Shown here: one piece after another, positions 1-64,000 of the stretch
Position numbering within the stretch: position 1 is the first letter of the stretch
How the letters are laid out: each line of letters begins with the position of its first letter
Assembly: GCA_035546615.1 (NCBI GenBank)
Contig: DASZWM010000006.1
Span: forward strand, 1-64,000
Source: Minisyncoccota bacterium
GTDB lineage: Bacteria > Patescibacteriota > Minisyncoccia > Phycocordibacterales > SBAW01
Direction of reading: 5' to 3'
DNA length: 64,000 nucleotides
Program-made: the position numbers and the translations under genes
Notes under the pieces: model-generated
The model's input: the letters and a program-made list of their open reading frames with translations, nothing else
Database searches by the model: none
What the model was told of the DNA's origin: nothing

Positions 1-1
1 C

Positions 2-1054
2 ACGGGTTCAGCCTCCAGCACGTGGCAGAGTAGCGCTACCTACACCGACACCGGCCTCCAGACCAACAAATGCTACGGCTACAAGGTGCAGGCAAGGGAC
101 GGCCTCCTTAACTACGGCGCCACCACGACGGCTTCGACCACCTACTCGGGAGCTGCGACACCGGGGGCGCCTGTTGCTACTCCTTTGGCGACTAGCAGCA
201 CCTTTACCAACAACGCCAACGGCAACCCGTCTTCGAACCCCACTACCAACTTTGCGGCGCAGATCGTCGCCACCTCACCGACCGACTCTACCTGGCTCAA
301 CAAATATATCGATTCCTCCGGCAATCCGCAGTCTGCCAAGCAGTGGCTCTCGGATGCTCAGCTGGACAGCGTAACCATCCAAAGCCTCACGCCCGGCACC
401 ACCTACACCATCCAGGTTATGGCGCGCAATGAGTCTCTACAAGAGACCGCCTCCAGTACCCAGACCGTCTTCCTTACTGCTCCTGCCGCTCCCGGCACAC
501 CCACCTACTCCAACATTACCGACTCCTCCATGACTGTCTCGTGGAGCGCAGCAACGGGCGCCACCTCCTACAAGCTCGAGCGCTGCTCGGGCGGCGGGTG
601 CAGTGCAGTGCAAATAGCGAGCGGCATCGCAGGCACCTCGTACAACGATTCCGGCCTCACGGGCAATACCACCTACTACTACCGGGTGCGGGGGAGCAAC
701 GCAGGCGGTGATGGCGCGTACTCCGCTACATCGAGCCAGCTTACCTTGCCAAGCCAGTCTGCTCCTCCTACCTACACCAATGTCACAACGAATAGTCTGA
801 GAGTTAATTGGTCTGCTCCCTCCGGCGGAGCCGTCTCCTACAAAGTAGAGCGCTGCCAGGGCGACCAGTGCACCAACTTCTCTGAAATAGCCGCGGGAGT
901 TACCACGCTCTACTACGACGACTCGGGGCTCACCCCTAACGTCAACTACCGCTACCGCATCCGGGCTACCAATGCGACAGGGGATGGGGTGTACTCGGGG
1001 ATTACTAACACTCTCTTATATAACGCACCCGCAGGCAGTGTCCGCTTCCGCTGA
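2..1054 (+). CDS. Fibronectin type III-like repeat surface protein (5' partial, continues upstream of window)
   Basis: Open frame runs from nt 2. Tandem ~90-aa modules with FN3-like signatures (TYKLERCSGGGCS...YYYRVRGSNAGGDGAYS; SYKVERCQGDQCT...YRYRIRATNATGDGVYS). S/T/N-rich. Confidence 0.55.
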   Translation, partial: TGSASSTWQSSATYTDTGLQTNKCYGYKVQARDGLLNYGATTTASTTYSGAATPGAPVATPLATSSTFTNNANGNPSSNPTTNFAAQIVATSPTDSTWLNKYIDSSGNPQSAKQWLSDAQLDSVTIQSLTPGTTYTIQVMARNESLQETASSTQTVFLTAPAAPGTPTYSNITDSSMTVSWSAATGATSYKLERCSGGGCSAVQIASGIAGTSYNDSGLTGNTTYYYRVRGSNAGGDGAYSATSSQLTLPSQSAPPTYTNVTTNSLRVNWSAPSGGAVSYKVERCQGDQCTNFSEIAAGVTTLYYDDSGLTPNVNYRYRIRATNATGDGVYSGITNTLLYNAPAGSVRFR

Positions 1055-1068
1055 AGTGACGTCAACTT

Positions 1069-1841
1069 TGAGCAAGGTTTCACCTTGCTCAGACTCAGAA
1101 CTACTCTTTATAGGATAGCCACTCCGTTATGTTTTGCCTGAAGTTCTCCGGCGTTTCAAAATACCGTGGGAGGGCCGTTGATTCCAATACTGTCGCTTCC
1201 GGGCGCCCACGCCCCAGGTAATCGGGATAGCTTGAGTACGCATACCTCTCCAAATATGCGTCGGTTTTTTTCCTATTCTTGATCCCGTGCTCTCTCCAGT
1301 TTTTGTCGATGAGTTTTACCGGATTCAGATGTATATACGAAAGGAGATATTTCAGATACCGGTCTTCTTCGGCGTGTTCCGATTTGAATACCCCCTGGAA
1401 CAGTGCGCCATTCCTTTCGTAGCGTTTATTAAAATACATCGTGTATCCCGTCGTCAGTTTCTGCATGAATCTGCTGATACCGTCGCCACCTTTCTCGCGT
1501 ACCAGCAGGTGAAAGTGGTTCGGCATCAGGCAATATGCAACGATATCGACGAGCGTCTCTCCGCGTTCTTGCGTCAACGCGCGCCCAAGCAAGGTGAAAT
1601 CTTTCGCAGGGTGGGCACGCTGCATATTGTCGATGCGAATTGGTTCTTTAGAATTGGCGAGATAGAGCAGGCATATAAAACGCTCGTAATCTTCCGTATG
1701 CACGAATACCTTTCTTTTGTCCGTGCCGCGGTTGTATAGGTGATAGAACTCTTGGGGAGCGAAAGGCGCGCGATTGGTCATAGGGGCAATATAGTAATGA
1801 ATCCCCATTTGAGCAAGGTTTAACCTTGCTCAAATGGGGAT
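1069..1841. mobile_element. tnpA-only IS200-like / RAYT unit bounded by near-identical palindromic hairpins
   Basis: Left hairpin TGAGCAAGGT-ttc-ACCTTGCTCA (~1069..1091). Right 41-nt perfect palindrome ATCCCCATTTGAGCAAGGTT-t-AACCTTGCTCAAATGGGGAT (~1801..1841) containing the tnpA start codon. Both share core GAGCAAGGTT. Confidence 0.6.
1101..1808 (-). CDS. IS200/IS605-family HUH (Y1) transposase, REP-associated tyrosine transposase (RAYT)-like
   Basis: YHLYNRG N-terminal motif; HUH motif in MPNHFHLLV; downstream Tyr-containing region. Locally lower GC. Flanked by hairpins. Confidence 0.7.
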   Translation of the reverse strand: MGIHYYIAPMTNRAPFAPQEFYHLYNRGTDKRKVFVHTEDYERFICLLYLANSKEPIRIDNMQRAHPAKDFTLLGRALTQERGETLVDIVAYCLMPNHFHLLVREKGGDGISRFMQKLTTGYTMYFNKRYERNGALFQGVFKSEHAEEDRYLKYLLSYIHLNPVKLIDKNWREHGIKNRKKTDAYLERYAYSSYPDYLGRGRPEATVLESTALPRYFETPENFRQNITEWLSYKE

Positions 1842-1871
1842 AGGAGAAAAAGAAGCTATATACTACTGGCT

Positions 1872-2891
1872 ATGGCGGTACGCGTTGCTATTAACGGGTT
1901 CGGGCGCATCGGACGCGCTTTTTTGCGCGCTTCCTGGGACGACCCGGCAGTAGAAGTAGTAGCTATCAACGACCTCGGCGATATCTCAAACTTGGTGTAT
2001 CTCCTCCAGTACGACAGCGTATACCGCACGTTCTCGCAGAAAGTCTCGGTTGAGAGCGGCCAGCTGATGGTTGGCGACAAGCATATCCATATCACCGCGG
2101 AAAAAGACCCGACCAAGCTGCCGTGGAGCTCTCTTAACATAGACGTGGCGGTAGAATCCACAGGAGTATTCGACTCCTACGAGAAGGCGAGCGCGCATCT
2201 GACCGCCGGCGCCAAGCATGTGGTCATTTCAGCTCCCGTGAAGGACGAAATGGCGGGTGCGGGGACAGTGCTCATGGGGGTGAACGAGGACAAGCTCGGC
2301 GCCTGCCAGATAACCTCCAACGCCTCGTGCACCACCAATTCAGTCTCGCCGCTCATCGCAATACTCGACGAAAAGATCGGCATCGAGAAGGCATTGCTCA
2401 ATACCACGCACGCCTATACCGCGACGCAGTCGATAGTCGACTCGCCGGTCAAGGGCTCCGACTTTCGCCGAGGCCGCGCCGCCGCGCAGAACATGTCGCC
2501 GTCATCGACGGGCGCCGCGGTCGCGGTGACAAAGGCGTACGAGCAGCTTACCGGAAAATTCGACGGCATTTCCATTCGCGTGCCGGTGGTGGCGGGCTCT
2601 ATCGCCGATGTTACCTTCCTCGCCAAGCGCGATACGACCGCCGAGGAAGTGAATTCGATACTCGAAGCCGCCGCACAAGAGGACCGCTGGAAGGGTATAT
2701 TCGACGCCACGCGCGAACAGCTGGTTTCGGGCGACATCATCGGCAACGGCCACGCGTCCATCGCCGACCTGGGGCTAACGCGCGTCGTGGGCGGCAACCT
2801 GGTGAAGGTCCTGGCCTGGTACGATAACGAAATGGGGTATACGCACACCCTCATCAGGCACGTAAAGAAAGCGGGCGCCCAAGCCAAGTAA
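1872..2891 (+). CDS. gap: Glyceraldehyde-3-phosphate dehydrogenase
   Basis: N-terminal NGFGRIGR Rossmann motif; active-site SNASCTTN; 339 aa. Confidence 0.92.
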   Translation: MAVRVAINGFGRIGRAFLRASWDDPAVEVVAINDLGDISNLVYLLQYDSVYRTFSQKVSVESGQLMVGDKHIHITAEKDPTKLPWSSLNIDVAVESTGVFDSYEKASAHLTAGAKHVVISAPVKDEMAGAGTVLMGVNEDKLGACQITSNASCTTNSVSPLIAILDEKIGIEKALLNTTHAYTATQSIVDSPVKGSDFRRGRAAAQNMSPSSTGAAVAVTKAYEQLTGKFDGISIRVPVVAGSIADVTFLAKRDTTAEEVNSILEAAAQEDRWKGIFDATREQLVSGDIIGNGHASIADLGLTRVVGGNLVKVLAWYDNEMGYTHTLIRHVKKAGAQAK

Positions 2892-2898
2892 TTTCTGT

Positions 2899-3339
2899 AT
2901 GACAAAAGTCTTTCTGGCATCCGACCATGCAGGCTACGAATTGAAAGAAGCGCTTACGCCGTTCCTCGCGGAGCGCGGATTTGCCGTTGAGGACCTTGGA
3001 CCTTCTTCGCTTGACCCCAACGACGACTATCCGGATTACCTTGGGTCATTGGGCCGAAAAGTGGCTGAAAATAAGGGTTCCTTCGGCATCGGCATCGGCG
3101 GCTCCGGCCAGGGGGAGGCTATGGCGGTGAACCGCAGCCTCGGCGCGCGCGCCGCAGTGTATTACGGCGGGCCCGAGGAAATAGTGAAGCTCTCGCGTCA
3201 GCACAACGACGCCAATGTGCTGAGCCTCGGCGCGCGCTTTTTGTCGGCTGACGAGGCGAAGAAAGCCGTCGAGCTCTGGCTCGCCACTCCTTTTTCCGGC
3301 GACGAGCGGCACGCGCGACGCATACAGAAGCTCGGATAA
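2899..3339 (+). CDS. rpiB: Ribose-5-phosphate isomerase B
   Basis: MTKVFLASDHAGYELKE... matches the RpiB/LacAB family; 146 aa. Confidence 0.85.
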   Translation: MTKVFLASDHAGYELKEALTPFLAERGFAVEDLGPSSLDPNDDYPDYLGSLGRKVAENKGSFGIGIGGSGQGEAMAVNRSLGARAAVYYGGPEEIVKLSRQHNDANVLSLGARFLSADEAKKAVELWLATPFSGDERHARRIQKLG

Positions 3340-3348
3340 TCTTCGGCC

Positions 3349-4050
3349 ATGGTAGAGATAATCCCCGCCATTCTCACGAAGTCGTACAAGGAGCTGGAGC
3401 GCCAGGCTGAAATCGCGCATGCGTTCGCTAAAAAGATCCAGATAGACGTGGTAGACGGCGTCTTCGCCAAGCACGCAACCTGGCCGTACAAGGACGGCTC
3501 TAATTTTCAGAAAATAAAAGAGGAAGAGCACGGCCTGCCGTTCTGGGAGGACCTCGATTTCGAGTTCGACCTCATGATAGAGAACCCGCACGAGCACGCG
3601 ATGGACTACGTTCGCGCGGGCGCCTCGCACATCGTCATCCATGCGGAGGCGACCGGCGCGGTCGAGGCCTTGCAGAAGCTTGCGGAGCTGCGGGGGGACG
3701 ACGCCGGCGCGTTTTCCATCACGACGGGCCTGGCGCTTCTGCCGAACATGCAGCCCGACGTGCTGGAGTCATTCGATACGCTGTTCGATTATGTGCAGGT
3801 GATGGGGATAAACACCGTCGGCCGCCAGGGCGAGCCGTTCGACGCTCACTCCGTGGCGCTTGTGGAGCGCCTGCGTCACCGCTACCCGGACCTTGTCATA
3901 CAGGTGGACGGCGGCGTGAATACGGAGACGGCCGGAGCGCTCGCGCACGCAGGTGCGAACCGGCTTATCGCCGGCTCCGCTATTTTTGGTGCGGATAACC
4001 CGGAGGAGGCGTACAAAGCGTTGTATACTTTAGCGAATGGCTCTCAGTGA
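3349..4050 (+). CDS. rpe: Ribulose-phosphate 3-epimerase-like
   Basis: IIPAIL.., IDVVDG, FDLM, ASHIVIHAEA, VDGGV, AGSAIF motifs parallel Rpe TIM-barrel motifs; 233 aa. Confidence 0.7.
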   Translation: MVEIIPAILTKSYKELERQAEIAHAFAKKIQIDVVDGVFAKHATWPYKDGSNFQKIKEEEHGLPFWEDLDFEFDLMIENPHEHAMDYVRAGASHIVIHAEATGAVEALQKLAELRGDDAGAFSITTGLALLPNMQPDVLESFDTLFDYVQVMGINTVGRQGEPFDAHSVALVERLRHRYPDLVIQVDGGVNTETAGALAHAGANRLIAGSAIFGADNPEEAYKALYTLANGSQ

Positions 4051-4894
4051 GGCGCGTATCGTTGAAATAGAGGATAAGGCTCGGGCAATACGCGAGACGA
4101 TACTCGAAATGCTCGTTGCCGCAGGCTCCGGCCATACGGCCGGCCCTCTGGGCATGGCCGATATCTTCGCCTCGTTCTACTTTCATATCCTCAACCACGA
4201 TCCGCAGAACCCGGAGCTTCCGGAGCGCGACCGTCTCATACTTTCAAACGGCCACATCGTACCGGTTCGCTATGCCGCAATGGCCCACGCGGGCTATTTT
4301 CCGGTGGAAGAATGCCTGACGCTGCGTAAGTTCGGCAGCCGGCTCCAGGGCCACCCCGAGCGCACGAGGCTTCCGGGGCTTGAGACCACCTCAGGCCCGC
4401 TCGGTTCAGGTTTGGGCCAGGCGGCAGGCATCGCTTACGGCGCGCGCATGGACAAGAAGCGCTTCAGAACCTACGTTGCCATGTCCGACGGCGAGCAGGA
4501 TGCCGGAAATATCTGGGAGTCGGCGATGTTCGCGGGCAACAACAAGCTCAGCAACCTCACCGCGGTCATCGACCGCAACAACATCCAGATAAACGGCATG
4601 ACGGAGGACGTGATGCCGGTCGAGAACCTGCGCGCCAAGTACGAGGCCTTCAATTGGCACGTGCTTGAGGTGGACGGGCACAATATAAAGCAGTTCTGCG
4701 ATGCGGTGGACGAGGCAAAAGCCATTTACGAAAAGCCGACGGTCATCATCGCGCACACCATACCGGGCAAGGGGGTGAAGGAGATAGAATTCGACTACAA
4801 GTGGCACGGCAAGCCGCCCACCAAGGACGAGGCGAAGAAGTTCCTCAACGAACTGCGCACCATGGGCGGGAAAATTGAGAGCGAACATCAGTAA
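4037..4894 (+). CDS. tkt: Transketolase, N-terminal (TPP-binding) subunit of split enzyme
   Basis: GSGHTAGPLGMADIF; GHPE; SDGEQDAGNIWE. 285 aa split form as in archaea and some reduced bacteria. Confidence 0.88.
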   Translation: MALSEARIVEIEDKARAIRETILEMLVAAGSGHTAGPLGMADIFASFYFHILNHDPQNPELPERDRLILSNGHIVPVRYAAMAHAGYFPVEECLTLRKFGSRLQGHPERTRLPGLETTSGPLGSGLGQAAGIAYGARMDKKRFRTYVAMSDGEQDAGNIWESAMFAGNNKLSNLTAVIDRNNIQINGMTEDVMPVENLRAKYEAFNWHVLEVDGHNIKQFCDAVDEAKAIYEKPTVIIAHTIPGKGVKEIEFDYKWHGKPPTKDEAKKFLNELRTMGGKIESEHQ

Positions 4895-4897
4895 ATT

Positions 4898-5899
4898 ATG
4901 CTTAATCCCGATGCAAAACTAGCCGCAAATACCTTCGACAAACCGGAGCAGGCGCCCACGCGCGACGGCCTCGGCAAGGGGCTTTTGGAATTAGGCGAAT
5001 CGAACCCGAACGTCGTTGCGGTATGCGCCGACCTGGCCGAAAGCACGCGCATTTTGCCGTTCAAGGAAAAGTATCCGGCCCGCTACATTGAAGCCGGCGT
5101 GGCCGAGCAGAATCTTGCCACTATTGCCTCAGGTTTGGCTAACTACGGGAAGATTCCGTTTATAGCCTCGTATGCCACGTTCAGTCCCGGCCGCAATAAC
5201 GAGCAGATACGCACGACTATTTCAATAAATAATGTGGCCGTAAAGATAGCCGGAAGCCACGCAGGCCTTTCGGTCGGCCCCGACGGCGCTACCCACCAGG
5301 CTCTTGAGGACATCGCGCTCATGCGCGTTCAGCCGAATATGACGGTACTGAGTCCTTGTGATGCCGAAGAAGCCCGCAAAGCTACGCTCGCCGCCGCCGC
5401 GCATCCGGGCCCGGTGTACTTACGCTTCGGACGCGAGAAGACGCCCGTCATGACGACGGCTGAGACGCCGTTTGAGTTCGGAAAGGCAAGCGTCGTATGG
5501 CAGCAGGCCGACCGCCGCAAGAATCCGGATGTCGCCGTGTTCGCTACGGGGCCGCTCCTATATAACGCCCTTATGGCGGCCAAGGAGGTCGAAGCAGAAG
5601 TCTCCTGCGTGGTAGTGAATATCCATACCATCAAGCCCTTGGACGAAGCGGCGGTCGTAGCCTGGGCCAAGAAGGCCGGCGCGGTCGTAACGGTCGAGGA
5701 GCATCAGATAGCCGGAGGCCTGGGCGGCGCCATTGCGGAAGTCCTTGCGCGCCAGTGCCCGGTGCCTATGGAATTCATCGGCGTGCACGACCGGTTCGGG
5801 CAGTCAGGCACGCCGGAGGAGCTGTTAAAGCACTATCGCATGGATGTGCCCAATATTGTGGATATCATGAAGACGGCGAAAAAGCGCAAGGTACACTAA
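4898..5899 (+). CDS. tkt: Transketolase, C-terminal (pyrimidine-binding/C-terminal domain) subunit
   Basis: Immediately follows the N-terminal subunit; FIEAGVAEQN, GPDGATHQALEDIA motifs; 333 aa. Confidence 0.88.
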   Translation: MLNPDAKLAANTFDKPEQAPTRDGLGKGLLELGESNPNVVAVCADLAESTRILPFKEKYPARYIEAGVAEQNLATIASGLANYGKIPFIASYATFSPGRNNEQIRTTISINNVAVKIAGSHAGLSVGPDGATHQALEDIALMRVQPNMTVLSPCDAEEARKATLAAAAHPGPVYLRFGREKTPVMTTAETPFEFGKASVVWQQADRRKNPDVAVFATGPLLYNALMAAKEVEAEVSCVVVNIHTIKPLDEAAVVAWAKKAGAVVTVEEHQIAGGLGGAIAEVLARQCPVPMEFIGVHDRFGQSGTPEELLKHYRMDVPNIVDIMKTAKKRKVH

Positions 5900-6099
5900 G
5901 GCCATGTTCGAAACCTTTACCCCCGTGCGCGGCAGCCTCTGGAAGCAGCGCGTCAACGCGGGGATAGGGAGCCTTTTCCTCGGCTCCGTCGCCTTGTGGG
6001 CCGCCCTTTTGATGTTCGAGATAGGCTGGGGGATGAATCCGGTCGCTAAAGCCTTCGCCGCCGCCGTCGCCCATGAGACGGCGCTTTCAAATAACTAAG

Positions 6100-7104
6100 C
6101 TAGCTAAGCGGCTCTATTGCGAACGCCGCAGGAGGGTTCGCGAGATTCTTTTGCAGTTGGTCGAGCTTGAGCAGGCCCTTTTGCGCGCCGATGCCCTGCA
6201 GTACTGAGGAGGCGTTCGTTGCGCCCCACATGAGCGCTTCTTCAAGCGGCTTGCCCAGCGCCAATGCCACGACGGTGGTGGAGGCAAGCGCATCGCCGGC
6301 GCCGGTTATCTCGTACGGCGGCCGCGGGTCCGGATAGCGCGGGCAATGCAGCATCTTTCCGTCCGGCGCGAGCGAGTAGGAGCCGCGGGTGTCGTCGGTT
6401 ATGACGACGGTCTTGGGGCCGAGCGCCTGCACGGCCTTGAGCAGGTCCTTGATGTCGCTTCCGGCGGGCTTATTCAGTATCTTTTCGGCCTCCTCCTTGT
6501 TGCAGAAGAAGATGTCCGCGCGCCCGTACACGGGCTTGAGCGCTTCGACGCCCATTTTCATCTGGAACGTTCCGGGCTGGAACGCGAGCTTCGTATCCGG
6601 CCACTCTTTGAGCTTCTCCATGAGCGCGAGATGGTACGGAAGGCTGTTCTCGCCCAGGCTTGAAAGGTAGAGCCACTTCGGACCGGCCCCCATCTGCGGC
6701 ACCGTATACTCGAACGCGTCGTGCTTTACCAGAATAGTGCGCTGGCTCTCGAACCACAGCACGTAGTGGTAGTTGGTGTGCTTGCCCGGCACTTTCTCTA
6801 TATAGTCGAGGCTCACGTTGTCTATTTGGAGCGCCGCGTAGCACTGCGTGGCGTACATGTCGTCGCCGACATAGGCGCGAAGCGCCGATGAGAGCCCTAG
6901 CCGGGCCGCCGCGACCGCCGCATTGGCGGAATTGCCGACTGCAGGCACCACTTCGGCGAACTCGTAGGGGATCTTGTCGCCCCAGCGCATGCATATCTCG
7001 CAGTCCTCGTTGTCCAGCCGGCAGTGCACGCTCGCGTCGTGGAGCCTGATGAACGCGTCTACGACGATATCGCCTACGGCGAAGAAATCCACGGCCTTTT
7101 CCAT
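6100..7104 (-). CDS. PfkB-family carbohydrate/ribokinase-like kinase
   Basis: N-terminal VGDIVVD; C-terminal TGAGDALAS (DTxGAGD motif); 334 aa; embedded in sugar-phosphate gene cluster. Confidence 0.75.
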   Translation of the reverse strand: MEKAVDFFAVGDIVVDAFIRLHDASVHCRLDNEDCEICMRWGDKIPYEFAEVVPAVGNSANAAVAAARLGLSSALRAYVGDDMYATQCYAALQIDNVSLDYIEKVPGKHTNYHYVLWFESQRTILVKHDAFEYTVPQMGAGPKWLYLSSLGENSLPYHLALMEKLKEWPDTKLAFQPGTFQMKMGVEALKPVYGRADIFFCNKEEAEKILNKPAGSDIKDLLKAVQALGPKTVVITDDTRGSYSLAPDGKMLHCPRYPDPRPPYEITGAGDALASTTVVALALGKPLEEALMWGATNASSVLQGIGAQKGLLKLDQLQKNLANPPAAFAIEPLS

Positions 7105-7157
7105 GCCCTTAGTATACCCGCTTTTTTTGCGCCGGCCGGAAATGGTACACTACATAT

Positions 7158-8018
7158 ATGAAGACACTGCGCGAAACGATAGGCGAGTTCAGGGCGGCGG
7201 GGAAGGCTATAGGCCATTTTAATTTTTCCGACTCCAACCAGCTCAAGGCTATCGCCGAGGCGGCGCGCGAGACGGGACTTCCGGTCATCGCGGGGCTTTC
7301 CGAAGGCGAGCGCACCTACTTTCACACCTCGCATGCGCGCGCCGTCATCGATATCTATCGCGCGGAAGGCGTGGAGATCTTCCTGAATGCCGACCATACC
7401 TACAGCGTCGAGAAAGTCCAGCGAGCTATTTCCGCGGGTGTCGATTCGGTCGTCGTGGACGGCGCGAAGCTCCCGTTTGAGGAGAATGTGCACATGCTCA
7501 CCGCCTGCGTTAAGTACGCCCGCGCGGCCGGGCGCGATGTCGTGATGGAAGGCGAGCTCGGCTACATCGGCCAGTCTTCCCAGCAGCTCGACTCTCTCCC
7601 CGAAGGCGTTACCGAGGGGAATCTCACGACCGTAGAGGACGCCAAGCGGCTCGTGTCGGAAAGCGGCATCGACTGCTTCGCTCCGGCCGTAGGCAACGTG
7701 CACGGCATGCTCAAGTCTGCCAAGGAACCGCGCCTCCACCCGGACCGAGTGAAGGAAATAGCAGAAGCCGTCGGCATCCCGCTGGTGCTTCATGGAGCGT
7801 CCGGCAATACCGAAGCGGAAATAGCGGAGTGCATCAAGGCGGGCGTGGCGATTGTCCATATAAACACCGAGCTGCGCGTCGCCTACCGCGACGCCCTTAA
7901 AAGGTCGCTCATGGAGCACCCGGAGGAGACCACGCCGTACAAGTTCCTCACTCCCGCCGTAGACGAGATGAAAGCGTTTCTCATGGGCAAGATGAAGGTA
8001 TTCGCAGGACAAGCATAA
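7158..8018 (+). CDS. fba: Class II fructose-bisphosphate aldolase
   Basis: FNFSDSNQ..; LHGASG; class II aldolase/tagatose-bisphosphate aldolase family length (286 aa). Confidence 0.85.
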   Translation: MKTLRETIGEFRAAGKAIGHFNFSDSNQLKAIAEAARETGLPVIAGLSEGERTYFHTSHARAVIDIYRAEGVEIFLNADHTYSVEKVQRAISAGVDSVVVDGAKLPFEENVHMLTACVKYARAAGRDVVMEGELGYIGQSSQQLDSLPEGVTEGNLTTVEDAKRLVSESGIDCFAPAVGNVHGMLKSAKEPRLHPDRVKEIAEAVGIPLVLHGASGNTEAEIAECIKAGVAIVHINTELRVAYRDALKRSLMEHPEETTPYKFLTPAVDEMKAFLMGKMKVFAGQA

Positions 8019-8058
8019 AGTTGCCAGATAGCCATACATCTGTTACATTATTCAGGCA

Positions 8059-8718
8059 ATGGAACTGGCAGTCACAAAGCGCGATACCTCGACGAAGGCG
8101 AAATCCTTGCGCAGCAAGGGCCTTTTGCCTGGCGTCATATACGGCCGTTCCGAGGAGTCCACTCCCATCACTGTAGACCGCAAGACCTTCGACAAGCTCT
8201 TCCACGCGGCGGGCGAGTCCACCGTCATCACGCTCTCGGGCCTCGGCGAGGAGAAGGACGCGCTCATCCACGAAGTGGCTGTTGACGCCGTTACCGGCAC
8301 GGCGGTCCATGTCGATTTTTACGCGATTCAGAAGGGCCAGACCGTTACCGTATCCATTCCGCTGGAGTTTGACGGCGAGTCCCAGGCGGTGAAGGAGCTC
8401 GGCGGCATTTTGGTGAAGGTCATGCACGAGCTTGAGATAGAATGCCAGCCGAAGGACCTCCCGCACGCCATCCATGTCGATATTTCGAAGCTCGCGACGC
8501 TTGAGGACCAGATAAAGGTGAAGGACCTCCAGGGCATTCCCGCATCGGCCAAGATCTCCGTCGACCCCGAGGAAGTCGTGGCCATGATCGACGTCGCCAA
8601 GGAGGAGCCGGTCGAGGAAGCCGCGGCCGACATCTCCGCTATCGAGATCTCCGAAGACCGCGGCAAGAAGGAAGAGGAAGGCGAAGGAGCCGCTCCGGCC
8701 GCAGAAGCGAAAGAATAG
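8059..8718 (+). CDS. rplY: 50S ribosomal protein L25 / general stress protein Ctc, with acidic C-terminal tail
   Basis: TKAKSLRSKGLLPGVIYG N-terminus typical of L25/Ctc; E/A-rich tail. Confidence 0.85.
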   Translation: MELAVTKRDTSTKAKSLRSKGLLPGVIYGRSEESTPITVDRKTFDKLFHAAGESTVITLSGLGEEKDALIHEVAVDAVTGTAVHVDFYAIQKGQTVTVSIPLEFDGESQAVKELGGILVKVMHELEIECQPKDLPHAIHVDISKLATLEDQIKVKDLQGIPASAKISVDPEEVVAMIDVAKEEPVEEAAADISAIEISEDRGKKEEEGEGAAPAAEAKE

Positions 8719-8753
8719 AAAGACCCGGGGAAACCCGGGTTTTATCGTGCGAG

Positions 8754-9074
8754 TTGTATAAGCGTATGAAAACGAAACCGTTCTATAACGCCGCGCTCGC
8801 CGCAGGCTACATCGTCGGGCTCGTGTATTTCATTTTCACGTTCGTGGCGCAGCCCAATACGCCGGATAGCGAATCGTCGCTGCTTGTGCCCATAGCCATG
8901 CTGTCCCTGTTCGTCCTCTCCGCGGCGGTCATGACGTACCTCTTTCTCTATGAACCGCTCACGCTGTATTTTGAGGGCAAGCGCCAGGAGGCGGTCCGGT
9001 TTTTCCTGGAAACCACGGGCATATTCGCGTTCATAACGTGCGCGTTCCTGGTTTTGCTTCTCATATTCCGGTAA
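8754..9074 (+). CDS. Small hypothetical membrane protein (3 TM)
   Basis: Hydrophobic segments; ORF only. Confidence 0.35.
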   Translation: MYKRMKTKPFYNAALAAGYIVGLVYFIFTFVAQPNTPDSESSLLVPIAMLSLFVLSAAVMTYLFLYEPLTLYFEGKRQEAVRFFLETTGIFAFITCAFLVLLLIFR

Positions 9075-9111
9075 GCGATAGCGCGCGTCGCCGTCTGTTA
9101 TACTTGTATAT

Positions 9112-10491
9112 ATGACGGTCGGATTACGGGGGACGTTGGCGCTCTTTTTGCTTGCGGCAAGCGCGCTCATGTGCGCCGGCGCGGCGTACTCCCTGGCTGT
9201 TTCCGCGCCTTTGGCGCATGCCGACGAGCTGACGCCCGAGCAGAAGGCAAAGCTCCAGGCCGAATACGACCAGCTCCAGGTCGAGATAGCGCAGTGGCAG
9301 AAGGTGCTCGACGATACGCGCGCCAAAAAAGGGACGCTCCAGGGCGACGTGACGCTCTTGGACGCGCAGATAAAGAAGGCGGAGGCCGAAATAAAGCAGC
9401 GCACCGCCACCATCACCACGCTCGCAAGCGAGATACAGGAAAAGAACGCGCGCATCTCAAGCCTTGAGGACAGCATCGAGGCGGGCCATGAGTCGCTCGC
9501 GAAGCTCCTGCGGCAGAAAAATGACGCCGAGACGCGCTCGCTGGTCCTGCTCGCGTTCTCCTCGCAGAGCCTTTCGGATTTTTTCTCCGACGTCGACTCG
9601 ATAGACTCCATAGACCGGAACCTCCAGGACCAGTTCGCCGAGCTGCGCGATACCCGCAGCGAGACCGAGAAGGAGCGCGCCGCGCTGGATGCCAAAAAGA
9701 ATCAGGAGCTCGACGCCCAGCACGAGGTGCAGGCAAAAAAGACCGCCATTGCGAACGACCAGACGCAGAAGAAGGAGCTTTTGGCCGTTACCGCCACGCA
9801 GGAGAAGACCTACGCCCAGGTGCTTGCGGCAAACCAGGCGAAGGCCGCGGCGATACGCGCGGCCCTCTTCCCCCTGCGCGACGCGTCGGCGATACAGTTC
9901 GGCGACGCCCTTACGTACGCGCAGGCCGCACAGAAGAAGACCGGCGTCGACCCGGCGCTCGTGCTGGCTATCCTGACGCAAGAATCCAATCTCGGCACCA
10001 ATGTAGGGCAATGCTACCTGGTCAACGACGCGACGGGTGCCGGCAAGGGAAAGAACACCGGCACCCCGTTCGCCGCCACCATGAACCCGACGCGCGATGT
10101 GCCGCCTTTCCTCGCGCTTTCAAGGCAGCTCGGCTTCGACCCGCACGCCCAAGTGGTCTCGTGTCCCATCGCGAGCGCCGGCGGCTGGGGCGGCGCCATG
10201 GGTCCCGCGCAATTCATTCCGTCTACCTGGGCAGGGCTGGCGAGCCGCATCGCGGCCGCGCGGGGCGTCTCGGTCGCCAACCCCTGGGACCCGCAGGATG
10301 CTATTGCCGCTATGTCGATATTCCTCGGCGATTTGGGCGCGGGCGCGGGCGGCTACACAGCCGAGCGCACCGCCGCGGCGAAATATTACGCCGGAGGAGC
10401 ATGGGCGACCGCGGGGCAGACCTACGCGACGCAGGTTATGGCTAAGGTCGCGCAGATACAACAGAATATTGATTTCCTTACCAATAATTAG
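9112..10491 (+). CDS. Secreted/membrane-anchored coiled-coil protein with C-terminal lytic transglycosylase (SLT/lysozyme-like) domain
   Basis: Signal anchor; long heptad coiled coil; C-terminal ILTQESN ... GAMGPAQFIPSTW ... YYAGG (ES/GLMQ/AYNxG-like SLT motifs). Confidence 0.6.
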   Translation: MTVGLRGTLALFLLAASALMCAGAAYSLAVSAPLAHADELTPEQKAKLQAEYDQLQVEIAQWQKVLDDTRAKKGTLQGDVTLLDAQIKKAEAEIKQRTATITTLASEIQEKNARISSLEDSIEAGHESLAKLLRQKNDAETRSLVLLAFSSQSLSDFFSDVDSIDSIDRNLQDQFAELRDTRSETEKERAALDAKKNQELDAQHEVQAKKTAIANDQTQKKELLAVTATQEKTYAQVLAANQAKAAAIRAALFPLRDASAIQFGDALTYAQAAQKKTGVDPALVLAILTQESNLGTNVGQCYLVNDATGAGKGKNTGTPFAATMNPTRDVPPFLALSRQLGFDPHAQVVSCPIASAGGWGGAMGPAQFIPSTWAGLASRIAAARGVSVANPWDPQDAIAAMSIFLGDLGAGAGGYTAERTAAAKYYAGGAWATAGQTYATQVMAKVAQIQQNIDFLTNN

Positions 10492-10534
10492 CCGGGGATT
10501 TGCATAAGCCGCTCAAAAGTGCTATTGTATTGAT

Positions 10535-10762
10535 ATGAAAGCTGATACCCATCCGACATATTTCCCGGAGGCCAAGGTTACCTGCGCATGCGGGAATACC
10601 TTTACCGTGGGCTCCACGAAGGAGGATATCCGCGTGGAAATCTGCTCTAACTGCCACCCGTTCTACACCGGCAACGACAAGATTATGGACACCGCCGGCC
10701 GCGTTGAGAAGTTCAAGGCCCGCCGCGCAGCCGCATCGACCAAGACTCCCAAGTCGAAGTAG
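10535..10762 (+). CDS. rpmE: 50S ribosomal protein L31
   Basis: [11 protein letters not shown]..Cx[11 protein letters not shown] zinc-ribbon L31 signature; 75 aa. Confidence 0.92.
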
Positions 10763-11737
10763 ATGGACCTGACCCCGTACAAGGAAAATCCCAAGACGGC
10801 CTTTCTGGCCCAGGAATATGAGCGTCTCCTCGCCGAGGAGATGGAGATTCGCGCCATAGACGACGCGGAGCTTCGCGACTTGGCGAAGGACGACATCGCG
10901 CGCATCGACGAGCAGAAAACCGCCCTCTTGGCCCAGATGGACAAGATACTCGATAGCGAGAAGGAAGAGGAGGAATTTCCGAACGAGATAATATTGGAAG
11001 TCCGCGCCGGCGTGGGCGGGGAAGAGGCCGCGCTCTTCGCCGAACAGCTCGCGCAAATGTACCGCGCCTACGCCGAAAGCGAGGGCTGGAACGTGCGCGT
11101 GCTTTCGGAATCGAAATCGGAGCTCGGCGGCTATAAGGAAGTGATGTTCGAGGTAAAGGGCCTCGGCGTCTACAAGCGCCTGCGCTACGAGACCGGCGTG
11201 CACCGCATCCAGCGCGTGCCCGCCACCGAGAAAAGCGGCCGCATCCACACCTCGACCGCGTCCGTGGCTATCATGCCCATCCGCAAGAAGCACAAGATAG
11301 AGGTGAATCCCGGCGACATCGACATGGAGTTCTCGCGCTCGGGAGGCGCCGGCGGCCAGAACGTCAACAAGGTCGAAACGGCCGTGCGCCTCATCCACCG
11401 CCCGACCGGCGTGGACGCGCGCTCGACCTCCGAGCGCAGCCAGGCCGCCAACCGCGAAAAGGCGATGGCAGTGCTCCTCGCCAAGCTCGAAGTGCTCGAG
11501 GAAGAGCGTACCCGCGCGAAGCTTTCAAGCGACCGCAAAGAGCAGATAGGCACCGGCGACCGCTCCGAGAAGATACGCACCTACAACAGCCTCCAGGACC
11601 GCGTTACCGACCACCGCATCAAGGAGTCGTGGCACAACCTGCCGGGCATCCTGGGGGGCAATCTCGCTCCCATACTGGACGCCCTTGAAACGGCGGCCCG
11701 GGCGGGGGTGCCTGTTGCAGAAGGGGCGGAAGAATGA
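10763..11737 (+). CDS. prfA: Peptide chain release factor 1
   Basis: GGQ motif ([11 protein letters not shown]); PAT tripeptide (RF1-type PxT); 324 aa. Confidence 0.88.
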
Positions 11738-11759
11738 TATTCTTGAGCCTCGTTCACCC

Positions 11760-12494
11760 ATGGAGAAAGACCAGATCATAGAGAAGCTTTTTTCGGTTGG
11801 AGCCCACTTCGGCTACAGCCCTTCGCGCCGCCACCCTTCGACGGCGCCCTTTATCTATGGCTCCAAGGGCGGCACCGAGCTCTTCGACCTCGAAAAGACG
11901 GCCGGCTGCCTTGAGGGCGCGCTCGCGTTCGTAAAATCGCTCGCGCAAGAGCGCAAGGTCATCCTCTTCGTCGGCGGCAAGGCGGAGGCCCGCGGCGCGC
12001 TCAAGCGCGTCGCCGAGCGTCTTAATCTCCCGTACGTCGCATCCCGCTGGATAGGCGGCACCCTCACGAACTTCGGCGAGATCCGCAAGCGCCTCAACCG
12101 CCTGACCGAGCTTTCCGACATGCGCGAGAAGGGCGAGCTCGGCAAGTTCACCAAGCTTGAGCGCCTGCTCATCGACCGCGAGATAACGGAGCTTGACCTC
12201 ATGTTCGGAGGCCTGCGCGGCATGAACAAGCTCCCCGACGCCGTGGTCGTCATTGACCCGCGCCAGGAGGACGGCGTCGTCCGCGAGGCGCGCCAGTTCG
12301 GCATCCCGGTCATCGCGCTCCTCAACTCCGACTGCGACCGCTCTCTCATCACGTACCCCATTCCCGCCAACGACGCGTCGGTAGACAACATCACGTTCAT
12401 ACTCGACAAGATAGGCGAGGCATACGCGGACAATCTCGCTCCCGCGCCGACAGCCGCCCCCGCCGAGGCTCCCGCGCACGACGCGCGCGCATAA
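11760..12494 (+). CDS. rpsB: 30S ribosomal protein S2
   Basis: LFSVGAHFGYSPSRRHP...LEKT; start moved to internal ATG at 11760 (ORF upstream portion overlaps prfA). Confidence 0.88.
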   Translation: MEKDQIIEKLFSVGAHFGYSPSRRHPSTAPFIYGSKGGTELFDLEKTAGCLEGALAFVKSLAQERKVILFVGGKAEARGALKRVAERLNLPYVASRWIGGTLTNFGEIRKRLNRLTELSDMREKGELGKFTKLERLLIDREITELDLMFGGLRGMNKLPDAVVVIDPRQEDGVVREARQFGIPVIALLNSDCDRSLITYPIPANDASVDNITFILDKIGEAYADNLAPAPTAAPAEAPAHDARA

Positions 12495-12497
12495 CCT

Positions 12498-12953
12498 ATG
12501 GCAGTTTCCGCAGAGCAGGTAAAGACGCTTCGCGACCAGACCGGCGTCTCCATGATGGAGTGCAAGAAGGCGCTTGAAGCGGCCGACGGCGACATGGACA
12601 AGGCGCTCGCAATACTCAGCACCCGCAGCGTCGAGATAATGGCCAAGAAGGCCGACCGCACGCTTGCCGCCGGCGTCATTTCTTCCTACATACACATCAC
12701 GGGGCAGGTCGGGGCGATGGTGGCCCTTTCCTGCGAGACCGACTTCGTCGCCAAGAACGAGGAATTCGTGGCGCTTGCGCGCGACATCGCGATGCATGCG
12801 GCCGCCATGCGCCCCGAGAGCGTCGAGGCGCTCCTCGCCCAGCCGTTCATCAAGGACGCGGAGAAGACCGTTACCGATCTCATATCGGCGGCAACGCAGA
12901 AATTCGGCGAGCGCATCGAAATAGGCTCGCTTTCGGTAGCCTCGATAGGGTAG
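12498..12953 (+). CDS. tsf: Elongation factor Ts (short form)
   Basis: VKTLRDQTGVSMMECKKALEAADGDMDKA UBA-like N-terminus; only 151 aa. Confidence 0.85.
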   Translation: MAVSAEQVKTLRDQTGVSMMECKKALEAADGDMDKALAILSTRSVEIMAKKADRTLAAGVISSYIHITGQVGAMVALSCETDFVAKNEEFVALARDIAMHAAAMRPESVEALLAQPFIKDAEKTVTDLISAATQKFGERIEIGSLSVASIG

Positions 12954-12995
12954 GCAGAGGCTCAAAGGGCTTTGCTATACTAAGAGGATACTCCT

Positions 12996-13412
12996 ATGGC
13001 GTCTTTCCTCACCATAACCCTCGTCGTTTCCGCATCCGGGCTTATTCTCATGCTTGCCCTTAAGTGCTACGAGATGCGGCGCGGCCGGCTTATCCTCGCC
13101 TCTGTCCGGCCCAAAGTCGGCGGCGCGGCGCACAACGCGGTCATGTTCATAGAGTCCGTTCTGCCCGCGCTCTTCCTGCGCGGCGCGCGCGGGCTCGTGG
13201 CCGGCGCGCGGGGCCTCGCGCGCCGGATCGTGGCCCGCAGCATAGTGCTCTTCGAGCGCCTGCTGCATAAGATGCTCGTGTTCATGCACGACATGACGCG
13301 CCCGCCGCAGGCCGGCGGCCCGGCTTCGGCCTTCCTCCAGGAGGTAGCGGAGCACAAGCGCGCGCTTCAGAAGCGCGCGCCGGGAAAGCGCATGATCCTG
13401 GACGACAATTAG
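12996..13412 (+). CDS. Hypothetical membrane protein
   Basis: ORF with N-terminal TM; Arg-rich; no recognisable motif. Confidence 0.3.
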   Translation: MASFLTITLVVSASGLILMLALKCYEMRRGRLILASVRPKVGGAAHNAVMFIESVLPALFLRGARGLVAGARGLARRIVARSIVLFERLLHKMLVFMHDMTRPPQAGGPASAFLQEVAEHKRALQKRAPGKRMILDDN

Positions 13413-13422
13413 CCCGCAGCGT

Positions 13423-13495
13423 GCCGGAGTAGCTCAGTTGGTAGAGCGCCGCTTTTGTAAAGCGAGGGTCGTCGGTTCAAGCCCGACCTCCGGCT
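13423..13495 (+). tRNA. tRNA-Thr (anticodon UGU), CCA not encoded
   Basis: Cloverleaf by hand: acceptor GCCGGAG/CTCCGGC, D arm GCTC-AGTTGGTA-GAGC, anticodon stem CCGCT/AGCGA with loop TTTGTAA (anticodon TGT), T arm GTCGG-TTCAAGC-CCGAC, discriminator T. Confidence 0.85.
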
Positions 13496-13561
13496 CAAGT
13501 AAAATTCCTCGTTTAGGCAATGCTATACTTTTTGCATACCCATTAATATCGGTACGCATAT

Positions 13562-14011
13562 ATGAATCAGCCCGAACGAGCGCCGCATCTGAGAGGCCCT
13601 ATAACGCCCCGGCAGATGGAAGATCCGGCCATAGCACTGGAAGACCTTACCCTTGCCCTTAAGAACGGAAGCCCGGAGAGCGTATATAAGACCGTTACCG
13701 AAAAGGCGGAGTATGGCGCTATAACTCCCGAAATCCGCGATGCCGTAAGCCATCTCGCGGAAGAATGGGTTATTGGCATGTTCGGGCCCTCATCCGGCGC
13801 GACTCCGTATGACGAGGAGTCCATTGGAAAGATACTCAAAACCGTACAGCGGCTGGAGGAAATTCAGCTCCTCAAGAAGGGGCAGCTTGCGGAAAGTCAG
13901 GAATTTGCGGATGCCGCCGCCGCTCGGCTTCAGGAATATGAGGCAAATGCTTTTTTAAGCTCGCTTGAAGCGTTCAAGAAATTTCTCTCCGCTGTAGGCC
14001 TCCAGCCCTAG
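13562..14011 (+). CDS. Hypothetical protein
   Basis: ORF downstream of an AT-rich promoter-like region following the tRNA; no motif recognised. Confidence 0.4.
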   Translation: MNQPERAPHLRGPITPRQMEDPAIALEDLTLALKNGSPESVYKTVTEKAEYGAITPEIRDAVSHLAEEWVIGMFGPSSGATPYDEESIGKILKTVQRLEEIQLLKKGQLAESQEFADAAAARLQEYEANAFLSSLEAFKKFLSAVGLQP

Positions 14012-14697
14012 CGCGTAGAGGTCGCGGCCTTTGTGGTGGCTCCGGTGGTCGTTGCCAGGGTCTTGAGTTCCGGTATCAGCTTCTCCATCTCGTCGAGGCT
14101 TTTGAAGCCGTATACAGGCGCGCGCGTTCCGGCGATGAACGCCGGCAGCTGTCCGTCCACCTTCCGCAGGGCGATCAGGGTCTGGAGCGCGGAAAGGTCG
14201 AGGTTGTAGTCAAAGGAATATACGCGCAGCTCGGGGTACGTCTGGCGCAGGTAGGTAAGCACGTCGCCCATGCGCCCGCAGTCGGGGCAATCGCCGGTGT
14301 TCGAGTAGAAATACAGCACTGCAACGGGCTTCGTCTTGCACTTGGCGGTTATCTGCTGCATCAGAAGGTAATCCTTTATCTCAAGCAGGGAGTACTGCTT
14401 CTTGAGCTGTATCACCTCCGCGTTGTCGGAGCCCAGGCGATTCTCGGTGAAGGAAAGCCGGTCGGCCAGGCCGTTGAGCTCATCGGTCAGTATCGGGTGG
14501 GCCGAGAGCGTCTCGCAGTCTAGGTTTCCGAGGAGCTCGAACTGCACTTCGGAGGACAGCAGGTCGATCGAAATGGCTTCGCCGGTGGCGCGTATGTCGG
14601 CCACCCGCGTGGAGTCGATGCGGGAGGCGATATAAAAAGCCGTGCCGAAAATGGCTGCGGTTATCGCGAACGCGACTACATAGCGGTTCAAGTTCAT
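14008..14697 (-). CDS. Membrane-anchored CxxC-motif protein (thioredoxin-like?)
   Basis: Start set at internal Met (MNLNRYVV) 4 nt after the GT2 stop; N-terminal TM; CPDC motif. Confidence 0.45.
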   Translation of the reverse strand: MNLNRYVVAFAITAAIFGTAFYIASRIDSTRVADIRATGEAISIDLLSSEVQFELLGNLDCETLSAHPILTDELNGLADRLSFTENRLGSDNAEVIQLKKQYSLLEIKDYLLMQQITAKCKTKPVAVLYFYSNTGDCPDCGRMGDVLTYLRQTYPELRVYSFDYNLDLSALQTLIALRKVDGQLPAFIAGTRAPVYGFKSLDEMEKLIPELKTLATTTGATTKAATSTR

Positions 14698-14701
14698 AGG
14701 G

Positions 14702-15937
14702 TTATACCAGCCAGCCGGTCTCCTTGGCGCGCAGCGTGTCCCAGGTCGCGCGCGCGAGCCAGAGCGGCGCAACCAGCCCGAAGAGCGCGAAGTACGTGAC
14801 GAGGGAGGTTGCGGAAATCCGGCTCCCCGCGATGCGGCTGCCGACCACGACCGCCACAAGCGTCAGGCCGGTCACCGCGATAACGAGGAAGGAGAGCATG
14901 CTGGTATCGAGGTAGAACCACTCAAAGTGAGGCAGATGGAATTGGGGCGGGATGCCGGTTACCCAGAAATCGATGCCGCGGGCCAGGAGCATCTTCACGA
15001 TGCCGTACAGGCCCCATGCGGCGGTGTAGAGGCCGCCGACGAACGCCAGCAGGCCGAAGGGGAGCGCGAACAGGCCAAGGTGGCCGAATCGCGGATTGAA
15101 GTACATATAGTAATAGTCCCGCGAGTTCTCAAGGAAGCCGCGCGACCACCGCACGCGCTGGCGCACGAGCCCGCCTATCGTGGTCGGGACCTTCGTTTCT
15201 ACCACCGCGGTGTGCGCGTTGGCGATTACCATGCGGTTGGCATGCAGGCGGAAGGCCATTTCCATGTCCTCAGTGTGATGCGCATGGCGGAAGAGGCCTA
15301 TCTTCTCAAATACGTCGCGGCGGTAGAAGGAGAACGGCCCCGGCAGGACGTTTATGGCCGAAAGGTTGTCGAACATCTTGCGGTAGAACACGCCGAATAT
15401 ATATTCCACCGACTGCATGCGCTCCAGGAGCGTTCGCGGCTCAAATACTTTCATGGCCGGCGTCACCGCCATGATGTTGGGGTCGCTCTCGAACTTCTTT
15501 ACCATCTCGATAAGCGCGTCGGGCGCCACGAACGAGTCGGCATCAAGGCATCCGACCAGCTCGCTGTCGGTATGCTTGAGGCCGAAGTTGAGCGCAGAGA
15601 ATTTGCTGCCCTCGTTCTCTTTGGCGAGTATGCGCACCTGCGCGTGCCCGGCGAATTCTTGCGCGGCCGCCAGCGTGCCGTCGGTCGAGCCGTCGTCGAT
15701 TATCAAAATAGAGAGCCGGTCGGCGGGGTACTCAAGCGCGAGGAGCGAATGCATGGTCGCTCCCAAAGTCTTTGCCTTGTTCCAGCAGGGCACCAAAATA
15801 GCCACGCTCGGGTAGCGTGCGGGCATCGCGGCGGTCTTCGCGTGCGGCCGCTTTTCGAGGAAGGAAATCAGCAGAAATACCTCGAAATACAGCCCCATGA
15901 ACAAGCATATATACATGCCTATAGCCCCTACTTCCAT
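14702..15937 (-). CDS. Processive family-2 glycosyltransferase (NodC/PgaC/cellulose-synthase-like), integral membrane
   Basis: DDGSTDGT, DAD, and QRVRWSRG (Q-x-x-RW) motifs; multiple TM segments. Confidence 0.8.
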   Translation of the reverse strand: MEVGAIGMYICLFMGLYFEVFLLISFLEKRPHAKTAAMPARYPSVAILVPCWNKAKTLGATMHSLLALEYPADRLSILIIDDGSTDGTLAAAQEFAGHAQVRILAKENEGSKFSALNFGLKHTDSELVGCLDADSFVAPDALIEMVKKFESDPNIMAVTPAMKVFEPRTLLERMQSVEYIFGVFYRKMFDNLSAINVLPGPFSFYRRDVFEKIGLFRHAHHTEDMEMAFRLHANRMVIANAHTAVVETKVPTTIGGLVRQRVRWSRGFLENSRDYYYMYFNPRFGHLGLFALPFGLLAFVGGLYTAAWGLYGIVKMLLARGIDFWVTGIPPQFHLPHFEWFYLDTSMLSFLVIAVTGLTLVAVVVGSRIAGSRISATSLVTYFALFGLVAPLWLARATWDTLRAKETGWLV

Positions 15938-15965
15938 GATGGAAAGTATAGCATTTTAGGGCTTT

Positions 15966-16727
15966 TTGAGCGATACTTTACGAATCCGTATGTCAGACAC
16001 GCCTACCGGCCACATCCATCCGATTTCAAGCCTTATCCGCGAGGCAAACCGCATATTTGCGGGCATGGGATTCTCCTTCGCCGAGGGCCCGCTCCTGGAG
16101 ACAGAATGGTACAACTTCGACGCGCTCAACGTGCCGAAGGACCATCCCGCGCGCGACATGCAGGACACCTTTTTTATAAAGGACGCGCCGGGCCACGTAT
16201 TGCGCACGCACACCTCGCCTGTCCAGGTGCGCTATATGGAAGCGCAGGCGAAGAAGGGCATCATGCCGCCGTATCGCATCATCGTGCCGGGCCGCGCGTT
16301 CCGCAACGAGGCGACCGACATGACGCACGAGGCCGAGTTCTTCCAGATAGAAGGGCTGGCGGTCGGGCCTGACATCACGCTTGGCAATCTCAAGGGCACG
16401 CTCGAGCAATTCTTCAAGGAATTATTCAAAGGCTCGGTCGAAGTGCGCTTCCGCCCGAGCTTCTTCCCGTTCGTCGAGCCGGGAGTCGAGGTTGATATGC
16501 GCCTGAGCGGCAATGACGTGCCCGAAAAGCTCAAGGATAAGTGGATAGAGATAATGGGCGCCGGCATGGTGCATCCGAATGTGCTAAAGAGCGCTGGGGT
16601 AGATCCGGTTCAGTACCGCGGTTTCGCCTTCGGCATGGGCCTCGACCGCCTCGCGATGCTCCGGTGGGGCATCGACGATATCCGCCTCATGCACTCCGCC
16701 GACCTGCGCTTCATCAATCAATTCTAG
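15966..16727 (+). CDS. pheS: Phenylalanyl-tRNA synthetase alpha subunit, catalytic core only (N-terminal coiled-coil arm absent)
   Basis: Class II core motifs (DHPARDMQDTFF; FRNEATDMTHEAEFFQIEG; GMGLDRLAML); 253 aa. Confidence 0.88.
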   Translation: MSDTLRIRMSDTPTGHIHPISSLIREANRIFAGMGFSFAEGPLLETEWYNFDALNVPKDHPARDMQDTFFIKDAPGHVLRTHTSPVQVRYMEAQAKKGIMPPYRIIVPGRAFRNEATDMTHEAEFFQIEGLAVGPDITLGNLKGTLEQFFKELFKGSVEVRFRPSFFPFVEPGVEVDMRLSGNDVPEKLKDKWIEIMGAGMVHPNVLKSAGVDPVQYRGFAFGMGLDRLAMLRWGIDDIRLMHSADLRFINQF

Positions 16728-16729
16728 AT

Positions 16730-17029
16730 ATGTGGAATATTGATTGGAGCTTAATAGGAATCGTAGGTCTTGCAGTAGCCACTATGTCTATTGCTATTAA
16801 GATTATCGGAGTACCTGACCAGATAAAAAGGAATTATCGTCGCAAATCAACGGAAGGAGTTTCTCTTTTATTCTATGTAATGTCTTTTGCCACTTATTTT
16901 CTCTGGGCATTATATGGATTTTTAAAAGATGATTGGGTTGTGTTTCTCGCTCAAGGTTCTTTAGGCTGTGTCACAAGTGGCATCATTCTTTGGCAATTTT
17001 TTGTGTATAGAAAAAACAAAAAGATATGA
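16730..17029 (+). CDS. SemiSWEET / PQ-loop family small transporter (AT-rich insert in pheST operon)
   Basis: 99 aa, 3 TM; architecture and motifs parallel to SemiSWEETs (…IGVPDQIKRNYRRKSTEGVSLLFYVM…LWALYGFLKDD…); stop overlaps pheT start (ATGA). Confidence 0.6.
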   Translation: MWNIDWSLIGIVGLAVATMSIAIKIIGVPDQIKRNYRRKSTEGVSLLFYVMSFATYFLWALYGFLKDDWVVFLAQGSLGCVTSGIILWQFFVYRKNKKI

Positions 17030-18849
17030 AAATCTCGCGCCGCTGGATTCAAAACTTTTTCAATGACGAACTGTCGAACACGCAGGCGCTTGCCGACGCG
17101 CTTACGTTCCACGCCTTCGAGATAGACGGCATCGAGCCGTATTCTGGACTTACGAAGTCCAGAATTTTGGACGAGATACTGGACGTTAAGGTTACCCCTA
17201 ACCGCGGGCACGATTGCCTGTGTCACCGCGGCATCGCAAAAGAACTTTCAGCCATTCTTAAGCTTCCGCTTAAGCAAGACCCGCTCGGCAAGAAGCCGGA
17301 GCTTGTCCCAGCTACCGATGCCGTTTCCGTAACGCTTGAGGACCCGGCGCTTAGCCCGCGCTACATCGCCGGATACATGAAGAACGTGAAGGTCGGTCCG
17401 TCGCCTGACTGGCTTGTAGAGGCCCTTGAAGCCATGGGCCAGCGCTCAATCAACAATGTCGTTGATGCGACGAACATGGTGATGTTCAATCTCGGCCAGC
17501 CCTTGCACGCCTTTGACGCGGGCAAGCTCGCGCAGAAAGACGGCAAATATGGCATCGTCGTCCGCAGGGCGCGTGCGGGAGAGAAGATCCTCGCGCTCGA
17601 CCAGAAAGAGTATGTCCTTCAGGATTCCATGCTCGTTATTGCCGACGGCAACAAGGACGAAGCTATCGGCATCGCCGGCGTGAAGGGCGGCACGCCGGCG
17701 GGCATTACCGAAGCGACGACCGACATCATCATCGAGTCCGCCAACTTCAACGGCGTGTCCGTCCGTAAGACCGCCCAGGCGCTGAAGCTGCGCACCGACG
17801 CGTCCAGCCGCTTTGAGCAGGGCCTCAGCCCCGAGCTGTGCGCATACGGCATGCAGCAGGTCGTTGATCTCATAAAAACAATCGCAAGCGGGGAACTGGT
17901 CGGCTTTGCCGATGTATATCCGGCGCCCCAAGGGCCCGCCTATGCTGCAGTATCGGTAGAGAAGGTCAATCAGATACTGGGTACTCAGCTCACCGGCACG
18001 GAGGTGGCGGACGCTTTTGCGCGCCTCGGCTTCGCATACAAAGAAGAGAATGGAGTATTCCAGGTCACGGTCCCGTTCGAGCGCCTCGACATAACGATCC
18101 CGGAAGATTTGGTCGAGGAGGTCGGCCGCATCGTCGGCTACGACAAGGTACCCGCTGTGCCTCTGCCTCCCATGCCCCCCTCTTCCCAAGCAAGCGCGAG
18201 CTTCTCGGCGACAGAGCGCGTCCGCGCGGATCTCATAAAGCAGGGATATTCGGAAGTTCTTACGTCCGTATTTTCAGACAAGGGCGAGCGCGCGGTGTTA
18301 AATAAAGTGGACAGCGTAAAGCCGTATTTGCGCAGCAATCTCACCGATGGACTTACCGAAGCTCTGAAAAAGAACATTCCGAACAAAGACCTGCTTGGAC
18401 TTAAGGAAGTAAAGCTGTTCGAGATAGGAACTGTCTGGAAAGGTGATAAGGAGGAAGTAGTGGTCGGCACCGTAAGCGAAAAGAAGCAGGCCGAAGAAAA
18501 AGCGCTGAGCGAATATGCGGCTGATTCGGCTCCTGTACAAGACCTGCCGCTTTCGCAAACGGAGCGGTACCAGTCATTCTCCAAGTATCCCTACATCGTG
18601 CGCGATATCGCTATGTGGACTCCTGCACGTACGACGCCCGAATCGGTTCAGGAACTTATACAGGCTGAGGCGGGGGAGTTGTGCACAAAAGTATCGCTCT
18701 TCGACCAGTTCCAAAAAGGAGAAAAGACTTCGCTCGCGTTCCGCCTAATATTCCAATCATTTGAAAAGACGCTCACGGAAGGGGATGCAAACCAGGCGAT
18801 GGAAAAGGTAGCGGCAAAACTGAAAGAAAAAGGCTTCGAGATCAGGTAA
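17026..18849 (+). CDS. pheT: Phenylalanyl-tRNA synthetase beta subunit (short, 607 aa)
   Basis: N-terminal tRNA-binding (VTPNRGHDCL), B5 domain, C-terminal FSKYPYIVRDIAMW anticodon-binding region. Confidence 0.88.
   Translation: MKISRRWIQNFFNDELSNTQALADALTFHAFEIDGIEPYSGLTKSRILDEILDVKVTPNRGHDCLCHRGIAKELSAILKLPLKQDPLGKKPELVPATDAVSVTLEDPALSPRYIAGYMKNVKVGPSPDWLVEALEAMGQRSINNVVDATNMVMFNLGQPLHAFDAGKLAQKDGKYGIVVRRARAGEKILALDQKEYVLQDSMLVIADGNKDEAIGIAGVKGGTPAGITEATTDIIIESANFNGVSVRKTAQALKLRTDASSRFEQGLSPELCAYGMQQVVDLIKTIASGELVGFADVYPAPQGPAYAAVSVEKVNQILGTQLTGTEVADAFARLGFAYKEENGVFQVTVPFERLDITIPEDLVEEVGRIVGYDKVPAVPLPPMPPSSQASASFSATERVRADLIKQGYSEVLTSVFSDKGERAVLNKVDSVKPYLRSNLTDGLTEALKKNIPNKDLLGLKEVKLFEIGTVWKGDKEEVVVGTVSEKKQAEEKALSEYAADSAPVQDLPLSQTERYQSFSKYPYIVRDIAMWTPARTTPESVQELIQAEAGELCTKVSLFDQFQKGEKTSLAFRLIFQSFEKTLTEGDANQAMEKVAAKLKEKGFEIR
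17141..17165. repeat. 25-nt perfect palindrome ATTCTGGACTTACGAAGTCCAGAAT inside pheT (codes YSGLTKSRI)
   Basis: Read directly; same core recurs at 43719 and 27626. Confidence 0.9.
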
Positions 18850-18858
18850 AAAGAAATC

Positions 18859-18884
18859 AGGCCGGCCCCGAAGGGGCCGGCCTG
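18859..18884. terminator. Bidirectional hairpin CAGGCCGGCCCC-gaag-GGGGCCGGCCTG between convergent pheT and a minus-strand gene
   Basis: Perfect 12-bp GC stem; a second 8-bp hairpin follows. Confidence 0.55.
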
Positions 18885-18907
18885 AACACTTGCCTGAACG
18901 CGGGTGT

Positions 18908-19492
18908 TCAGTTCGGCGAGACGAAGCTAGTGAACTCGCCCTTTTCGTTGACGTCCCAGATCTTCGCCGGGACGGCAAAGAGACTGAAGGCTGAGGGAGC
19001 GATCCACAGGATGGGATCCTTCCCGACGAACGAGAGCAGGAACTTCGCGTCCGGACGCTCCGCATGGACATTATCCAGGAGGCGTACAGCCTGTTCGGGA
19101 ACATAGAAGACCTTGTCGCGCTGCCCTGGCTGCCGCCACACCGTCATGTAGCCGGACAGATTGTGCGAAAGCGGGCGCGTGCGCCACGCGTTCCCGCGGA
19201 ACAGTGCAAAGATCAGCATGAGGTAGAGCAGGATGCCGCAGATGATGAGCGAGTTATCCTGCACGTCCGGCCCAAGTGCCAACAACGCCAGCGCAGGGAA
19301 CAGGCTAACTGCCAGCGCACGCCGGCCGAAAGCGAATGTAAGCGCCTTCAGGATCGGGTTGTCGACCTGCGCCGCCATGTGCCGGCGGACCTTCCAGAAA
19401 CTCCACGAGTCGGCCCCCGCGGCGATGAGCGCCGCGCGGAACGAAGTCGGAGCGGCAAAAACCCGCCCAAGCTCAAGGACATATGAACTCAT
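18908..19492 (-). CDS. Hypothetical membrane protein (2 TM + soluble domain)
   Basis: ORF with hairpin terminators downstream (18859..18884). Confidence 0.45.
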   Translation of the reverse strand: MSSYVLELGRVFAAPTSFRAALIAAGADSWSFWKVRRHMAAQVDNPILKALTFAFGRRALAVSLFPALALLALGPDVQDNSLIICGILLYLMLIFALFRGNAWRTRPLSHNLSGYMTVWRQPGQRDKVFYVPEQAVRLLDNVHAERPDAKFLLSFVGKDPILWIAPSAFSLFAVPAKIWDVNEKGEFTSFVSPN

Positions 19493-19679
19493 TGCAGGAC
19501 CTCCAAAAGTTCCATTGCCGGTTCGAACTCGCCCGCCTAAAAAAGAGCGTCGAACCTGCCCGCAACCTTACCACATTCTCCTTATTTATCAAGCTATTTT
19601 CACTGTCCACACCCTTTCAATCCGGTCTTGAATTTGCTATAATAAGGAGGTAAAGCCTTGGCGGGCTTTCTTCAATTCT

Positions 19680-21737
19680 GTGGCTGAAAACAAGGACAAA
19701 ACCAAGGCAAAAAAATCCTCCTACGGCGCCGATTCCATCACCGTCCTCGAAGGGCTCGAGGCGGTCCGCCGCCGCCCGGGCATGTACATCGGCACCACCG
19801 GCCCGGAAGGCCTCCACCATCTCATCTGGGAAGTCTTCGACAACTCGCGCGACGAGGCCATGGGCGGCTTCGCCAATGATGTCGAGGTGGCGCTCCTGCC
19901 CGGCAACATCGTGCGCGTGGCGGATAACGGCCGCGGCATTCCGGTCGAGGTCCACAAGCAGACCAAGGTCTCGACCCTTGAGACCGTCATGACAATTCTC
20001 CATGCCGGCGGCAAGTTCGGCGGCGACGGCTACAAGGTGTCCGGCGGCCTCCACGGCGTGGGCGTTTCGGTAGTGAACGCGCTTTCCACCTGGCTGCGCG
20101 CCGAGGTCCACCGCGACGGCGGCGCATACGTGCAGGACTACGCCATCGGCAAGAAAAAGGCCGCGGTAAAGAAGGTAGGCCCCAGCAAGCTCACCGGCAC
20201 CGTCATTTCTTTCACTCCCGACGCGAGCATTTTCGAGAAGACCGATTTCGATTTCGACAAAATAGTGGCCCACCTGCGCGAGCAGGCATACCTCGTTAAG
20301 GGGATGCGCATCACGATAATCGACGCGCGCGAATCCGGCCTCAAGTTCACCGACGCCGGGAAAGAACTGTACCTGCGCGACTACCTCACGCAGAGCCCGT
20401 CGCAGACGTTCTACTTCGAAGGCGGCCTGCGCTCGCTCATCTCCTTCTACAACCGCTACCAAAAACCGGTCCACAAGAATATTTTCTACATCGAGAAAGA
20501 AGTCGATAACGTCGCGGTCGAGGTTGCGCTCCAGTACGCCGACGACATATCCTCGCGCGTCTTCGCCTTCGCCAACAACATCTTCAACAACGAGGGCGGC
20601 ACGCACGTGACCGGCTTCCGCACCGCGCTTACCCGCACGCTCAATACGTACGCGCGCAAGGGCAATTCGGCTAAAGACAGCGACGAGAACTTCACCGGCG
20701 ACGACGTGCTCGAGGGCCTGACCGCCGTGGTATCCATCAAGATGCGCGAGATACAGTTCGAGGGCCAGACCAAGGGCAAGCTCGGCTCCGTCGAGGCGCG
20801 CAGCGCCGTGGAGACCGTGTTCGGCGAGGCGTTCAGCCTTTTCCTCGAGGAGAATCCCGACGATGCGCGCGCGATAATCTCAAAATCCCTCCTCGCGCTC
20901 AAGGCCCGCAAGGCCGCGAAGGCCGCCAAGGACTCCGTCATGCGCAAGGGCGCGCTTGAGGGCATGTCGCTTCCGGGCAAGCTGGCCGACTGCCAGACCA
21001 AGGACGCTTCCGAATCGGAGCTCTTCGTTGTGGAGGGCGACTCGGCAGGCGGCTCGGCCAAGATGGGCCGCGACCGCCGCACGCAGGCAATACTCCCGCT
21101 GCGCGGGAAAATTCTCAACGTCGAGCGCGCGCGTTTGGACAAGATGATCGCCTCCGAGCAGATACGCAACCTCGTGGTGGCGCTCGGCACAGCAATCGGC
21201 GACGTGTTCGACATCTCGAAGCTCCGCTATCACAAGATAATTATCGCGACCGATGCCGACGTGGACGGCGCGCACATCCGCACGCTTCTCCTTACGCTCA
21301 TGTACCGCCATTTCCGCTCCATCGTGGACGGCGGCTACGTCTACATCGCACAGCCGCCGCTCTATAAGATAAAGCGCGGCAAGGAGGTCATGTACGCGTA
21401 TTCCGACGACGAGAAGGCGAAGCTCTTGGGCAAAGACGCCGCCAACGTGCAGGAAGACGGCGCCGAAGAAGGGGATGAGCCTGCGGAAGAAGCCGAAGAG
21501 GAAACAGCGAAGAAATCCGGCAAAATCCGCATCCAGCGCTACAAGGGTCTTGGCGAAATGAACCCGGAGGAGCTCTGGGAAACGACCATGAATCCGGCCA
21601 ACCGCATTCTCAAGCAGGTAACGGTGGAGGACGCGCAGGATGCCGACCACGTGTTCGACATCCTCATGGGCGAGGACGTTCCCTCCCGCAAGAGCTTCAT
21701 TCAAAGCAACGCGAAGCTCGCGAATCTCGACATCTAA
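19680..21737 (+). CDS. gyrB: DNA gyrase subunit B
   Basis: GHKL ATPase motifs (EVFDNSRDEA, GLHGVG), Toprim EGDSAGG, C-terminal QRYKGLGEMN; non-ATG (GTG) start likely. Confidence 0.93.
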   Translation: MAENKDKTKAKKSSYGADSITVLEGLEAVRRRPGMYIGTTGPEGLHHLIWEVFDNSRDEAMGGFANDVEVALLPGNIVRVADNGRGIPVEVHKQTKVSTLETVMTILHAGGKFGGDGYKVSGGLHGVGVSVVNALSTWLRAEVHRDGGAYVQDYAIGKKKAAVKKVGPSKLTGTVISFTPDASIFEKTDFDFDKIVAHLREQAYLVKGMRITIIDARESGLKFTDAGKELYLRDYLTQSPSQTFYFEGGLRSLISFYNRYQKPVHKNIFYIEKEVDNVAVEVALQYADDISSRVFAFANNIFNNEGGTHVTGFRTALTRTLNTYARKGNSAKDSDENFTGDDVLEGLTAVVSIKMREIQFEGQTKGKLGSVEARSAVETVFGEAFSLFLEENPDDARAIISKSLLALKARKAAKAAKDSVMRKGALEGMSLPGKLADCQTKDASESELFVVEGDSAGGSAKMGRDRRTQAILPLRGKILNVERARLDKMIASEQIRNLVVALGTAIGDVFDISKLRYHKIIIATDADVDGAHIRTLLLTLMYRHFRSIVDGGYVYIAQPPLYKIKRGKEVMYAYSDDEKAKLLGKDAANVQEDGAEEGDEPAEEAEEETAKKSGKIRIQRYKGLGEMNPEELWETTMNPANRILKQVTVEDAQDADHVFDILMGEDVPSRKSFIQSNAKLANLDI

Positions 21738-21854
21738 GTAAAACGCGATCGAGCGACGGCGAGGAAGTGCCGGAATACAGCAGTCTATTCTGGCCAAAAC
21801 TGGCAAACCTCGATATTTAAAAGTTGGGGAAGTCAGACTTCCACAAAAGCAAAA

Positions 21855-21885
21855 GGCGCCGGAGAAATCCGGCGCCTTCTTCATT
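21855..21885 (+). terminator. Rho-independent terminator after gyrB
   Basis: GGCGCCGGA-gaaa-TCCGGCGCC followed by TTCTTCATTT. Confidence 0.6.
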
Positions 21886-21913
21886 TGCGTTCAGTGTCGA
21901 ATGCCTGCTTACA

Positions 21914-22225
21914 TCAGGCCGCGACGGGCGTCCGGCGCTTCTCGATTTCGGGCTTCCAAGCCGCCGTGAGCTCGGCGTACTCGTCATCGACCGGAGTACC
22001 GTCGATTCCCTTGGCCTGAGCTTCGCTGAAAAAGCCGTTGGAAATCGGGGCTTTCTTCAGATCGGCGGGTGCCCCGTTGTAGCTGCCGACGAGCTGTCCT
22101 AGGACGCAAGACTGGTCGTACTGAATGTCGAGTTCGCCGGTGTCGATATGACCGGCCCACCCGGGCATCAATTGGTCGAGCAAGGTAGCGCCTGCGGCTG
22201 CGCGTGCTGCTGAAACATGAAACAT
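21914..22225 (-). CDS. Hypothetical protein
   Basis: Start moved to Met preceded by GGAGGG RBS. Confidence 0.35.
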   Translation of the reverse strand: MFHVSAARAAAGATLLDQLMPGWAGHIDTGELDIQYDQSCVLGQLVGSYNGAPADLKKAPISNGFFSEAQAKGIDGTPVDDEYAELTAAWKPEIEKRRTPVAA

Positions 22226-22386
22226 TGAAGAACCCTCCAATCCATTGTTGCGGGATTCGGAGATGGTCACGATACTAGTGTGACTCCCCAAGATAACAAT
22301 ACTCCTCACCCGATTTTTATCAAACTAGAGTATAAGCAAAAACTCCGGCGCTTGGCCGGAGTTTTTGCTACCTTATTATTTAAGAT

Positions 22387-23553
22387 TTAGTTCGTGCGGA
22401 CCGAGACAGTGTTATTGCCCTCGTTGAGCTCGCGGACCCAGTTGCGCGGGTCGGCGGTGATAGTGAGCGTGCCGCCGCGGGAATCATAGCGGTCATCGTT
22501 GCGATCGTAGTCGTCGCAGTACTCGTCATACCAGTCCTCCCACTCGTCGGTGTCCCAGTCGTCGCGGCTGTGGCTCGAGGTGTCCCAGGCATCCTGGTAC
22601 CAGTCCATCCAATCCTCCTCGTCCCAGCTGTTGTGGCTCTCGTCGCACTCGTCGTAGCGCTCGTCATCGGAGCGGCTGTCGCGCGAGCGGTAGCCCTCGT
22701 CGAAGGTCAGGGTGTAGACGATGCGGTCGCCCGGGTAGAGCGCCTGCTGCGCGGGGGAGCTGTAGGCGTAGCCGCCGTCAACCGGAATGTCCGCGGAAAG
22801 GTTCCAGCCGGCCGGCACGGTATTGGAGCCGACGTTCGCTATCTCGAACTGCGCCGCGGTGCTGCCGTAGCGCGAGGAAAGGGAATTGACCGAAAGGATG
22901 CGGACAGAAAGGTCCGGGTAGCCGTACAGCGCGGTCGCGCGCGGCGCGGCATAGTAGGTGGCGCCGGCGTAGCTGGCACCGGTCGAGGCGGGAGCCGTGA
23001 CAGGAGCCGCCGCGGCAACCGCGGGATTAACGGTCACGTCGGCCGATGCGCTTGCGGTGATGGCTCCGTCGCTGAGGCGCGTCGCAAGCACGGTTATGGT
23101 CGTATTAGCCGCCTGCTTAGCCGTGTTCTTCGCGGTAAGCGTCATGTTGGAGGTCGCGCCCGTGTAATTGAAGGACGAGCCGCATGCGACGGTCTGCGAT
23201 TTGCCCGCCGGGGTAGGGGCCTGAATGGAGAGGCCGCTTGCGCACGAGAAGGAGAGCGCGTAGCTATACTCGCCGTCCTTGTTCGAGTGGTTCCAGGAAA
23301 CGCTGAACGACTGTCCGGAGGCGACAGCGGAGCTCGGCACGGTAAGAGTCATCTCTTCGGTGCCGTTATCGTTCGTGTCGTGCGCGGTGCCGGTCATGAG
23401 CGAGGTAAGGCTTGAGCCCACGCCGCCGACGATGGAGGAAAGGTTAAACGCGAGCAGGATAATGCCCCAAGCGCCCAAAAGCAGCACAAGAATAACCCCG
23501 AGGAGGGCTACGACGCGCAGAAAGGTGTCCCGGAAAGTCTTTTTTTCGTGCAT
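22387..23553 (-). CDS. Cell-surface protein with CARDB-like domains and an Asp/Trp/Glu-rich low-complexity insert
   Basis: N-terminal signal anchor; S/T/A-rich linker; FEIANVGSNTV... and C-terminal ...RELNEGNNTVSV (CARDB E-x-NE-x-NN hallmark); ~70-aa D/W/E/Y-rich segment. Confidence 0.55.
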   Translation of the reverse strand: MHEKKTFRDTFLRVVALLGVILVLLLGAWGIILLAFNLSSIVGGVGSSLTSLMTGTAHDTNDNGTEEMTLTVPSSAVASGQSFSVSWNHSNKDGEYSYALSFSCASGLSIQAPTPAGKSQTVACGSSFNYTGATSNMTLTAKNTAKQAANTTITVLATRLSDGAITASASADVTVNPAVAAAAPVTAPASTGASYAGATYYAAPRATALYGYPDLSVRILSVNSLSSRYGSTAAQFEIANVGSNTVPAGWNLSADIPVDGGYAYSSPAQQALYPGDRIVYTLTFDEGYRSRDSRSDDERYDECDESHNSWDEEDWMDWYQDAWDTSSHSRDDWDTDEWEDWYDEYCDDYDRNDDRYDSRGGTLTITADPRNWVRELNEGNNTVSVRTN

Positions 23554-23609
23554 ACGGTGCTGAAAGCGGATAAATGTTTACGAGCGCATCGTATCATGGG
23601 CATTTTAGC

Positions 23610-23654
23610 GTGTCAAGCCCTGTACTTGACAAAATGTCAATTCTGGTATAAGAT
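23610..23654 (+). promoter_or_regulatory. Sigma70-like promoter TTGACA-17-TAAGAT with overlapping operator-like palindrome TTGACAAAATGTCAA (and upstream TGTCAA)
   Basis: Sequence read directly; lies in the divergent intergenic region between the CARDB protein gene and the sortase gene. Confidence 0.45.
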
Positions 23655-23720
23655 AGTAATAGTCCTTTAAAACAGGCCATACAGTGCCTGACCGGCAAGC
23701 GGCCGGGAGGGCTACAACGT

Positions 23721-24344
23721 ATGACCCAGACTCACGGCAAAAAGCAGAGTGCAGCGGCGAAGACGGGGGCATTCCTGCTCACCTTCGTTATGCTCTTTGC
23801 TATTACGTACGGCTTCCTCGCGGTTGTCGACGTGTTGCCTGAGGACGGTCAAAAGGACGCGGCACCTTCCCATATCGCAGCGCAGGACGCAGGCGCTATA
23901 GAGGCTCCGGTTCGCGTGAAGGCTCTTGATGTCGGGCTTGATGCCAATGTCACGAACCCGAACACGACCGACCTCGACGCTTTGGACGCGGCGCTTGAAA
24001 ACGGCGCAGTGCGCTATCCGACCTCGGCGATGCTTGGCCAGGAGGGTACGGTGCTCCTTTTCGGGCACTCGTCCTACCTGCCGGTCGTGTACCACCAGTA
24101 CTACAAGACCTTCAATAAGGTGCAGAACCTTACGAAAGGCCAGGTAATAAGCGTCTATTCCGGCACCATGGAATACCGCTATGCGGTCACGAATGTCCGG
24201 GTTGCCGATGCGACCGAGGATGTGGTAGAACTTGCATCAAACGGCAAGCACCTTGTCTTGGTCACTTGCGACTCGTTCAAGTCCAAATCCAGCCGCTTCG
24301 TGGTTACAGCGGACTTTGTAGGGACGTATTCTCTCGCCAACTAA
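23721..24344 (+). CDS. Sortase-family transpeptidase
   Basis: N-terminal TM anchor; LLFGHSS (His) and LVLVTCDSF (TLxTC catalytic Cys) motifs; 207 aa. Confidence 0.65.
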   Translation: MTQTHGKKQSAAAKTGAFLLTFVMLFAITYGFLAVVDVLPEDGQKDAAPSHIAAQDAGAIEAPVRVKALDVGLDANVTNPNTTDLDALDAALENGAVRYPTSAMLGQEGTVLLFGHSSYLPVVYHQYYKTFNKVQNLTKGQVISVYSGTMEYRYAVTNVRVADATEDVVELASNGKHLVLVTCDSFKSKSSRFVVTADFVGTYSLAN

Positions 24345-24480
24345 CGTTGACGGGCGGATACCTCCTCGCAATGCGAGGAAAATTCACCAAGCGCTCGCCG
24401 AAAGGCTTGAAGCGAGGAGGGAATTGGAAAATGCACATTGATAGCCCTGAAAGGGGCAGAAACCAAGAGAAGGTTCAGAG

Positions 24481-24873
24481 ATGAACGACCACGGTAAAAA
24501 GGGGGTTCTGAAGCAAGTCATTGCTGAGGACCTCGGTGGCAAGACTCAGAAGTGGTGGCAAGGCAAGCTGCATGTTTACATGCGGCAAACCGAGCTTGCC
24601 CGGGAAGATCTTACAACGGTCAAAACCGAACTCGCAGCTGCTGTCGCCAAGGGCGAATCGGCCAAGAGCCAGGTTGCAGCCCTGGAAGAGCGCGTTACTC
24701 GCCTCGAAACCGAACTGGCTGAAGCCGGACGGAAAGAGAGCGAGTTCCGCGCGCAGATCGCTGAACTGGAAACGGAACAGTGGGAACCTGGTGATGTTGA
24801 AGATATCTTCAACATGATGACGGGTCCCTGGGAGACTGCCATCGCCAGCATGGAAAAGGAGCACGGGCTTTGA
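24481..24873 (+). CDS. Coiled-coil protein
   Basis: Heptad-rich ELA/ELE repeats; overlaps next ORF by 4 nt. Confidence 0.45.
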   Translation: MNDHGKKGVLKQVIAEDLGGKTQKWWQGKLHVYMRQTELAREDLTTVKTELAAAVAKGESAKSQVAALEERVTRLETELAEAGRKESEFRAQIAELETEQWEPGDVEDIFNMMTGPWETAIASMEKEHGL

Positions 24874-25757
24874 AAGATTCGTATCACAAGGCATTCGCGA
24901 CCCTGATCCTGTTCGGCGGGGTTCTGATTATCGGTGCCTGCCTTTACTGGGCTGGGGGAGTGGGCCGCGGTGGCCAGCTGACTCAGGACCAGGTCAATGC
25001 GCAAATCGCAGCCAAGGTTCCGACCAAGGAAGCGATCGTTGCAGGCATCGTCGCTGATCCGAACTTCACTACCGCCGCAAAAGCGGCAGTGAAGCCGGAA
25101 CTCGACACAAAGGCCAACATCGTCGACGTCATGTTCAAGAATGACTTCGAGGGCCTGGTCAAGCCGATCAACGACCGCCTCGCGGCGAACGAAACCGCTG
25201 TAGCGTCGAAGGTCGAGCAATCGGCCTTCGACGAAGAGTTCAAGCCTCTGAACGACAAGATTGCCGCGCTTGAGCCGAGGGTGAAAACCCTCGAAGATGC
25301 GCAGCAGGAAGCTCCGGCGCCTACGGCCGAAGCCGCTCCGCGTTCCAATCCGGATACGGCGGACGCAGTAACTTCACCGGTCGCCGGCAACCCGCCGGCG
25401 ACCAGCGATGACAGCTACGCGTCGTCGCACTACATCTCGATGAATGGCTACCGGCCGTGGACGAACTCGACGGCTTCCGAGCCTACAGAGAAGCCCAGCC
25501 GCGACGCCGCCTGGATGGATCGTATCGTGGCCAAGTGCCACATCGACCCGCCCGATCTGGAGACCGGAAAGTCCGAGATGAACATGGAGATGATCCATAA
25601 GACTCCGGACGACGTTCTCCAGAAGCTCTACGACGGGTGCCTAACCGAGGAGCAATACCAAGCCTCGTTGGACATCCCGACCGAAACCACAGAGATTTCA
25701 GTCTCATCAATACCTGAACCTACACCCGAAGAGATGAGTATCCTCGAAGGCTTCTAG
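24870..25757 (+). CDS. Membrane-anchored coiled-coil protein
   Basis: N-terminal TM, central coiled coil, acidic C-terminus; translationally coupled to the upstream ORF. Confidence 0.45.
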   Translation: MKDSYHKAFATLILFGGVLIIGACLYWAGGVGRGGQLTQDQVNAQIAAKVPTKEAIVAGIVADPNFTTAAKAAVKPELDTKANIVDVMFKNDFEGLVKPINDRLAANETAVASKVEQSAFDEEFKPLNDKIAALEPRVKTLEDAQQEAPAPTAEAAPRSNPDTADAVTSPVAGNPPATSDDSYASSHYISMNGYRPWTNSTASEPTEKPSRDAAWMDRIVAKCHIDPPDLETGKSEMNMEMIHKTPDDVLQKLYDGCLTEEQYQASLDIPTETTEISVSSIPEPTPEEMSILEGF

Positions 25758-25796
25758 CCAAGGTTCTCGTCTCCTCGATAATTGGAGTGAAGGAAG

Positions 25797-26069
25797 ATGA
25801 ATCGGAAGATAATCGGACTATTCTTTCTCGCTGCGATGACCGCCTCGGCCACAGCCGGCCAGAGCGTTCCTCCGCCAACCGGGCAAGAGCTCGAGGTGTT
25901 CCGGAACCGCGCTCAGCTGGTTCTCGGACACCACCTCGACGACTACTACTTCATGGGGCATAACGCGGGGCCGCCGCCGCGTCCCGGCTGCGTTCTCGAC
26001 AAGCGGGTGAAGGATCCGCATGTTCCGAACCTCTACCATGCGGGCTGGCGTTGCCCGAAACAGCACTGA
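25797..26069 (+). CDS. Small secreted hypothetical protein
   Basis: Signal peptide; followed by a 31-nt perfect palindrome. Confidence 0.35.
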   Translation: MNRKIIGLFFLAAMTASATAGQSVPPPTGQELEVFRNRAQLVLGHHLDDYYFMGHNAGPPPRPGCVLDKRVKDPHVPNLYHAGWRCPKQH

Positions 26070-26091
26070 CGTTCTTCGTTACTCTTTGTGC

Positions 26092-26122
26092 GCAGAGCGA
26101 TCGATATGATCGATCGCTCTGC
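26092..26122. promoter_or_regulatory. 31-nt perfect palindrome GCAGAGCGATCGAT-atg-ATCGATCGCTCTGC
   Basis: Read directly; between small secreted ORF and the repeat-protein gene; not followed by a clean T-run. Confidence 0.4.
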
Positions 26123-26232
26123 CACAAAATTTTTTCGCTATTTTCTGATTACAAATCTCTGTACGAGGTTTGTAGCCAGACTCTCGCGAAGGGAGTCGAG
26201 ATTATTACTAGTTTGATTTAGAAGAAAGTATT

Positions 26233-27531
26233 ATGAACAGCAATATTATAAACATAGGTCGTAAGATAAGCGTTGCTCTTATAGCGCTTATAGTTCTCGT
26301 GTTGCCTTTCGCTTCGGTGCAGGCAGCTGACTACTCTGACTATGATTATGTCGGGACCTCGTATTATGGTTCTGACTCTTCTAGCGATTACGTCGGGACT
26401 TCCTATTATGATTCCGGTTCTTCAAATAGTGGGAGCGATTACGTAGGAACGTCTTACTATACTCCTGATACTTCCAATGACTATGATTACGTTGGAACTT
26501 CGTACTATGAAGATAACTCTTCTGACTATGATTATGTCGGAACCTCCTATTATGGCTCTGGCTGCACCACGAACTGTGGCGGCGGTGGAGGTGGCGGCGG
26601 GGGCGGCGGATGCCGTTCTAACTGCACCCCTCCTCCTCCGAAGCCGGCCCCGGTTTGCGACCTCTCGGTCAGCCCTTCGCGCGTAGATTACGGCGATTCC
26701 GTAACTATCTCCTGGACCACGTCCAACGCCATCAGCGCCTTCCTCGCCGGTTTCGGCACGGTGTCCACTAACGGCTCCCGCACCAGCGGCGCTATCTATG
26801 GCACCAAGACCTACACTCTTACCGCGACCGCAAGCGGCGGCCGCACGGTAACCTGCTCCAAGACCGTTACAGTCGAGCGCGAGCATGAGCACACGCCCGA
26901 TCTCGAGTGCAAGCTTAAGGCTTCCGACACGAGCATCGAGCGCGGAGACTCGGTCCGCATCACCTGGTCTAGCGACGGCGCTGACTACGGCTACATCACT
27001 CCGGATATCGGTGATGTCGATGAAAGCGGTTCCGACACGGTAGAACCTCGCTCTGATACGACTTACAAGGGTACCTTCTACAACGACGACGGCGACAAGG
27101 TTACCTGCTCGGTCAAGGTAAACGTTGACCGCGAGTACAATCCGCCGGTCTACGAGAATCCGACTCCGTACATTAACCTCTCCGCTGTTCCGTACACCGG
27201 CCTTGACCTCGGTCCTGTCGGTACGGTTCTCTACTGGGCGTTCCTCATCGCATGGTGCCTCGTTGCCGCATACCTTATCGCGGTCAAGCGCGTCCACATG
27301 AGCGTGTACCGCTGGTACAAGAAGGCGCTCTTCGGCGAGGAGGTGCACTTCGCGCCGGCGCAGGAAGTCTCCTTCGCAGGGTTCTCCCACGCTGATGTCG
27401 CAAAGCTCGCAGAGATGCTTCGCGGCGCAGTCGCTCCCTCGCACGCTTCGGCACCTGTTGCTGCAGCTCCCGCAGGCGATGCGATAGACCCGTTCATCCT
27501 CTCGCAGATCCATCGCACTCCGCGCTCCTAA
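26233..27531 (+). CDS. Surface repeat protein: 5x DYVGTSYY repeats, poly-Gly/Cys spacer, two Ig-like C...C domains, TM, cytoplasmic tail
   Basis: Signal peptide; repeats D-Y-(D-Y)-V-G-T-S-Y-Y separated by S/D-rich spacers; CGGGGGGGGGGGGC; PPPPKP; two ~70-aa Cys-bounded beta-rich modules; VLYWAFLIAWCLVAAYLIAV TM. 5' third is AT-rich. Confidence 0.5.
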   Translation: MNSNIINIGRKISVALIALIVLVLPFASVQAADYSDYDYVGTSYYGSDSSSDYVGTSYYDSGSSNSGSDYVGTSYYTPDTSNDYDYVGTSYYEDNSSDYDYVGTSYYGSGCTTNCGGGGGGGGGGGCRSNCTPPPPKPAPVCDLSVSPSRVDYGDSVTISWTTSNAISAFLAGFGTVSTNGSRTSGAIYGTKTYTLTATASGGRTVTCSKTVTVEREHEHTPDLECKLKASDTSIERGDSVRITWSSDGADYGYITPDIGDVDESGSDTVEPRSDTTYKGTFYNDDGDKVTCSVKVNVDREYNPPVYENPTPYINLSAVPYTGLDLGPVGTVLYWAFLIAWCLVAAYLIAVKRVHMSVYRWYKKALFGEEVHFAPAQEVSFAGFSHADVAKLAEMLRGAVAPSHASAPVAAAPAGDAIDPFILSQIHRTPRS

Positions 27532-27590
27532 AGCGCCGAAGCGGATGCCTCTGCGCAAGCAGGGAACAAGCCTCCAAAATATTGTCAGCA

Positions 27591-27617
27591 AAATCCCGCC
27601 GTATGGCGGGATTTTGC
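27591..27617. terminator. Bidirectional terminator AAAATCCCGCC-gtat-GGCGGGATTTT
   Basis: A/T tracts on both sides of GC stem; between convergent repeat-protein gene and thrS. Confidence 0.6.
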
Positions 27618-27625
27618 GTTACAAC

Positions 27626-27652
27626 TATTCTGGACTTCGTAAGTCCAGAATA
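27626..27652. repeat. Palindromic element copy TATTCTGGACTTCGTAAGTCCAGAATA (opposite centre orientation), abutting thrS stop codon
   Basis: 27-nt palindrome; centre CGT instead of ACG; intergenic between convergent genes. Confidence 0.9.
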
Positions 27653-28900
27653 TTATTTGCGCTCGGCTATCTCTTCCTTCAGTTTTGAAACTATTTCGGC
27701 AATGGGGAGTGCTCCAAGTTTGCCTTCGCGGCCCTCAAGGCTTGCGGTGTTGGCTGCAACTTCCGCGTCGCCGATCACAAGCGTGTAGGGGATTTTCTGC
27801 GTCTTTGCCTCGCGTATCTTCTTGCCTAGGCTCTCATTGCTTTCGTCGATGTCCGCGCGGATGCCAGCCCTCTTGAGCTCCTGCGCGACCTTTGCGGCAA
27901 ATTCTTTGTGCGGCTCGGCAATAGGAATGACGCGAGCCTGAAGGGGAGAAAGCCAGGTGGGAAGCGTGCCGTCGTAGTGCTCAAGCAGTACCGCGATGCA
28001 GCGCTCGAGGCTGCCGGCTATAGCCGCGTGCACCATCACGATGCGCTCCTTCTCGCCCTTTTCATTGATGCAGGTAAGGTCGAAGCGCTCGGGGATGTTC
28101 ATGTCGAGCTGGATGGTCGCGACCTGCCACTCGCGCCCGGCGGAATTCTTTGCCATGAAATCGAGCTTGGGCCCGTAGAGCGCCGCCTCGCCCGGGCCTT
28201 CAAACGTGTCGGCCCCGCGTTCCTCGGCAAGGCTGCGCAACTCGCTCTCGGCCTTGTCCCATATCTCCGGGGTACCTAGATATTTCTCGGGAGTCGCCGG
28301 GTCGCGGAAGGAAAGCCGTATACGCAATGTGAAGCCGAATGTCTTGTAGAAGGTGTCAACGATATCCCAGATCTTTAGGAATTCCTCGCGCACCTGACTA
28401 GTGCGGCAGAATACGTGTGCGTCGTCCTGAGCAAAACCCAAAACGCGAGTGAGGCCGCCAAGCTCTCCGGACTGCTCGTCGCGGTAGACCATGGTGGTCT
28501 CGGCGTAGCGCTGCGGCATCTCGCGGTACGAGAACGGCCGCCGCGCGAATATCTGCGTGTGGTGCGGGCAATTCATCGGCTTCATCGCGTACTCGCGGCC
28601 CTCGCGCGACGTTATCTTGAAGAGGTCATCGGCGAACTTTTCCCAGTGGCCGCTTGTCTCATAGAGGTCTTTCTTGGTGATGTGGGGGATGGTGACGCGC
28701 TCGTAGCCTCGCGCTTCGCGCATCTCCCAAATAAAGCGGTCGAGCTCCTGGCGCAGAATAGTGCCGCGCGGGGTCCACAGCGGCAGGCCCGAGCCGACGA
28801 GGTCGGAGAAGGTGAAGAGGTCGAGCTCCTGGCCAATTTTGCGGTGGTCGCGTTCTTCCATAGATAGTTCCAAGAGTATCAAGTGTGGGGATTTTTGCAA
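27653..28900 (-). CDS. thrS: Threonyl-tRNA synthetase, catalytic + anticodon-binding domains only (no N-terminal TGS/editing domains)
   Basis: PMNCPHH, RVLGFAQDDAHVFC class II motifs; 415 aa versus ~640 aa canonical. Confidence 0.88.
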   Translation of the reverse strand: MQKSPHLILLELSMEERDHRKIGQELDLFTFSDLVGSGLPLWTPRGTILRQELDRFIWEMREARGYERVTIPHITKKDLYETSGHWEKFADDLFKITSREGREYAMKPMNCPHHTQIFARRPFSYREMPQRYAETTMVYRDEQSGELGGLTRVLGFAQDDAHVFCRTSQVREEFLKIWDIVDTFYKTFGFTLRIRLSFRDPATPEKYLGTPEIWDKAESELRSLAEERGADTFEGPGEAALYGPKLDFMAKNSAGREWQVATIQLDMNIPERFDLTCINEKGEKERIVMVHAAIAGSLERCIAVLLEHYDGTLPTWLSPLQARVIPIAEPHKEFAAKVAQELKRAGIRADIDESNESLGKKIREAKTQKIPYTLVIGDAEVAANTASLEGREGKLGALPIAEIVSKLKEEIAERK

Positions 28901-28956
28901 AAGAAAAAGAGGGCGGCCCGGCCTTCTTGTCGAAGGCCGGGCCGGCAGGAAAACCG

Positions 28957-29328
28957 TCAGGCGTAGCGCCGTTCAGTTTGCTGTACGCACGCAAGAGGGA
29001 GGTCAACGCAGGCGCTCAGCAGCTCGCGTACGCGCTGGAACTGCTGCGGGCTCCGGGAGCCTGCGGTGAAATCCATCAAGACATGGGTTTCGGTAGCGAC
29101 GGTGCGGCGTACGGAGGCCGCTTTGTCGTTCAGGACGCGCTGCAACTTGCGGCCGATCTCGGTATCCAGAAGCGGAAGCAGCTTCATGCTGAATGCACGC
29201 ATCTCGCTGTAGAAGGATTTCTCCTGCGCGTGATTCAGTCCTTCGTGGAATTTTTCCGCTTCCGCGGCAAGTTCGGTGGCTGTGCGGCGGAGATCCTCCG
29301 GTCGCGTGAGCTGCACAACTGTATTCAT
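28957..29328 (-). CDS. Hypothetical protein
   Basis: AAAGGA RBS upstream of ATG; hairpin + T-run terminator downstream (28908..28946). Preferred over an overlapping + strand ORF. Confidence 0.4.
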   Translation of the reverse strand: MNTVVQLTRPEDLRRTATELAAEAEKFHEGLNHAQEKSFYSEMRAFSMKLLPLLDTEIGRKLQRVLNDKAASVRRTVATETHVLMDFTAGSRSPQQFQRVRELLSACVDLPLACVQQTERRYA

Positions 29329-29458
29329 CTCGAACTTTTCCTTTCAGAAACGATGTTTAGGTTCGAGCCGCACCGAAATCTTTGTACGACCTCGACAACT
29401 ATCGCACGCATGGAAAATATTAAAAGGCTTTTGCGCCGAAAAACTGTGGAAAAAGTCT

Positions 29459-29492
29459 CGACCCGGCGCCCTCCAACGAGGGCGCCGGGTCG
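29459..29492 (-). terminator. Hairpin CGACCCGGCGCCC-tccaacga-GGGCGCCGGGTCG downstream of minus-strand ORF 29515..29802
   Basis: Perfect 13-bp stem; T-rich on the minus-strand continuation. Confidence 0.5.
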
Positions 29493-29514
29493 TGTTGTCG
29501 GAAATCGGGCGCGA

Positions 29515-29802
29515 TTAAACGGTATGGTAGGCGACGCTACGGCAGAGATTCTGCAGCTCGGTCCATGCCCCGATGCACTCTCCTCCGCTTGAAGGAGCGT
29601 TGCGGAACCGGACCACTGCGTGCTCGATCTTGATATCCCCGGTGTATGTCGATTGGGCATACGCCGTTTCGAGCTCGATGAGCATTCCGTCGGTAATGAT
29701 GTCTTCCTGGGGGTCGGCGTCGGCAATCGCCTTGGCCGCCTTTCGGAACCGGTCATCCTTCAGGCTGTCATGAATGAGGCGGGGGCGTTGAGCTGTATGC
29801 AC
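29515..29802 (-). CDS. Hypothetical protein
   Basis: GGGAGGG RBS; perfect 13-bp hairpin terminator just downstream (29459..29492). Confidence 0.4.
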   Translation of the reverse strand: MHTAQRPRLIHDSLKDDRFRKAAKAIADADPQEDIITDGMLIELETAYAQSTYTGDIKIEHAVVRFRNAPSSGGECIGAWTELQNLCRSVAYHTV

Positions 29803-29886
29803 GTTTCGTCCCTCCCGTGTACGAGTGATGTGCCGCTTACTGAAAAGTATTATACCACTAGGACATGAAAAAACAACTCTCCTGCG

Positions 29887-32871
29887 CTACAGCGCCTTCA
29901 GCTTGTCGGCCACCATCGAAAGCTCGCCGTTGCGGCTGGAAAGGCGGCCCTTCAGCGCGATGACCGTCTCGGGCTTGAGAATGTCGCGGAATTCCTTGTA
30001 GATGCGCGGAAAGACGGCCGCCTCTATCGTGCCGTCAAAGTCGGTCAGCCTTACGAACGCCATCTGGTCGCCGCCGCGCGTCAGTATCATGCGCACGTCC
30101 TCTATCATTCCCGCGGCCACGGCCGTCATGCCCGGGGCCAGGTCGCGGCGCATCTGCCCCAGCGTCATCGGGCGCTTGGAGAGCTGTTCCTTGAACCGGT
30201 CAAGCGGATGCCCGGACACGTAGAGGCCCAGCAATTCTTTCTCCCACGCCAGGCGGTCTGCCATAGGCGCTTCAGGCGCGGCGGGGAGCGTTATGTCGCT
30301 GACGGCCAAGTCGCTGCCGAAGAGGGAATCGTGCTGCTGCTCTTTGCAATTCTCGCGGTGATATTCCAAAAGCAATTCTATGGATGAGAGCATCTGGCCG
30401 CGCTCGCCCAAGGAATCAAGCGCCCCGCACTGGATGAGCGACTCGAGGCCCTTCTTGTTGAGGTTCTGGTCCTTCACGCGGCGCAGGAAATCGGAGAGGC
30501 TCACGAAGCGACCATTCGCCTTGCGCTCGCTGATTATCGCGTCGGCTACGCCGCGGCCGAAGTTCTTGATGGAATACAGCCCGAAGCGGATGGAATCGGT
30601 TTCGATATCGCCCGCGACCGCCGCCGCCTTTTCAGTGCGCGGGGTGTTCTTGCTGACGAGCGCGGTGAAGTCGCCGAAGCTCTCGTTCACGTCGGGAGGC
30701 AGCACCGGAAGCCCCAGGCGCTTGCACTCGCCGACCATTATGGAGACGGTCTCGACGTCGCCCGCTTCCGCCGTGAGCACCGCCGACATGTACTCGACCG
30801 GGTAGTTGGCCTTCATGTACGCGGTCTGGTACGCGACCTTGCCGTATGAGGCGGCATGGGCCTTGTTGAATCCGTACGCGGCGAACGGCTCGATGAGCTT
30901 CCACAGCTGCTCGCCGAGCGCCGGCGAGAGCCGGCCGTATTCCTTGAATCCCTTGATGAGCTTTTCTTTTTCCGCGGCCATGACCTCGGGAATCTTCTTG
31001 CCCATAGCCTTGCGCAGCTTGTCCGCCTCGAGCCACGAGTACCCCGCGAGCTTGATGGAGGTCAGGAGCACGTCGTCCTGGTACACGAGACAGCCGTAGG
31101 AGAAGTCGAGGAACTCCTTCATCCGCGGGTCGAGATACTTGATGAGCGCCGGATTATGCTTGCGCTCGATGTACTGCGGGATGGTTTCCATCGGCCCCGG
31201 GCGGAAGAGCGCCACCATGGCGTTTATGTCGTGGATGGTCGATGGCTTCAGTTCCTTCAAATAGCGCGTCATGCCGGCGCCGTTCAATTGGAACGTGCCT
31301 TCAGTCTCGCCGCGCGCGAGCATTTCGAACGTTTTCTTGTCGTCAACCGGCACGTTCTCGATATCGAGCGTAATGCCGCGCGTCGTTTCAACGAGCTCGA
31401 CCGCGTGAGCCAAAATTGCCAGGTTGCGGATGCCGAGGAAGTCGAATTTCAGGAGCCCCGCTTCCTCAATGGAGTACATATCGTACTGGGTGATGAGCTT
31501 GCCGCCCTTGGGGTCGCGCTGTATCGGTGCGTATTCGACAAGCGGCTTGGGGGCGATAACGACGCCGGCGGCGTGCACGGAGATGTGCCGCGCGCAGCCT
31601 TCTATTGTTTTGCCGAGGTCGATGATGTCCTTAACGTCGGGCTCCTCGTTATATATTTTTGCCAGCTCCGGGGTTTCGGCGATGGCGCGCTCCAGCGTCA
31701 TGGGGAAGCCCTGGCTGCCGAAGGGAATGAGCTTTGCAATGCGGTCGCCCACCCCGTAGGGGTAGCCCAAGGCGCGCGCCACGTCGCGCACGACGCCGCG
31801 CGCGAGCATGGTGCCGAAGGTGCCTATCTGCGCGACCTTCTCGTCGCCGTACTTGGCCCTGGCGTACTCGATTACCTCGTCGCGCCTGTTGTCGGCGTAG
31901 TCCATGTCGATGTCCGGCGCCGAGGGGCGCTCGGGGTTGAGGAAGCGCTCGAACGGCAGCTTGTACTCAAGCGGGTTCACGTTGGTGATGCCGGTCACAT
32001 AGGTTACGAGCGAGCCTGCGACCGAGCCGCGGATGGTGGTAAGTATCTTGTTGGCGCGCGCGAACGCGAGCAGGTCGGCCACCACCATGAAATACGGCGA
32101 GTAGCCTTTCTTGCAGATGATGCCGTACTCATACTCGATGCGCTCGCGTACCGCCGGATCGTCCAGGAGGCCGCGCTTCTCAATGCCCGCTTCGATAAGC
32201 TTTCGCAATTCCGCGTCATAGGTTGAGCCGTCAGGAATTTTCAGGTCGGGGAACACCCAGGTGCCGAGCGCAAGCTCCAGTTCGCACTGGCTCGCTATTT
32301 CGAGCGTTCGTGCAAGCTGGGCGGGGGTAAAGCGTTCCTCCATTTCGGCGGCTGAAGGAAAGTGATGGTCCGTATCCTCGGCGTCTATATCGCCGCCTTC
32401 GTTGGCGCCCTTGTTTTCGATAGCCCGCATCGTTTCCCACGCGCGCTGGTCTTCGGGCTTCAGGTAATAGATCTCAGGCAGGGCGATGGTTTGGTCGGCC
32501 GGGTCGAGCGTGATGATGCCGCTCGCGTGCGCTTTAAGCATCGCGTCGGTCACCGTCGGGTTGTCGGGGAACTCAAGCTGCGAGTCGGTGACAATCTTGA
32601 GCAGATTCTGGTAGCCTTCGAGGTTCTTGGCGTACAAAAGCACGCGCTTGCCGTCGCCCAAGTGGGCGGAGAGCCCGATAATGGGCTTGATGCCGGCGCC
32701 CTTGCACTCCTTGTAGAATTCGATGGCGCCGTAGAGGTTGCCGAGGTCGGTGAGCGCGAGCGCCTCGCAGCCTTCCGCTTTCGCGCGCTTCACGAGGTCC
32801 GGAATCTTCGGCAGGGCCCTGAGCAAAGAGTAGTGCGAGTGGACGTGGAGGAGTGCGAATCGAGCGGCCAT
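29887..32871 (-). CDS. dnaE: DNA polymerase III alpha subunit (short, 994 aa)
   Basis: N-terminal PHP domain (LHVHSHYSLL); polymerase core motifs; OB-fold region near C-terminus. Confidence 0.9.
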   Translation of the reverse strand: MAARFALLHVHSHYSLLRALPKIPDLVKRAKAEGCEALALTDLGNLYGAIEFYKECKGAGIKPIIGLSAHLGDGKRVLLYAKNLEGYQNLLKIVTDSQLEFPDNPTVTDAMLKAHASGIITLDPADQTIALPEIYYLKPEDQRAWETMRAIENKGANEGGDIDAEDTDHHFPSAAEMEERFTPAQLARTLEIASQCELELALGTWVFPDLKIPDGSTYDAELRKLIEAGIEKRGLLDDPAVRERIEYEYGIICKKGYSPYFMVVADLLAFARANKILTTIRGSVAGSLVTYVTGITNVNPLEYKLPFERFLNPERPSAPDIDMDYADNRRDEVIEYARAKYGDEKVAQIGTFGTMLARGVVRDVARALGYPYGVGDRIAKLIPFGSQGFPMTLERAIAETPELAKIYNEEPDVKDIIDLGKTIEGCARHISVHAAGVVIAPKPLVEYAPIQRDPKGGKLITQYDMYSIEEAGLLKFDFLGIRNLAILAHAVELVETTRGITLDIENVPVDDKKTFEMLARGETEGTFQLNGAGMTRYLKELKPSTIHDINAMVALFRPGPMETIPQYIERKHNPALIKYLDPRMKEFLDFSYGCLVYQDDVLLTSIKLAGYSWLEADKLRKAMGKKIPEVMAAEKEKLIKGFKEYGRLSPALGEQLWKLIEPFAAYGFNKAHAASYGKVAYQTAYMKANYPVEYMSAVLTAEAGDVETVSIMVGECKRLGLPVLPPDVNESFGDFTALVSKNTPRTEKAAAVAGDIETDSIRFGLYSIKNFGRGVADAIISERKANGRFVSLSDFLRRVKDQNLNKKGLESLIQCGALDSLGERGQMLSSIELLLEYHRENCKEQQHDSLFGSDLAVSDITLPAAPEAPMADRLAWEKELLGLYVSGHPLDRFKEQLSKRPMTLGQMRRDLAPGMTAVAAGMIEDVRMILTRGGDQMAFVRLTDFDGTIEAAVFPRIYKEFRDILKPETVIALKGRLSSRNGELSMVADKLKAL

Positions 32872-32972
32872 AAACCCAGTATAACAAACAAGGGCCGATT
32901 GTTTTTGCGAGGAATCGTGGTACTTTTTAAGCGGGAAGGGAACTCAGCACCTGCTACTCAGGGGAGGAAAAA

Positions 32973-33287
32973 ATGCATCCGATCGTTATCGTTCTTGCCA
33001 TAATCGCCGTCATCGTATTGTTTGCCGTTCTCCAGGCCGGCTCGGCGGGCTTGACCCCTGTCGTCTTCGCTGCGGCTTGGCAGGAATGGCGCTGCCGCCG
33101 GGCGCACGCCTATCTAATGCGGCACGACCCGGATTTCAGGGACCGGGAAGAGAAGCATGCGCGACACCAACGGAACCATGCCGTAGCGCGCGAGCGCGAG
33201 GAGTTGTATACCGAGGGCGTATCGCCGGACGATCCCCGCATCCCCAATTTTGAGTATCCAGGGGAACGCGATCTGAAATTCCTCTAG
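32973..33287 (+). CDS. Small hypothetical membrane protein
   Basis: ORF with one TM, His/Arg-rich tail. Confidence 0.3.
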   Translation: MHPIVIVLAIIAVIVLFAVLQAGSAGLTPVVFAAAWQEWRCRRAHAYLMRHDPDFRDREEKHARHQRNHAVAREREELYTEGVSPDDPRIPNFEYPGERDLKFL

Positions 33288-33361
33288 CGAGGGCGTGGAA
33301 CAAGGAAAAACGGGCGCTTGCGCGAGCGAGCGCCTGTTTTCTTTTTATATACAATAGGTAG

Positions 33362-33964
33362 GTGAAAAAGTTTTTAGCAGGCATAGACGAGGCAGGGCGC
33401 GGGCCTTTGGCGGGGCCGGTTTCGGTGGGCGTGGTAGTTGTGCCTATTGATTTCGACTTCAAGCTTTTTGACGGCGTGCGGGATTCAAAGCTCATGACCG
33501 AAGCCGCTCGCGAAGAATGGTTTCAGCGGCTGCCGGCGCTTGAGACATCTGCGGGCGTTCGGTGGAGCGTGCAATTCTCCTCCGCTCTATATATAGACAC
33601 ATACGGGATAGTGCCCGCGGTGAAGCGCGCCATCGCGCATGCGCTTCGGGAACTTGCGCTTGATCCGGAAGAGACCGAAATACGCCTCGACGGCTCGCTC
33701 AAGGCGCCCGCCGAATTTTTGCATCAGACGACCATCATCCGCGGCGACCAGACGCAGCCGGTAATAAGCATGGCGTCGGTCGCGGCCAAGGTCAGCCGCG
33801 ACCGGCTTATGAAAAAGCTCGCCGTAAAGTATCCGGAGTACGGCTTCGATATCCACAAGGGCTACGGCACCAAAAAACACCGAGAATTGATAGGGAAACT
33901 GGGGGTATGTAGCCTTCATCGCAAGACCTTCTGCAAGGTTGAAAAACAGGCACAAAAGGAGTAA
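33362..33964 (+). CDS. rnhB: Ribonuclease HII
   Basis: GIDEAGRGPLAGPV catalytic motif; 200 aa. Confidence 0.88.
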   Translation: MKKFLAGIDEAGRGPLAGPVSVGVVVVPIDFDFKLFDGVRDSKLMTEAAREEWFQRLPALETSAGVRWSVQFSSALYIDTYGIVPAVKRAIAHALRELALDPEETEIRLDGSLKAPAEFLHQTTIIRGDQTQPVISMASVAAKVSRDRLMKKLAVKYPEYGFDIHKGYGTKKHRELIGKLGVCSLHRKTFCKVEKQAQKE

Positions 33965-34048
33965 GGTTAATAGCCGGAATAGCTTAAGTACGTGCCTATG
34001 ACTAAAGCGGCGCAATAAGCGCAAGAATTCTGTTTTGGGAGAACAACC

Positions 34049-34246
34049 TTGCCTTTCGAACAACTTGCGAAAAATGTTGTCGGTGAAAACGCCGACCTTC
34101 AGAACCTCGCGCAGCAATGCTGTAACAAGTTCGGCCTTCCCGGAGGCTGTACGTGTGCCGACGAGGTGATCAACACGACTGCTTGGCAGGACTGGCCTCC
34201 GGGCCCTCTTGCCGAACTGCTGACACAGGCGAAACACCCGCACTAG
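34049..34246 (+). CDS. Small Cys-rich hypothetical protein (TTG start)
   Basis: GGGAGA RBS 6 nt upstream of TTG; CCNKFGLPGGCTC motif; followed by hairpin + T-run terminator (~34274..34313). Confidence 0.3.
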   Translation: MPFEQLAKNVVGENADLQNLAQQCCNKFGLPGGCTCADEVINTTAWQDWPPGPLAELLTQAKHPH

Positions 34247-34363
34247 CGGTTCCGCTTGTCATCAGCCTAAAAGGACCCAGCCCCTCGATTTCGGGGGACT
34301 GGGCCTTTTGCTTTATACCCAGTCTAAATTGCGTTTTAAGCCATATTTTGGTATAGTCTCGCC

Positions 34364-34600
34364 ATGGTCGTCCGAATGAGACATAACAGGAGCCAGACCG
34401 GTCAGCACCGGGCTCATCTCGCGCTTAAGGCGAAGTCGCTTATGAAGTGCGAATGCGGCGCCATGCGCGTGTCTCATAGGGCATGCCCGGAATGCGGCCG
34501 TTACAACGGCCGCGTCGTGGTTGACCTGGCGGGCAAAAAGCAGGCCCGCGCCGCAAAGAAGTCGAAGAAGGAAGGAGTTAAGAGCGAGGCGCAGAAGTAG
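34364..34600 (+). CDS. rpmF: 50S ribosomal protein L32
   Basis: RHNRSQ..HRACPECGRYNGRVV zinc-ribbon L32 signature; promoter-like TTGCGT-17-TATAGT upstream. Confidence 0.85.
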   Translation: MVVRMRHNRSQTGQHRAHLALKAKSLMKCECGAMRVSHRACPECGRYNGRVVVDLAGKKQARAAKKSKKEGVKSEAQK

Positions 34601-34677
34601 TTGTCTGCCTTTGGCTCTTAGGTCTATCTGAAGTTCGGTCGCTTGGCGCAGGTTCGAAAGCAGCTCTTTCATAAACA

Positions 34678-35586
34678 ATGGCAAATAGGCACCTATCCCG
34701 CTCAGTTGTCCTACAGACGCTCTTTGAGTGGGACATCCGCAATGCTTCGTCCGAAGGGGCGGGGGATGCCCTTGCGCGCAATGCCGCGGAGTTTGCTCCG
34801 GCGGCGGGCGACCTGCCGTTTATGGAAGACTTGCTCAAGGGAACTCTTTCCCGCAAAGCGGACCTTGATATGGTCATTGAAAAGGCGGCGCCCGAGTGGC
34901 CGCTTGATCGCATCGCGCCTGTGGACCGCAATGTCCTGAGGCTCGGGCTCTACGAGCTTCTTTTTGCCGACCGCGACAAGGTTCCGGCAAAGGTGGCGAT
35001 AAACGAGGCTATTGAGCTGGCGAAGTCCTTCGGCGGCGAGAATTCCGGACGCTTCGTCAACGGCGTGCTCGGCGCCGTGTACAAGGAGCTCGGCGAGCCG
35101 GGCAAGGACGAAGTCTCCAAGAAAAAGAAGGACGTTCCGTACGAGGAAATGCCGGTCCAGCACCTGGGCGGCGCTGTCGTCTACGCGCGCCAGGGCAAGG
35201 ACCTGTATCTGGCGCTCGTGCACGATATCTTCGGCCACTGGACGCTCTCTAAGGGCAAAATAGGCGACAAGCCCGAATTCGCCAACGAAACGGTGGAGGA
35301 AGGCACGATACGCGAGATAAAAGAGGAGATAGGCCTGGACATAACGCTCAAGGAGAAGATAGGCGAGAACGAGTACGTCGCAAGCGACCCGAAGACCGGC
35401 AAGAAGCGCAAGCACGTCACCTACTTCCTTGCGGAGTCGCCGTTCGCCGAAGTAAAGCTCGAGCAGAAAGGCGGGCTCGACGACGCGCGATGGTTCAAGC
35501 TACAGGACGCGCTCGACCTCAATTTCTACGAAGATATGCTCCCGCTCGTTACAAAAGCAGTGCAAAGATTAGCCCAAGAGAAATAG
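34678..35586 (+). CDS. nusB: NusB antitermination factor fused in-frame to a C-terminal Nudix hydrolase domain
   Basis: N-terminal ~140 aa NusB (RSVVLQTLFEWDIR...); C-terminal Nudix box GHWTLSKGKIGDKPEFANETVEEGTIREIKEEIGLD (G-x5-E-x7-REuxEExGu). Confidence 0.8.
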   Translation: MANRHLSRSVVLQTLFEWDIRNASSEGAGDALARNAAEFAPAAGDLPFMEDLLKGTLSRKADLDMVIEKAAPEWPLDRIAPVDRNVLRLGLYELLFADRDKVPAKVAINEAIELAKSFGGENSGRFVNGVLGAVYKELGEPGKDEVSKKKKDVPYEEMPVQHLGGAVVYARQGKDLYLALVHDIFGHWTLSKGKIGDKPEFANETVEEGTIREIKEEIGLDITLKEKIGENEYVASDPKTGKKRKHVTYFLAESPFAEVKLEQKGGLDDARWFKLQDALDLNFYEDMLPLVTKAVQRLAQEK

Positions 35587-35651
35587 GGTATAGCCACTAG
35601 CCAATAGTGAGCTCCCTACACCCTAAACCCTAACCACCAAACCCTACTCCC

Positions 35652-36344
35652 ATGCAGAAAGACTTTACGGCATTTGAGGCTTCCCTCGGCCTGACCTTCC
35701 GCGACCCGGCGCTTTTGCGCCAGGCTTTTACGCATCGCTCGTACCTCAATGAACACCGTTCTGAGGGCAGCGCGCACAACGAACGCCTCGAGTTCCTCGG
35801 CGACGCCGTGCTCGAGCTCATCGCCACGCACTTTTTGTACGAGAAATTCCCCGCGCATCCGGAGGGCGACCTGACGGCATTCCGCGCCTCGCTCGTGAAT
35901 GCCGTAACGCTCGGCGGCGTGGCGGCGGAAATAGGCATGAACGACTACCTGCTTCTTTCAAAGGGCGAAAGCAAGGACAACGGTCGCGCCCGCAGCGTGC
36001 TCCTGGCCAATGCCATTGAGGCGCTGGTGGGCGCGATATATCTTGACCAGGGCTATGATGCCGCGAAGGCCTTTATCGAAAAGCATCTCTTCCCCAAACT
36101 CGACGAGATAGTGCAGAAGAAGCTTTGGCGCGACGCCAAGTCGGTGCTTCAGGAGCGCGCGCAGGAAACGGAAGGCGCCACGCCATCGTACTCGGTCATG
36201 ACCGAGTCCGGCCCCGACCACGACAAGCAGTTCGTCGTCGGCGTCTACGTAAAAGACACGATGCTGGCCAAGGGAAGCGGCAAGTCAAAGCAGGAGGCGG
36301 AGCAGGACGCCGCCCGCAACGCGCTTGAAGCCAAGGGGTGGTAA
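35652..36344 (+). CDS. rnc: Ribonuclease III
   Basis: ERLEFLGDAVLEL catalytic signature; C-terminal dsRBD; 230 aa. Confidence 0.9.
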   Translation: MQKDFTAFEASLGLTFRDPALLRQAFTHRSYLNEHRSEGSAHNERLEFLGDAVLELIATHFLYEKFPAHPEGDLTAFRASLVNAVTLGGVAAEIGMNDYLLLSKGESKDNGRARSVLLANAIEALVGAIYLDQGYDAAKAFIEKHLFPKLDEIVQKKLWRDAKSVLQERAQETEGATPSYSVMTESGPDHDKQFVVGVYVKDTMLAKGSGKSKQEAEQDAARNALEAKGW

Positions 36345-36381
36345 GAGTACTGTTACTCCAGATCCAACGGAGGATGCAGGC

Positions 36382-36576
36382 ATGGCGATGTTTCTGGTAT
36401 CGGATTCTTCGCGGCGCGAAGCCCTGAGAAGAATGCACAGAGAACAGGTTGAGCCGATGATGCGAAGGCTGGCGTTCATCAGGAGCCCGGCTTTCGCTCG
36501 CGCGGTCAATGCGGCCAACCGAAAGGGCGAGCATCTGTGGAATAAAAGGAAGCGCGAGCAAGAGGGTGTCCGATGA
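36382..36576 (+). CDS. Small hypothetical protein
   Basis: GGAGGA RBS upstream of ATG; basic 64-aa ORF. Confidence 0.25.
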   Translation: MAMFLVSDSSRREALRRMHREQVEPMMRRLAFIRSPAFARAVNAANRKGEHLWNKRKREQEGVR

Positions 36577-36607
36577 GGGCATCCTAAACTTTTGCTACAA
36601 TAGCCCT

Positions 36608-38872
36608 ATGCGCTTAAAAAGCATCGAGCTGTCGGGCTTCAAGTCTTTTGCCAAAAAGACGACGCTTGAATTCGGCACGTCCATAACCTCCATCGTGGGC
36701 CCCAACGGCTCGGGCAAATCGAATACCGCCGAATCCTTCCGCTTCGTGCTCGGCGAGCAGTCGATGAAGTCGATGCGCGGGCGAAAAGGCGAGGACATGA
36801 TCTGGAACGGTTCGGCTTCGGTGCCGCGCGCGGGCCGCGCCAGCGTGAAGCTCATTTTCGACAACGCCGACCGGGCGCTCAATCTCGACTTCGACGAGGT
36901 GTCTATCGAGCGCGTCGTATACCGCGACGGCGGCAACGACTATCTGCTTAACGGCAGCCAGGTGCGCCTGCGCGATATTTCCGAGCTTTTGGCCCAGGCC
37001 AATATCGGCGCTTCCGGCCACCACATTATTTCCCAGGGCGAAGCAGACCGCGTGCTGACGGCGTCTTCCCGCGAGCGGCGCGAGATGATAGAGGACGCGC
37101 TGGGGCTGACCGCTTTTTTGTATAAGCGCGAGGAGGCCGAGCGCAAGCTCGAGAAGGCGGCGGAGAACATGCGCGAGGTGGGGGCCCTCAGGCGCGAGCT
37201 CATGCCGCATTTGAAGTTCCTCGCAAGCCAGGTAAAGAAAATAGAGGAGGCGCAGACGCTCAAAGACACGCTTGCGGAAAAGTTCGCCGAGTATCTGAAG
37301 CGGGAAAGCGTATATCTCGCCGCCGCCGAAGCGGAACTGAAGGAAGAAGAGGCCGCTCCGCATGCAGAGCACCGCGAGCTCGATTCCCGTATCGAACATC
37401 TTCGTCACGAGCTTGCGGGCAAGGGCAAGAAAGATGCTGAAACCCACGAACTCATCGCGCTTGAGGCAGAGGGCCGCACGCTCGCGGGAAAGCGCGATGC
37501 CCGGGCCCGCGAACTGGGGCGGGTGGAAGGCGAGATTGCCGCGCAGGAGCGCATGTCGCATGTAGTGGTGAGTACGGTGCCGATGGAGGAGGCAAATACA
37601 TTCGCTAACCGCGTGCAGGAAGAGCTTGAACTGTTTCTGACGCTCGAAGGCCAGCCGCTCAAGGCGCGGATACACGCGCTTGTCGTGCTTGCCAAGGACT
37701 TCCTGCGCCGCATCAAGGAGCGCGGCATGCCGCAGGGGACTAGCGTGGAATCGCTCAAGGCAAAGCATGCGGAGCTTGAACAGGAGCTGAAAGAACTCCA
37801 GGCCGGGGAAGCCCGCGTCGCCCGAGAGGTGGAAGCCCTGCGCCGCAAGATAGAAGGAGAAAAGGACGCTTCGCGCGAAGCGGAGCGCGAGCTCTTCCAG
37901 GCGATGGCAAAGCGCAGCGAGCTTGAGGTGGAACTTGCCCGTCTTAAGAACCGACGCGACATCCTGGCGCGCGAACGCGAGCAATTTAAGGCGGAAGTAA
38001 CTGAAGCAGGCGTTCTAGTAGGCCGCGCCGCGCTCGACTACGCCGACTACAGGGTGCAGGAAGGTTCCGGCGAAGCGGTTTCCGAGGCGGATATGGCAAG
38101 CGAGGAGCGCGGCGTGCAGTCCGACCGCCGCCGCAAGCTTGAGCGCATGAAGATAAAGCTTGAGGAAATAGGCGCGGGGAACTCGGAGGAAGTCTTGCGC
38201 GAGCACAAAGAGACGACCGAGCGGGACGAGTTCTTGGCACGCGAGCTGCTGGATCTTGAATCATCGTCCGAGAAGCTGCACGGCCTCATCAATGAGCTCA
38301 CCGCAACGCTTGAGACGCGCTTCTCCGAAGGCATCGAGAAGATAAATACCGAATTCGATACGTACTTCAAGCTCATGTTCGGCGGCGGCAACGCCAGCCT
38401 CACGCTTGTTAAGGAAAAGAAGGCGCGCCGCGCGGTGCCCACAGGCCTGCTCGGCGATTTTGAAGAGGACAGCGAACATGAAGAAACACGCGCTGATGCT
38501 GAGGAAGAGGATATAGAGGAGGGAATCGAGATAGCCGTTACCCTGCCGCACAAGCGCATCAAGGGCCTCCATATGCTCTCGGGCGGCGAACGCGCGCTTA
38601 CGTCCATCGCGCTCATATTCGCGATGAGCCAGGTCAACCCGCCCCCCTTCCTGATACTCGACGAGACCGACGCGGCGCTGGACGAGGCGAACTCGCGCCG
38701 CTATGGCGACATGATAGAGAATCTTGCCAAAAAGTCCCAGCTTATTTTGATAACGCACAACCGCGAGACCATGGCCCGCGCCGGCATCCTCTACGGAGTA
38801 ACGATGGGCAGCGACGGCGCGTCCAAGCTCTTGTCAGTCCGATTTGAAGACGCGCTCGCAGTGGCGAAATAA
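36608..38872 (+). CDS. smc: SMC-family chromosome segregation ATPase (short, ~754 aa)
   Basis: Walker A GPNGSGKSN at N-terminus; long coiled coils; C-terminal LSGGERALTSIAL signature + Walker B LILDETDAALD. Start moved to internal ATG (MRLKSIELSGFKSF). Confidence 0.8.
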   Translation: MRLKSIELSGFKSFAKKTTLEFGTSITSIVGPNGSGKSNTAESFRFVLGEQSMKSMRGRKGEDMIWNGSASVPRAGRASVKLIFDNADRALNLDFDEVSIERVVYRDGGNDYLLNGSQVRLRDISELLAQANIGASGHHIISQGEADRVLTASSRERREMIEDALGLTAFLYKREEAERKLEKAAENMREVGALRRELMPHLKFLASQVKKIEEAQTLKDTLAEKFAEYLKRESVYLAAAEAELKEEEAAPHAEHRELDSRIEHLRHELAGKGKKDAETHELIALEAEGRTLAGKRDARARELGRVEGEIAAQERMSHVVVSTVPMEEANTFANRVQEELELFLTLEGQPLKARIHALVVLAKDFLRRIKERGMPQGTSVESLKAKHAELEQELKELQAGEARVAREVEALRRKIEGEKDASREAERELFQAMAKRSELEVELARLKNRRDILAREREQFKAEVTEAGVLVGRAALDYADYRVQEGSGEAVSEADMASEERGVQSDRRRKLERMKIKLEEIGAGNSEEVLREHKETTERDEFLARELLDLESSSEKLHGLINELTATLETRFSEGIEKINTEFDTYFKLMFGGGNASLTLVKEKKARRAVPTGLLGDFEEDSEHEETRADAEEEDIEEGIEIAVTLPHKRIKGLHMLSGGERALTSIALIFAMSQVNPPPFLILDETDAALDEANSRRYGDMIENLAKKSQLILITHNRETMARAGILYGVTMGSDGASKLLSVRFEDALAVAK

Positions 38873-38943
38873 AAAAGCCGTGGTATAAAAGTAAGAATTC
38901 CGCGAATTTGGGCGGAAGCGAACATTTCCTAGGGAGAATCTAG

Positions 38944-39174
38944 ATGCAGCAGGCTCCGGTAGAGGTGCAGACCGCTGACGGGTCGTTCCTTGTCTCGAAA
39001 ATCGGGTACGAGCAGTTTCGGTGTCAACGCCAGACGCCCGAAGGGATCGTCGACGTTAATTACTGGAACGACATTCCCAGCAGCTCTTGGCCCCCGATCC
39101 AGCGGGCTGTTGAAGATCTTGCGCGCAGTCCGGCATTTCCTCCGGCTGCCAACACTAACCTCCGCTGGGATTAG
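38944..39174 (+). CDS. Hypothetical protein
   Basis: ORF followed by GC hairpin + T-run terminator (~39193..39230). Confidence 0.35.
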   Translation: MQQAPVEVQTADGSFLVSKIGYEQFRCQRQTPEGIVDVNYWNDIPSSSWPPIQRAVEDLARSPAFPPAANTNLRWD

Positions 39175-39242
39175 TCCGGTTCGAAATTCAAGGGTGCGGG
39201 CCGCAAGGCCCGCCCTTTTCTTTTTGACCCCTGGCGCATTCT

Positions 39243-39602
39243 ATGAAACAGTGGGAAGCGGCTGAATCGTTGGCAAGGAGAATGAGCATGCTGCAAAGAA
39301 TGCATGAGCCGGTGCCGTCAGCCGATATGGCAACGGGGCCCTATCTGGAAACAAGATCGGCCGAGGACGGCAAGCTCTACCGTTTGGTAGCCGCTCAGGG
39401 CGCCATCACCGCCTATGTTCACAACCGCGCTTTCGGCGCGTGGGAGCCGGTGAGTATTATTCCGCGCGACATGCGTGCGTTCGCGAGCCGGATGAGCGCT
39501 ACCCCGCAGGAAAACCGGTTCACGGAAGGCCGGTCCATCTTGTCCTTCAACCAGAAAAATTGGATAGGCAACAAGATGGCCAAAGACTATTACGGGCGCT
39601 AA
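39243..39602 (+). CDS. Hypothetical protein
   Basis: ORF followed by bidirectional terminator 39617..39650. Confidence 0.35.
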   Translation: MKQWEAAESLARRMSMLQRMHEPVPSADMATGPYLETRSAEDGKLYRLVAAQGAITAYVHNRAFGAWEPVSIIPRDMRAFASRMSATPQENRFTEGRSILSFNQKNWIGNKMAKDYYGR

Positions 39603-39616
39603 TAATGCCCGTAACC

Positions 39617-39650
39617 GGGACGCCCGCGCAACAGCGCGGGCGTCCTTTCT
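39617..39650. terminator. Bidirectional terminator GGACGCCCGCG-caaca-GCGCGGGCGTCC + T-run
   Basis: Between convergent hypothetical gene and rnr. Confidence 0.6.
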
Positions 39651-39652
39651 TT

Positions 39653-41614
39653 TTATTTTACCAATTCGAAATCCAGCTGGCGGCTGCCGAGGTCGGCTGC
39701 GACCAGCTTAACCTTCACTTTGTCGCCGAGCGTGTATTTCTGCTTCGTGCGCTGGCCTATGAGCGCGTACTCCTTTGCGGAGTAGTTATAAAAATCATTG
39801 CCTATGGTACGCACGCGCACGAGGCCTTCGGCGGCGGACTCCTTATCTTCCACGTACAGGCCCCAGTCGGTCACGCCGGAAATCACGCCCTCGAATGTTT
39901 GGCCAATTTTCCCCATCATGAACTCCACCTGCTTGTAGCGGATGGATTCGCGCTCGGCGTCAACGGCTTCGGCTTCGCGGGCGGAAGCTGCGATGCACAT
40001 CTTCTCCAGGTTTCCGTATTCCGTGCGGGTCATAGGCTTGCCGTCCAAATGGCTGGCGAGGATGCGGTGCGCGAGCATGTCCGGGTAGCGGCGGATGGGG
40101 GAGGTGAAGTGCGTGTAGTAATCGAACGCGAGACCGAAGTGCCCGATGTTCTTGGTCGAGTAAATAGCCTTGGCCATAGAGCGAAGGGTGGCGGTGCGGA
40201 TAAGATGCTCCTCCGGCTTGCCCTGGATATCCTTCAAAAGCTTCCCGATGTCGCGCGCGGATTTCTTCTTTTGCGTATTGAATTCGTAGCCTATCGCGCG
40301 CACGAACGTGGAAAGCTCCTCGATGCGGTCCTCTTTCGGCTGGTCGTGGATGCGGTAGAGGAAGACATAATTTTTTTCCGGAAGCTTTTCCGCAAGCTTC
40401 GATACGTACAGCGCAACTTCGCGGTTCGCCAAAAGCATGAACTCCTCGATCATGAGCATTGTCTCGATGCGGACCTTGCGGATGACCTTGAGCGGCTTTC
40501 CGGATTCGTCGAGCACGAATTTCACTTCGTTGTCGCCGAAGTCTATCGCGCCTTCCTTCTCGCGCTCGCGGCGCAGTATCCGCGCCAGCGCCCGCATCTG
40601 GCCGAGCTCTTCCACATAGGGGCCTTTGCCCGCATTCAAAACTTCCTGCGCCTCCTCGTAGGTAAAGCGTTTGTTGGACCGAATGACCGACTTCGTAAAG
40701 CGGCGGTCGAGCACCTCCGCCTGCGCGTTCATGCGGAATACCGCGGAGAACGCGAGCCGGTCCTCGTCGGCCTTGAGGCTGGCGATGCCGGCCGAAAGGC
40801 TGTGGGGAAGCATGGGAATGGTCGCGTCTACCAGGTACACGCTTGTGCCGCGCTTCACGGCCTCCTCGTCCAGGGCGGTCCCGGGGCGCACGAAGTGCGT
40901 GGCATCGGCGATATGCACGCCTATCTCGAACTCGCCGTTCGGGAGCGGCTTAACCGAAATGGCATCGTCGAAGTCCTTCGCGTCGGCCGGGTCGATAGTG
41001 AAGGTTGTCGTGTCGCGAAAGTCTTCCCGCTTAGGAAGCTCTTCCTCGATTATTTTCGCATGATTAGCCTCAAGTTCGCGCGCCTCGGCTTCCGCCGCTT
41101 CGGGAAATTCGGTGCGGAAGCCGTGCTCGAGCACGATGGCGTTCATCTCCACCCGGTGCTCGCCCGCGCGGCCCAGGTGCTGAGTTATGGAGCCGACCGG
41201 GTCGGTCTTTCCGTCAAAAGATATCAAATGCACGATGACCTTCTCTCCCTCCTCGTATTTGCTGTCGTCCGACAGCGTGATGGGGCGGTAGAATTTCACG
41301 TCCGCAGGCACGGCAACGATGCGGCCGCCTTGCTGGCGCAGCGTTGCGACGAAGTCTTCTTTGGCGCGGGCAACAATTTTTACCATCTTGCCTTTGGGGC
41401 GGGGGAATAGGCCCAGCACTTCTGCTTCGACAGTGTCGCCATTGAGCGCCCCAGACAGGTCGGGAGTCTGTATCTCTATATCCTCCTTCTCAGGGTCCTC
41501 AGGCCACGAAAGATAACCGACGCCTTTGCGGGTTACTTGGACGATTCCGGAAATGGTCTTCTTCTTGCCCGCTTGGGGGGCCGGTTTCTTGCTAGGAGGC
41601 ATTAACCCGCGCAC
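39653..41614 (-). CDS. rnr: Ribonuclease R / RNase II family 3'-5' exoribonuclease
   Basis: RNB domain motifs (FTIDPADAKDFDDAISV), cold-shock/S1-like flanks, K-rich N-terminus; 653 aa. Confidence 0.85.
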   Translation of the reverse strand: MRGLMPPSKKPAPQAGKKKTISGIVQVTRKGVGYLSWPEDPEKEDIEIQTPDLSGALNGDTVEAEVLGLFPRPKGKMVKIVARAKEDFVATLRQQGGRIVAVPADVKFYRPITLSDDSKYEEGEKVIVHLISFDGKTDPVGSITQHLGRAGEHRVEMNAIVLEHGFRTEFPEAAEAEARELEANHAKIIEEELPKREDFRDTTTFTIDPADAKDFDDAISVKPLPNGEFEIGVHIADATHFVRPGTALDEEAVKRGTSVYLVDATIPMLPHSLSAGIASLKADEDRLAFSAVFRMNAQAEVLDRRFTKSVIRSNKRFTYEEAQEVLNAGKGPYVEELGQMRALARILRREREKEGAIDFGDNEVKFVLDESGKPLKVIRKVRIETMLMIEEFMLLANREVALYVSKLAEKLPEKNYVFLYRIHDQPKEDRIEELSTFVRAIGYEFNTQKKKSARDIGKLLKDIQGKPEEHLIRTATLRSMAKAIYSTKNIGHFGLAFDYYTHFTSPIRRYPDMLAHRILASHLDGKPMTRTEYGNLEKMCIAASAREAEAVDAERESIRYKQVEFMMGKIGQTFEGVISGVTDWGLYVEDKESAAEGLVRVRTIGNDFYNYSAKEYALIGQRTKQKYTLGDKVKVKLVAADLGSRQLDFELVK

Positions 41615-41687
41615 TATACCACGGTTGACCGAATATATCTACTCTGATACAGTATGAGCCAAGCCCGAGAGGGCCTATTTTTAAGAA

Positions 41688-42122
41688 ATGCTTACCATCC
41701 GACTCCAGCGCCGCGGACGCAAGAACGACCCGTCTTTCCGGGTTATTCTCGTTGAGTCCAAGCGTGCAGCAAAGACCGGCAGCTTCCAGGAGGTCCTCGG
41801 CTCATACGACCCGCGCGTTGACCGCACCGACCTCAAGGCCGACCGCATCAAGCACTGGATAGGCATGGGCGCGACCGTTTCCGACACCGTGCACAACATC
41901 CTCATCAATCAGAAAGTCATCGAGGGCAAGAAGATAAACGTGCTCCCGCGCAAGAGCCCGCCGAAGAAGGCGGAAGAGGCGGCTGCAGCCGCTCCCGCAG
42001 CAGAAGCGGCAGCTCCTGAAGCAGCCGAGACCACTGAAGAAAAGGCAGAGGCGACGTCTCCCGAGGCAAAAGCGGAAGAAGCTGTGAATACCGAGGTTGC
42101 TGAGGAAACTCCCGCACAATAG
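41688..42122 (+). CDS. rpsP: 30S ribosomal protein S16 with K/A/E-rich C-terminal extension
   Basis: MLTIRLQRRGRKNDPSFRVILVESKRA S16 signature. Confidence 0.9.
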   Translation: MLTIRLQRRGRKNDPSFRVILVESKRAAKTGSFQEVLGSYDPRVDRTDLKADRIKHWIGMGATVSDTVHNILINQKVIEGKKINVLPRKSPPKKAEEAAAAAPAAEAAAPEAAETTEEKAEATSPEAKAEEAVNTEVAEETPAQ

Positions 42123-42235
42123 AATAGAGGCAGGGATTTATCATCAAACGAGTGAGGAACAAAAACGAGTTTTTGATTCCGAGCGAGAGCAGATGATACA
42201 GATTTCCTAATCTTTAATAAACTAAATATACTGAA

Positions 42236-42622
42236 ATGGCAGCAGAGAGAGATCAGGAGTTTTTGGAATTTGTCGTAAAAGGTCTTGTCGAGAATCCGGA
42301 CGCGGTTAAGATAACTCGCGCCGTAGACGAAATGGGCGTTCTTTTGACGCTCGACCTCCATCCGGATGACATGGGCAAGGTTATCGGCCGCTCGGGCAAT
42401 ACCGCCAAGGCAATACGCACGCTTCTTCGCGTCGTTGGCATGAAGCACAATGCCCGCGTGAACCTTAAGATAAACGAACCGGCAGGAGGGCTTCGCGATC
42501 CTGCTATGAGCGCTCCGAGCGGCGGCAGCGCTGCCCAGGGCTGGGACGGCAGCCACGAGGCTCCCGCAACCCCTGCGATGAAGTCGGTGGACGAGGCGAT
42601 GGACGAGCTCTCAAAGTTCTAA
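42236..42622 (+). CDS. KH-domain RNA-binding protein (YlqC-like) with C-terminal extension
   Basis: GKVIGRSGNTAKAIRTLLRVVG KH motif; classic position downstream of rpsP. Confidence 0.75.
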   Translation: MAAERDQEFLEFVVKGLVENPDAVKITRAVDEMGVLLTLDLHPDDMGKVIGRSGNTAKAIRTLLRVVGMKHNARVNLKINEPAGGLRDPAMSAPSGGSAAQGWDGSHEAPATPAMKSVDEAMDELSKF

Positions 42623-42660
42623 TCTCAGATATTTTAGCAAAGGCCGCCGCAAGGCGGCTT

Positions 42661-43500
42661 TTGCTTTTCCCGCCCTCCTTTATACTGTGGAGTATGTATC
42701 CTCCTGTTTCTGACCTGCTCGCAGAGCTCTCTTTATTTCCCGGAAGGGAAGACGGCTTGCGGAAAATTAAAAGGTATAGCAATGAGAAAGTAGCTTTTTA
42801 CCGCTCTTCTGATTTTTCTCATAGCAAGAGAGTGGCGTGGCTTGTATATAGTCTCATCCCATTATTATCAGAGGTAGATAAGACTTTTGATATAGGGCGC
42901 GCTGTGGCTATGGCGCTCGTGCACGACGATGCTGAACTGATAACGGGTGATCATCAAGCTGGTAATAAAAGCAAAATGACCAAAGAGCAGCTTGCTGCAA
43001 TTGCTGACGAAGAACGTGAAGCGATTGCCGCTTTGGCAAAGAGATATCCAAAAACTCTCGGCGGATATGTCTATCAGGACCTAGTACAAGATCTCGCTGA
43101 TCTAAAGAATTCTGAAGCTCATTTTGTTAAGTACTTTGATCGTTTTGATGCTTTGGGGGAGACTTACCATGAACTCTTTGCAGGGAATGTGGTTTGGACG
43201 CAAAACGTAGTTAATGAGTGGGGCATCATTCCCACACCTTTTATGTATTACTACGATAGGCTGCCGCCCATGGTTGAGAAGTATCCGATCCTGACTGCTT
43301 TAAAAGGAAAACATGTATTCTTCGATGTCCCTGAAGCCAGAGAATGGGAATCATTTGTCCTGACTCGTCAGCCTCATACAAAGGATTCAATACTTGCGTC
43401 TACTGGTCATAGGCAATATGATGCCTGGCGCTCTGTTGTTATTGATTCTGCAGATCAAGAAGAAATCGCAAATCTCTACTCTCAACAAGAATACCTATGA
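42661..43500 (+). CDS. HD-domain phosphohydrolase (YfbR/5'-deoxynucleotidase-like), AT-rich insert
   Basis: H...HD motif (ALVHDDAELITGDH); gene visibly AT-rich relative to flanks; stop overlaps trmD start (ATGA). Confidence 0.65.
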   Translation: MLFPPSFILWSMYPPVSDLLAELSLFPGREDGLRKIKRYSNEKVAFYRSSDFSHSKRVAWLVYSLIPLLSEVDKTFDIGRAVAMALVHDDAELITGDHQAGNKSKMTKEQLAAIADEEREAIAALAKRYPKTLGGYVYQDLVQDLADLKNSEAHFVKYFDRFDALGETYHELFAGNVVWTQNVVNEWGIIPTPFMYYYDRLPPMVEKYPILTALKGKHVFFDVPEAREWESFVLTRQPHTKDSILASTGHRQYDAWRSVVIDSADQEEIANLYSQQEYL

Positions 43501-44153
43501 ATTTCCATGTCGTAACGCTTTTTCCGGAAGTTATCGAGGCCTATACGAACGCTTCGATACTGGGCCGTGCCCAGAAAGAGAAGAAGTTTTCCGTTAAGAC
43601 CTACCAGCTGCGCGATTTCGTCAGCAATAAATGGGGCAAGGTAGACGAGCGCCCATACGGCGGCGGCCCGGGCATGGTTATCCAGGCCGAGCCGGTCATC
43701 AGGGCAGTCCAGAAAATATCTGGACTTACGAAGTCCAGAATTCGGCCGAAGGTCATTATTACTGCGGCAGGCGGCAAGCCTTTGACCAACGCGTATGCCA
43801 AAGCGCTTTTGAAGCAAAAGGACGTCATAATCGTTTGCGGCAGGTACGAAGGCATCGACGCCCGGGCAAAAAAAGTGCTCAAGGCCGAAGAAGTCTCCGT
43901 TGGGCCGTACATTCTGACCGGGGGCGAGGTTCCGGCCTTGGCAATCATTGATGCGACCGCTCGGCAGATAAAGGGCGTTTTGGGCAAGTTCGAGTCCCTC
44001 GAGGAGTCCCGGGTCGCAAGCCACGAGATATACACCCGCCCCGAGGTCCTGAAAGCAAAAGGAAAGAACTACGCGGTCCCGAAGGTCCTCCTCTCCGGCC
44101 ATCATGCAAAGATGGACCAGTGGAAAGAAAAGAAACGCAGCAAACCCCTATAA
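43497..44153 (+). CDS. trmD: tRNA (guanine37-N1)-methyltransferase
   Basis: MNFHVVTLFPEV...; RPYGGGPGMV; CGRYEGIDAR SPOUT-knot motifs. Confidence 0.9.
   Translation: MNFHVVTLFPEVIEAYTNASILGRAQKEKKFSVKTYQLRDFVSNKWGKVDERPYGGGPGMVIQAEPVIRAVQKISGLTKSRIRPKVIITAAGGKPLTNAYAKALLKQKDVIIVCGRYEGIDARAKKVLKAEEVSVGPYILTGGEVPALAIIDATARQIKGVLGKFESLEESRVASHEIYTRPEVLKAKGKNYAVPKVLLSGHHAKMDQWKEKKRSKPL
43719..43739. repeat. Palindromic element copy TCTGGACTTACGAAGTCCAGA inside trmD (codes ISGLTKSRI)
   Basis: Identical 21-nt core and identical reading frame as the pheT copy. Confidence 0.9.
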
Positions 44154-44171
44154 ATAGGGGTGGATAGCCCC

Positions 44172-44199
44172 TTGACGGGCCTTCCCAGGCGCGTATACT
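44172..44199 (+). promoter_or_regulatory. Putative promoter TTGACG-16-TATACT upstream of rpoBC
   Basis: Consensus-like hexamers; followed by an inverted repeat TGTATCGA-N10-TCGATACA (44233..44258). Confidence 0.4.
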
Positions 44200-44315
44200 G
44201 GTATATGAAACCAAAGCGGGGCAGATGATTGTGTATCGAGTGGCGCGGTTTCGATACAAACAGTGGTGAGTGCATCCACCTAAATATTGCTTGAGAAATC
44301 GGGCAAGGGAGCTTC

Positions 44316-51293
<6,978 letters not shown>

Positions 51294-51343
51294 GAAGAAA
51301 GCCACTAGCCACTAGGGTATAGCCAATAGCAAATAAAAAAGCG

Positions 51344-51376
51344 AACGGGCGCGGAGTTTTTAATTCCGCGCCCGTT
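51344..51376. terminator. Bidirectional terminator AACGGGCGCGGA-gttttta-TCCGCGCCCGTT between rpoBC and a minus-strand small ORF
   Basis: 12-bp stem; A-run upstream, T-run on the minus-strand side. Confidence 0.55.
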
Positions 51377-51390
51377 TGGCGTACATGAGG

Positions 51391-51633
51391 CTACGTCCGG
51401 GTGCTCTTGATGAGTTTTTCGACCTTCTCGAAGATACCCAGGATGAGCAGAGGAATGGCAATGCTCAGAGAAATGGTCCCCCAGACAAACGCGTCCATCG
51501 CCTGCTCTGGGGGCACAGTCATGAACATCGCCCGTGCGACTGTAATCCCTATTCCCACCGCCCCACAAATGATATATATCATGGCCAAATTCTCCTTCTG
51601 TTGGCCGACTATATATGCATAGTGTACACCCAA
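51391..51633 (-). CDS. Small hypothetical membrane protein
   Basis: 2 TM; hairpin + T-run terminator downstream on minus strand (51344..51376). Confidence 0.35.
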   Translation of the reverse strand: MGVHYAYIVGQQKENLAMIYIICGAVGIGITVARAMFMTVPPEQAMDAFVWGTISLSIAIPLLILGIFEKVEKLIKSTRT

Positions 51634-51678
51634 AGATGTATTTTGTCAAGTGGTATACTAAAGCGGTAAACTCTATAT

Positions 51679-53292
51679 ATGGACTCCCAGGTACAGCAAA
51701 TTAAGGACAAGCTCAATATCACCGATGTTATCGGCGAGTATATCCAGCTCAAGCGCTCCGGCCGCACCTACACGGCGCGCTGCCCTTTCCATAAGGAGAA
51801 GACGCCGAGCTTCCATGTCTCGGCCGAGCGCGGCACCTACAAGTGCTTCGGCTGCGGCGAAGGCGGCGATATCTTCACCTTTGTGGAGAAGATGGAAGGC
51901 ATAGACTTTCCGACCGCGCTTAAGCAATTGGCCGACAAAGCCGGGATTAAGCTTGAGCGCCAAGCTGTGCCGAATCCGGAACACAAGGAGCGCGACGAGC
52001 GCTTGCGGGAAGTGTGCGAGGAGGCGGTGAAATTCTTCGAATCCGTGCTCGCGAAGCGCTCTGACGTACGGGACTATCTGCATGCCCGCGGCGTGCACGA
52101 TGAGACTATAGCGAGCTGGCGGCTTGGCTACGCTCCGGCGGCATGGGAAGAGCTTTCAAAGCACCTGCTCATGCGCGGATTCTCGAAAGACGACATCGCT
52201 GATGCCGGCTTCGGCGTGAAGTCGGAGAAAAAGCCCGGCGAGATATTTGATCGCTTCCGCGGCCGCATCATGTTCCCGATATTCGACGCCGCCGGGCAGC
52301 CTATCGCGGTGTCGGGGCGCTTCTTCGAAAAGGTTCCGGGCCAGAAGGACGATGTGGAGCCGGCCAAGTATGTGAACAGTCCCGAAACATCGCTCTTCAA
52401 AAAATCGAAAACGCTCTACGGCTACGACCGGGCGAAGAATGCTATCCGCAAGGCCGACTGCATTCTCTTGGTCGAGGGCCAGTTCGATCTTATCTTATCC
52501 CACCAATCCGGGCTGCCGTTCACGGTGGCGCTTTCGGGCACCGCGCTCACTCCCGAGCATTTGTCGCTTCTTGGCAGGCTCTCCAAGCGCCTGGTATTGG
52601 CGCTCGATGCCGACGAGGCGGGCATACGCGCCGGTCTGCGCAGCGCGCAGATGGCCATCGCGGCGGGCTTCGACGTGAAAGTGCCGACCTTCCCGCAGGG
52701 CAAGGACCCGGCGGACGTGGCGCGCGAGAATCCGGAGCTGCTGAAGCAGGCAATACGCACGTCCCAGACCGCTGTTGAATTCTTTCTCGCCGCGCTCAGG
52801 CCTGCCGCGCGCGACGAACGGGCGTACGCCAAGCTGGTGGAAGCGCAGGTGGTGCCGCTTATTGCCGTAATGGGGAGCGCGATAGAGCAGGAACAGTTCG
52901 CGCGCATCGTTGCAAGCAAGCTCGGCGTGTCCGACGCCGCCGTACGAGCTTCTGTTGCAAAGGCGCCAAAGACTCCTTTTGAGCCCAGCACCACTTCACC
53001 GGAAACTCAGCCGCAAAGCGCAGACTCGATAGCGGGCTTCGAGCGCAAAGCGGGAATGCTTCTCTTCCGCTTCGGGACGGAGTCCGACATCGGCCGGCAG
53101 CTCTCGGAACTGCTCGGGCCTGAGCGTATTGCCGCCCTTGAGCAGACCCTTGCGCCCCGAAGCGAGGAGCTGCGTTTTATGTTCGACAGGGAAGTGGGCG
53201 AGCACTCGAGCGAAGAGGCCATAGCCAAGGATATGCTCGATGCCATAGGCGCCGTGGTGGCGAAGGAGCGTTTCAAAATGAAATTTGTGTGA
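51679..53292 (+). CDS. dnaG: DNA primase
   Basis: Zinc-ribbon CPFHKEKTPSFHV...CFGCG; Toprim EGQFD/DADEAG; 537 aa. Confidence 0.9.
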   Translation: MDSQVQQIKDKLNITDVIGEYIQLKRSGRTYTARCPFHKEKTPSFHVSAERGTYKCFGCGEGGDIFTFVEKMEGIDFPTALKQLADKAGIKLERQAVPNPEHKERDERLREVCEEAVKFFESVLAKRSDVRDYLHARGVHDETIASWRLGYAPAAWEELSKHLLMRGFSKDDIADAGFGVKSEKKPGEIFDRFRGRIMFPIFDAAGQPIAVSGRFFEKVPGQKDDVEPAKYVNSPETSLFKKSKTLYGYDRAKNAIRKADCILLVEGQFDLILSHQSGLPFTVALSGTALTPEHLSLLGRLSKRLVLALDADEAGIRAGLRSAQMAIAAGFDVKVPTFPQGKDPADVARENPELLKQAIRTSQTAVEFFLAALRPAARDERAYAKLVEAQVVPLIAVMGSAIEQEQFARIVASKLGVSDAAVRASVAKAPKTPFEPSTTSPETQPQSADSIAGFERKAGMLLFRFGTESDIGRQLSELLGPERIAALEQTLAPRSEELRFMFDREVGEHSSEEAIAKDMLDAIGAVVAKERFKMKFV

Positions 53293-53302
53293 TAAAAACT
53301 CC

Positions 53303-53330
53303 GGTATATGCAGTGTGCCCTGCATATACC
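53303..53330. other. Perfect 11-bp-stem hairpin GGTATATGCAG-tgtgcc-CTGCATATACC after dnaG, no T-run
   Basis: Read directly; lies between dnaG and the rpoD promoter region. Confidence 0.4.
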
Positions 53331-53399
53331 CGTCGCGGCGTTCGCAAATAAAGGAGGCCTTTATTTTCTCACTTTGCTAGGGTATAATATCTCCCATCA

Positions 53400-54632
53400 A
53401 TGGCTGCTAAAAAGAAGAAAAAGCCGGCCCCCCGTAAGGCGGGGTTGAAGGCGAAGAAGTTCCGCGCCGCCGCCGCAAAGCGCCGGGCAAAGCTCGCGCC
53501 CAAGAAGCCGGCCAAGAAGGCGGCGGCTCCGGCGGCCAAGATCAACCCGAAGATCGCCAAAAAGGTTGAGGAGCAGAACAAGAAGGCCGAAGCGCTTATG
53601 GCGCGCGGCCGCGAGCGCGGATTCGTCACCTACGACGAGATCTTGAAGGCGTTCCCGAATATCGAGACGGACGTCATGTTCCTTGAGGACCTCTATGAGA
53701 AGTTCTCGACCGCGCATATCGACGTGCTCGAAGGCGGCGGCATGCTTGAAATAGCCGAGGAGCCGGCAGAAAAGGGCTACTCGCGCTCCGACTCGCAGTA
53801 CGATTCCATCCAGATGTACCTGCGCGAGATAGGCAAGTACCCGCTGCTTAACGCGCAAAGCGAGCGCGATCTCGCAAAGCGCATTGTCGAGGGCGACGAT
53901 GAAGCCCGCAACCTGCTTGCCCGCGCGAACCTGCGCCTCGTGGTTTCCATCGCCAAGAAGTACGTAGGCCGCTCGCCGGACCTTACCCTTTTGGACCTCA
54001 TTCAGGAGGGCAACCTCGGCCTCTTCAAGGCCGTGGACAAGTTCGACTACTCCAAGGGCTTCAAATTCTCGACCTACGCCACCTGGTGGATACGCCAGGC
54101 CATTACCCGCGCGCTCGCCGACCAGAGCCGCACCATCCGCATTCCGGTGCACATGGTCGAGACCATCGCCAAATACAAGCAGGTCTCGCGCCGCCTTTCC
54201 CAGGATCTCGGCCGCGACCCGCTTGCGGAGGAAATCGCGCTTGAGATGGGCGTGGACGTCGACAAGATCTACCAGATAGAAAAGATCGACCAGGATACTA
54301 TTTCGCTTGAGAGCCCGGTCGGGTCCGACGACGGCGACGACGGCAAGTCGGTGCTCGGCGATTTCATAAAGGACGACAAGATACTCTCGCCGGACCAGGA
54401 AGTGGCCCGCCGCATACTCGCCGACCAGCTCAAGGAGATCCTTGAAGAACTGAGCCCCAAGGAGCGCGAGATCCTCAAGCTGCGCCACGGCCTTGAAGAC
54501 GGCATTTATCACACGCTTGAGGAAGTGGGGAAGAAGTTCGGGGTTACCCGCGAGCGCATCCGCCAGATCGAGGCGAAGGCCCTGGAGCGCATACGCACGC
54601 ACGAGAAGGCAAAGCGCCTCCGCAGCTACTAA
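53400..54632 (+). CDS. rpoD: RNA polymerase sigma-70 factor with Lys/Ala/Pro-rich N-terminal extension
   Basis: Regions 1.2-4 ([11 protein letters not shown]; region 2.4 [14 protein letters not shown]; region 4.2 [18 protein letters not shown]); first ~55 aa are AKKP-rich. Confidence 0.9.
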
Positions 54633-54703
54633 TTCATCTCTATAATAAAAACCGCGCCGGATGGGGCGCGGTTTATGTTCTTGTAAACATTGGTGTCTCC
54701 TAT

Positions 54704-54988
54704 TTAGTCGGTAAAGTTCTCTTCTTCGAAGTCGTCCATCTCTCTGCCCATTTGCTTAAGCCCTTCTTCGAAAAAATTGTGGGCTCTCGCGATTTCTGGG
54801 CTTAGCAGGACACTATTCTTCTCGGAAAACGCTTTGAATTTCCGAAGAAGAAAAGGTACAGGTTCCATAGAAGGATTCCACTCTATTGTTCCGGGTAGGA
54901 ACAGGTGAGTGAGGACTACCGTGCCATCTGGTTTGGTTGCCCGCGTAAAATCCTCTTTTTTGAGGACATAGTTTTCAACTTCTCCCAC
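54704..54988 (-). CDS. Hypothetical protein in AT-rich segment
   Basis: ORF; region 54640..55110 visibly AT-rich. Confidence 0.3.
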   Translation of the reverse strand: MGEVENYVLKKEDFTRATKPDGTVVLTHLFLPGTIEWNPSMEPVPFLLRKFKAFSEKNSVLLSPEIARAHNFFEEGLKQMGREMDDFEEENFTD

Positions 54989-55047
54989 GAAATATCTCCT
55001 TTGGTTGCGGACGAAAAAGTGTGTCCGCTTTCTTTATATCATGATAC

Positions 55048-56295
55048 TTAAATCATGTCAAATTTTTTATTAGGAAGTGCCTGATACAAATCCCAAATAA
55101 CGGCTGCAACATTATGCGGCTCGCCTTCAAACGGCAGATGATGATTGTCGAAGAACGGCCGGCCGTTTGTCTCTATGACGCCGCACTTGGGCGTTTCCTT
55201 CCACGAGCGGCTGATATCGCTCGTGATAAAGTCGATGCCGACGATGGGCGCATGCAAGACCCGCGCTATCTCCTCGAACAGCGCCTTATTGTCGGGATGC
55301 ACTTTTTCCGTCACGTCGGTGGTGGTGCCGCCGAGCGCCCAGTTTATTTTAGGATGCAGATAGACAGCACGGCCTTGTTCGGGAATGCTCTGCAAAGTCA
55401 ATCCTTGAAGCTTGAGTTCCTGCTCGCCTAGTGCGGTTAGTTTGATATGCGAGAAGTACGGGCCCTGGCGCTTGGGATGCGTGTTCGCCTGCGCAATAAG
55501 TTCCTCTATAGTATGCTCGCCGTCGCCCACCACGCGCGGCGGGTCGCGACGGATGGTAGCGACAAGTTTTCCATCCACCAGCGTCGGCCGATAGACGGAG
55601 CCTTCGAGTTCTTCCTCTATGACGACCAGCGGAGAAACCTCTTTAGCTATTTTGAATCCGCGCTCAAGCGCAGTTTCGTCGCTGATATGGAGCGTGGTGT
55701 GCCGCGAGGCCGAGCCTTCGGCGGGCTTTGCTATGACCGTGCCGTTGATTTCCTTGAATATGCGGTTTGCCTTGGCGAGCGAGAATGCGGACTCGCCGCG
55801 GGCAACCGGCAGGCCGAGCGCCCGGAACTTCTTCTTCATGACGGTCTTGTTGTCTATCCACCAGACCGGCTGCTCCATCCGCGCGGGGAACGGGATGCTT
55901 TCGAATCCGATCCGCCGGCCGCCCGGAAACGTTGCCAGGAAGCTTGCGGTAGGGAGGCCGAGCAGGCGGAACTCCCGCATACGGATGCCGCGTTTTTTCG
56001 CTTCTTCCCAAAGGACCAGATCAAGCAGGAGCGTTTTATCATCCGGCTCTTCAAGCAGTTCCGCCAAACCAAGACGCGCTAAGCCCTCAGCCACGAGACC
56101 CTTGCTGTCCCGCTTCGGCAAAAGCCTGGAGGCGCCGTCCGTTATCCGCCCCATCAGCGCCGAAAAAGGCGTAGCGGCAAGGCCGATAAGAAGCGTGAAG
56201 TACTGGATACGATGATGTATCGCATCGCCGCCGCATTCGATGCAGGGTTTTGCGGCGGGAAGTGCGATGCGCATATTCCTAAAGCATACGGGCAT
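55048..56295 (-). CDS. ATP-grasp domain protein resembling the N-terminal ATP-grasp module of cyanophycin synthetase (no Mur-ligase part)
   Basis: …GIRMREFRLLGLPTASFL…KTVMKKKFRALGLPVARG…VIAKPAEGSASRHTTLHIS…PLVVIEEELEGSVYRPTLVDGKLVAT…VVGDGEHTIEELI parallels the CphA N-terminal ATP-grasp layout. True start may be internal. Confidence 0.55.
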   Translation of the reverse strand: MPVCFRNMRIALPAAKPCIECGGDAIHHRIQYFTLLIGLAATPFSALMGRITDGASRLLPKRDSKGLVAEGLARLGLAELLEEPDDKTLLLDLVLWEEAKKRGIRMREFRLLGLPTASFLATFPGGRRIGFESIPFPARMEQPVWWIDNKTVMKKKFRALGLPVARGESAFSLAKANRIFKEINGTVIAKPAEGSASRHTTLHISDETALERGFKIAKEVSPLVVIEEELEGSVYRPTLVDGKLVATIRRDPPRVVGDGEHTIEELIAQANTHPKRQGPYFSHIKLTALGEQELKLQGLTLQSIPEQGRAVYLHPKINWALGGTTTDVTEKVHPDNKALFEEIARVLHAPIVGIDFITSDISRSWKETPKCGVIETNGRPFFDNHHLPFEGEPHNVAAVIWDLYQALPNKKFDMI

Positions 56296-56333
56296 TCCGC
56301 GTACATGAAAAGTCCATACGGGTGGGGTAGTAT

Positions 56334-57149
56334 GTGCCTATGGAAGCGCCTATAAAGCACTGGAGCCACTCCAGCCTCATGGCGTACCTGCGCAATCCGC
56401 TTGCGTGGTACAAGCGCTACGTCGAGGAGGTCTACGATACGCCCTATACCCCTGCTTCAATTGTGGGCCGGGCCGGGCATATCGCGCTCGAGCATTTTTA
56501 CGGCGGGCTTCCCAAGGAGGCGGCCGTGGCGCTGGGGCTTGAGTACCTCCAGAAGGTCCCTGATTTTGAGATACATTTCGGCCGGGCATCCACCCGCAAG
56601 GCCAGGAAGGAAAAACGGCTCTCTATGGAGCGTGAATACCTCCAGGCGATCGGCTTTTTCCTAAAGCGGCCCCCAAAGTACAAGGTGCTCGGAGTCGAAG
56701 TGAAAGGGCTGGTGGAAGTGAAGGGCCTGCCGCTGCCGCTTAAGGCCGTATCGGACCTCGTGGTGAAATCTAAGGTTGATTCGCGGGGCGTGGATATTGT
56801 CGACCACAAGTTCGTCGACTCCTTCAGCCCGGCCCGCGAGTACAAGGCGCTGTTCGTCATCCAGGCGATATTCAACTACTACACCGTCCGCGAGAAGTTC
56901 AAGAAGCCGGTTAGGCGCTTTATCGTGCATGAGTGCAAGAAATCGAAGAACAAGGACGGCAAGAGCCAGCTCAGGACCTACAAAATAGACTTCCGCGAGC
57001 ACAAGGCCGAGTTCGCCGTGTTCCACCGGCTTGTTAAGGACGCGACCGCGGAGATAAGCCGGCCCCGCGTGTATCTGCCGAACCCGTCTGACATGTTCGA
57101 GGGCGAGAACTCATTTGATATCTACCGCCTCGGGCTGGGGGAAGAGTAG
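56334..57149 (+). CDS. PD-(D/E)XK nuclease superfamily protein (Cas4/RecB-like N-terminal motif, no Cys cluster)
   Basis: WSHSSLMAYLRNPLAWY (SxSxLxxYxxCPxxYY-like), GRAGHIALEHF, VDIVDHKFV (D-x-K). Confidence 0.5.
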   Translation: MPMEAPIKHWSHSSLMAYLRNPLAWYKRYVEEVYDTPYTPASIVGRAGHIALEHFYGGLPKEAAVALGLEYLQKVPDFEIHFGRASTRKARKEKRLSMEREYLQAIGFFLKRPPKYKVLGVEVKGLVEVKGLPLPLKAVSDLVVKSKVDSRGVDIVDHKFVDSFSPAREYKALFVIQAIFNYYTVREKFKKPVRRFIVHECKKSKNKDGKSQLRTYKIDFREHKAEFAVFHRLVKDATAEISRPRVYLPNPSDMFEGENSFDIYRLGLGEE

Positions 57150-57203
57150 AACGAAAACGGCGGCCTTTTAGGCCGCCGTTTTTCGATCAGTGTAGTGTTC
57201 CGT

Positions 57204-57917
57204 TTATTGAGCCGTAGTAGAGGCGTTCTGGACCGCCGGGTTGCCCTGGAGCACCGCGTCGATAGCCGCGCGCATGGAGTCGTAGGGCTGGTTGCCCGCA
57301 AGCGTTACCGCTTCGCCGCCGACCATGATGAGCGTGAACGGCGTCCCCTGGGCACCGAGCGCGAGGGCCTCATTGTAGGAGTCGGTTATCTTTTTGGTGT
57401 ACTTGCCGCTGTTGAGGCAGGTGTTGAACGCGTTCACATCAAGCCCGATACCCTGCGCGATTATGGGAAGCTGGGCCAGATCGAGGCCGTTGTTGGACGG
57501 CGTCACTTCGAACACCTTCTCGACGAACTGCCAGTATGCCGTGTTGCCGCCCAGGTCAGCCGCGCATTCCGCGCCTTCGGCCTCCTTGGGAGCCTTGGAG
57601 TGTATCGAGCCGAGCGGGAAGGGGCGCTGGACCCACGCCACGTTGCCGGAGGCGCCGTAGTAGCTCATAACCTGGTTCATCGTGCCTTCGAACGTCTTGC
57701 AGTGCGGGCACTCAAGATCCATGTATTCGACGACCTTTACCGCGGCGCCGGGGTTCCCCAGGATATGGTCTATAGACGGATCATACTCGCGCGCCGTAAC
57801 CGTGGTGGACGCATTCCCGTTGGTCGGGACGTTTACCTTGCCGACCAGGAACACTGCGCCTGCGATAAGCAACCCTGCGACGATAATGGTAACGGGCAAT
57901 ACGTATTGGCTTTTCAT
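57204..57917 (-). CDS. DsbA-family thiol:disulfide oxidoreductase (membrane-anchored)
   Basis: N-terminal TM; CPHCK thioredoxin-fold active site; 237 aa. Confidence 0.75.
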   Translation of the reverse strand: MKSQYVLPVTIIVAGLLIAGAVFLVGKVNVPTNGNASTTVTAREYDPSIDHILGNPGAAVKVVEYMDLECPHCKTFEGTMNQVMSYYGASGNVAWVQRPFPLGSIHSKAPKEAEGAECAADLGGNTAYWQFVEKVFEVTPSNNGLDLAQLPIIAQGIGLDVNAFNTCLNSGKYTKKITDSYNEALALGAQGTPFTLIMVGGEAVTLAGNQPYDSMRAAIDAVLQGNPAVQNASTTAQ

Positions 57918-57987
57918 ATACCCTCAAGTATAGTACCAGCGGGAAAATTCATCAACGGCCCGAGGAGGCCTGTTTTGGGAGGTTCTG

Positions 57988-58461
57988 ATGCGGTTCTTTG
58001 CGCTATTTCTTCTGGCGTTTGGGGCGTTCATATCCGCCGCCCGGGCGGACGCGCGCGTATTCCATCTCAACAAGTACGTCGATTGCGCCACCAATTCGGC
58101 TTCTGTCACCGGCCTGCGGGTCGCCAAAGTGGCCTACGAGATCTCGTGGAATAAGGACGGCTCTTTCAAGAAGGCGTCCGGCACGGCGGAGGTGTACCTT
58201 GAGCAGGAAGGAAAATCCGACGAGCGCTACATCGTGAAGGCCGTTGCTGTGCCGGCAGCGCAGCATATCGAACCGAACGCCACGCTGCCGTTTGTTTCGT
58301 ATCGCGGCGTGCGCTGTACGGCGCATCATTGGGCGCTTGTTTCAGCGAAGCGACTCCGGTCAGGCGGAAACAGGACAGCCTATCTGGCCGGCGCCGACTT
58401 CTTCGGCATCCGCTTCTGGGTCGATGTGTCGGTCACGGTCTCGCGGGTTCGCGCGCCGTAG
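57988..58461 (+). CDS. Secreted hypothetical protein
   Basis: Cleavable signal peptide (FALFLLAFGAFISAARA). Confidence 0.4.
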   Translation: MRFFALFLLAFGAFISAARADARVFHLNKYVDCATNSASVTGLRVAKVAYEISWNKDGSFKKASGTAEVYLEQEGKSDERYIVKAVAVPAAQHIEPNATLPFVSYRGVRCTAHHWALVSAKRLRSGGNRTAYLAGADFFGIRFWVDVSVTVSRVRAP

Positions 58462-58506
58462 AACGTTCGAAGCCCGGGCCGCTATGCGGCCCGGGCTTTC
58501 TGCATC

Positions 58507-59079
58507 TCAAAACGGCAGGGTATGGGTCAGCGCGGCCCCCTCGGCCTCCTCCCATTTGCTCGTGTCGAGCTTTATTTCGCGCGGTCCGGCGAAGTCTTGG
58601 TATTTGAGGCTGCCGTGCTTTCGCGCGTAGTCATATATTTCTTTCGTGATGCGTACGTCGTCCAGGCAGTACTCGCGGATCTTTTCTATATTGCCCTCCT
58701 TCCACCAGACGATGGCCTCGGTGCCGTGCGCTATCTTGCCCTTGCCGAGCGTTGCCTGCGCAATCGAGTCGAGCCTGAGCCGCCTGCCGAGCACGTTCTT
58801 TATTTCCTTCAACAGGTCGAGACTTTTTATCTTCGTGAGGTCCCCGGCGTAATATTTGTTGAGTATGGGGATGTCGAAGTGGTCGGAATTGTAGCCCACC
58901 AGCATGTCCGCCGATTCGATAAGCGGCCACAGCTGCGGCAATTCCTCCTTGAGGTAGCTTGAATAGGTGTCCGTCTGCGAGTCGTGCACGCCGACGATGG
59001 TCAGCTCCTGCTTGGAGAAGTCGAACACGCCGTTCGTCATCTCGCCTGTGGTCTCGATATCGAAAGTAATGCGCCGCAT
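58507..59079 (-). CDS. DEDDy-type 3'-5' exonuclease (PolB-exonuclease-like/YprB family)
   Basis: Exo I FDIETTG, Exo II YNSDHFDIPIL, Exo III YCLDDVRITKEIY. Confidence 0.65.
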   Translation of the reverse strand: MRRITFDIETTGEMTNGVFDFSKQELTIVGVHDSQTDTYSSYLKEELPQLWPLIESADMLVGYNSDHFDIPILNKYYAGDLTKIKSLDLLKEIKNVLGRRLRLDSIAQATLGKGKIAHGTEAIVWWKEGNIEKIREYCLDDVRITKEIYDYARKHGSLKYQDFAGPREIKLDTSKWEEAEGAALTHTLPF

Positions 59080-59106
59080 GGGAAAAATCTTACAACGGAT
59101 ACGAAG

Positions 59107-60354
59107 CTACAGGCTCAGGAAGAACGAGGCTAATTCTTCGCGCGAAAGCTTCTTTTCCTCCCCGGAGGCCAGGTCTTTTACCTTGAACGCGCCCGAGGCG
59201 AGCTCGTCCTCGCCGACCACCAGCACGTAGGGCACCTTGTGCTTGGCTGCCGTCCTTATCTGGTCGCCTAGGCGCTTTTCCCCCAAGTCCACCGCCACGG
59301 CCACGTTCTCGCGGCGCAGAGCGTCGGCGAGCTTCATAGCCTCGGGCACGAACTCCGGGCCGGCCACGGCCATATATACCTTTGTGGTCGGTAGGTAAGA
59401 GGGAAGCAATCCGCGGACTTCGAGAAAATCCCGCAGAGTGGCGTCGCCCGCCGCGCAGCCCACCGCCGGCAGCGCTTCGTCGTCAAACAGCTGGGTCAGC
59501 CCGTCGTAGCGGCCGCCGCCGAAGACGGAGCGGTTGTTGTCCGGGTGCGTATCGAACACCTCGAACACGACGCCGGTGTAGTAGTCGAATCCGCGCACGA
59601 TGGAGGGGTCAAAGACCGCATTGGTAATCCCGAGTTCCCGCAGCATGTCGAGCACGAGCGCCACGTCTTCGGGCGGCTTCTCGTCCGACAGCATCTCCGC
59701 GGCAACGCCGAGGTCGGCAATGTCGCGCTCGAAGTCGCCTGCGGGCATCTTGGCGCGGCGGTCCAGAAGGCCGCGCAGCTTCTTGCCGCCTTCCTCATCA
59801 AGTCCCAGCTCGCGGACGACGCCGTCCAGGAAATTACGGCTGCCTATCTTTATGACGAAGTCGCTTTCCTTGGCGCCCAGGGCCGTCATGATGGCATGCG
59901 CCACCGCCATTACTTCCGCGTCGGCCGCCAGCGACTTGGAGCCGAAGATGTCGATGTTGAGCTGCCAGTGCTCGCGCAGGCGGCCCCGCTGCGGCCGCTC
60001 GTAGCGGAAAAGGTTGGGGATGGAATACCAGCGCAAGGGGAAGCCGAGCTCGCGGCGCTTGCCGGCCACCATGCGCGCCACGGTCGGCGTCATCTCGGGG
60101 CGCAGGGTCACTTCGCGGCCGCCGCGGTCGAGGAAGGTGTAGGTTTGCTCGTTCACCATCTCCTCGTTCTCCGCGCCTTTTGATTTGTAGAGCTCCGCGG
60201 GCTCCAGCACGGACGCGTGGTACTCCACATAGCCGTAGCGCTCGACGACCCCGCGCATAGTGGCGAGCAGGTAGGTAAGGAACGCCTGGTCCTCCGGGTA
60301 GAAGTCGCGCACGCCCTTGTAGCTTTCTGTAGACAGCTTCTCTTTTTTGGACAT
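59107..60354 (-). CDS. hisS: Histidyl-tRNA synthetase
   Basis: Class II motifs (YKGVRDF; RPEMTPTVAR; GGGRYDGL); C-terminal anticodon-binding domain; 415 aa. Confidence 0.9.
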   Translation of the reverse strand: MSKKEKLSTESYKGVRDFYPEDQAFLTYLLATMRGVVERYGYVEYHASVLEPAELYKSKGAENEEMVNEQTYTFLDRGGREVTLRPEMTPTVARMVAGKRRELGFPLRWYSIPNLFRYERPQRGRLREHWQLNIDIFGSKSLAADAEVMAVAHAIMTALGAKESDFVIKIGSRNFLDGVVRELGLDEEGGKKLRGLLDRRAKMPAGDFERDIADLGVAAEMLSDEKPPEDVALVLDMLRELGITNAVFDPSIVRGFDYYTGVVFEVFDTHPDNNRSVFGGGRYDGLTQLFDDEALPAVGCAAGDATLRDFLEVRGLLPSYLPTTKVYMAVAGPEFVPEAMKLADALRRENVAVAVDLGEKRLGDQIRTAAKHKVPYVLVVGEDELASGAFKVKDLASGEEKKLSREELASFFLSL

Positions 60355-60384
60355 ATGGGCCTTTGCTGGTACATTGTATCAGAA

Positions 60385-61233
60385 ATGGCGGATTTGGAGC
60401 ACGGCGAAAAAAAGCATACGAAGATTCTTTCATCTGAAGGCAATTCCAAGGAAGCGGGCAGCTTTAAGCACGAGGGCGGCGTGGTAAATCTCTACAAAGT
60501 CCTGGGCGAGACGCCGCTTGAGCGCCTGGACCGCCTGCGCCTTCAGAAGGCCCATTACGCGCACGAGGTGCTGTCTTACGCCGGGCGGCTGGACCCGATG
60601 GCCGAAGGCGTGCTCCTGTGCCTGGTAGGCGCCGCCAACAAGCGCCGCGAGCAGTACATGGACCTGTCGAAGGAATACGTGCTCGACATACTCTTCGGGT
60701 TCTCCACCGACACGTACGACGTGCTTGGCCGCGTCATGGACACCGGCGATCCTTCCAGCGTGCGAAAGAAGACTATTGAGAAAGCGCTCAACGAATTCCG
60801 CGGCCACGTGGCGCAGGAATATCCGCCGTTCTCAAGCAAGACCGTCGGCGGCAAATCTTTGTTCGAGTGGGCGCGCGGCAACGCGCTTGGAGCGCTCGTG
60901 CTCCCAGAGCGTTCGGTGCTGGTGTACGACATCGCGCTTGAGGGCGTGTACAAGATAAAAGAGCCGGACTTGCTGGCGTACATCGACTCCGGCGTGAACA
61001 AGGTGCAGGGCGACTTCCGCCAGGAGGAGATATTGCGCCTTTGGAAGCGCAACCTCAAGCCCGCGGGCGAGCGCGAGTTCCCGTGCGCCACGGTGCGCGT
61101 GGCGTGCTCCAGCGGCACCTATATGCGCTCCATAGCCCATGCGCTCGGGCGTGAGCTCGGCGTGCCGGCCCTGGCGCTCCATATTTTGCGGACGAAGGTG
61201 GGGGAGTACAGCGTCGAAAATTCGCTGAAATAA
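60385..61233 (+). CDS. truB: tRNA pseudouridine(55) synthase-like
   Basis: YAGRLDPMAEGVLLCLVG (HxGTLDPxAxGxL catalytic Asp motif); start moved to internal ATG after hisS end. Confidence 0.65.
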   Translation: MADLEHGEKKHTKILSSEGNSKEAGSFKHEGGVVNLYKVLGETPLERLDRLRLQKAHYAHEVLSYAGRLDPMAEGVLLCLVGAANKRREQYMDLSKEYVLDILFGFSTDTYDVLGRVMDTGDPSSVRKKTIEKALNEFRGHVAQEYPPFSSKTVGGKSLFEWARGNALGALVLPERSVLVYDIALEGVYKIKEPDLLAYIDSGVNKVQGDFRQEEILRLWKRNLKPAGEREFPCATVRVACSSGTYMRSIAHALGRELGVPALALHILRTKVGEYSVENSLK

Positions 61234-61349
61234 AGGGCTTTTCTGCACCTCAGTGCGTCTATTGACTTTTTTATAGTTTAGGTGTATAATAGCACTTGAA
61301 TGGCCTTTGTAAGTTCCGCATCGTAGCAGCCCGCAGGAGGGGCATACAA

Positions 61350-61829
61350 ATGAGAATGGTTCCGATACTGTTTTTTGCAGTGCCGATCATCATGTTGCTT
61401 GTCGGCTGGATCTTCGGCCGGGCACGCATCGCGCGGGCTATCGTGTTCTACGCCGTCTGGATCTTCGGATGCGAGGCGCTTGCCTTTGTGTCGCTGGTCG
61501 AGTTTCCGCTCGACCCGCGCGCCCTGATCGGCGTCATCGCCTCGTGCATTCTGGCGCTGTTGGGAGCCTGGCTCGCCGTTGCCTTCAGCGTCTGGACCAG
61601 CAAGCCCGTTTCGCCGGCACCCGGTGCGGTCATCGCGAAAGCGGCGATCGACGGAGGGCGTACGACCTACGGCCTGTACCAGGGCTTGAACGAAGAGGAC
61701 CAGCGGCGCGTGCGGTCCGCGGGGCGGATGGGCGTCAAGCTCGGCCTGTCCGGATTCGCCGACTATCTGCGCCGCACGGGCCGGCCTTCCGCCGCGCACG
61801 CGTTGCGCGCCGGAAGCCGGATACTCTAG
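61350..61829 (+). CDS. Hypothetical membrane protein
   Basis: AGGAGG RBS then ATG; 4 TM; terminator hairpin GGGCGCCGAC-ttg-GTCGGCGCCC-T5 at 61853..61880. Confidence 0.45.
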   Translation: MRMVPILFFAVPIIMLLVGWIFGRARIARAIVFYAVWIFGCEALAFVSLVEFPLDPRALIGVIASCILALLGAWLAVAFSVWTSKPVSPAPGAVIAKAAIDGGRTTYGLYQGLNEEDQRRVRSAGRMGVKLGLSGFADYLRRTGRPSAAHALRAGSRIL

Positions 61830-61956
61830 CCGCACGGCAGGAAAAGTTTGAAGGGCGCCGACTTGGTCGGCGCCCTTTTTGCGCTCGTGCGGCAGTTGAA
61901 AAAAAGCCGATTGTATCGTACTTTCGATACAGACCCTTCAACCGGCGGAGATTCCG

Positions 61957-62280
61957 ATGGATAACGTTTATGATTTTGAGGCGGAGCGCAGTCGGTTGCG
62001 CAGCGCCGCGGGCTTGCCGCGCAAAAAGCCTTTCCGGCCGTGCTACTGCATTGCCGTCAATATCTTCCAAGACGGCCGCGGCGGCCTTTACTACCTTGAC
62101 GTCAGGTATCACGGCACCGGCAGGAAAAGGAGGATCAACCTTGAGTATTTTGAGGAGGTGGGGAAAAAGCACGTTCCGGCACTCGAGGAGGAAATGCCCG
62201 ATGTCCCGATCCGCGTCTTCAACTGGACGGGCCTGCTCAGCGATATCTTCTGGGTCGAGTGCGAAGCGGCTCAGAAGTGA
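61957..62280 (+). CDS. Hypothetical protein
   Basis: ORF only. Confidence 0.3.
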   Translation: MDNVYDFEAERSRLRSAAGLPRKKPFRPCYCIAVNIFQDGRGGLYYLDVRYHGTGRKRRINLEYFEEVGKKHVPALEEEMPDVPIRVFNWTGLLSDIFWVECEAAQK

Positions 62281-62742
62281 GTGCCATGTCCGCCGCGGTC
62301 TTCCGCGGCGGCTTTTTTACGTCCCTGGGCCGCCCTTGAGTTTGCAGGTGCCCGGGTATAGAGTGGCGGCGGGAAGGAAACATAGGGAGAAGTACATGAC
62401 CGACAAGGTCGTTACGCTTGTGCCCGGCTCCGGCCGGCGGAGTACCCAAGGGCAGACGGGGCAGGTGCTTCCTTTTACCGGGGTGCATGCCGACCGGCTG
62501 GACGCGTATCTGGGAGAGCCTGAGCCGCATGTCAGCTGCGAGCCGTTGGATGCCGTAGCACTGCTTGACTGCGATTTCCCGCTTGATCTCAAGCACGCCT
62601 GACCTATATCGAAAGGGCCGGCCCAATCTGGGGCCGGCGTTCGTTGTTTGTACTCTCTTGATATTGACAAGAGTCTCTTCTCGAAGTAATGTATTTTGGG
62701 TTTGGCGTTCCTTATCATCTCAACGTAGGGGAGTGCACGCGC

Positions 62743-63528
62743 ATGCGACTTGGCAGCCTTATGTTCAAGATCTTCACGGCCTTTCTGTTTCCGGTAGCGC
62801 TTTCGTTTACCTTGACGCAGAGGGCAGCGACCGACGGCCTTCTGTATCCGGCGACGGTTATTGCCGCCGGAGCGGTTCTTCTCTTCTGGGCAGTGATCGA
62901 CCTGCTGAACATGAAGAAGAGCTTCATCCCCGGCGTGATACTGTCTTCGGCTGCGACGGCGATGCTCGCTGTTTCGTTCGCCTTCTACGCCGCGCCCTCC
63001 ATGAGCAGCCAGGTACTGCTTTTTGTCGCGGTCCTTGCCGCATTGGCAGGTCTTCCGGTGTTCATTCTGGTCGCGGGCGCGGGACGCGTCAAAGCCGAGC
63101 TTCTCGAAGATAAGATCAGCGGCGTCTACGAGACAGCCTTGGATATTATCGGCAATGCGTCCAGCGAGCCGGTGCTGGAAAAATTGCGCGAAGAAAGCAG
63201 GCCCCTTTCCAGCGGGTACGTCGTATTCCTTGGGCTGGTCCCCCCGGTATTTGCCGCGTGGGCCTGGGAGGTCCTCGCATGGATGCCGTCGATCACCATG
63301 ATGCCGCCGTGGACTGCGGTTCTGCTCTTCTCTGCGGCCGGGTTCGTCGTCGCGCTGATTCTCGTCCTTGCGGTGCGGGAAATATGCGACGAAACGGGCA
63401 AGAAAGACTTCAAGGATGCGTGGTACGCGCTTCATGATCCTGGGCTTCTTCCCACCCTGGTCGGAGACGGCCCGGTTTCGGAAGAGGGGCAGGCTGCTCC
63501 TATGGCTGCCGCTTCGGCAAGCGCCTAA
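62743..63528 (+). CDS. Hypothetical polytopic membrane protein
   Basis: Start at internal Met; ~6 TM; no motif. Confidence 0.4.
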   Translation: MRLGSLMFKIFTAFLFPVALSFTLTQRAATDGLLYPATVIAAGAVLLFWAVIDLLNMKKSFIPGVILSSAATAMLAVSFAFYAAPSMSSQVLLFVAVLAALAGLPVFILVAGAGRVKAELLEDKISGVYETALDIIGNASSEPVLEKLREESRPLSSGYVVFLGLVPPVFAAWAWEVLAWMPSITMMPPWTAVLLFSAAGFVVALILVLAVREICDETGKKDFKDAWYALHDPGLLPTLVGDGPVSEEGQAAPMAAASASA

Positions 63529-63591
63529 GCGCGAATCGCCGAAAACAAAAATGCCGCCGCGGTATCCCGCGGCGGCATTTTCTTTTTTATA

Positions 63592-64000
63592 TTACCAATC
63601 CAATTCTCCAGTTTTATATTCCGTCACGCGTGTCTCGAAGAAGTTCTTCTCCTTCGGCATGTCGGCTATCTCAGACATCCAGGGGAACGGGTTATCGACA
63701 TGATACTGGCGCTCAAGCCCGATGCGCTCCAGCCGGCGGTCGGCCACGTGCTCGACGTACTGCTTCACGCTGGCCGGGGCCAAACCCAGCACCCCGCGCG
63801 GCAGCGCGTCGTCGGCATACTTCTTTTCAAGCTCCACGCCGCGCTTTATGTTGTCGGTCAGCGTCTTTTTGAATTCGGCCGTCCAGATCTCCGGATTCTC
63901 GGCCACGATGGTATTGATGAGGTCCGCGCCGAAAGCCAGGTGCACCGACTCGTCGCGCAGGATGAACTGGAACTGCTCGCCCACGCCCACCATGCGGTTC
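63592..64000 (-). CDS. Ribonucleotide reductase class I small (R2/beta) subunit, C-terminal part (N-terminus beyond window end)
   Basis: …GEQFQFILRDESVHLAFG… ferritin-like diiron motif (E-x-x-H), C-terminal tail. Confidence 0.7.
   Translation of the reverse strand, partial: NRMVGVGEQFQFILRDESVHLAFGADLINTIVAENPEIWTAEFKKTLTDNIKRGVELEKKYADDALPRGVLGLAPASVKQYVEHVADRRLERIGLERQYHVDNPFPWMSEIADMPKEKNFFETRVTEYKTGELDW

What the first reader, a model, noticed from the sequence alone, without database searches (positions are those of the whole stretch)
22387..27531. Accessory cell-surface island: sortase plus CARDB adhesin-like protein, coiled-coil proteins and a DYVGTSYY-repeat protein
Between gyrB and thrS, housekeeping synteny is interrupted by ~5.5 kb encoding only secreted or membrane proteins and a sortase-family transpeptidase. 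None of the neighbouring surface proteins has a canonical C-terminal LPXTG. One carries VPYTG followed by a TM and basic residues, but then continues for ~80 aa. The sortase substrate is therefore unclear and may use a non-canonical signal.
Basis: partly seen in the sequence, partly recalled or inferred. Interest (0 to 1): 0.55.

Follow-up and report, generated by a model that had tools for sequence, protein, structure and literature searches.

The report
Core sortase with dedicated PYTG-signal substrate
This is not an accessory island but a gene cluster conserved across Parcubacteria (Paceibacteria), in which a divergent sortase always sits beside one surface protein carrying an undescribed, unusually long "VPYTG" sorting signal with a conserved cytoplasmic tail.

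Summary
The 207-aa protein is a true sortase: it passes the Pfam threshold, keeps an invariant His116/Cys183/Arg192, and its AF2 model matches only sortases. It reaches no NCBIfam class A-F/GN cut-off.

The order gyrB, CARDB-like protein, sortase, variable genes, VPYTG protein, thrS, dnaE recurs in about 70 Paceibacteria species. All 55 loci with enough upstream DNA carry the sortase next to the VPYTG protein. GC content is ordinary, and no flanking repeats or adjacent tRNA were found.

The VPYTG region is the most conserved part of the 432-aa protein. In 156/156 relatives the pattern L-S-x-V-P-Y-T-G-L-[DE]-L-G-P keeps L and P-Y-T-G invariant. A conserved transmembrane helix, K[RK], a juxtamembrane helix ending LFG, a variable linker and a terminal DxFIxSQIxR follow. 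The module always ends the protein and is found only at this locus. Same-locus paralogues have shorter tails, one of classical length.

Best explanation (confidence 0.65): a dedicated one-enzyme, one-locus sortase system whose signal is a new extended LPXTG variant. Cleavage, the acceptor and the tail's function are inferred, not shown. No Pfam or NCBIfam model and no paper I found describes it.

The parts
22387..23553 (-). 388-aa conserved partner protein. It has an N-terminal TM anchor (conserved GLIAxLLLGAWGIIQLAF), an Ig-like domain with 2 conserved Cys, and a CARDB-like domain interrupted by a variable acidic/aromatic low-complexity insert.
   Evidence: ORF. CARDB match is sub-threshold. 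Homologues found in 53 loci by iterated HMM and in the same position and orientation in 50 loci by tblastn. Conservation map shows no invariant Lys.
23588..23654 (.). Divergent promoter-like sites in the 167-bp intergenic region. The - strand site (23616-23588) faces the 388-aa gene and the + strand site (23626-23654) faces the sortase.
   Evidence: Both match 10/12 hexamer positions with a 17-nt spacer. This is a consensus match only.
23721..24344 (+). Sortase, 207 aa. N-terminal TM helix at aa 12-35, then the catalytic beta-barrel with His116 (nt 24066-24068), Cys183 (24267-24269) and Arg192 (24294-24296).
   Evidence: Pfam PF04203 at 68.5 bits. No NCBIfam class cut-off reached. Triad invariant in 42 homologues. 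AF2 pLDDT 84.7. The 50 listed Foldseek PDB hits are all sortases, of classes A, C, D, E and F. Best PDB sequence hits are 2kw8, 5go6, 5hu4 and 4d70.
24481..24873 (+). 130-aa coiled-coil protein with no TM or signal peptide. Fast-evolving. Its stop overlaps the next gene's start by 4 nt.
   Evidence: Only weak coiled-coil Pfam hits. No TM. No sequence homologue in the other loci. Positional analogues in L001, L003 and L005.
24870..25757 (+). 295-aa single-pass membrane protein with an extracellular coiled-coil/low-complexity region. Occupies a variable slot.
   Evidence: TM at aa ~6. Homologues in only 3 loci. Many relatives appear to encode one protein with a ~100-130-aa N-terminal part, a TM and an ectodomain at this position.
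25797..26069 (+). 90-aa small secreted protein. Occupies a variable slot.
   Evidence: ORF with an N-terminal hydrophobic leader. Homologues in 2 loci only.
26233..27531 (+). 432-aa putative sortase substrate. It comprises a signal peptide (aa 1-31), Tyr-rich DYVGTSYY repeats (nt 26344-26553), a Cys/Gly/Pro linker, two Ig-like domains (nt 26653-26877 and 26905-27129), a stalk and the sorting module.
   Evidence: ORF. AF2 gives two beta-sandwiches with pLDDT >90 and a disordered repeat region. Foldseek finds only generic tandem Ig/Fn3 folds. Orthologues occupy the same position in ~70 loci.
27175..27216 (+). Sorting motif L-S-A-V-P-Y-T-G-L-D-L-G-P (aa 315-328). VPYTG is at nt 27187-27201. The predicted scissile bond is Thr322|Gly323.
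   Evidence: L(-4) and P-Y-T-G are invariant in 156/156 proteins, followed by L 151, D/E 155, L 146, G 151 and P 120 of 156. This is the most conserved segment of the protein, with mean top-residue frequency 0.92. It lies in an unstructured linker just before the TM helix in the AF2 model.
27217..27285 (+). Conserved transmembrane helix (aa 329-351) with the pattern YWxFLxxWCxxAAYLI.
   Evidence: Invariant Y and W, and near-invariant W, C, A, Y and L. Mean top-residue frequency 0.80. Part of AF2 helix 328-367.
27286..27531 (+). Cytoplasmic extension (aa 352-432). It comprises KR, a juxtamembrane helix ending LFG, a variable linker and the conserved terminal helix DPFILSQIHR.
   Evidence: Top-residue frequencies are 0.66 (juxtamembrane), 0.26 (linker) and 0.75 (C-terminal). 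The tail after G is 47-139 aa, median 90, in 156 proteins. No Pfam, NCBIfam or PDB match.
22335..22369 (.). GC-rich hairpin downstream of the 388-aa gene, terminator-like.
   Evidence: 15-bp stem. Consensus scan only.
27626..27652 (.). Hairpin between the convergent 432-aa gene and thrS, terminator-like.
   Evidence: 12-bp stem. Consensus scan only.

Best explanation
The region is a core, vertically inherited cell-envelope cluster of Paceibacteria (Parcubacteria, CPR). It is built around a dedicated sortase and its neighbouring substrate.

Proposed mechanism:
1. The 432-aa protein is exported through its signal peptide.
2. It is held in the membrane by its C-terminal TM helix and the KR stop-transfer residues.
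3. This presents the invariant L-S-x-V-P-Y-T-G-L-[DE]-L-G-P segment just outside the membrane.
4. The membrane-anchored sortase, using Cys183, His116 and Arg192, cleaves between Thr322 and Gly323.
5. The sortase transfers the Ig-like ectodomain to an amine acceptor, most likely a peptidoglycan precursor.
6. A ~109-aa TM-plus-cytoplasmic fragment is left behind. Its conservation suggests a function of its own.

The 388-aa CARDB-like membrane protein is a third conserved component of unknown role. The genes between the sortase and the substrate are a fast-evolving variable slot.

Shown: sortase identity, motif invariance, topology prediction, strict co-localisation and restriction to one locus per genome. 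Inferred: cleavage, the scissile bond, the acceptor and any tail function.
For: Sortase identity:
- Pfam 68.5 bits against a cut-off of 26.6.
- Invariant H116, C183 and R192 in 42 homologues.
- AF2 pLDDT 84.7 with an N-terminal TM helix, and the 50 listed Foldseek PDB hits are all sortases.

Co-localisation:
- The profile-derived scan of 185,579 species genomes found 71 module loci in about 70 genomes. All lie at the same syntenic site.
- 55/55 loci with enough upstream DNA carry the sortase 0.8-4 kb away. The other 16 are cut by contig ends.
- The same holds on independent metagenome contigs.

Signal-like properties of the module:
- It always lies at the extreme C-terminus of 95-680-aa proteins. 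There are 730 clusters at E<=1e-3.
- P-Y-T-G is invariant in 156/156.
- The motif is unstructured and sits immediately before the TM helix.
- An N-terminal signal peptide is present.
- The ectodomains vary while the module is constant.
- Same-locus paralogues carry shorter tails. One of these is classically tripartite and ends ...ALKRGFSPRA, 38 aa after the G.

Precedent and context:
- Adjacency of enzyme and single target is the accepted signature of dedicated sorting systems (PMC3237569; bioRxiv 10.1101/2023.06.07.544157).
- An SLT lytic transglycosylase in the window suggests peptidoglycan is present.
Against: - There are no experimental data on cleavage.
- The TM helix and cytoplasmic tail are as conserved as, or more conserved than, the ectodomain. 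That is atypical for a discarded signal and fits a permanent membrane anchor.
- In distant relatives (L074, L076) about 230 cytoplasmic residues follow the TM.
- The module is not recognised by the LPXTG anchor model or any other NCBIfam sorting-signal model.
- The genome scan used narrow peptide patterns ([AQ]VPYTGL[DE]L and AAYLI[AV][VI]K[RK]). Divergent substrates elsewhere in these genomes cannot be excluded.
- Only 64 kb of this genome was available.
- The nature of the cell wall and of the acceptor in these organisms is unknown.
Confidence: 0.65

Rival explanations
1. The VPYTG module is a permanent type-I membrane anchor with a functional cytoplasmic tail and is never cleaved. The resemblance to LPXTG is convergent or vestigial, and the sortase acts on other, unidentified substrates.
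For: The TM helix, juxtamembrane helix and C-terminal DxFIxSQIxR are strongly conserved. Tails reach ~277 aa in L074 and L076. No LPXTG-anchor HMM match.
Against: P-Y-T-G is invariant in 156/156, at exactly the position and spacing of a sortase motif. The sortase is adjacent in 55/55 loci. Paralogues with a tail as short as 38 aa keep the motif. No other candidate substrate is present in 64 kb. No second module locus was found in near-complete single-contig genomes.
Confidence: 0.2
2. It is a pilus- or fibre-assembly system. The sortase polymerises PYTG proteins, and in some genomes 2-3 paralogues, head-to-tail like a class C sortase.
For: The ectodomain consists of tandem Ig-like domains. Several loci carry 2-3 PYTG paralogues. 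The gene-cluster organisation resembles pilus islands.
Against: No invariant Lys or pilin-like motif occurs in the ectodomain alignment or in the 388-aa partner. There is only one sortase per locus. Class C NCBIfam score is 25.5 against a cut-off of 160. The AF2 secondary-structure map lists no helix between the TM helix (12-35) and the first strand where a class C lid would lie, although that stretch is low-confidence. Most genomes have a single PYTG protein.
Confidence: 0.08
3. It is an accessory, horizontally acquired cell-surface island inserted between housekeeping genes.
For: All flanking genes are housekeeping. The ectodomain repeats and middle genes evolve fast.
Against: The same cluster sits at the same site in every relative examined, about 70 species. 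GC is 0.53-0.60 against about 0.59 for the window. The only tRNA is 9 kb away. There are no flanking direct repeats.
Confidence: 0.02

Closest known systems
Class D and class E sortases (e.g. Bacillus anthracis 2kw8, Clostridium perfringens SrtD 4d70, Streptomyces SrtE 5go5/5go6)
   Same: Same fold, the same His-Cys-Arg triad, the same TC active-site context (LVTCDS here) and an N-terminal membrane anchor. They are the best sequence and structure matches in the PDB.
   Different: Only 16-30% identity. NCBIfam class D scores 32.5 against 165 and class E 33.2 against 160, so it is not a member of either. The inferred motif is VPYTG rather than LPNTA or LAXTG (these motifs are from my own knowledge and PMC5148588).
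Classical LPXTG cell-wall sorting signal (TIGR01167)
   Same: A pentapeptide with Pro, Thr and Gly in the same positions, then a TM helix, then basic residues. The protein also has an N-terminal signal peptide.
   Different: Position 4 is V, A, T, L, I or M, and position 2 is an invariant Tyr. Conservation extends to the P' side (G-L-[DE]-L-G-P). The TM helix has a conserved sequence. Another 40-130 residues follow the basic residues, ending in a conserved motif. No HMM match.
Dedicated sortase/single-target systems, e.g. the Gram-negative 'marine' class GN sortase TIGR03784 with its adjacent vWFA target (PMC3237569)
   Same: One enzyme and one, or very few, targets are encoded side by side. 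The target is the only signal-bearing protein found in the genome.
   Different: The enzyme scores 29.8 against 158 for TIGR03784. The lineage is different (CPR) and the target family is different. Here the system is core and syntenic rather than sporadic, and the signal has a long tail.
C-peptide signalling after sortase A cleavage in Streptococcus gordonii (as summarised in PMC11502775)
   Same: The TM fragment left in the membrane after cleavage has a function of its own.
   Different: In that case the C-peptide is a short classical signal sensed by a histidine kinase. Here the retained fragment would be ~109 aa with a conserved cytoplasmic end. No partner is known, and the analogy is hypothetical.

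Membership tests
Sortase superfamily (Pfam PF04203) | HMM score above the gathering threshold | tested here: met
   68.5 bits against 26.6.
Sortase superfamily (Pfam PF04203) | Catalytic His, Cys (T-C context) and Arg | tested here: met
   H116, C183 (LVTCDS) and R192 are invariant in 42 homologues. They align with the catalytic residues of 2kw8.
Sortase superfamily (Pfam PF04203) | Closed beta-barrel sortase fold with an N-terminal membrane anchor | tested here: met
   AF2 pLDDT 84.7 with helix 12-35 and a beta-barrel. The 50 listed Foldseek PDB hits are all sortases.
Sortase superfamily (Pfam PF04203) | Transpeptidase activity on a sorting motif | not testable with these tools
   Needs an enzyme assay.
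Sortase classes A-F and GN (NCBIfam subfamily models) | Score above the class-specific cut-off | tested here: not met
   Scores against cut-offs: class C 25.5/160, class D 32.5/165, class E 33.2/160, class F 22.2/166, class GN 29.8/158, generic TIGR01076 33.8/39.35. No class A or class B model was listed at E<=1.
LPXTG-type cell-wall sorting signal | LPXTG-like pentapeptide | tested here: met
   VPYTG. P, T and G are invariant in 156/156 and position 4 is hydrophobic or small.
LPXTG-type cell-wall sorting signal | Hydrophobic TM segment after the motif, followed by basic residues | tested here: met
   TM at aa 329-351, then KR at 352-353.
LPXTG-type cell-wall sorting signal | The signal ends the protein, with a short charged tail at the extreme C-terminus | tested here: not met
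   79 residues follow KR. The median is 90 aa after the G across 156 proteins. Some same-locus paralogues have much shorter tails; one ends 38 aa after the G in classical tripartite form.
LPXTG-type cell-wall sorting signal | Recognised by TIGR01167 or another sorting-signal HMM | tested here: not met
   No such hit at E<=1 for the whole protein, nor at E<=5 for 12 isolated modules.
LPXTG-type cell-wall sorting signal | N-terminal signal peptide on the same protein | tested here: met
   MNSNIINIGRKISVALIALIVLVLPFASVQA|AD. Orthologues are alike. AF2 helix 8-26.
Dedicated sorting system (enzyme plus single adjacent target, sensu Haft) | Enzyme and target are encoded by neighbouring genes across lineages | tested here: met
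   55/55 informative loci, plus L001, L003, L005 and L078.
Dedicated sorting system (enzyme plus single adjacent target, sensu Haft) | Targets are restricted to one locus per genome | tested here: met
   71 loci in about 70 genomes, all at the gyrB...thrS site. This includes single-contig genomes of 0.5-0.64 Mb. Caveat: the search patterns were narrow.
Genomic (accessory) island | Variable presence among relatives | tested here: not met
   Present at the same site in all relatives examined.
Genomic (accessory) island | Compositional deviation, flanking repeats, or a tRNA or integrase at the border | tested here: not met
   GC 0.53-0.60. The only tRNA is at 13423. No flanking direct repeats. 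No recombinase-family hit for the seven ORFs between 21914 and 27531 scanned against Pfam.

The most novel reading that the evidence does not exclude
The PYTG module is a dual-purpose element. Sortase cleavage would split a bitopic precursor into two products. One is a wall-anchored Ig-like surface protein. The other is a conserved ~109-aa TM-plus-cytoplasmic fragment (juxtamembrane LFG helix and terminal DxFIxSQIxR) that acts on its own inside the cell, for example by reporting or positioning envelope assembly through a cytoplasmic partner. In deeper Parcubacteria the retained fragment has grown into a ~230-aa cytoplasmic domain. That would make this a sortase-driven transmembrane processing system rather than a simple anchoring signal, in organisms whose envelope biology is essentially unknown.
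Probability: 0.25. Interest if true: 0.7.

Novelty: new variant of a known kind. Interest (0 to 1): 0.5.

Why it matters
CPR/Patescibacteria make up a large share of bacterial diversity, and how they build their envelope and attach to hosts is largely unknown. Sortases were already known to be enriched in CPR (PMC6744442), but I found no description of their substrates or signals in Parcubacteria.

This analysis gives a concrete, testable enzyme-substrate pair and a precise recognition motif, LSxVPYTGL[DE]LGP. It also provides an HMM-ready definition of a C-terminal domain that is now annotated only as 'hypothetical protein'. The system is core and syntenic, so it probably serves a basic envelope function rather than a strain-specific one.

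The invariant Tyr at P2, the conserved P' side and the long conserved cytoplasmic tail would extend what counts as a sortase signal. A sortase with a new specificity could also be useful for protein ligation.

Tried and rejected
- The word-indexed protein search with the isolated 124-aa module returned only 11 short fragments and missed the known orthologues. I replaced it with an exhaustive profile search and a genome pattern scan.
- Iterated HMM searches for the 130-aa, 295-aa, 90-aa and 131-aa proteins across 70+ loci found almost no homologues. These are variable slots, not conserved components.
- Pfam, NCBIfam and PDB searches of the module and of the long tails of L074 and L076 found no known domain.
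- A literature search for 'PYTG' with sortase returned one irrelevant paper. Searches for sortase with Parcubacteria, Patescibacteria or CPR gave only general statements.
- I looked for an invariant Lys as a pilin-type nucleophile in the substrate ectodomain and in the 388-aa partner. None was found, so the pilus reading is down-weighted.
- I looked for island hallmarks: GC shift, tRNA and flanking repeats. None were found.
- Foldseek on the substrate model gave only generic tandem Ig/Fn3 matches with no specific functional lead.

Full report
**1. What is in the sequence**

The window comes from a Candidatus Paceibacterota (Parcubacteria, CPR) MAG. The sortase and the 432-aa protein have 100%-identical entries in NCBI under that name, on a 208-kb contig.

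Seven ORFs lie between gyrB (19680-21737, +) and thrS (27653-28900, -):
- an unconserved 131-aa ORF (21914-22309, -);
- a 388-aa protein (22387-23553, -);
- a 207-aa protein (23721-24344, +);
- a 130-aa protein (24481-24873, +);
- a 295-aa protein (24870-25757, +);
- a 90-aa protein (25797-26069, +);
- a 432-aa protein (26233-27531, +).

- The 207-aa protein matches Pfam Sortase at 68.5 bits against a cut-off of 26.6.
- The 388-aa protein has a sub-threshold CARDB match on its last strand.
- The 432-aa protein carries five DYVGTSYY repeats.
- It has VPYTG at aa 319-323, followed by a hydrophobic helix, KR, and 79 further residues.

One descriptive point is wrong. The 130-aa coiled-coil protein has no membrane or secretion signal.

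**2. The sortase is real but belongs to no described class**

- His116, Cys183 (in LVTCDS) and Arg192 are invariant in an alignment of 42 homologues.
- The AlphaFold2 model (pLDDT 84.7) shows an N-terminal TM helix (aa 12-35), a linker and a beta-barrel.
- The 50 listed Foldseek matches in the PDB are all sortases, of classes A, C, D, E and F, with no clear preference.
- By sequence the nearest solved structures are 2kw8 (B. anthracis), 5go6/5go5 (class E), 5hu4 and 4d70.
- NCBIfam class models score 22-33 bits against cut-offs of 158-166 for classes C, D, E, F and GN. No class A or B model was listed at all, and even the generic TIGR01076 model falls short at 33.8 against 39.35.
- The family is large. 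More than 1,100 proteins match at E<=1e-3. Of the 120 listed, those that carry an organism name come from Paceibacterota, Adlerbacteria or a Parcubacteria-group MAG.
- That sortases are common in CPR is already published (PMC6744442).

**3. It is not an accessory island**

Contigs encoding sortase homologues of 78%, 67%, 59% and 54% identity all show the same order: pheS, pheT, (x), gyrB, ~400-aa protein (-), sortase, 1-3 small genes, 420-500-aa protein, thrS (-), (x), dnaE (-).

A scan of one genome per species (185,579 species) with patterns derived from the C-terminal module returned 71 loci in about 70 genomes. I ran tblastn with the window's proteins against these loci:
- The sortase was found in 55 loci, the 388-aa homologue in 50, gyrB in 49, thrS in 65 and dnaE in 57.
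- The order and orientation are almost always the same.
- In four loci the module protein precedes the sortase.
- The 16 loci without a sortase are all truncated by a contig end within about 5 kb upstream of the module.

Other island hallmarks are absent. GC content across the cluster (0.53-0.60) is unremarkable for the window. The only tRNA is 9 kb away. There are no flanking direct repeats.

**4. The VPYTG region is a conserved C-terminal module**

Orthologues differ greatly in their N-terminal repeats. Examples are DYVGTSYY here, YESTYTPS in L001 and Gly/Cys/Ser-rich stretches elsewhere. They also differ in the number of Ig-like domains.

The C-terminus is nearly constant. Mean top-residue frequency by segment:

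| Segment | Top-residue frequency |
|---|---|
| Motif | 0.92 |
| TM helix | 0.80 |
| Juxtamembrane helix | 0.66 |
| Linker | 0.26 |
| Last 13 residues | 0.75 |
| Ig-like domains | 0.56-0.61 |
| Repeats | 0.31 |

An exhaustive profile search of 1.84 billion representative proteins gave these results:
- 730 clusters at E<=1e-3, and 236 at E<=1e-10.
- In every one of the 150 listed hits the match runs to the protein's C-terminus. Protein lengths range from 95 to 680 aa.

In 156 of these proteins:
- The residue four positions before Pro is always Leu, and P-Y-T-G is invariant.
- The next residues are L (151), D/E (155), L (146), G (151) and P (120).
- The helix contains an invariant Y followed by a near-invariant W (154/156).
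- The sequence after the Gly is 47-139 aa long, median 90.

The AF2 model of the 432-aa protein has the following parts:
- a signal-peptide helix;
- a disordered repeat region;
- two confident beta-sandwiches (aa 141-215 and 225-299);
- an unstructured stalk containing VPYTG;
- a long helix at aa 328-367 (TM plus juxtamembrane);
- two short cytoplasmic helices.

Foldseek finds only generic tandem Ig/Fn3 folds.

**5. Why I think this module is the sortase's recognition signal**

- The motif has Pro, Thr and Gly in the LPXTG positions. It sits in a flexible segment 5-8 residues outside a TM helix that is followed by K[RK].
- The protein has an N-terminal signal peptide.
- The module is a C-terminal suffix on variable ectodomains.
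- It occurs only next to this sortase, in 55/55 informative loci, and at only one locus per genome. This includes genomes assembled as single 0.5-0.64-Mb contigs.
- Several loci contain a second or third PYTG paralogue with a short tail. Most end just after the juxtamembrane LFG. One (L033 375-1142) ends ...ALKRGFSPRA, 38 aa after the Gly, which is a classical tripartite signal.
- Conserved adjacency of a sorting enzyme with a single target is the accepted in-silico signature of a dedicated sorting system (PMC3237569; bioRxiv 10.1101/2023.06.07.544157).

The mechanism in 'best explanation' follows from established sortase chemistry: an acyl-enzyme intermediate at the Cys, cleavage between Thr and Gly, and resolution by an amine nucleophile. 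It is inferred, not shown. An SLT-domain lytic transglycosylase in the window is weak evidence that peptidoglycan is available as the acceptor.

**6. What does not fit a simple signal**

- A discarded signal is not expected to have a sequence-conserved TM helix, a conserved juxtamembrane helix and a conserved C-terminal motif (DxFIxSQIxR) 60-80 residues into the cytoplasm.
- In two deeper Parcubacteria (L074, L076) about 230 cytoplasmic residues with their own conserved helical region follow the TM. The sortase is still adjacent in L074. In L076 the contig ends too close upstream to tell.
- No Pfam, NCBIfam or PDB entry matches the module or these tails.

Two readings remain:
- The retained fragment has its own function after cleavage. 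There is a loose precedent in the C-peptide signalling of S. gordonii adhesins, summarised in PMC11502775.
- The protein is a permanent bitopic membrane protein and is not cleaved. This is the main rival, at 0.2.

I rank the pilus-type polymerisation reading low, for three reasons:
- Neither the ectodomain nor the 388-aa partner has an invariant Lys.
- The enzyme is far from the class C model.
- The AF2 secondary-structure map shows no helix where a class C lid would lie, although that stretch is low-confidence.

**7. Other components**

- The 388-aa protein is the third conserved member, found in 53 loci by iterated HMM. Its N-terminal TM helix is very conserved. It also has an Ig-like domain with two Cys and a CARDB-like domain split by a variable low-complexity insert. 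Its role is unknown.
- It is transcribed divergently from the sortase. The 167-bp spacer contains two back-to-back promoter-like sites, each matching 10/12.
- The genes between the sortase and the substrate (130, 295 and 90 aa here) have almost no detectable homologues across loci.
- Positionally, most loci encode at least one single-pass membrane protein there. Often it seems to carry a ~100-130-aa N-terminal cytoplasmic part. That suggests the 130-aa and 295-aa genes of the window, which overlap by 4 nt, may be a split version of one gene. This is tentative, because those ORF starts were taken mechanically.

**8. Comparison with known systems, and novelty**

The system works like a sortase/LPXTG system, and like the dedicated Gram-negative class GN sortase with its adjacent target. 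By the tests run it is a member of neither that class nor any other described class. The signal fails two defining features of the classical LPXTG anchor: extreme C-terminal position and HMM recognition.

All substrate homologues that carry a family-level annotation in public records are called 'hypothetical protein', apart from one weak Ig-domain match to an FHA domain-containing protein. I found no paper describing a PYTG signal. I therefore classify this as a new variant of a known kind: an ordinary enzyme family, but an undescribed signal architecture and an unusually core, syntenic, dedicated arrangement.

Interest is moderate (0.5). It offers a directly testable handle on CPR envelope biology, but cleavage is unproven and the general presence of sortases in CPR is known.

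Noticed in passing
window 44316-51293 (+): rpoB and rpoC are fused into one uninterrupted 2325-aa ORF. Rpb2 domain 7 ends at aa 1088 and Rpb1 domain 1 starts at aa 1107. One literature query for rpoBC fusion in CPR surfaced nothing relevant among the titles listed. Conservation in relatives was not checked.
   Followed up: partly
window 21914-22309 (-): The 131-aa ORF between gyrB and the 388-aa gene has no Pfam or NCBIfam match and no homologue in 70+ related loci. L005 has an unrelated 107-aa ORF in the same slot. This is the only piece of the region that looks variable between relatives, apart from the middle genes.
   Followed up: partly
window 26233-26298: The public NCBI protein for the 432-aa gene is 410 aa (P0279, 95% coverage). 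It was therefore called from a start about 22 codons downstream, which removes the signal peptide. Orthologues conserve the longer N-terminus MNxxIxNI....
   Followed up: partly
window 24870-24873; loci L008, L022, L038, L061, L069, L071: The 130-aa coiled-coil gene and the 295-aa TM gene overlap by 4 nt. In many relatives a single ORF at this position has a ~100-130-aa N-terminal part, a TM and an ectodomain. This suggests a gene split or fusion. ORF starts were not curated.
   Followed up: partly
L074 8810-10879; L076 257-2302: PYTG proteins of deeper Parcubacteria have about 277 aa after the Gly. These comprise a TM and a ~230-aa cytoplasmic region with conserved TIDD[LI]VKGL and a helical domain ending TA[GA]K[ML]AVTRA. 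There is no Pfam match.
   Followed up: partly
window 27653-28900 (-); L078 12143-13879: ThrRS here and in close relatives is a short form (402-415 aa, with only the catalytic and anticodon-binding domains). The relative in L078 has a 578-aa form with the tRNA_SAD domain. Editing-domain loss seems clade-specific.
   Followed up: no
loci L009, L011, L013, L014, L021, L024 and others: Many MAGs titled 'uncultured Candidatus Saccharibacteria bacterium' carry the Paceibacteria-type gyrB-sortase-PYTG-thrS-dnaE synteny with high gyrB and dnaE identity to the window. Their taxonomic labels may be wrong.
   Followed up: no
window 86-1054 (+) and 9112-10491 (+): There is a protein with fibronectin type III domains at the window start and an SLT-domain lytic transglycosylase. 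Neither ORF was flagged by the six-frame scan for a sortase-type motif followed by a hydrophobic stretch.
   Followed up: no

What the first reader, a model, noticed from the sequence alone, without database searches (positions are those of the whole stretch)
22482..22692. Extreme Asp/Trp/Glu/Tyr-rich low-complexity segment inserted in a CARDB-like surface protein
~70 aa of the form DSRSDDERYDECDESHNSWDEEDWMDWYQDAWDTSSHSRDDWDTDEWEDWYDEYCDDYDRNDDRYDSRGG sit just before the terminal CARDB signature (RELNEGNNT). Trp is the rarest residue, and an acidic W-rich repeat is highly unusual. It could be a Ca2+ or metal-binding or mineral-interacting module, or a glycan/aromatic-stacking adhesion segment.
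Basis: seen in the sequence. Interest (0 to 1): 0.5.

Follow-up and report, generated by a model that had tools for sequence, protein, structure and literature searches.

The report
Acidic tryptophan hairpin on surface protein
The Asp/Trp-rich stretch is real coding sequence: a conserved, fixed-length module closed by two cysteines and predicted to form two helices, sitting in a normally tyrosine-rich hypervariable loop of a membrane-anchored surface protein of ultrasmall Paceibacteria, where it probably forms an exposed binding knob whose partner is unknown.

Summary
Window 22387..23553 (minus strand) encodes a 388-aa protein: an N-terminal membrane anchor, an Ig-like domain, then a CARDB domain. 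Residues 288-361 split the CARDB domain (30% Asp, 11% Glu, 10% Trp, 10% Tyr, net charge -22).

It is not a slippery low-complexity linker. The core (C303-C346) is exactly 44 residues from Cys to Cys in 18 of the 19 relatives with the canonical two-Cys module. It has 12 invariant positions (2 Cys, 6 Trp, 2 Tyr, Asp, Arg). It evolves under stronger constraint than its host domain (dN/dS 0.13 against 0.46). AlphaFold2 predicts a helix-loop-helix with moderate confidence. Only the two short D/R/Y/S arms vary in length.

The insertion site is a family-wide hotspot. In 182 relatives the insert is 6-107 aa, about 21% Tyr, and has an even number of cysteines in 180 of 182. The acidic-Trp form is a rare variant: 21 protein clusters, and 4 of 1.84 billion representatives.

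The gene keeps the same position, next to gyrB in 35 of 35 genomes and divergent from a sortase operon in 30 of 35.

The best reading is a disulfide-closed aromatic binding knob. No known calcium-binding motif was found. Function is inferred, not shown.

The parts
22387..23553 (-). Whole gene: 388-aa type II membrane-anchored surface protein (membrane anchor, Ig-like domain, CARDB domain carrying the insert). Stop codon at 22387..22389.
   Evidence: Translation. Identical to the deposited protein P0001, with 187 homologues. AlphaFold2 mean pLDDT 77.5.
23434..23532 (-). N-terminal signal-anchor transmembrane helix (about residues 8-40), with the family-invariant LGAWGI motif.
   Evidence: AlphaFold2 helix 7-45. 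L26 G27 A28 W29 G30 I32 are invariant in 72 sequences. 70% identity even between the two architectures.
23020..23370 (-). Middle Ig-like beta-sandwich domain (about residues 62-178) with a conserved Cys pair (C104, C124). It is absent from the ~300-aa short-architecture orthologues.
   Evidence: AlphaFold2 strands 67-176 with pLDDT 80-96. C104 and C124 are nearly invariant. Short orthologues lack the domain.
22693..22941 (-). N-terminal part of the CARDB domain (about residues 205-287), ending in the LYPGDRIVYTLTF strand.
22648..22692 (-). N-terminal arm of the insert (residues 288-302, YRSRDSRSDDERYDE). Low-complexity D/R/S/Y, variable in length between relatives, predicted disordered up to about residue 297. 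The RYDE/CDES 12-bp periodicity lies here.
   Evidence: pLDDT below 50 for residues 288-299. Indels are confined to the arms. Tandem Repeats Finder: 12-bp period, 2.6 copies, at 22636..22665.
22516..22647 (-). Core acidic-Trp module, C303 to C346 (44 aa): C-x6-W-x4-W-x2-WY-x13-W-x4-W-x2-WY-x3-C.
   Evidence: 18 of 19 canonical modules are exactly 44 aa. C303 W310 W315 W318 Y319 D321 R330 W333 W338 W341 Y342 C346 are invariant. dN/dS 0.13. Only 4 representative clusters in 1.84 billion proteins carry it.
22585..22620 (-). Predicted amphipathic helix 1 (residues 312-323, EEDWMDWYQDAW). Aromatic positions follow i, i+3, i+4, i+7/8.
   Evidence: AlphaFold2 helix 312-322 and 312-323 with pLDDT 70-74. 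Conservation pattern.
22513..22551 (-). Predicted amphipathic helix 2 (residues 335-347, TDEWEDWYDEYCD). It is an internal duplicate of helix 1.
   Evidence: AlphaFold2 helix 335-351 and 335-347. Weak DNA self-match between 22529-22569 and 22598-22638, 73% over 41 nt, offset 69 nt.
22471..22515 (-). C-terminal arm of the insert (residues 347-361, DDYDRNDDRYDSRGG). Low-complexity, variable in length, predicted disordered.
   Evidence: pLDDT below 50 for residues 349-358. Length varies between close homologues.
22390..22470 (-). C-terminal part of the CARDB domain (residues 362-388): two strands plus the ELNEGNN signature.
   Evidence: Pfam CARDB profile 78-100. Strands 362-368 and 382-386.
23588..23616 (-). 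Sigma-70-like promoter of the gene (TTGACA, 17-nt spacer, TACGAT, with an extended -10 TG). It lies back to back with the sortase promoter at 23626..23654 (+).
   Evidence: Consensus scan: 4 sites found against 0.6 expected from shuffles. This is a consensus match only.
22335..22369 (.). Strong hairpin just after the stop codon. It is a likely intrinsic terminator, so the gene is monocistronic.
   Evidence: 15-bp stem. RNA fold -32.2 kcal/mol, z-score -7.5.
23721..24344 (+). Divergently transcribed sortase gene, the first gene of a conserved neighbouring operon (23721..27531).
   Evidence: Pfam Sortase 5.8e-19. Same arrangement in L001 and L003-L006 and in 30 of 35 species-representative genomes.

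Best explanation
The segment is a small structured module, not a spacer.

Anatomy:
- Two short, variable, disordered D/R/Y/S arms (residues 288-302 and 347-361) hold a 44-residue core (C303-C346).
- The core is an ancient internal duplication of one unit, W-x4-W-x2-W-Y.
- It most likely folds as an antiparallel helix-loop-helix hairpin. The Trp/Tyr faces of the two amphipathic helices pack against each other or against the beta-sandwich. C303 and C346 close the base with a disulfide, and conserved Asp/Glu stripes coat the outside (net charge about -22).
- It projects from a loop of the C-terminal CARDB domain of a type II membrane-anchored, extracytoplasmic protein.

Family context:
- The protein belongs to the syntenic core genome of Paceibacteria (Candidate Phyla Radiation bacteria).
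- The insertion site is the family's hypervariable hotspot. Most relatives carry a Tyr/Asn/Gln/Gly-rich insert with 2, 4 or 6 cysteines there.
- The acidic-Trp hairpin is a rare lineage-specific replacement that keeps the aromatic content and the cysteine pairing but swaps neutral polar residues for acidic ones.

Most likely function (inferred): the insert is the exposed ligand- or partner-binding surface of this envelope protein, an adhesion or recognition knob. The aromatic residues would make the contacts. The acidic coat would tune specificity towards a cationic partner or a surface bridged by divalent cations.

Shown: reading frame, composition, domain context, conservation, fixed length, purifying selection, cysteine parity, synteny, rarity.
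Inferred: the hairpin fold, the disulfide, surface exposure and the binding role.
For: Domain context:
- Removing the insert in silico restores a full-length CARDB match above Pfam's threshold.

Structured module:
- 18 of 19 canonical modules are exactly 44 aa from Cys to Cys, with 12 invariant positions.
- There are no indels across the core in 9 sequences whose module identity goes down to 37%.
- Between the long and short architectures, identity is 58% in the module, 51% in the CARDB core and 46% in the arms.
- Against the P0002 gene, dN/dS is 0.13 for the module, 0.46 for CARDB-N and 0.27 for the whole gene.

Fold:
- Two independent AlphaFold2 runs predict helices at 312-323 and 335-347/351. 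Core pLDDT is 54-72 in the first run and 70-74 in the second, and the arms fall below 50.
- Aromatic residues follow an i, i+3, i+4, i+7 spacing in both helices (read directly from the sequence).

Disulfide:
- Cysteine counts in 182 family inserts are 0 (26), 2 (78), 4 (71), 6 (5) and odd in only 2.
- The variants P0094 and P0134 add a second Cys pair, CGDEY(D)C, in the inter-helix loop. That is what a C1-C4 plus C2-C3 stapled hairpin would predict.
- Candidate Phyla Radiation genomes are enriched in MdbA-like oxidoreductases and VKOR, which form extracytoplasmic disulfides (PMC6744442).

Duplication origin:
- Weak DNA self-match at a 69-nt offset.
- Single-unit forms exist in P0131 and P0133.

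Hotspot:
- Inserts are 6-107 aa (median 65), pooled Tyr 21%, median aromatic fraction 24%.

Core-genome status:
- gyrB is convergent downstream in 35 of 35 genomes and sortase is divergent upstream in 30 of 35 (also 20-23, 38).

Rarity:
- 4 representative clusters in 1.84 billion proteins, all in the same CARDB context.
- No Pfam, NCBIfam or PDB sequence match.
Against: - No experiment and no ligand. The binding role is inferred from architecture and composition only.
- AlphaFold2 confidence for the module is only moderate (pLDDT about 55-74), and model coordinates could not be inspected. The C303-C346 distance and the position of the hairpin relative to the membrane are therefore unverified.
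- High identity in a D/E/W-biased segment is partly compositional. The chance expectation is about 15-20%, still far below the observed 58-76%.
- The neighbour-joining tree does not show the module holders as one clean clade, so the history of the module (one origin, transfer, or repeated loss) is unresolved.
- Conserved synteny with housekeeping genes could point to a structural envelope role rather than partner recognition.
Confidence: 0.5

Rival explanations
1. Calcium, metal or mineral-binding module. The acidic helix-loop-helix would work like an EF-hand or an Asp-rich biomineralisation peptide, chelating divalent cations or binding carbonate or phosphate mineral surfaces.
For: - Net charge -22 in 73 residues.
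- Conserved acidic positions: D321 invariant, with D311, D317, D324, D332, D334, E339, D343 and D344 nearly so.
- Helix-loop-helix prediction.
- A D-x-D-x-D string at 332-336.
- This reading is compatible with the best explanation if cations bridge the knob to a ligand.
Against: - Pfam finds nothing in the isolated insert at E<=1, including EF-hand and other calcium-binding families.
- There is no PDB sequence relative.
- EF-hand loop position 5 (residue 336) varies freely (D7 S4 N3 Y2 A1 G1), and there is no Gly at position 6.
- Sister lineages carry uncharged Tyr/Asn/Gln inserts at the same site, so the site's general role does not need charge.
- The invariant residues are mostly Trp, Tyr and Cys, not carboxylates.
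Confidence: 0.2
2. Envelope-assembly partner of the neighbouring sortase system. The insert would dock the Tyr-rich, sortase-processed protein of the divergent operon (or another envelope polymer), so the protein is a structural part of a surface layer rather than a recognition adhesin.
For: - The head-to-head arrangement with the sortase operon is conserved in 30 of 35 species genomes and in 5 of 5 inspected loci.
- The promoters lie back to back.
- The operon's last gene carries Tyr-rich repeats and a conserved (V/I)PYTG motif plus transmembrane segment in all six loci.
- The membrane anchor of this protein is unusually conserved, including the invariant LGAWGI.
Against: - This protein has no C-terminal sorting signal.
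- No correlation was seen between the insert type and the repeat type of the operon protein across the six loci.
- Synteny with gyrB, pheST and dnaE is equally conserved, so the adjacency may simply be frozen gene order in a reduced genome.
Confidence: 0.2
3. Functionally neutral low-complexity filler. On this view it is a slippage-generated acidic linker tolerated in a permissive loop, or a sequencing or assembly artefact.
For: - The composition is extreme.
- The flanking arms do vary by short D/R/Y indels, and Tandem Repeats Finder detects a weak 12-bp periodicity in the N-terminal arm.
- The loop tolerates 6-107 aa across the family.
Against: - The core has a fixed length, 12 invariant positions and dN/dS 0.13 with dS 0.74.
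- It is retained in two different architectures at the same chromosomal position.
- It has been recovered independently from many metagenomes.
- There is no tandem repeat across the core.
Confidence: 0.05

Closest known systems
CARDB domain proteins (Pfam PF07705; solved example PF1109 of Pyrococcus furiosus, PDB 3idu/2kl6)
   Different: The domain is interrupted by a ~74-aa insert, so the intact protein fails Pfam's threshold. The solved CARDB domain that matches best (3idu_A, 116 residues) aligns only over 96 beta-sandwich residues and has no counterpart of the insert. Here a single CARDB copy ends a short membrane-anchored protein.
EF-hand and other acidic helix-loop-helix calcium binders
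   Same: A helix-loop-helix is predicted, with a very acidic loop and helices.
   Different: No profile match. The canonical loop positions are not conserved. The conserved residues are Trp, Tyr and Cys. The module is extracellular and closed by a Cys pair.
Hypervariable aromatic-rich binding loops on Ig-like scaffolds (antibody CDRs, loops of fimbrial and other adhesins)
   Same: A beta-sandwich scaffold stays constant while one loop varies greatly in length and sequence between lineages. The loop is enriched in Tyr/Trp, the residues most favoured in binding sites (general knowledge).
   Different: This is an analogy, not homology. The variation here is between species, not somatic or retroelement-driven: there is no template repeat in the window. 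The loop is also stabilised by internal disulfides.
Small disulfide-rich aromatic carbohydrate-binding modules (hevein-type and similar)
   Same: Short Cys-bounded loops rich in Tyr, Gly and Asn (CNxYGPC, CTQQYPNYNC in relatives) displayed extracellularly.
   Different: No sequence or profile similarity was detected. The acidic-Trp version is helical and highly charged, unlike hevein folds. The resemblance is recalled from general knowledge and was not tested structurally.
Sortase substrates (LPXTG proteins)
   Same: It is encoded next to a sortase, is extracytoplasmic and is built of Ig-like domains.
   Different: It has an N-terminal membrane anchor and no C-terminal sorting signal. The likely substrate is a different gene in the divergent operon (26233..27531).

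Membership tests
CARDB domain (PF07705) | Match to the Pfam profile above the gathering score | tested here: met
   The intact protein scores 17.5 bits, below the 22.7 cut-off, and only profile positions 78-100 match. With residues 289-359 removed in silico it scores 24.2 bits, above the cut-off, over profile 2-100 of 101. Several homologues carry a precomputed PF07705 hit.
CARDB domain (PF07705) | Beta-sandwich fold superposable on a solved CARDB domain | tested here: met
CARDB domain (PF07705) | C-terminal E-x-N-E-x-N-N signature | tested here: met
   ELNEGNN at residues 375-381. N380 and N381 are nearly invariant in the family.
EF-hand or other known calcium-binding motifs | Profile match, or the canonical 12-residue D-x-[DNS]-x-[DNS]-G...E loop conserved across relatives | tested here: not met
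   No Pfam family at E<=1 for the isolated insert. Residue 336 (loop position 5) is variable, position 6 is not Gly, and position 8 is not hydrophobic.
Sortase substrate (LPXTG-type cell-wall sorting signal) | [quoted passage not shown] | tested here: not met
   The protein ends ...NNTVSVRTN immediately after the last CARDB strand. Its only hydrophobic segment is N-terminal.
Tandem-repeat or slippage-type low-complexity region | Head-to-tail DNA repeats and copy-number or length variation between close relatives | tested here: not met
   For the core: Tandem Repeats Finder finds nothing across 22516..22635, only a 12-bp period with 2.6 copies at the N-terminal arm/core boundary, 22636..22665, and the core is 44 aa in 18 of 19 canonical modules. 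The two arms do vary in length, so the feature is met for the arms only.
Variable region of a diversity-generating retroelement | A nearby template repeat near-identical to the variable region, with adenine-specific differences | tested here: not met
   blastn of 22440..22720 against the whole window finds no second copy. The module is conserved rather than hypervariable between close relatives. Only this 64-kb window was searched.

The most novel reading that the evidence does not exclude
The cysteine-paired, aromatic-rich insert of this core Paceibacteria surface protein may be the lineage's host- or substrate-recognition determinant: a CDR-like specificity loop on a CARDB scaffold that is swapped cassette-wise between lineages. 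On this reading the acidic Trp hairpin is a previously undescribed mini-fold, a disulfide-closed 'tryptophan zipper' helical hairpin with a polyanionic coat. It would recognise a cationic or metal-bridged cell-surface target. Insert type would then predict partner specificity in uncultured Candidate Phyla Radiation bacteria.
Probability: 0.2. Interest if true: 0.65.

Novelty: new variant of a known kind. Interest (0 to 1): 0.4.

Why it matters
How ultrasmall Patescibacteria (Candidate Phyla Radiation bacteria) recognise and hold on to their partners is largely unknown. The abstract of PMC12206443 says as much, and work so far centres on type IV pili in Saccharibacteria.

This analysis picks out a single-copy, syntenic, membrane-anchored surface protein present across Paceibacteria and Adlerbacteria-type genomes. 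Its one hypervariable, disulfide-stabilised, aromatic-rich loop is an obvious candidate specificity element. The acidic-Trp form is an undescribed, very rare sequence module: it has no Pfam, NCBIfam or PDB relative and occurs in 4 of 1.84 billion representative clusters.

If the binding role is confirmed, insert type could be used to sort uncultured lineages by likely partner. The 44-residue hairpin would also be a compact new scaffold. If it is not confirmed, this remains a modest addition: a lineage-specific decoration of a known domain.

Tried and rejected
1. A profile search with the nine-module alignment A2 against the 5.8-billion-protein collection returned nothing, not even the members themselves. 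I treat it as uninformative, probably because of composition filtering of a short biased profile. It was replaced by a phmmer scan of all representatives and a full-length search with P0095.
2. Foldseek with the full-length model gave only generic tandem Ig/FnIII matches (integrin alpha, RbmA, transglutaminase barrels). This says nothing about the insert.
3. The afdb50 fold library was unavailable.
4. Literature searches for CARDB, tryptophan-rich acidic modules, and sortase or surface proteins in Paceibacteria/Parcubacteria found nothing on this family. 'cardb' mostly matched 'cardboard'.
5. EF-hand reading of D332-x-D334-x-D336...D343: rejected, because those positions are not conserved and there is no profile hit.
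6. Diversity-generating retroelement target: rejected, no template repeat in the window.
7. Sortase substrate: rejected, no sorting signal.
8. Overlapping ORFs on other frames (22570..23415 +, 22380..22667 -): set aside as by-products of the GC-rich sequence, because homologues support only the minus-strand 388-aa frame.
9. Monophyly of module holders: a neighbour-joining tree on 140 core columns was inconclusive.
10. Model coordinates are not exposed by the tools. The Cys-Cys distance and the orientation of the hairpin could not be measured.

Full report
**1. Observation**

The minus strand of window 22387..23553 encodes a 388-aa protein. Twelve residues of beta-strand (TLTITADPRNWV) and then RELNEGNNT follow it.

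Residues 288-360 are 30% Asp, 11% Glu, 9.6% Trp and 9.6% Tyr, with net charge -22. The rest of the protein has 1.3% Trp and 6.3% Asp+Glu. The binomial tails are 4e-5 and 2e-17. Forty-four of 70 residues are aromatic or acidic, more than in any of the 13 other large ORFs of the window that were compared.

An identical protein is deposited as a hypothetical protein of a Candidatus Paceibacterota MAG. 187 homologues align end to end. The frame is therefore correct and the organism is a Candidate Phyla Radiation (Patescibacteria) bacterium. The module recurs in independent JGI, ENA, NCBI and Logan assemblies, so it is not an artefact.

**2. Host protein**

- AlphaFold2 with a 72-sequence alignment (mean pLDDT 77.5) gives four parts: an N-terminal transmembrane helix (7-45), a flexible linker, an Ig-like sandwich (67-176, pLDDT 80-96), a second linker, and a second sandwich (195-285 plus 362-386).
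- Pfam sees only the last 23 residues as CARDB in the intact protein (17.5 bits, below threshold).
- With the insert deleted in silico, the match becomes full length and passes the threshold (profile 2-100 of 101, 24.2 against 22.7 bits).
- The segment therefore interrupts a genuine CARDB domain before its last two strands.
- The basic N-terminus followed by one long hydrophobic helix implies an N-in, C-out signal anchor, which puts the domains outside the cell (inference from the positive-inside rule).
- The gene has its own sigma-70-like promoter and a strong terminator hairpin.

**3. The insert is a module, not a linker**

Three homologue searches brought the number of 90%-identity clusters carrying the motif to 21.

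| Property | Result |
|---|---|
| Cys-to-Cys length | exactly 44 aa in 18 of 19 canonical modules (one has 43) |
| Invariant positions | C303, W310, W315, W318, Y319, D321, R330, W333, W338, W341, Y342, C346 |
| Always aromatic | positions 323 and 345 |
| Indels in the core | none; all length variation is in the two D/R/Y/S arms |
| Identity, long vs short architecture | module 58%, CARDB core 51%, arms 46% |
| dN/dS against the P0002 gene (dS 0.74) | module 0.13, CARDB-N 0.46, whole gene 0.27 |

A second AlphaFold2 run used only module-bearing sequences. It reproduces two helices (312-323 and 335-347, pLDDT 70-74), with arms below pLDDT 50.

In both helices the aromatic residues fall at i, i+3, i+4, i+7(8), which gives one aromatic face. 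Conserved Asp/Glu residues (314, 317, 321; 339, 340, 343, 344) line the other faces.

The two helices are copies of one unit:
- There is a weak DNA self-match at a 69-nt offset.
- One-unit forms exist in P0131 and P0133.

**4. Disulfide inference**

- Across 182 family members with both flanks present, the insert has 0, 2, 4 or 6 cysteines in 180 cases. It has an odd number in only 2, and both of those look truncated.
- In the acidic-Trp form, the two cysteines bracket the start of helix 1 and the end of helix 2. These ends are adjacent only in an antiparallel hairpin.
- Variants P0094 and P0134 add a CGDEY(D)C pair in the inter-helix loop. This fits C1-C4 plus C2-C3 pairing.
- Candidate Phyla Radiation genomes are enriched in MdbA-like oxidoreductase and VKOR (PMC6744442).
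- The disulfide itself is inferred, not shown.

**5. Family context**

- The insertion point is a hotspot. Inserts are 6-107 aa (median 65). Pooled composition is Tyr 21%, Asn 15%, Gly 11%, Cys 4%. The median aromatic fraction is 24%.
- Recurrent Cys-bounded cassettes occur, such as CTQQYPNYNC, CY(S/R)Y(N/D)GYQN(I/V)PVxC and CNxYGPC.
- The acidic-Trp hairpin keeps the aromatic fraction and the Cys pairing but replaces Asn/Gln/Gly/Pro with Asp/Glu, and replaces part of the Tyr with Trp. Hybrids exist (P0127).
- It occurs in two architectures: with the middle Ig-like domain, and without it (about 300 aa, with an acidic Pro/Thr linker in its place). Both sit at the same chromosomal position.
- A neighbour-joining tree does not resolve whether the holders are monophyletic.
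- The module is very rare. phmmer against 1.84 billion representative proteins finds four clusters, all in this CARDB context.
- There is no Pfam, NCBIfam or PDB sequence match.

**6. Genomic context**

- The order dnaE, class II aminoacyl-tRNA synthetase, two to four hypothetical genes, sortase, then (divergently) this gene, then convergent gyrB, pheT and pheS is kept in relatives at 36-69% identity.
- Among 35 species-representative genomes, gyrB is convergent downstream in 35 and sortase is divergent upstream in 30.
- This protein has no sorting signal.
- The last gene of the sortase operon (26233..27531) has Tyr-rich repeats and a conserved LSx(V/I)PYTGLD motif plus a transmembrane segment. 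It is the likelier sortase substrate.

**7. Mechanism**

- Best supported: a disulfide-closed, amphipathic two-helix knob with an aromatic core or face and a polyanionic coat. It is held on flexible arms from the CARDB sandwich of a conserved envelope protein, and it serves as that protein's exposed binding surface.
- Calcium or metal binding is possible as a cofactor, but it has no motif support. Neutral inserts in sister lineages also argue that charge is not the site's general requirement.
- A structural role together with the sortase-operon products cannot be excluded.
- A neutral-filler reading is contradicted by the conservation data.

**8. Novelty and score**

The scaffold is a known domain. 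The family, its hypervariable Cys-paired aromatic loop and the acidic-Trp hairpin were not found in Pfam, NCBIfam, PDB sequences or the literature searched. I class it as a new variant of a known kind and rate its interest as moderate (0.4). It is a clean, testable candidate specificity element in an uncultured lineage whose partner recognition is poorly understood. No function has been demonstrated.

Noticed in passing
window 44316..51293 (+): A single 2325-aa ORF carries all RpoB domains (residues 60-1088) followed directly by all RpoC domains (1107-2203). It looks like a fused rpoB-rpoC gene for the RNA polymerase beta and beta' subunits.
   Followed up: partly
window 26233..27531 (+), and counterparts in L001, L003, L004, L005, L006: The last gene of the sortase operon has a signal peptide and five DYDYVGTSYY-type Tyr-rich repeats (other Tyr-rich or Gly/Cys-rich N-terminal segments in relatives). 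In the window it continues with a poly-Gly run flanked by Cys and two repeated segments that look like Ig-like domains. A strictly conserved LS(A/Q)(V/I)PYTGLD motif follows, then a transmembrane segment and a conserved cytoplasmic tail ending D-x-F-(I/V)-x-SQI(H/N)R. This may be an unusual sortase sorting signal. Pfam finds nothing in the protein.
   Followed up: partly
window 16541..17029 (+): A SemiSWEET-like sugar transporter (MtN3_slv/PQ-loop, E 8e-12) has GC3 of 0.33, against about 0.55-0.85 for neighbouring genes. It may have been acquired recently from another organism.
   Followed up: no
window 21738..22386, including ORF 21914..22309 (-): The gap between this gene and gyrB is about 650 bp and holds a 131-aa ORF with no Pfam hit. 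In homologous loci the same gap is only about 10-330 bp and has no called gene. It may be a lineage-specific small gene or non-coding DNA.
   Followed up: no
window 23588..23654: Two sigma-70-like promoters (TTGACA, 17-nt spacer, TACGAT on the minus strand; TTGACA, 17-nt spacer, TAAGAT on the plus strand) lie back to back, 10 bp apart. They sit between the surface-protein gene and the sortase operon, which suggests a shared control region.
   Followed up: no
P0095, P0106, P0118, P0122-P0129; L006 6001..6948; L007; L008: Orthologues at the same chromosomal position lack the whole middle Ig-like domain. In its place they have a Glu-rich and then Pro/Thr-rich linker. Many also end in a YPTYPTYPQYPW(V/I)Y tail.
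   Followed up: partly
window 24481..25757 (+): Two coiled-coil-type proteins lie between the sortase gene and the putative substrate: a 130-aa soluble protein and a 295-aa protein with an N-terminal transmembrane segment. Proteins of similar size and character (helical, charged, Ala/Glu/Gln-rich) occupy the same place in the L001 and L006 loci.
   Followed up: no

What the first reader, a model, noticed from the sequence alone, without database searches (positions are those of the whole stretch)
26335..26600. Mosaic surface gene: AT-rich 5' module encoding five DYVGTSYY repeats and a poly-Gly/Cys hinge fused to a GC-rich Ig-like body
The first ~330 nt of the gene (signal peptide plus repeats D-Y-(D-Y)-V-G-T-S-Y-Y with variable S/D/N spacers) are visibly AT-rich. 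The run then ends in CGGGGGGGGGGGGC, and the rest of the gene is GC-rich. Composition discontinuity inside one ORF plus tandem repeats suggests cassette exchange or repeat-number variation of an exposed tyrosine-rich module.
Basis: seen in the sequence. Interest (0 to 1): 0.5.

Follow-up and report, generated by a model that had tools for sequence, protein, structure and literature searches.

The report
Tyrosine-rich tip on sortase-linked surface protein
This gene from an uncultured, ultra-small (Paceibacteria) bacterium encodes a cell-surface stalk with a tip of five identical tyrosine-rich peptide copies; the tip differs completely between related species and is written in unusually AT-rich codons, which makes it a plausible but untested partner-binding module.

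Summary
Gene 26233..27531 (+, 432 aa) encodes a signal peptide, five exact DYVGTSYY copies, a Cys/Gly hinge (11 Gly, not 12), two Ig-like domains, then VPYTG, a membrane helix and a conserved tail. GC3 is 0.40 in codons 1-109 and 0.74 afterwards. This is the lowest 78-codon window of any gene call in the window.

The composition does not indicate a foreign cassette. Relatives with other repeat units show the same 5' dip, as does the vertically inherited signal peptide.

The five peptide copies are identical, but their third codon positions agree only 49% of the time. They are therefore old copies held by purifying selection, not a slippage-prone array.

The gene is mosaic in its similarity pattern. 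Its signal peptide and Ig body are closest to L081 (58% and 78%), whose repeat module is unalignable. Its repeat module matches the distant L003 and L083 (69% and 67%).

The gene is the positional orthologue of an undescribed Paceibacteria family (434 cluster representatives). In 48 of 50 loci it lies about 1.5 kb downstream of a sortase gene.

Best reading: a sortase-coupled surface stalk presenting a multivalent Tyr-rich binding tip that is replaced between lineages. Function is inferred. No strain-level data exist.

The parts
23721..24344 (+). Sortase gene (207 aa, N-terminal membrane anchor). It is the conserved upstream partner of the surface-protein gene.
   Evidence: Pfam Sortase PF04203, E=5.8e-19. 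It aligns to B. anthracis sortase 2KW8 with the GH, (L/V)TC and R motifs in register. It reaches no NCBIfam sortase class cutoff (best 33 bits against 160). A homologue lies upstream on the same strand in 48 of 50 loci that have at least 4.5 kb of upstream DNA, at a median gap of 1.5 kb.
24481..26069 (+). Three small or divergent genes between the sortase and the surface protein: a coiled-coil ORF at 24481-24873, a membrane-anchored coiled-coil ORF at 24870-25757, and a 90-aa secreted ORF at 25797-26069.
   Evidence: ORF list. Only coiled-coil-type weak Pfam hits were found. Relatives L081 and L083 have the same three-gene spacing. Sequence similarity was detectable only in L003.
26085..26135 (+). 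Strong hairpin followed by a T-run. It is the likely terminator of the upstream ORF, so the surface-protein gene has its own AT-rich promoter region (26136-26232).
   Evidence: RNA fold -32 kcal/mol, z=-6.5 against shuffles. The sequence is followed by AAAATTTTTT. The consensus promoter scan found no convincing -35/-10 pair.
26233..27531 (+). The whole gene: a 432-aa surface protein.
   Evidence: ORF. It is 100% identical to NCBI hypothetical protein VHD55_02850 of a Candidatus Paceibacterota MAG, which is annotated 22 aa shorter (P0001). The conserved N-terminus MNxxIxNIGRK in P0002, P0004 and P0035 supports the ATG at 26233.
26233..26325 (+). Sec-type signal peptide (aa 1-31, ...PFASVQA|AD).
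   Evidence: Basic n-region, hydrophobic helix 6-26 in the AF2 model and an A-x-A-type site. It is 58% identical to L081 and L084 but 29-32% to L003 and L083. GC3 is 0.45.
26326..26559 (+). Tyr/Ser/Asp/Gly-rich N-terminal module (aa 32-109). It holds five exact DYVGTSYY copies (26344-26367, 26386-26409, 26437-26460, 26485-26508, 26530-26553) separated by variable S/D/N/G spacers.
   Evidence: Composition is Y 24%, S 24%, D 16%, G 13%, T 9%. GC3 is 0.39. The copies are identical in peptide but have third-position identity 0.49. AF2 pLDDT is about 35 in two runs. There is no Pfam or NCBIfam hit at E<=10.
26560..26646 (+). Cys/Gly/Pro hinge: G-CTTNC-G11-CRSNC-TPPPPKP (two CxxxC units).
   Evidence: Translation. 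The number of C-x3-C-GGG units varies from 2 to 6 in relatives. TRF finds a period-3 GGC-like run at 79% match. The longest homopolymer is G5.
26647..27150 (+). Two Ig-like beta-sandwich domains (aa 139-222 and 223-306), each with an invariant Cys pair (C142/C208 and C226/C292).
   Evidence: AF2 pLDDT is about 90 with 8 strands per domain. Foldseek against PDB finds tandem FN3/Ig modules at E=1e-7 to 1e-5. The Cys residues are invariant in the 20-sequence alignment. Relatives carry 2-6 such domains, and some hit Pfam Ig_ADGRF3 or DUF11.
27166..27291 (+). Sorting-signal-like anchor: PYINLSAVPYTG-LDLGPVGT, a membrane helix and KR (aa 312-353). VPYTG lies at 27187-27201.
   Evidence: Invariant residues are P312, Y313, L316, V319, P320, Y321, T322, G323, L326, G327, P328, V329, G330, T331 and K352. 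AF2 models a helix from 327. It is the only [LVIAS]PxTG-plus-hydrophobic site in the 64-kb window.
27292..27528 (+). Conserved cytoplasmic tail (aa 354-432) ending in DPFILSQIHR.
   Evidence: D419, F421, S424, Q425 and R428 are invariant. phmmer with the anchor plus tail finds 434 cluster representatives at E<=1e-3, always matching at their C-terminus.
27653..28900 (-). Convergent thrS gene that marks the conserved downstream boundary of the locus.
   Evidence: tblastn hits in 74 of 80 related loci, directly downstream and convergent.

Best explanation
The gene encodes a Sec-exported cell-surface stalk of a Paceibacteria (CPR) bacterium. It belongs to a family with one conserved chromosomal slot: sortase, then 2-3 small genes, then this gene, then a convergent thrS.

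Anchoring (inferred). The C-terminal PYxxLSxVPYTG-LDLGPVGT motif, membrane helix and Lys/Arg hold the protein in the membrane. This segment is most likely the recognition site of the co-located sortase, which would cleave after Thr322 and attach the ectodomain to the envelope.

Stalk (shown as a fold prediction). Two disulfide-stapled Ig-like domains and a Cys/Gly/Pro hinge act as a spacer.

Tip (function inferred). The distal 78 residues are an acidic, probably unstructured Tyr/Ser/Asp/Gly arm carrying five identical DYVGTSYY peptides. I take this arm to be a multivalent binding or adhesive element for a partner surface, either host cell or glycan, with the repeated peptide as the specificity determinant.

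Evolution (shown). Within a lineage each peptide copy is held by strong purifying selection while synonymous sites are scrambled, so the array is genetically stable rather than slippage-prone. Between lineages the unit is replaced wholesale, or the array is lost. This gives a module whose relationships disagree with both of its flanks.

Composition (shown; cause not established). The AT-rich synonymous composition is a locally maintained, family-wide property of the first 100 or so codons. It is most extreme in this sub-clade and is not a footprint of recent foreign origin.
For: Architecture:
- Translation and alignment.
- AF2 model with two Ig-like domains at pLDDT about 90, a membrane helix from 327, and a disordered N-module.
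- Foldseek hits to tandem Ig/FN3 modules.

Sortase link:
- Pfam Sortase at 5.8e-19.
- H/C/R motifs aligned to 2KW8.
- A sortase gene upstream on the same strand in 48 of 50 loci, and thrS downstream in 74 of 80.
- VPYTG is invariant and is the only such site in the window.
- Méheust et al. 2019 (PMC6744442) report that sortases and MdbA-like disulfide oxidoreductases are enriched in CPR bacteria. A membrane-anchored DsbA-like gene lies at 57204-57917.

The Tyr-rich tip is a family hallmark: 151 of 218 distinct full-length members have at least 10% Tyr in their first 80 mature residues, with a median of 16%.

Purifying selection on the peptide:
- Five identical 8-mers have third-position identity 0.49.
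- L081 YESTYTPS shows the same (0.43, with TCN/AGY serine switches), as does L001 FYPEYDST (0.39).
- Across 31 family genes the mean is 0.50, and identical DNA copies are rare (5 of about 190 pairs).
- YVGTSYY is kept in four body clades: the window, L003, L083 and P0061.

Mosaic pattern (identity of the window to L081/L084/L003/L083):
- Signal peptide: 58/58/32/29.
- N-module: 33/46/69/67, against shuffled controls of 33-40.
- Ig body: 78/68/45/43.

Locally maintained low GC3.
Against: - No experiment or structure addresses binding, so the tip's function rests on position, composition and conservation only.
- The sorting signal is atypical. A conserved 79-residue tail follows the membrane helix, residues after TG (LDLGPVGT) are invariant, and no LPXTG-anchor HMM matches.
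- The sortase reaches no class cutoff.
- AF2's failure on the N-module may reflect the shallow alignment (4-20 sequences) rather than true disorder.
- The cause of the low GC3 is not established.
- Retention of an ancestral module could not be separated from ancient exchange.
Confidence: 0.55

Rival explanations
1. The N-terminal repeat module is an exchangeable cassette. It was swapped by recombination between Paceibacteria lineages, using the conserved signal-peptide end (A-Q-A-A-D) and the hinge start (G-C-T-x-N-C-G-G-G) as anchors. This would explain both the mosaic similarity and the foreign-looking composition.
For: - The module is discordant with both flanks. It is 69% and 67% identical to the distant L003 and L083, against 33% (the shuffle level) to L081. 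L081 is the closest relative in signal peptide, Ig body, sortase (78%) and DnaE (90%).
- All three DYVGTSYY modules have GC3 of about 0.39-0.40, whatever the GC3 of their body (0.74, 0.79, 0.50).
- YVGTSYY arrays are scattered over four body clades whose sister sequences carry other units.
- The flanks are conserved at the peptide level.
Against: - Third-position identity between the window, L003 and L083 motif codons is 0.31-0.39, which is random level. Any transfer is therefore too old to explain today's composition without a persistent local force.
- The vertically inherited signal peptide is AT-rich too.
- Relatives with unrelated units show the same dip.
- Ancestral retention combined with four or more lineage-specific replacements explains the same pattern.
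- No donor was found.
Confidence: 0.3
2. The protein is not a sortase substrate but a permanent single-pass membrane receptor. VPYTG-LDLGPVGT would be a structural juxtamembrane motif, and the conserved cytoplasmic tail would signal to, or dock with, an intracellular partner.
For: - A 79-residue tail with invariant D419, F421, S424, Q425 and R428 follows the membrane helix. That is unexpected for a segment discarded after sortase cleavage.
- Distant relatives (P0043, P0051, P0058, P0062) carry an even larger conserved C-terminal domain of about 250 aa.
- No LPXTG-anchor HMM hit was found.
- Residues after TG are invariant, unlike classical sorting signals.
Against: - A sortase gene lies upstream on the same strand in 48 of 50 loci across deep divergence.
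- P-x-T-G is invariant and is followed by a hydrophobic helix and K/R.
- This is the only candidate substrate near the sortase in 64 kb.
- The two readings are compatible if cleavage is regulated or if the remnant peptide has a role of its own.
Confidence: 0.25
3. The repeat array is a contingency locus. Copy number changes rapidly by slipped-strand mispairing or unequal recombination, giving phase or antigenic variation of the exposed tip.
For: The repeats are tandem and in frame, lie in an exposed part of a surface protein, and differ in copy number between species.
Against: - The DNA copies are only 60-77% identical to the reference copy, and no two are identical.
- Third-position identity is 0.49, and TRF sees only 1.9 copies.
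- The longest homopolymer is G5.
- Impure repeats are far more stable than pure ones (review PMC3899988).
- The same DNA divergence holds in 31 family genes.
Confidence: 0.05
4. The Tyr/Ser/Asp-rich region is a non-specific low-complexity spacer, for example a glycosylated or hydrated 'bristle'. The AT-rich codons would simply reflect relaxed selection on a fast-evolving, unimportant segment.
For: - No predicted structure (pLDDT about 35).
- The unit differs in almost every lineage, and about 20% of members (44 of 218) have under 5% Tyr there.
- Flatter codon usage is what relaxed codon selection would give.
Against: - Every one of the five 8-residue copies is identical although synonymous sites are saturated. 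This means strong purifying selection on the exact peptide.
- The same is seen for other units in other genomes.
- The exact YVGTSYY motif persists in four divergent clades, and the arrays are colinear.
- The spacers vary while the motifs do not.
Confidence: 0.12

Closest known systems
LPXTG-type sortase-anchored surface adhesins of Gram-positive bacteria (MSCRAMM-like proteins such as the Clf and Sdr families; comparison from general knowledge)
   Same: Both have an N-terminal Sec signal peptide, Ig-like beta-sandwich domains, a low-complexity tandem-repeat region, a C-terminal [LV]PxTG motif followed by a hydrophobic helix and basic residues, and a dedicated sortase encoded nearby.
   Different: - The repeat region here is at the distal N-terminal tip and is Tyr-rich. 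It is not a wall-proximal Ser-Asp spacer.
- The Ig domains carry conserved disulfide pairs.
- The motif is VPYTG with invariant flanks.
- A conserved 79-aa tail follows the membrane helix.
- No LPXTG-anchor HMM matches, and the sortase fits no class A-F model.
- The repeats are diverged at the DNA level.
Dedicated sorting-enzyme and cognate C-terminal sorting-domain systems (PEP-CTERM/exosortase, PGF-CTERM/archaeosortase, GlyGly-CTERM/rhombosortase; from general knowledge)
   Same: Both have a family-specific, HMM-recognisable tripartite C-terminal signal (signature motif, membrane helix, basic cluster) whose conservation extends beyond the minimal cleavage motif. Both are genetically coupled to the processing enzyme.
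   Different: The enzyme here is a sortase-fold cysteine transpeptidase (PF04203), not an exosortase or rhombosortase. The signal is not at the extreme C-terminus.
Tyr-rich binding or adhesive peptides: mussel foot protein decapeptide repeats, and the Tyr/Ser/Gly/Asp 'minimal code' of synthetic antibody paratopes (from memory; a resemblance, not a test)
   Same: Five residues (Y, S, D, G, T) make up 86% of the module. The short Tyr-containing units are repeated in tandem at an exposed position on an Ig-like scaffold with a Cys/Pro hinge.
   Different: There is no sequence homology, no evidence for DOPA or any other Tyr modification, no binding data, and the organism and context differ.
CPR protein families for cell-cell interaction described by Méheust et al. 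2019 (PMC6744442): sortase fam000526 and MdbA-like oxidoreductase fam000318
   Same: The sortase and a membrane-anchored DsbA-like oxidoreductase are both present in this window. That paper reports their enrichment in CPR bacteria.
   Different: The passages I read from that paper name no sortase substrate. The VPYTG family, its fixed locus and its Tyr-rich tip were not found in any paper searched.

Membership tests
Sortase substrate with a classical LPXTG cell-wall sorting signal | N-terminal Sec signal peptide | tested here: met
   Basic n-region, hydrophobic helix 6-26 and a VQA|A site. The N-terminus is conserved in homologues.
Sortase substrate with a classical LPXTG cell-wall sorting signal | LPXTG-like pentapeptide followed by a hydrophobic segment and basic residues | tested here: met
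   VPYTG (aa 319-323) is invariant. A helix starts at 327 and K352-R353 follow.
Sortase substrate with a classical LPXTG cell-wall sorting signal | Signal lies at the extreme C-terminus with only a short charged tail | tested here: not met
   79 further residues follow, with an invariant D-x-F-x-x-S-Q-x-x-R end.
Sortase substrate with a classical LPXTG cell-wall sorting signal | Match to the curated LPXTG-anchor model (NCBIfam/TIGRFAM) | tested here: not met
   No NCBIfam or Pfam hit for the whole protein at E<=1, or for the anchor region at E<=10.
Sortase substrate with a classical LPXTG cell-wall sorting signal | Cognate sortase with a catalytic His/Cys/Arg triad encoded in the genome or nearby | tested here: met
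   PF04203 at 5.8e-19. GH, LVTC and R align to 2KW8. Linked in 48 of 50 loci.
Sortase substrate with a classical LPXTG cell-wall sorting signal | Cleavage between T and G and covalent attachment to the envelope | not testable with these tools
   Needs biochemistry or proteomics.
Sortase-assembled Gram-positive pilin | Pilin-motif lysine, E-box or isopeptide CnaB-type domains, and a class C sortase | tested here: not met
   No invariant Lys in the ectodomain (the hinge PKP is absent in several relatives). The class C sortase model scores 25.5 bits against a cutoff of 160. No Cna or pilin Pfam hit was found.
Ig-like / FN3-like beta-sandwich (E-set) domains | Seven- to eight-stranded beta-sandwich fold | tested here: met
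   AF2 pLDDT is about 90 for residues 141-215 and 225-299. Foldseek hits CbhA FN3-like modules, GhpA Ig-like fragments and titin Z1Z2 at E=1e-7 to 1e-6. Relatives hit Pfam Ig_ADGRF3 or DUF11.
Contingency (phase-variable) repeat locus | Long run of identical or near-identical DNA units, or a homopolymer tract | tested here: not met
   Units are 60-77% identical to the reference copy. TRF sees 1.9 copies. The longest homopolymer is G5.
Cell-wall / choline-binding repeats (CW_binding_1) or other named aromatic repeat families | Match to the family HMM | tested here: not met
   No Pfam or NCBIfam hit at E<=10 for the window module or for the 8-copy P0061 module.
Recently acquired foreign DNA (compositional island) | Deviant composition confined to the acquired segment and absent from orthologues | tested here: not met
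   The dip also covers the vertically inherited signal peptide. It is present in relatives with other repeat units.

The most novel reading that the evidence does not exclude
Paceibacteria carry, at one fixed chromosomal slot next to a dedicated and unclassified sortase, a single surface protein whose distal Tyr-rich peptide array determines partner or host specificity. The array would be swapped as a cassette between lineages, between the conserved signal-peptide end and the CxxxC-Gly hinge. It would be kept genetically stable by codon-scrambled copies and encoded in deliberately AT-rich, slowly read codons that aid export of a sticky segment. The conserved post-cleavage tail would have a function of its own. 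This would be a previously undescribed adhesion and specificity system in CPR bacteria.
Probability: 0.15. Interest if true: 0.75.

Novelty: new variant of a known kind. Interest (0 to 1): 0.5.

Why it matters
CPR/Patescibacteria are thought to live attached to, or dependent on, other cells. The molecules that mediate and specify that contact are largely unknown outside type IV pili.

This locus offers a concrete candidate that can be found by synteny. It is a single sortase-linked surface protein, present at the same position across many Paceibacteria, with a tip that is replaced between lineages yet rigidly conserved within them. That is the pattern expected of a specificity determinant.

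The gene also gives a clean natural example of identical peptide repeats maintained with scrambled codons, and of a sub-genic, locally maintained drop in GC3. Both bear on how repeat stability and synonymous composition are shaped in bacteria.

If the tip is only a spacer, the finding reduces to an ordinary uncharacterised surface protein.

Tried and rejected
- Motif-family search. The 78-aa module searched against 5.8 billion proteins gave 236 word-sharing candidates, none at E<=0.01. The motif was then found only by regex inside family members already fetched.
- Strain-level variants. The protein search found nothing between 76% and 100% identity. The metagenome scan found one locus at 60% identity, with yet another N-terminal unit. 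Repeat-number polymorphism within a population could therefore not be tested.
- Pfam and NCBIfam on the whole protein, the N-module and the anchor gave no usable hit. BatD at E=0.13 was ignored.
- AF2 on the N-module plus hinge with a 4-sequence alignment gave pLDDT 35.6, so there was no fold to search.
- Literature searches returned nothing specific. The terms tried were VPYTG, tyrosine-rich with Patescibacteria, and sortase with Parcubacteria, Patescibacteria or Paceibacteria.
- The consensus promoter scan found no convincing promoter upstream.
- Rejected: that the AT-richness is only an amino-acid-composition effect. The GC3 and per-amino-acid codon tests show otherwise.
- Rejected: that it is the general 5' codon ramp. 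Other genes in the window dip only in codons 1-30 (mean 0.68) and are back to 0.75 in codons 31-110, against 0.39 here.
- Rejected: that the poly-Gly run is a slippery G-tract. It uses mixed GGN codons and the longest run is G5.
- Considered and not supported: a pilin role (see the membership test).
- Considered but not examined: targeting by a diversity-generating retroelement. No search for a reverse transcriptase was made.
Full report
WHAT IS THERE

The finding lies inside one ORF, window 26233..27531 on the + strand, 432 aa. Its product is 100% identical to a 'hypothetical protein' (VHD55_02850) of a Candidatus Paceibacterota metagenome-assembled genome. That record starts 22 residues later. 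The longer N-terminus (MNSNIINIGRK...) is conserved in homologues, so the ATG at 26233 is the better start, and the public annotation loses most of the signal peptide.

Read from the sequence, the alignment and the structure model, the layout is:
- signal peptide, aa 1-31 (...VQA|AD)
- Tyr-rich module, aa 32-109, with five exact DYVGTSYY copies at aa 38, 52, 69, 85 and 100
- hinge, aa 110-138 (G-CTTNC-G11-CRSNC-TPPPPKP)
- two Ig-like domains, aa 139-222 and 223-306, each with an invariant Cys pair
- PYINLSAVPYTG-LDLGPVGT, a membrane helix and KR, aa 312-353
- a 79-residue tail ending in DPFILSQIHR

It is encoded by mixed GGN codons, and the longest homopolymer in the region is G5.

IS THE COMPOSITION BREAK REAL?

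Yes, and it is synonymous.
- Codons 1-109 have GC 0.416 and GC3 0.40. Codons 139-432 have GC 0.609 and GC3 0.74.
- Within the same amino acids, Tyr is TAT/TAC 13/6 in the module against 1/14 in the body (p=4e-4). Ser codons ending in A/T versus G/C are 11/8 against 2/27 (p=2e-4).
- All 56 other ORF calls in the window have GC3 of at least 0.61 in their first 109 codons.
- The lowest 78-codon GC3 window found in any gene call is this module (0.38). The next lowest is 0.51.
- Other genes show only the usual short 5' ramp. Codons 1-30 average 0.68 and codons 31-110 average 0.75, against 0.39 here.

Two whole genes elsewhere in the window are also AT-rich: a SWEET/PQ-loop gene with GC3 0.33 and an HD-domain gene with GC3 0.39. 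The focal gene is the only case where a 5' segment of an otherwise high-GC3 gene is AT-rich.

THE FAMILY AND ITS LOCUS

A search of 5.8 billion proteins gave 128 relatives. A profile-free phmmer search with only the anchor and tail gave 434 cluster representatives at E<=1e-3 among 1.84 billion, and the match was always at their C-terminus. No Pfam or NCBIfam model covers the N-module or the anchor, and no searched paper mentions the motif.

Eighty loci from species-representative genomes were fetched, all Paceibacteria-type CPR (Adlerbacteria, Kaiserbacteria, Nomurabacteria and 'Paceibacterota'). In 74 of the 80, a convergent thrS lies directly downstream. In 48 of the 50 loci with at least 4.5 kb of upstream DNA, a sortase gene lies upstream on the same strand, at a median gap of 1.5 kb.

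The window's sortase (23721-24344) hits Pfam Sortase at 5.8e-19. It aligns to B. anthracis sortase 2KW8 with the GH, (L/V)TC and R motifs in register. It reaches no NCBIfam class cutoff. The focal protein is the only [LVIAS]PxTG-plus-hydrophobic candidate in the 64 kb.

A strong hairpin with a T-run at 26085-26135 (-32 kcal/mol, z=-6.5) separates the gene from the upstream ORF, so it is probably its own transcription unit.

Members of the family keep the anchor (P312, Y313, L316, VPYTG 319-323, LGPVGT 326-331, AAYL 345-348, K352) and the tail end (D419, F421, S424, Q425, R428). Their ectodomains differ widely. They have 2-6 Ig-like domains or none, and almost every lineage has its own N-terminal unit. 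Of 218 distinct full-length members, 151 have at least 10% Tyr in their first 80 mature residues, with a median of 16%.

STRUCTURE

With the 20-sequence alignment, AF2 gives two beta-sandwiches at pLDDT about 90 (strands 141-215 and 225-299) and a long helix from residue 327. Residues 25-126 have pLDDT about 35. Foldseek against PDB returns tandem FN3/Ig modules: CbhA, the GhpA 'grappling hook' fragments and titin Z1Z2, at E=1e-7 to 1e-6. A second AF2 run on the N-module plus hinge also gave no confident fold (pLDDT 35.6). This is consistent with disorder, but the alignments are shallow.

A membrane-anchored DsbA-like protein is encoded at 57204-57917. It fits the conserved Cys pairs and CxxxC units, and it fits the reported CPR enrichment of MdbA-like oxidoreductases and sortases (PMC6744442).

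HOW THE REPEATS EVOLVE

The five DYVGTSYY copies are identical as peptides, but their codons agree at third positions only 49% of the time. The 43-nt DNA units are 60-77% identical to the reference copy, and TRF sees only 1.9 copies.

The same holds for other units in other genomes:
- L081 YESTYTPS: 0.43, including switches between TCN and AGY serine codons
- L001 FYPEYDST: 0.39
- 31 family genes with at least three identical 7-mers: mean 0.50, with only 5 identical DNA pairs among about 190

The copies are therefore old and are held by purifying selection on the exact peptide. Impure repeats are much more stable than pure ones (PMC3899988), so a slippage-driven contingency locus is unlikely.

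IS THE GENE A MOSAIC?

In its similarity relationships, yes. L081 is the nearest relative by DnaE (90%), sortase (78%) and Ig body. The table gives the identity of the window to each relative.

| Segment | L081 | L084 | L003 | L083 |
|---|---|---|---|---|
| Signal peptide | 58 | 58 | 32 | 29 |
| N-module | 33 | 46 | 69 | 67 |
| Ig body | 78 | 68 | 45 | 43 |
| Anchor and tail | 76 | 77 | 73 | 64 |

Shuffled controls for the N-module give 33-40 (sd 4-5). The three DYVGTSYY arrays are colinear. A fourth array, with 8 copies, sits on yet another body type (P0061). Sister sequences of each carrier have other units or none: L002 beside L003, and P0035 beside P0022.

Two histories fit. One is an ancestral array kept in some lineages and replaced at least four times in others. 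The other is an old exchange of the module between lineages. Third-position identity between the window, L003 and L083 motif codons is 0.31-0.39, which is random level. That excludes a recent transfer but cannot separate the two histories.

WHAT THE AT-RICHNESS DOES AND DOES NOT MEAN

It is not a sign of a freshly imported cassette.
- The vertically inherited signal peptide shares it (GC3 0.45).
- Relatives with unrelated units show it: L081 0.66 vs 0.86, L084 0.44 vs 0.77, L003 0.40 vs 0.79, L001 0.50 vs 0.65.
- In 28 of 34 family genes the Tyr-rich region has lower GC3 than the rest of the gene (mean -0.08, Wilcoxon p=2e-6).
- Over 53 full-length genes, the first 90 codons sit about 0.09-0.105 below the remainder and return to baseline by about codon 150.

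Module GC3 tracks body GC3 overall (slope 0.66, r=0.60). The window, L003 and L084 are the largest outliers, at -0.33 to -0.39. Synonymous sites in the array are saturated, yet GC3 has stayed near 0.4 in a body at 0.74. The low value therefore looks locally maintained. The caveat is an unsampled low-GC donor.

I could not establish the cause. The candidates, all inference, are:
- selection for weakly structured or slowly translated 5' coding sequence in an exported, sticky segment
- relaxed codon selection
- reduced GC-biased gene conversion in a hypervariable segment that cannot pair with incoming DNA

MOST LIKELY MECHANISM

The protein is exported by Sec. It is held by the C-terminal helix and, most likely, processed by the neighbouring sortase at VPYTG. 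The Ig-like domains and the Cys/Gly hinge project the acidic Tyr/Ser-rich arm away from the cell. The five identical peptides give multivalent contact with a partner surface.

What is shown:
- the architecture
- the fold of the body
- the conserved linkage to the sortase
- the family-wide Tyr-rich tip
- purifying selection on the peptide copies
- lineage-to-lineage replacement
- the composition break

What is inferred:
- sortase cleavage
- disorder of the tip
- binding
- the role of the tip in specificity

The main structural objection to classical sortase anchoring is the conserved 79-residue tail and the invariant residues after TG. These could mean a permanent membrane receptor (rival, 0.25), or a remnant peptide with its own role.

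VERDICT

The object is a member of an undescribed CPR family that works like a sortase-anchored adhesin. It fails two defining features of the classical LPXTG signal. I therefore file it as a new variant of a known kind and score its interest as moderate.

Noticed in passing
window 44316-51293 (+): A single 2325-aa ORF carries the RNA polymerase beta domains (Rpb2 models, aa 60-1088) followed directly by the beta' domains (Rpb1 models, aa 1107-2203). This is an rpoB-rpoC fusion.
   Followed up: no
window 27653-28900 (-), compared with L008, L002, L003, L081 and L084: The short thrS (415 aa) is 91% identical to L008 and 85% to L002 and L003, but only 50% to L081 and L084. L081 and L084 are the closest genomes by DnaE (90% and 82%), sortase and the surface protein. 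Two divergent thrS types therefore occupy the same syntenic slot, which suggests in-place replacement.
   Followed up: partly
window 26233 versus the public annotation (P0001): The NCBI record for this protein starts 22 residues downstream (MLPFASVQAAD...), which removes most of the signal peptide. Homologues conserve the longer N-terminus.
   Followed up: yes
window 57204-57917 (-): A membrane-anchored DsbA/Thioredoxin_4 protein (E=1.3e-21). It is a likely extracytoplasmic disulfide-forming enzyme, relevant to the Cys pairs of the surface protein.
   Followed up: partly
window 16541-17029 (+) and 42661-43500 (+): Two whole genes have very low GC3 in a genome where GC3 is about 0.75: a SWEET/PQ-loop transporter (GC3 0.33) and a YfbR-like HD phosphohydrolase (GC3 0.39). 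They lie in the lowest-GC stretches of the window and may be acquired genes.
   Followed up: partly
L031, L052, L076, L078, L080 (second VPYTG gene about 0.7-1.4 kb downstream of the first): Some relatives carry two VPYTG-anchored genes in tandem. The second has a Gly/Asp-rich N-terminus with a CC motif and repeated CPxNTTGTYPNC units instead of Tyr-rich repeats.
   Followed up: no
P0043, P0051, P0058, P0062 (distant relatives): These have the same [LV]PYTGLDLGP anchor, but it is followed by a conserved C-terminal domain of about 250 aa (…TIDDIVKGLARE…VFALDDAYRA…TRAL…). This suggests that the intracellular part of the family can be large and functional.
   Followed up: no
window 24481-26069 (+); L081 2054-3852; L083 2060-3849: Three small genes always sit between the sortase and the surface-protein gene: a coiled-coil protein, a membrane-anchored coiled-coil protein and a short secreted protein. 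Their positions are conserved, but their sequences are almost unalignable. They may be further parts of the same surface apparatus.
   Followed up: partly
window 26422-27591 (-): A 389-aa antisense ORF overlaps the gene. It lost to the + strand gene in the gene calling and has no support of its own, so it is treated as a by-product of the GC-rich coding strand.
   Followed up: partly

What the first reader, a model, noticed from the sequence alone, without database searches (positions are those of the whole stretch)
27626..27652. Intergenic, inverted-centre copy of the palindromic element abutting the thrS stop codon
TATTCTGGACTTCGTAAGTCCAGAATA is the same arms with centre CGT (the reverse complement of ACG), so the element exists in both orientations. 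Here it forms a 12-bp-stem hairpin directly 3' of thrS, next to a canonical bidirectional terminator. This suggests the element can function as, or be selected as, a 3' stem-loop. An intergenic copy plus coding copies is the signature of a dispersed repeat family rather than a coding constraint.
Basis: seen in the sequence. Interest (0 to 1): 0.6.

Follow-up and report, generated by a model that had tools for sequence, protein, structure and literature searches.

The report
REP-like mobile palindrome after thrS
The 27-base hairpin directly after the threonyl-tRNA synthetase gene is one copy of a small dispersed palindromic repeat which, in related candidate-phyla-radiation bacteria, brackets a REP-type tyrosine transposase gene; it is an ordinary kind of element (a REP) found in a host group where none seems to have been described.

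Summary
TATTCTGGACTTCGTAAGTCCAGAATA lies at 27626-27652, forms a 12-bp stem with a 3-nt loop, abuts the thrS stop codon and sits 8 nt from a bidirectional terminator. Two more perfect copies lie in frame inside pheT and trmD; shuffles of the window give none.

It belongs to a family I call REP-A, consensus ATATCTGGACTT-ACG-AAGTCCAGATAT. In four independent Saccharibacteria or metagenome contigs, REP-A flanks a Y1/HUH transposase gene in inverted orientation. That gene's only NCBIfam hit is REP-associated tyrosine transposase (RAYT). The window's homologue of that gene has the E. coli RAYT-REP complex as its best structural match.

The thrS copy is lineage-specific. The closest relative has it at the same spot, but with the loop flipped and a different flank subtype. 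Two further relatives lack it.

The best reading is a RAYT-type REP inserted in a permissive spacer between stop codon and terminator, which is the typical REP position. An effect on the mRNA 3' end is possible but untested.

It differs from classical REPs: no GTAG tag, perfect arms, low copy number and in-frame coding copies. The window's own RAYT is flanked by a different palindrome, so the enzyme that moves REP-A in this genome is unidentified.

The parts
27626..27652 (.). REP-A copy, the finding. It is a perfect palindrome with 12-bp arms and a 3-nt loop (CGT on +, ACG on the thrS sense strand). It is the subtype with one extra base pair per arm (TAT-TCTGG...CCAGA-ATA).
27653..28861 (-). 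thrS, short 402-aa form (HVV15309.1). Its stop codon TAA (27653-27655) abuts the element.
27588..27617 (.). Bidirectional intrinsic-terminator-like hairpin, GCAAAATCCCGCC-GTAT-GGCGGGATTTTGC. It is shared by the convergent ORF and thrS, and is conserved in relatives with or without the element.
26233..27531 (+). Convergent upstream ORF (432 aa) with no Pfam or NCBIfam hit. With thrS it bounds the 121-nt intergenic spacer that holds the terminator and the element.
17140..17166 (+). REP-A copy in frame in pheT, reading Y-SGLTKSR-I. It sits at the junction where the B2 domain of E. coli PheT is missing.
43716..43742 (+). REP-A copy in frame in trmD, reading I-SGLTKSR-I, in a variable surface loop. 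24 nt are invariant in three genomes whose trmD genes are 78-88% identical.
1101..1781 (-). RAYT-like Y1/HUH transposase gene (HVV15278.1, 226 aa). It is 34-43% identical to the REP-A-flanked RAYTs of other contigs.
1069..1091 (.). REP-B palindrome TGAGCAAGGT-TTC-ACCTTGCTCA, downstream flank of the window RAYT. It is a different family from REP-A.
1801..1841 (.). REP-B palindrome, extended to a 20-bp stem, upstream flank of the window RAYT.
1588..1608 (-). Degenerate internal REP-B remnant inside the RAYT ORF. It occupies the position where other RAYT genes carry an intact in-frame copy of their cognate REP.

Best explanation
The hairpin is a solo copy of a REP-type element: a short palindromic, non-autonomous mobile repeat, here called REP-A. 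Its cognate enzyme is a RAYT-like Y1/HUH tyrosine transposase, which acts on the hairpin the element forms in single-stranded DNA.

Shown:
- The family exists across CPR genomes.
- It brackets the RAYT-like gene in inverted orientation.
- Copies are gained and lost between close relatives.
- The thrS site was occupied by two different subtypes, in opposite loop orientation, in two sister lineages.

Inferred:
- Copies are made by RAYT-catalysed cleavage and strand transfer of the ssDNA hairpin, by analogy with E. coli TnpA_REP.
- The thrS copy persists because the spacer between the stop codon and the terminator is one of the few places a compact CPR genome tolerates an insertion. Surface loops of proteins, reached by in-frame 27-nt insertion, are another.
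- Once there, the element is transcribed as part of the thrS 3' UTR and adds a stable hairpin starting right at the stop codon. This could slow 3'-exonucleolytic decay or interfere with translation termination. On the opposite strand it could back up termination, because the hairpin is followed there by UUAUUU. I regard these effects as by-products, not the reason the element exists.
For: 1. Family and chance. There are three perfect copies in 64 kb against 0 in shuffles. In the public scans, 19 of 32 exact matches to the 18 specified bases carry an ACG or CGT loop, where chance would give 2 in 64. All of these lie in CPR-like contigs; the other loops are at chance frequency in unrelated taxa.

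2. RAYT link. In L006, L014, L016 and L021 a 211-226-aa ORF is flanked within about 10-70 nt by REP-A. On the gene's sense strand the upstream copy always has loop CGT and the downstream copy loop ACG (no downstream copy was found in L021). These ORFs pass the Pfam Y1_Tnp threshold, and their only NCBIfam hit is REP_Tyr_transpos. The HUH motif and the catalytic Tyr are conserved. The AlphaFold model of the window homologue (pLDDT 86) matches 4ER8, E. coli RAYT bound to a REP hairpin, best: E 2.5e-5, against 2e-3 or worse for the IS608, IS200 and ISDra2 transposases.

3. Turnover. ThrRS relatives at 91% and 88% identity (L031, L032) lack the element but keep the terminator. The 94% relative (L030) has it at the same spot with the loop flipped and the other flank subtype. 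The trmD copy is present only in the four closest TrmD orthologues (90% identity or more) out of 120.

4. Position. Intergenic copies lie 0-25 nt after stop codons. One in L016 has the same TAA-TAT-TCTGG junction. Published REP surveys report the same: convergent-gene REPs lie less than 20 bp from ORF 3' ends, and intragenic REPs occur (PMC3733652).

5. Five of the six reading frames of the element are open, and 27 nt is 9 codons (read from the sequence).
Against: - No REP-A-flanked RAYT is visible in the window. The window's RAYT (1101-1781) is flanked by a different palindrome, REP-B, so the enzyme acting on REP-A in this genome is unidentified.
- The element lacks the 5' GTAG or CGTC tag that E. 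coli TnpA_REP needs for binding and cleavage (PMC3479197).
- Its arms are perfect, not imperfect.
- Copy number is low: 3 in 64 kb, and 6 in the Saccharibacteria MAG.
- The RAYT-like proteins score below NCBIfam's equivalog cutoff (34-50 bits against 80).
- No transposition event was observed directly.
- The trmD copy is invariant at nucleotide level across three diverged genomes (P about 7e-4). There are no decayed copies with up to 5 mismatches. Purely neutral selfish DNA does not predict either result.
Confidence: 0.7

Rival explanations
1. The element is kept at thrS primarily as a functional RNA 3' stem-loop. It would stabilise mRNA against 3' exonucleases, tune translation termination because it abuts the stop codon, or act as a second terminator.
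For: - The RNA hairpin is very stable (dG -14.4, z -6.7).
- It occupies the same position in two sister genomes even though the loop is flipped, which leaves the stem unchanged.
- Many family members lie 0-25 nt after stop codons.
- On the + strand, the hairpin plus TTATTTGCGC scores as terminator-like.
- E. coli REPs are reported to stabilise upstream mRNA, and to lower expression when within about 15 nt of a stop codon. This is my recollection of Newbury 1987 and Liang and Deutscher 2015, neither of which was retrieved here.
Against: - There is no U-tract after the hairpin on the thrS sense strand.
- A full terminator follows 8 nt later and is conserved in relatives that lack the element.
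- Relatives with 88-91% identical ThrRS do without it.
- Two of the three window copies, and the copies inside RAYT genes, are in coding sequence, where a 3' stem-loop role is impossible.
- The link to a transposase gene is not explained.
Confidence: 0.15
2. The palindrome is a double-stranded DNA binding site for a dimeric host protein, such as a transcription factor, a nucleoid protein or a restriction-modification enzyme, and not a mobile element.
For: - It has perfect two-fold symmetry with a fixed 3-bp centre.
- The trmD copy is conserved at nucleotide level beyond coding needs.
- It is all-or-none, with no decayed copies.
Against: - Copies sit after stop codons and inside coding loops, not at promoters.
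- There is presence/absence turnover between close relatives.
- The element has a tight, oriented association with a Y1 transposase gene in four independent contigs.
- No regulator gene is consistently adjacent.
Confidence: 0.08
3. REP-A copies are the terminal hairpins of an autonomous IS200/IS605-type insertion sequence, in which the Y1 gene and its two ends move as a unit. Solo copies such as the thrS one would then be footprints or remnants, not elements mobilised in trans.
For: - The Y1 gene flanked by two hairpins resembles an IS.
- The family passes Pfam Y1_Tnp.
- The closest non-self homologue of the window RAYT is only 65% identical, while housekeeping genes have 90-94% relatives. This is compatible with horizontal movement or loss.
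Against: - The flanking hairpins are in inverted orientation, as for RAYTs (PMC2817692). IS200/IS605 ends lie on the same strand (my own knowledge).
- The structure model matches RAYT better than the IS608, IS200 and ISDra2 transposases.
- Solo copies are clean 21-27-nt palindromes without adjacent gene remnants.
- The RAYT sits beside gap in both the window and L006, which suggests vertical retention.
Confidence: 0.05
4. The match is due to chance, to a peptide motif (SGLTKSR), or to an assembly artefact.
For: None beyond the fact that two of the copies are coding.
Against: - Shuffles give 0 matches.
- The intergenic copy, and copies read in another frame, exclude a peptide constraint.
- The same element lies at orthologous sites in independent assemblies from NCBI, JGI and Logan.
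Confidence: 0.02

Closest known systems
REP / REPIN elements with their RAYT (TnpA_REP) transposase, together called REPtrons, of Proteobacteria and other phyla
   Same: - Short (20-40 bp) dispersed palindromes that fold as ssDNA or RNA hairpins.
- They flank a Y1/HUH transposase gene in inverted orientation.
- They sit mostly just downstream of ORFs, often between convergent genes.
- Occasional intragenic copies occur.
- REP sequence and RAYT clade co-vary: REP-A and REP-B go with two RAYT clades.
- The best structural match of the protein is E. coli TnpA_REP (4ER8).
   Different: - No 5' GTAG or CGTC tag.
- Arms are perfectly complementary and extended by A/T (ATAT...ATAT), not imperfect.
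- Very low copy number, mostly singlets rather than REPIN doublets or BIMEs.
- A high share of in-frame coding copies.
- The RAYT is longer (about 226 aa against 165) and falls below the NCBIfam equivalog cutoff.
- RAYT genes carry an in-frame internal copy of their own REP.
- The host group is the CPR (Patescibacteria), for which I found no report.
Rickettsia palindromic elements (RPEs)
   Same: Palindromic repeats that insert in frame into protein-coding genes, including essential ones, adding a short peptide at the surface. They occur in small, compact genomes.
   Different: RPEs are about 100-150 bp. Some end in CGTC (PMC3733652). No dedicated transposase is known for them. REP-A is 27 bp and is linked to a RAYT-like gene.
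Subterminal hairpins of IS200/IS605 insertion sequences (IS608, ISDra2)
   Same: Hairpins recognised in ssDNA by a Y1/HUH transposase of the same Pfam family (PF01797).
   Different: In IS200/IS605 the left-end and right-end hairpins are on the same strand, are imperfect, carry guide tetranucleotides, and the whole IS moves. Here the flanking copies are inverted and solo hairpins are dispersed.
Rho-independent (intrinsic) terminators
   Same: A stable stem-loop at a gene's 3' end. On the + strand it is followed by a T-rich stretch.
   Different: The stem has only 4 G-C pairs out of 12. There is no U-tract on the thrS sense strand. An actual G+C-rich terminator lies next to it. The same sequence also occurs inside genes.

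Membership tests
REP (repetitive extragenic palindrome) sensu lato | Short (about 20-40 bp) palindrome able to form a stem-loop | tested here: met
   27 nt, 12-bp stem and 3-nt loop. RNA dG -14.4 (z -6.7); ssDNA dG -10 (z -8.6)..
REP (repetitive extragenic palindrome) sensu lato | Dispersed in multiple copies per genome, usually more than 100 | tested here: inconclusive
   3 copies in the 64-kb window, and 6 in the Saccharibacteria MAG on 3 contigs. The whole genome of the window organism could not be scanned. Copy number looks far lower than in classical REP hosts.
REP (repetitive extragenic palindrome) sensu lato | Extragenic location, preferentially just 3' of ORFs | tested here: inconclusive
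   The thrS copy, and about 10 copies elsewhere, lie 0-25 nt after stop codons. However, 2 of the 3 window copies, and the copies inside RAYT genes, are in frame within coding sequence. Intragenic REPs are known but rare (PMC3733652).
Classical GTAG/CGTC-tagged REPs (substrates of E. coli-type TnpA_REP) | Conserved 5' tetranucleotide (GTAG or CGTC) at the foot of an imperfect hairpin | tested here: not met
   In 25 oriented copies the flanks are ATAT...ATAT (weakly CCC...GGG), with no GTAG or CGTC, and the arms are perfect. The requirement for GTAG is from PMC3479197.
REPtron (RAYT gene plus its flanking REPs) | The REP flanks a RAYT gene on both sides in inverted orientation | tested here: met
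   Met for REP-A in L006, L014 and L016 (both sides) and in L021 (upstream only). On the gene's sense strand the upstream loop is CGT and the downstream loop ACG. Not met inside the window, where the RAYT is flanked by REP-B instead.
RAYT (REP-associated tyrosine transposase) | Y1/HUH fold with the His-hydrophobic-His motif and the nucleophilic Tyr | tested here: met
   Pfam Y1_Tnp scores 28-38 bits against a cutoff of 23. The motifs NH(F/Y)HLL and Y(I)HLNP are invariant. The model (pLDDT 86) has 4ER8 as its best PDB match, E 2.5e-5.
RAYT (REP-associated tyrosine transposase) | RAYT-specific sequence signature: NCBIfam NF047646 equivalog score; N-terminal conserved Thr and NP(L/V)(R/K)xG after the Tyr (Nunvar 2010) | tested here: not met
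   NF047646 is the only NCBIfam hit, but at 33-50 bits, below the cutoff of 80. The window clade has T20 and NPVKLI (partial match). The REP-A clade has V and NPLDFL. No PDB hit by sequence. It is a distant relative, not an equivalog.
RAYT (REP-associated tyrosine transposase) | Single copy per genome, vertically inherited | not testable with these tools
   No complete genome could be scanned. There is only one copy in the 64-kb window. The position beside gap is shared by the window and L006.
Rickettsia palindromic elements | Element of about 100-150 bp, inserted in frame in many genes of Rickettsia | tested here: not met
   In-frame insertion is shared, but the element is 27 nt, has an unrelated sequence and occurs in CPR hosts.
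Intrinsic terminator | G+C-rich stem followed by a U-tract on the transcribed strand | tested here: not met
   On the thrS sense strand the hairpin is followed by AUAGUUGUAACGC. Only 4 of the 12 pairs are G-C. A terminator-like tail exists only on the + strand.

The most novel reading that the evidence does not exclude
CPR bacteria may harbour a large, undescribed branch of REP/RAYT systems: more than 6,400 homologues of the window RAYT were found.

In this branch the transposase gene itself carries an in-frame internal copy of its cognate hairpin at a fixed position, a disordered loop just before the HUH motif. That copy has the same loop orientation as the downstream flanking copy and is inverted relative to the upstream one. 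The internal hairpin co-varies with the flanking REPs in two clades (REP-A and REP-B). In the REP-B clade it appears as the codon-complementary peptide QQGxTLL.

This would point to a built-in autoregulatory or master-copy hairpin. It would also mean that solo copies such as those at thrS, trmD and pheT are maintained at nucleotide level by the system, through gene conversion or selection, and do not decay as junk.
Probability: 0.3. Interest if true: 0.7.

Novelty: new variant of a known kind. Interest (0 to 1): 0.45.

Why it matters
REP/RAYT systems have been studied almost entirely in Proteobacteria, where they are regarded as long-lived, vertically inherited partners of the genome. Finding the same logic in ultra-small CPR genomes extends the phenomenon to a very different genome economy. 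These genomes have almost no intergenic space, and the hairpins end up abutting stop codons and in frame inside essential genes (pheT, trmD, and the transposase gene itself).

There are two practical consequences. First, the element explains short lineage-specific peptide inserts in CPR housekeeping proteins. Second, it explains odd hairpins at 3' ends that could otherwise be taken for regulatory RNAs.

The internal hairpin in the transposase gene, if confirmed, offers a testable handle on how RAYTs recognise and control their REPs.

Tried and rejected
1. I first thought all copies read ACG on the sense strand of the host or adjacent gene, which is true for the 3 window copies and the in-gene RAYT copies. 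The sister genome L030 refutes this: it has CGT on the thrS sense strand.

2. Clean-insertion test for the trmD copy. The closest orthologue without the element (L029) differs by a net 9 nt in a divergent loop, so no clean empty site could be shown. PDB alignments show only that the loop is variable.

3. PheT orthologue comparison.

4. Search for a REP-A-type RAYT in the window. Only a REP-B-flanked homologue was found. The window's MAG is not in the gene-position index.

5. Known RNA families. Rfam gave only a tRNA in the window.

6. Phage origin. There were 0 matches in viral contigs.

7. Degenerate copies. None with up to 5 mismatches in the window or in relatives.

8. Sequence search of the RAYT against the PDB gave nothing. 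Only the fold search worked.

9. The paper on REPs near stop codons (Liang and Deutscher) could not be retrieved from the library, so that point rests on my own recollection.

Full report
**1. Observation**

Positions 27626-27652 read TATTCTGGACTTCGTAAGTCCAGAATA. This is a perfect palindrome with 12-bp arms around a 3-nt centre.
- As RNA it folds with dG -14.4 kcal/mol (z -6.7); as ssDNA with dG -10 (z about -8.6).
- The next three bases, TTA (27653-27655), are the complement of the stop codon of a minus-strand ORF.
- That ORF is threonine--tRNA ligase: TIGR00418 scores 492 bits against a cutoff of 384. It is a short 402-aa form, HVV15309.1.
- Eight bases to the left lies GCAAAATCCCGCC-GTAT-GGCGGGATTTTGC (27588-27617), a G+C-rich hairpin between an A-run and a T-run.
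- The core TCTGGACTT-NNN-AAGTCCAGA occurs three times in the window, against zero in 100 shuffles.
- The other two copies are in frame in pheT (17143-17163, reading Y-SGLTKSR-I) and trmD (43719-43739, reading I-SGLTKSR-I).

**2. A family, not a coding constraint**

I scanned public genomes and metagenomes for the 18 specified bases.
- 32 exact matches were found, and 19 of them have an ACG or CGT centre. Chance would give 2 in 64.
- All 19 lie in CPR-like contigs of 36-61% G+C. The remaining centres occur singly in unrelated taxa, at about the expected chance rate.
- Oriented by the loop, 25 non-redundant copies give the consensus (cc)ATATCTGGACTT-ACG-AAGTCCAGATAT(gg), which is 27 nt or 9 codons.
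- The thrS copy belongs to a subtype with one extra base pair per arm (ATAT-T-CTGG).
- Five of the six frames are open. The element is read as SGLTKSR in pheT and trmD, and as LDLRSPD inside transposase genes.
- No decayed copies with up to 5 mismatches exist in the window or in relatives.

**3. Link to a RAYT-type transposase**

In a Saccharibacteria MAG (L006), four copies lie within 1.5 kb around a 226-aa ORF. Two flank the ORF, one is inside it, and the fourth lies about 730 nt beyond its stop. Homologues of this ORF (54-67% identical) are bracketed by REP-A in three further independent metagenome contigs, L014, L016 and L021.

On the gene's sense strand the upstream copy always has loop CGT and the downstream copy loop ACG. 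This is an inverted arrangement, the defining layout of RAYT genes (PMC2817692).

The proteins have these properties:
- They pass Pfam Y1_Tnp.
- Their only NCBIfam hit is REP-associated tyrosine transposase, although below its equivalog cutoff.
- They keep the HUH motif and the catalytic Tyr.

The window has its own homologue at 1101-1781 (minus strand, HVV15278.1), 34-43% identical to the above.
- Its AlphaFold model has pLDDT 86 and pTM 0.86.
- The best PDB match is 4ER8, E. coli RAYT bound to a REP hairpin (E 2.5e-5). The IS608, IS200 and ISDra2 transposases follow at E 2e-3 or worse.
- More than 6,400 homologues (E of 1e-10 or better) exist. Those that carry a source name are nearly all named Patescibacteria.

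**4. A complication**

The window's RAYT is not flanked by REP-A. It is flanked by a different palindrome of the same architecture, REP-B: TGAGCAAGGT-TTC-ACCTTGCTCA at 1069-1091, and a 20-bp-stem version at 1801-1841.
- REP-B also flanks the RAYTs of two other Paceibacterota, L033 and L036. These are 58% identical to the window's RAYT.
- REP-B is found only at RAYT loci.

There are therefore two RAYT clades with two cognate palindromes. The enzyme that moves REP-A in the window's genome is not visible in these 64 kb. I could not scan the rest of the MAG.

**5. History of the thrS copy**

The window organism is a Paceibacterota MAG. I fetched the thrS 3' region of three relatives.
- L030 (GCA_035546075.1; ThrRS 94% identical, thrS 86% at nucleotide level) has REP-A directly after the stop codon too. 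On the thrS sense strand, however, its loop is CGT and its flanks are the other subtype. L030 reads TAA-TA-TCTGG...CCAGA-TAT-GGGCGG, whereas the window reads TAA-TAT-TCTGG...CCAGA-ATA-GTTGT.
- L031 (91%) and L032 (88%) lack REP-A. They keep the downstream terminator and the conserved TGACAATATTTTGGAG.
- L031 carries an unrelated insert of about 130 bp, bounded by inverted repeats, at the same place.

The spacer between stop codon and terminator is therefore a permissive site that has been hit repeatedly. The element is a recent, lineage-specific arrival there. Both orientations occur relative to the gene.

**6. History of the trmD copy**

- Of 120 TrmD orthologues (78-100% identical), only the four closest (90% or more) have SGLTKSR. 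The others have a short KKSK-type loop or other inserts.
- In three genomes whose trmD genes are 78-88% identical, the 24 nt ATATCTGGACTTACGAAGTCCAGA are invariant.
- This stretch lies in the longest invariant run of the gene. P is about 7e-4 over all sites and about 6e-4 for the eight third-codon positions.
- The palindrome itself, not just the peptide, is being kept or re-homogenised.
- The closest orthologue without it differs by a net 9 nt in a divergent loop, so a clean empty site could not be shown.
- In PheT the element sits at the junction where the B2 domain of E. coli PheT is absent.

**7. Position relative to genes**

Intergenic family members lie 0-25 nt after stop codons in L001, L003, L006, L014, L016, L017, L018 and L030. 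One L016 copy has the same TAA-TAT-TCTGG junction as the window's thrS copy. This matches what is published for REPs: most REPs between convergent genes lie less than 20 bp from ORF 3' ends, and intragenic REPs occur in several species (PMC3733652).

**8. Mechanism**

Shown:
- family membership;
- the oriented association with a RAYT-like gene;
- turnover between relatives;
- preference for, or tolerance of, sites just after stop codons and in-frame loop sites.

Inferred by analogy with E. coli TnpA_REP, which binds the REP hairpin in ssDNA, cleaves it and transfers strands (PMC3479197): REP-A is copied by a RAYT acting on its ssDNA hairpin.

At thrS the element is transcribed ahead of the real terminator.
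- On the thrS strand it has no U-tract, so it is not a terminator there.
- It could protect the 3' end after trimming. Because it starts at the stop codon, the terminating ribosome must unwind it, and it might dampen expression as reported for E. coli REPs near stop codons. That report is my recollection and was not retrieved.
- On the + strand the hairpin is followed by TTATTT and scores as terminator-like. It could therefore back up termination of the convergent ORF 26233-27531.

None of this is required to explain its presence.

**9. Comparison with known systems**

The element works like a REP/RAYT (REPtron) system, but it does not meet every defining feature of classical REPs.
- There is no GTAG or CGTC tag.
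- The arms are perfect.
- Copy number is low.
- Many copies are coding.
- The RAYT is a distant relative below the equivalog threshold.
- It shares in-frame insertion with Rickettsia palindromic elements, but not size or sequence.
- Rfam has nothing at the locus, and viral contigs have no copy.
- Full-text searches found no paper linking RAYT, REPIN or REP with the CPR, Patescibacteria or Saccharibacteria. The hits were incidental.

**10. Verdict**

The "selected 3' stem-loop" idea is unproven and unnecessary. The element is best described as a new variant of the REP/RAYT kind in CPR bacteria.

As a finding about thrS it is fairly ordinary. What would interest a specialist are three things:
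- the host group;
- the nucleotide-level conservation of coding copies;
- the internal REP inside RAYT genes (see the items noticed in passing).

Interest score: 0.45.

Noticed in passing
L006:2915-3690; L016:3990-4750; L021:2925-3160; L033:2974-3768; L036:3161-3926; window 1588-1608: RAYT-like genes carry an in-frame internal copy of their own cognate palindrome at a fixed place: about aa 45-65, a low-pLDDT loop before the HUH motif. Its arms are the longest of the copies (13-16 bp). Its loop orientation matches the downstream flanking copy and is inverted relative to the upstream one. This holds for both REP-A and REP-B loci. In the REP-B clade it encodes the codon-complementary peptide QQGxTLL, and G.TL is present at that position in 86 of 120 homologues. 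The window's internal copy is degenerate.
   Followed up: partly
window 1069-1091 and 1801-1841: The window's RAYT is flanked by a second palindrome family, REP-B (AGCAAGGT-nnn-ACCTTGCT). REP-B is found only at RAYT loci, here and in L033 and L036. The dispersed REP-A copies have no visible cognate RAYT in the window.
   Followed up: partly
L034:3226-3243, and the TrmD orthologue alignment: The same TrmD surface loop carries other short inserts in other Paceibacterota: SSIYGTKK, TTIYRSTRTK, RLTKSNRK, SGFTKPRY and others. The one examined at DNA level is a perfect 18-bp palindrome, AGTTCCATATATGGAACT. The loop seems to be a hot spot for palindromic insertions. The core CCATATATGG resembles the outer flanks CCCATA..TATGGG of some REP-A copies.
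   Followed up: partly
L031:11212-11350: At the same spacer between thrS stop codon and terminator, a relative (GCA_035546575.1) carries an insert of about 130 bp bounded by the inverted repeats GCAAGATACTGATTTT and AAAATTAGTATCTTGC. It looks like a MITE.
   Followed up: no
window 1101-2891; L006:2965-4778: The RAYT-like gene lies divergently next to gap (GAPDH) both in this Paceibacterota window and in a Saccharibacteria MAG. GAPDH is 63% identical and the RAYT 38%. Either the synteny is old or the site is favoured.
   Followed up: partly
window 44316-51293: rpoB and rpoC are fused into a single 2325-aa ORF. They are also fused in relative L027 (2284 aa), but in L029 they are called as 1770 + 531 aa.
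   Followed up: no
window 27653-28861 and 17026-18849: ThrRS is a short form: it aligns with TIGR00418 only from profile position 167, so the N-terminal part is missing. PheT lacks the B2 (OB-fold) domain present in E. coli PheT residues 39-150.
   Followed up: partly
window 24794-24815, 26092-26122, 36190-36207: Other perfect palindromes that are not G+C-rich terminators: ATGTTGAAGATATCTTCAACAT, GCAGAGCGATCGATATGATCGATCGCTCTGC (14-bp arms) and ACTCGGTCATGACCGAGT. Each is single-copy in the window.
   Followed up: no
L008:3168-3188; L015:1545-1565: A Saccharimonas locus has the same arms and the TAT flank but a GGG/TGG centre. It may be a loop variant of REP-A.
   Followed up: no
L012:155-190; L013:1028-1069; L017:3940-4005; L021:3111-3152; L026:4160-4205: In some metagenome contigs REP-A copies occur as close pairs with a second full or partial hairpin, sometimes with the loop inverted. 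These resemble REPIN-like doublets. The window copies are singlets.
   Followed up: no
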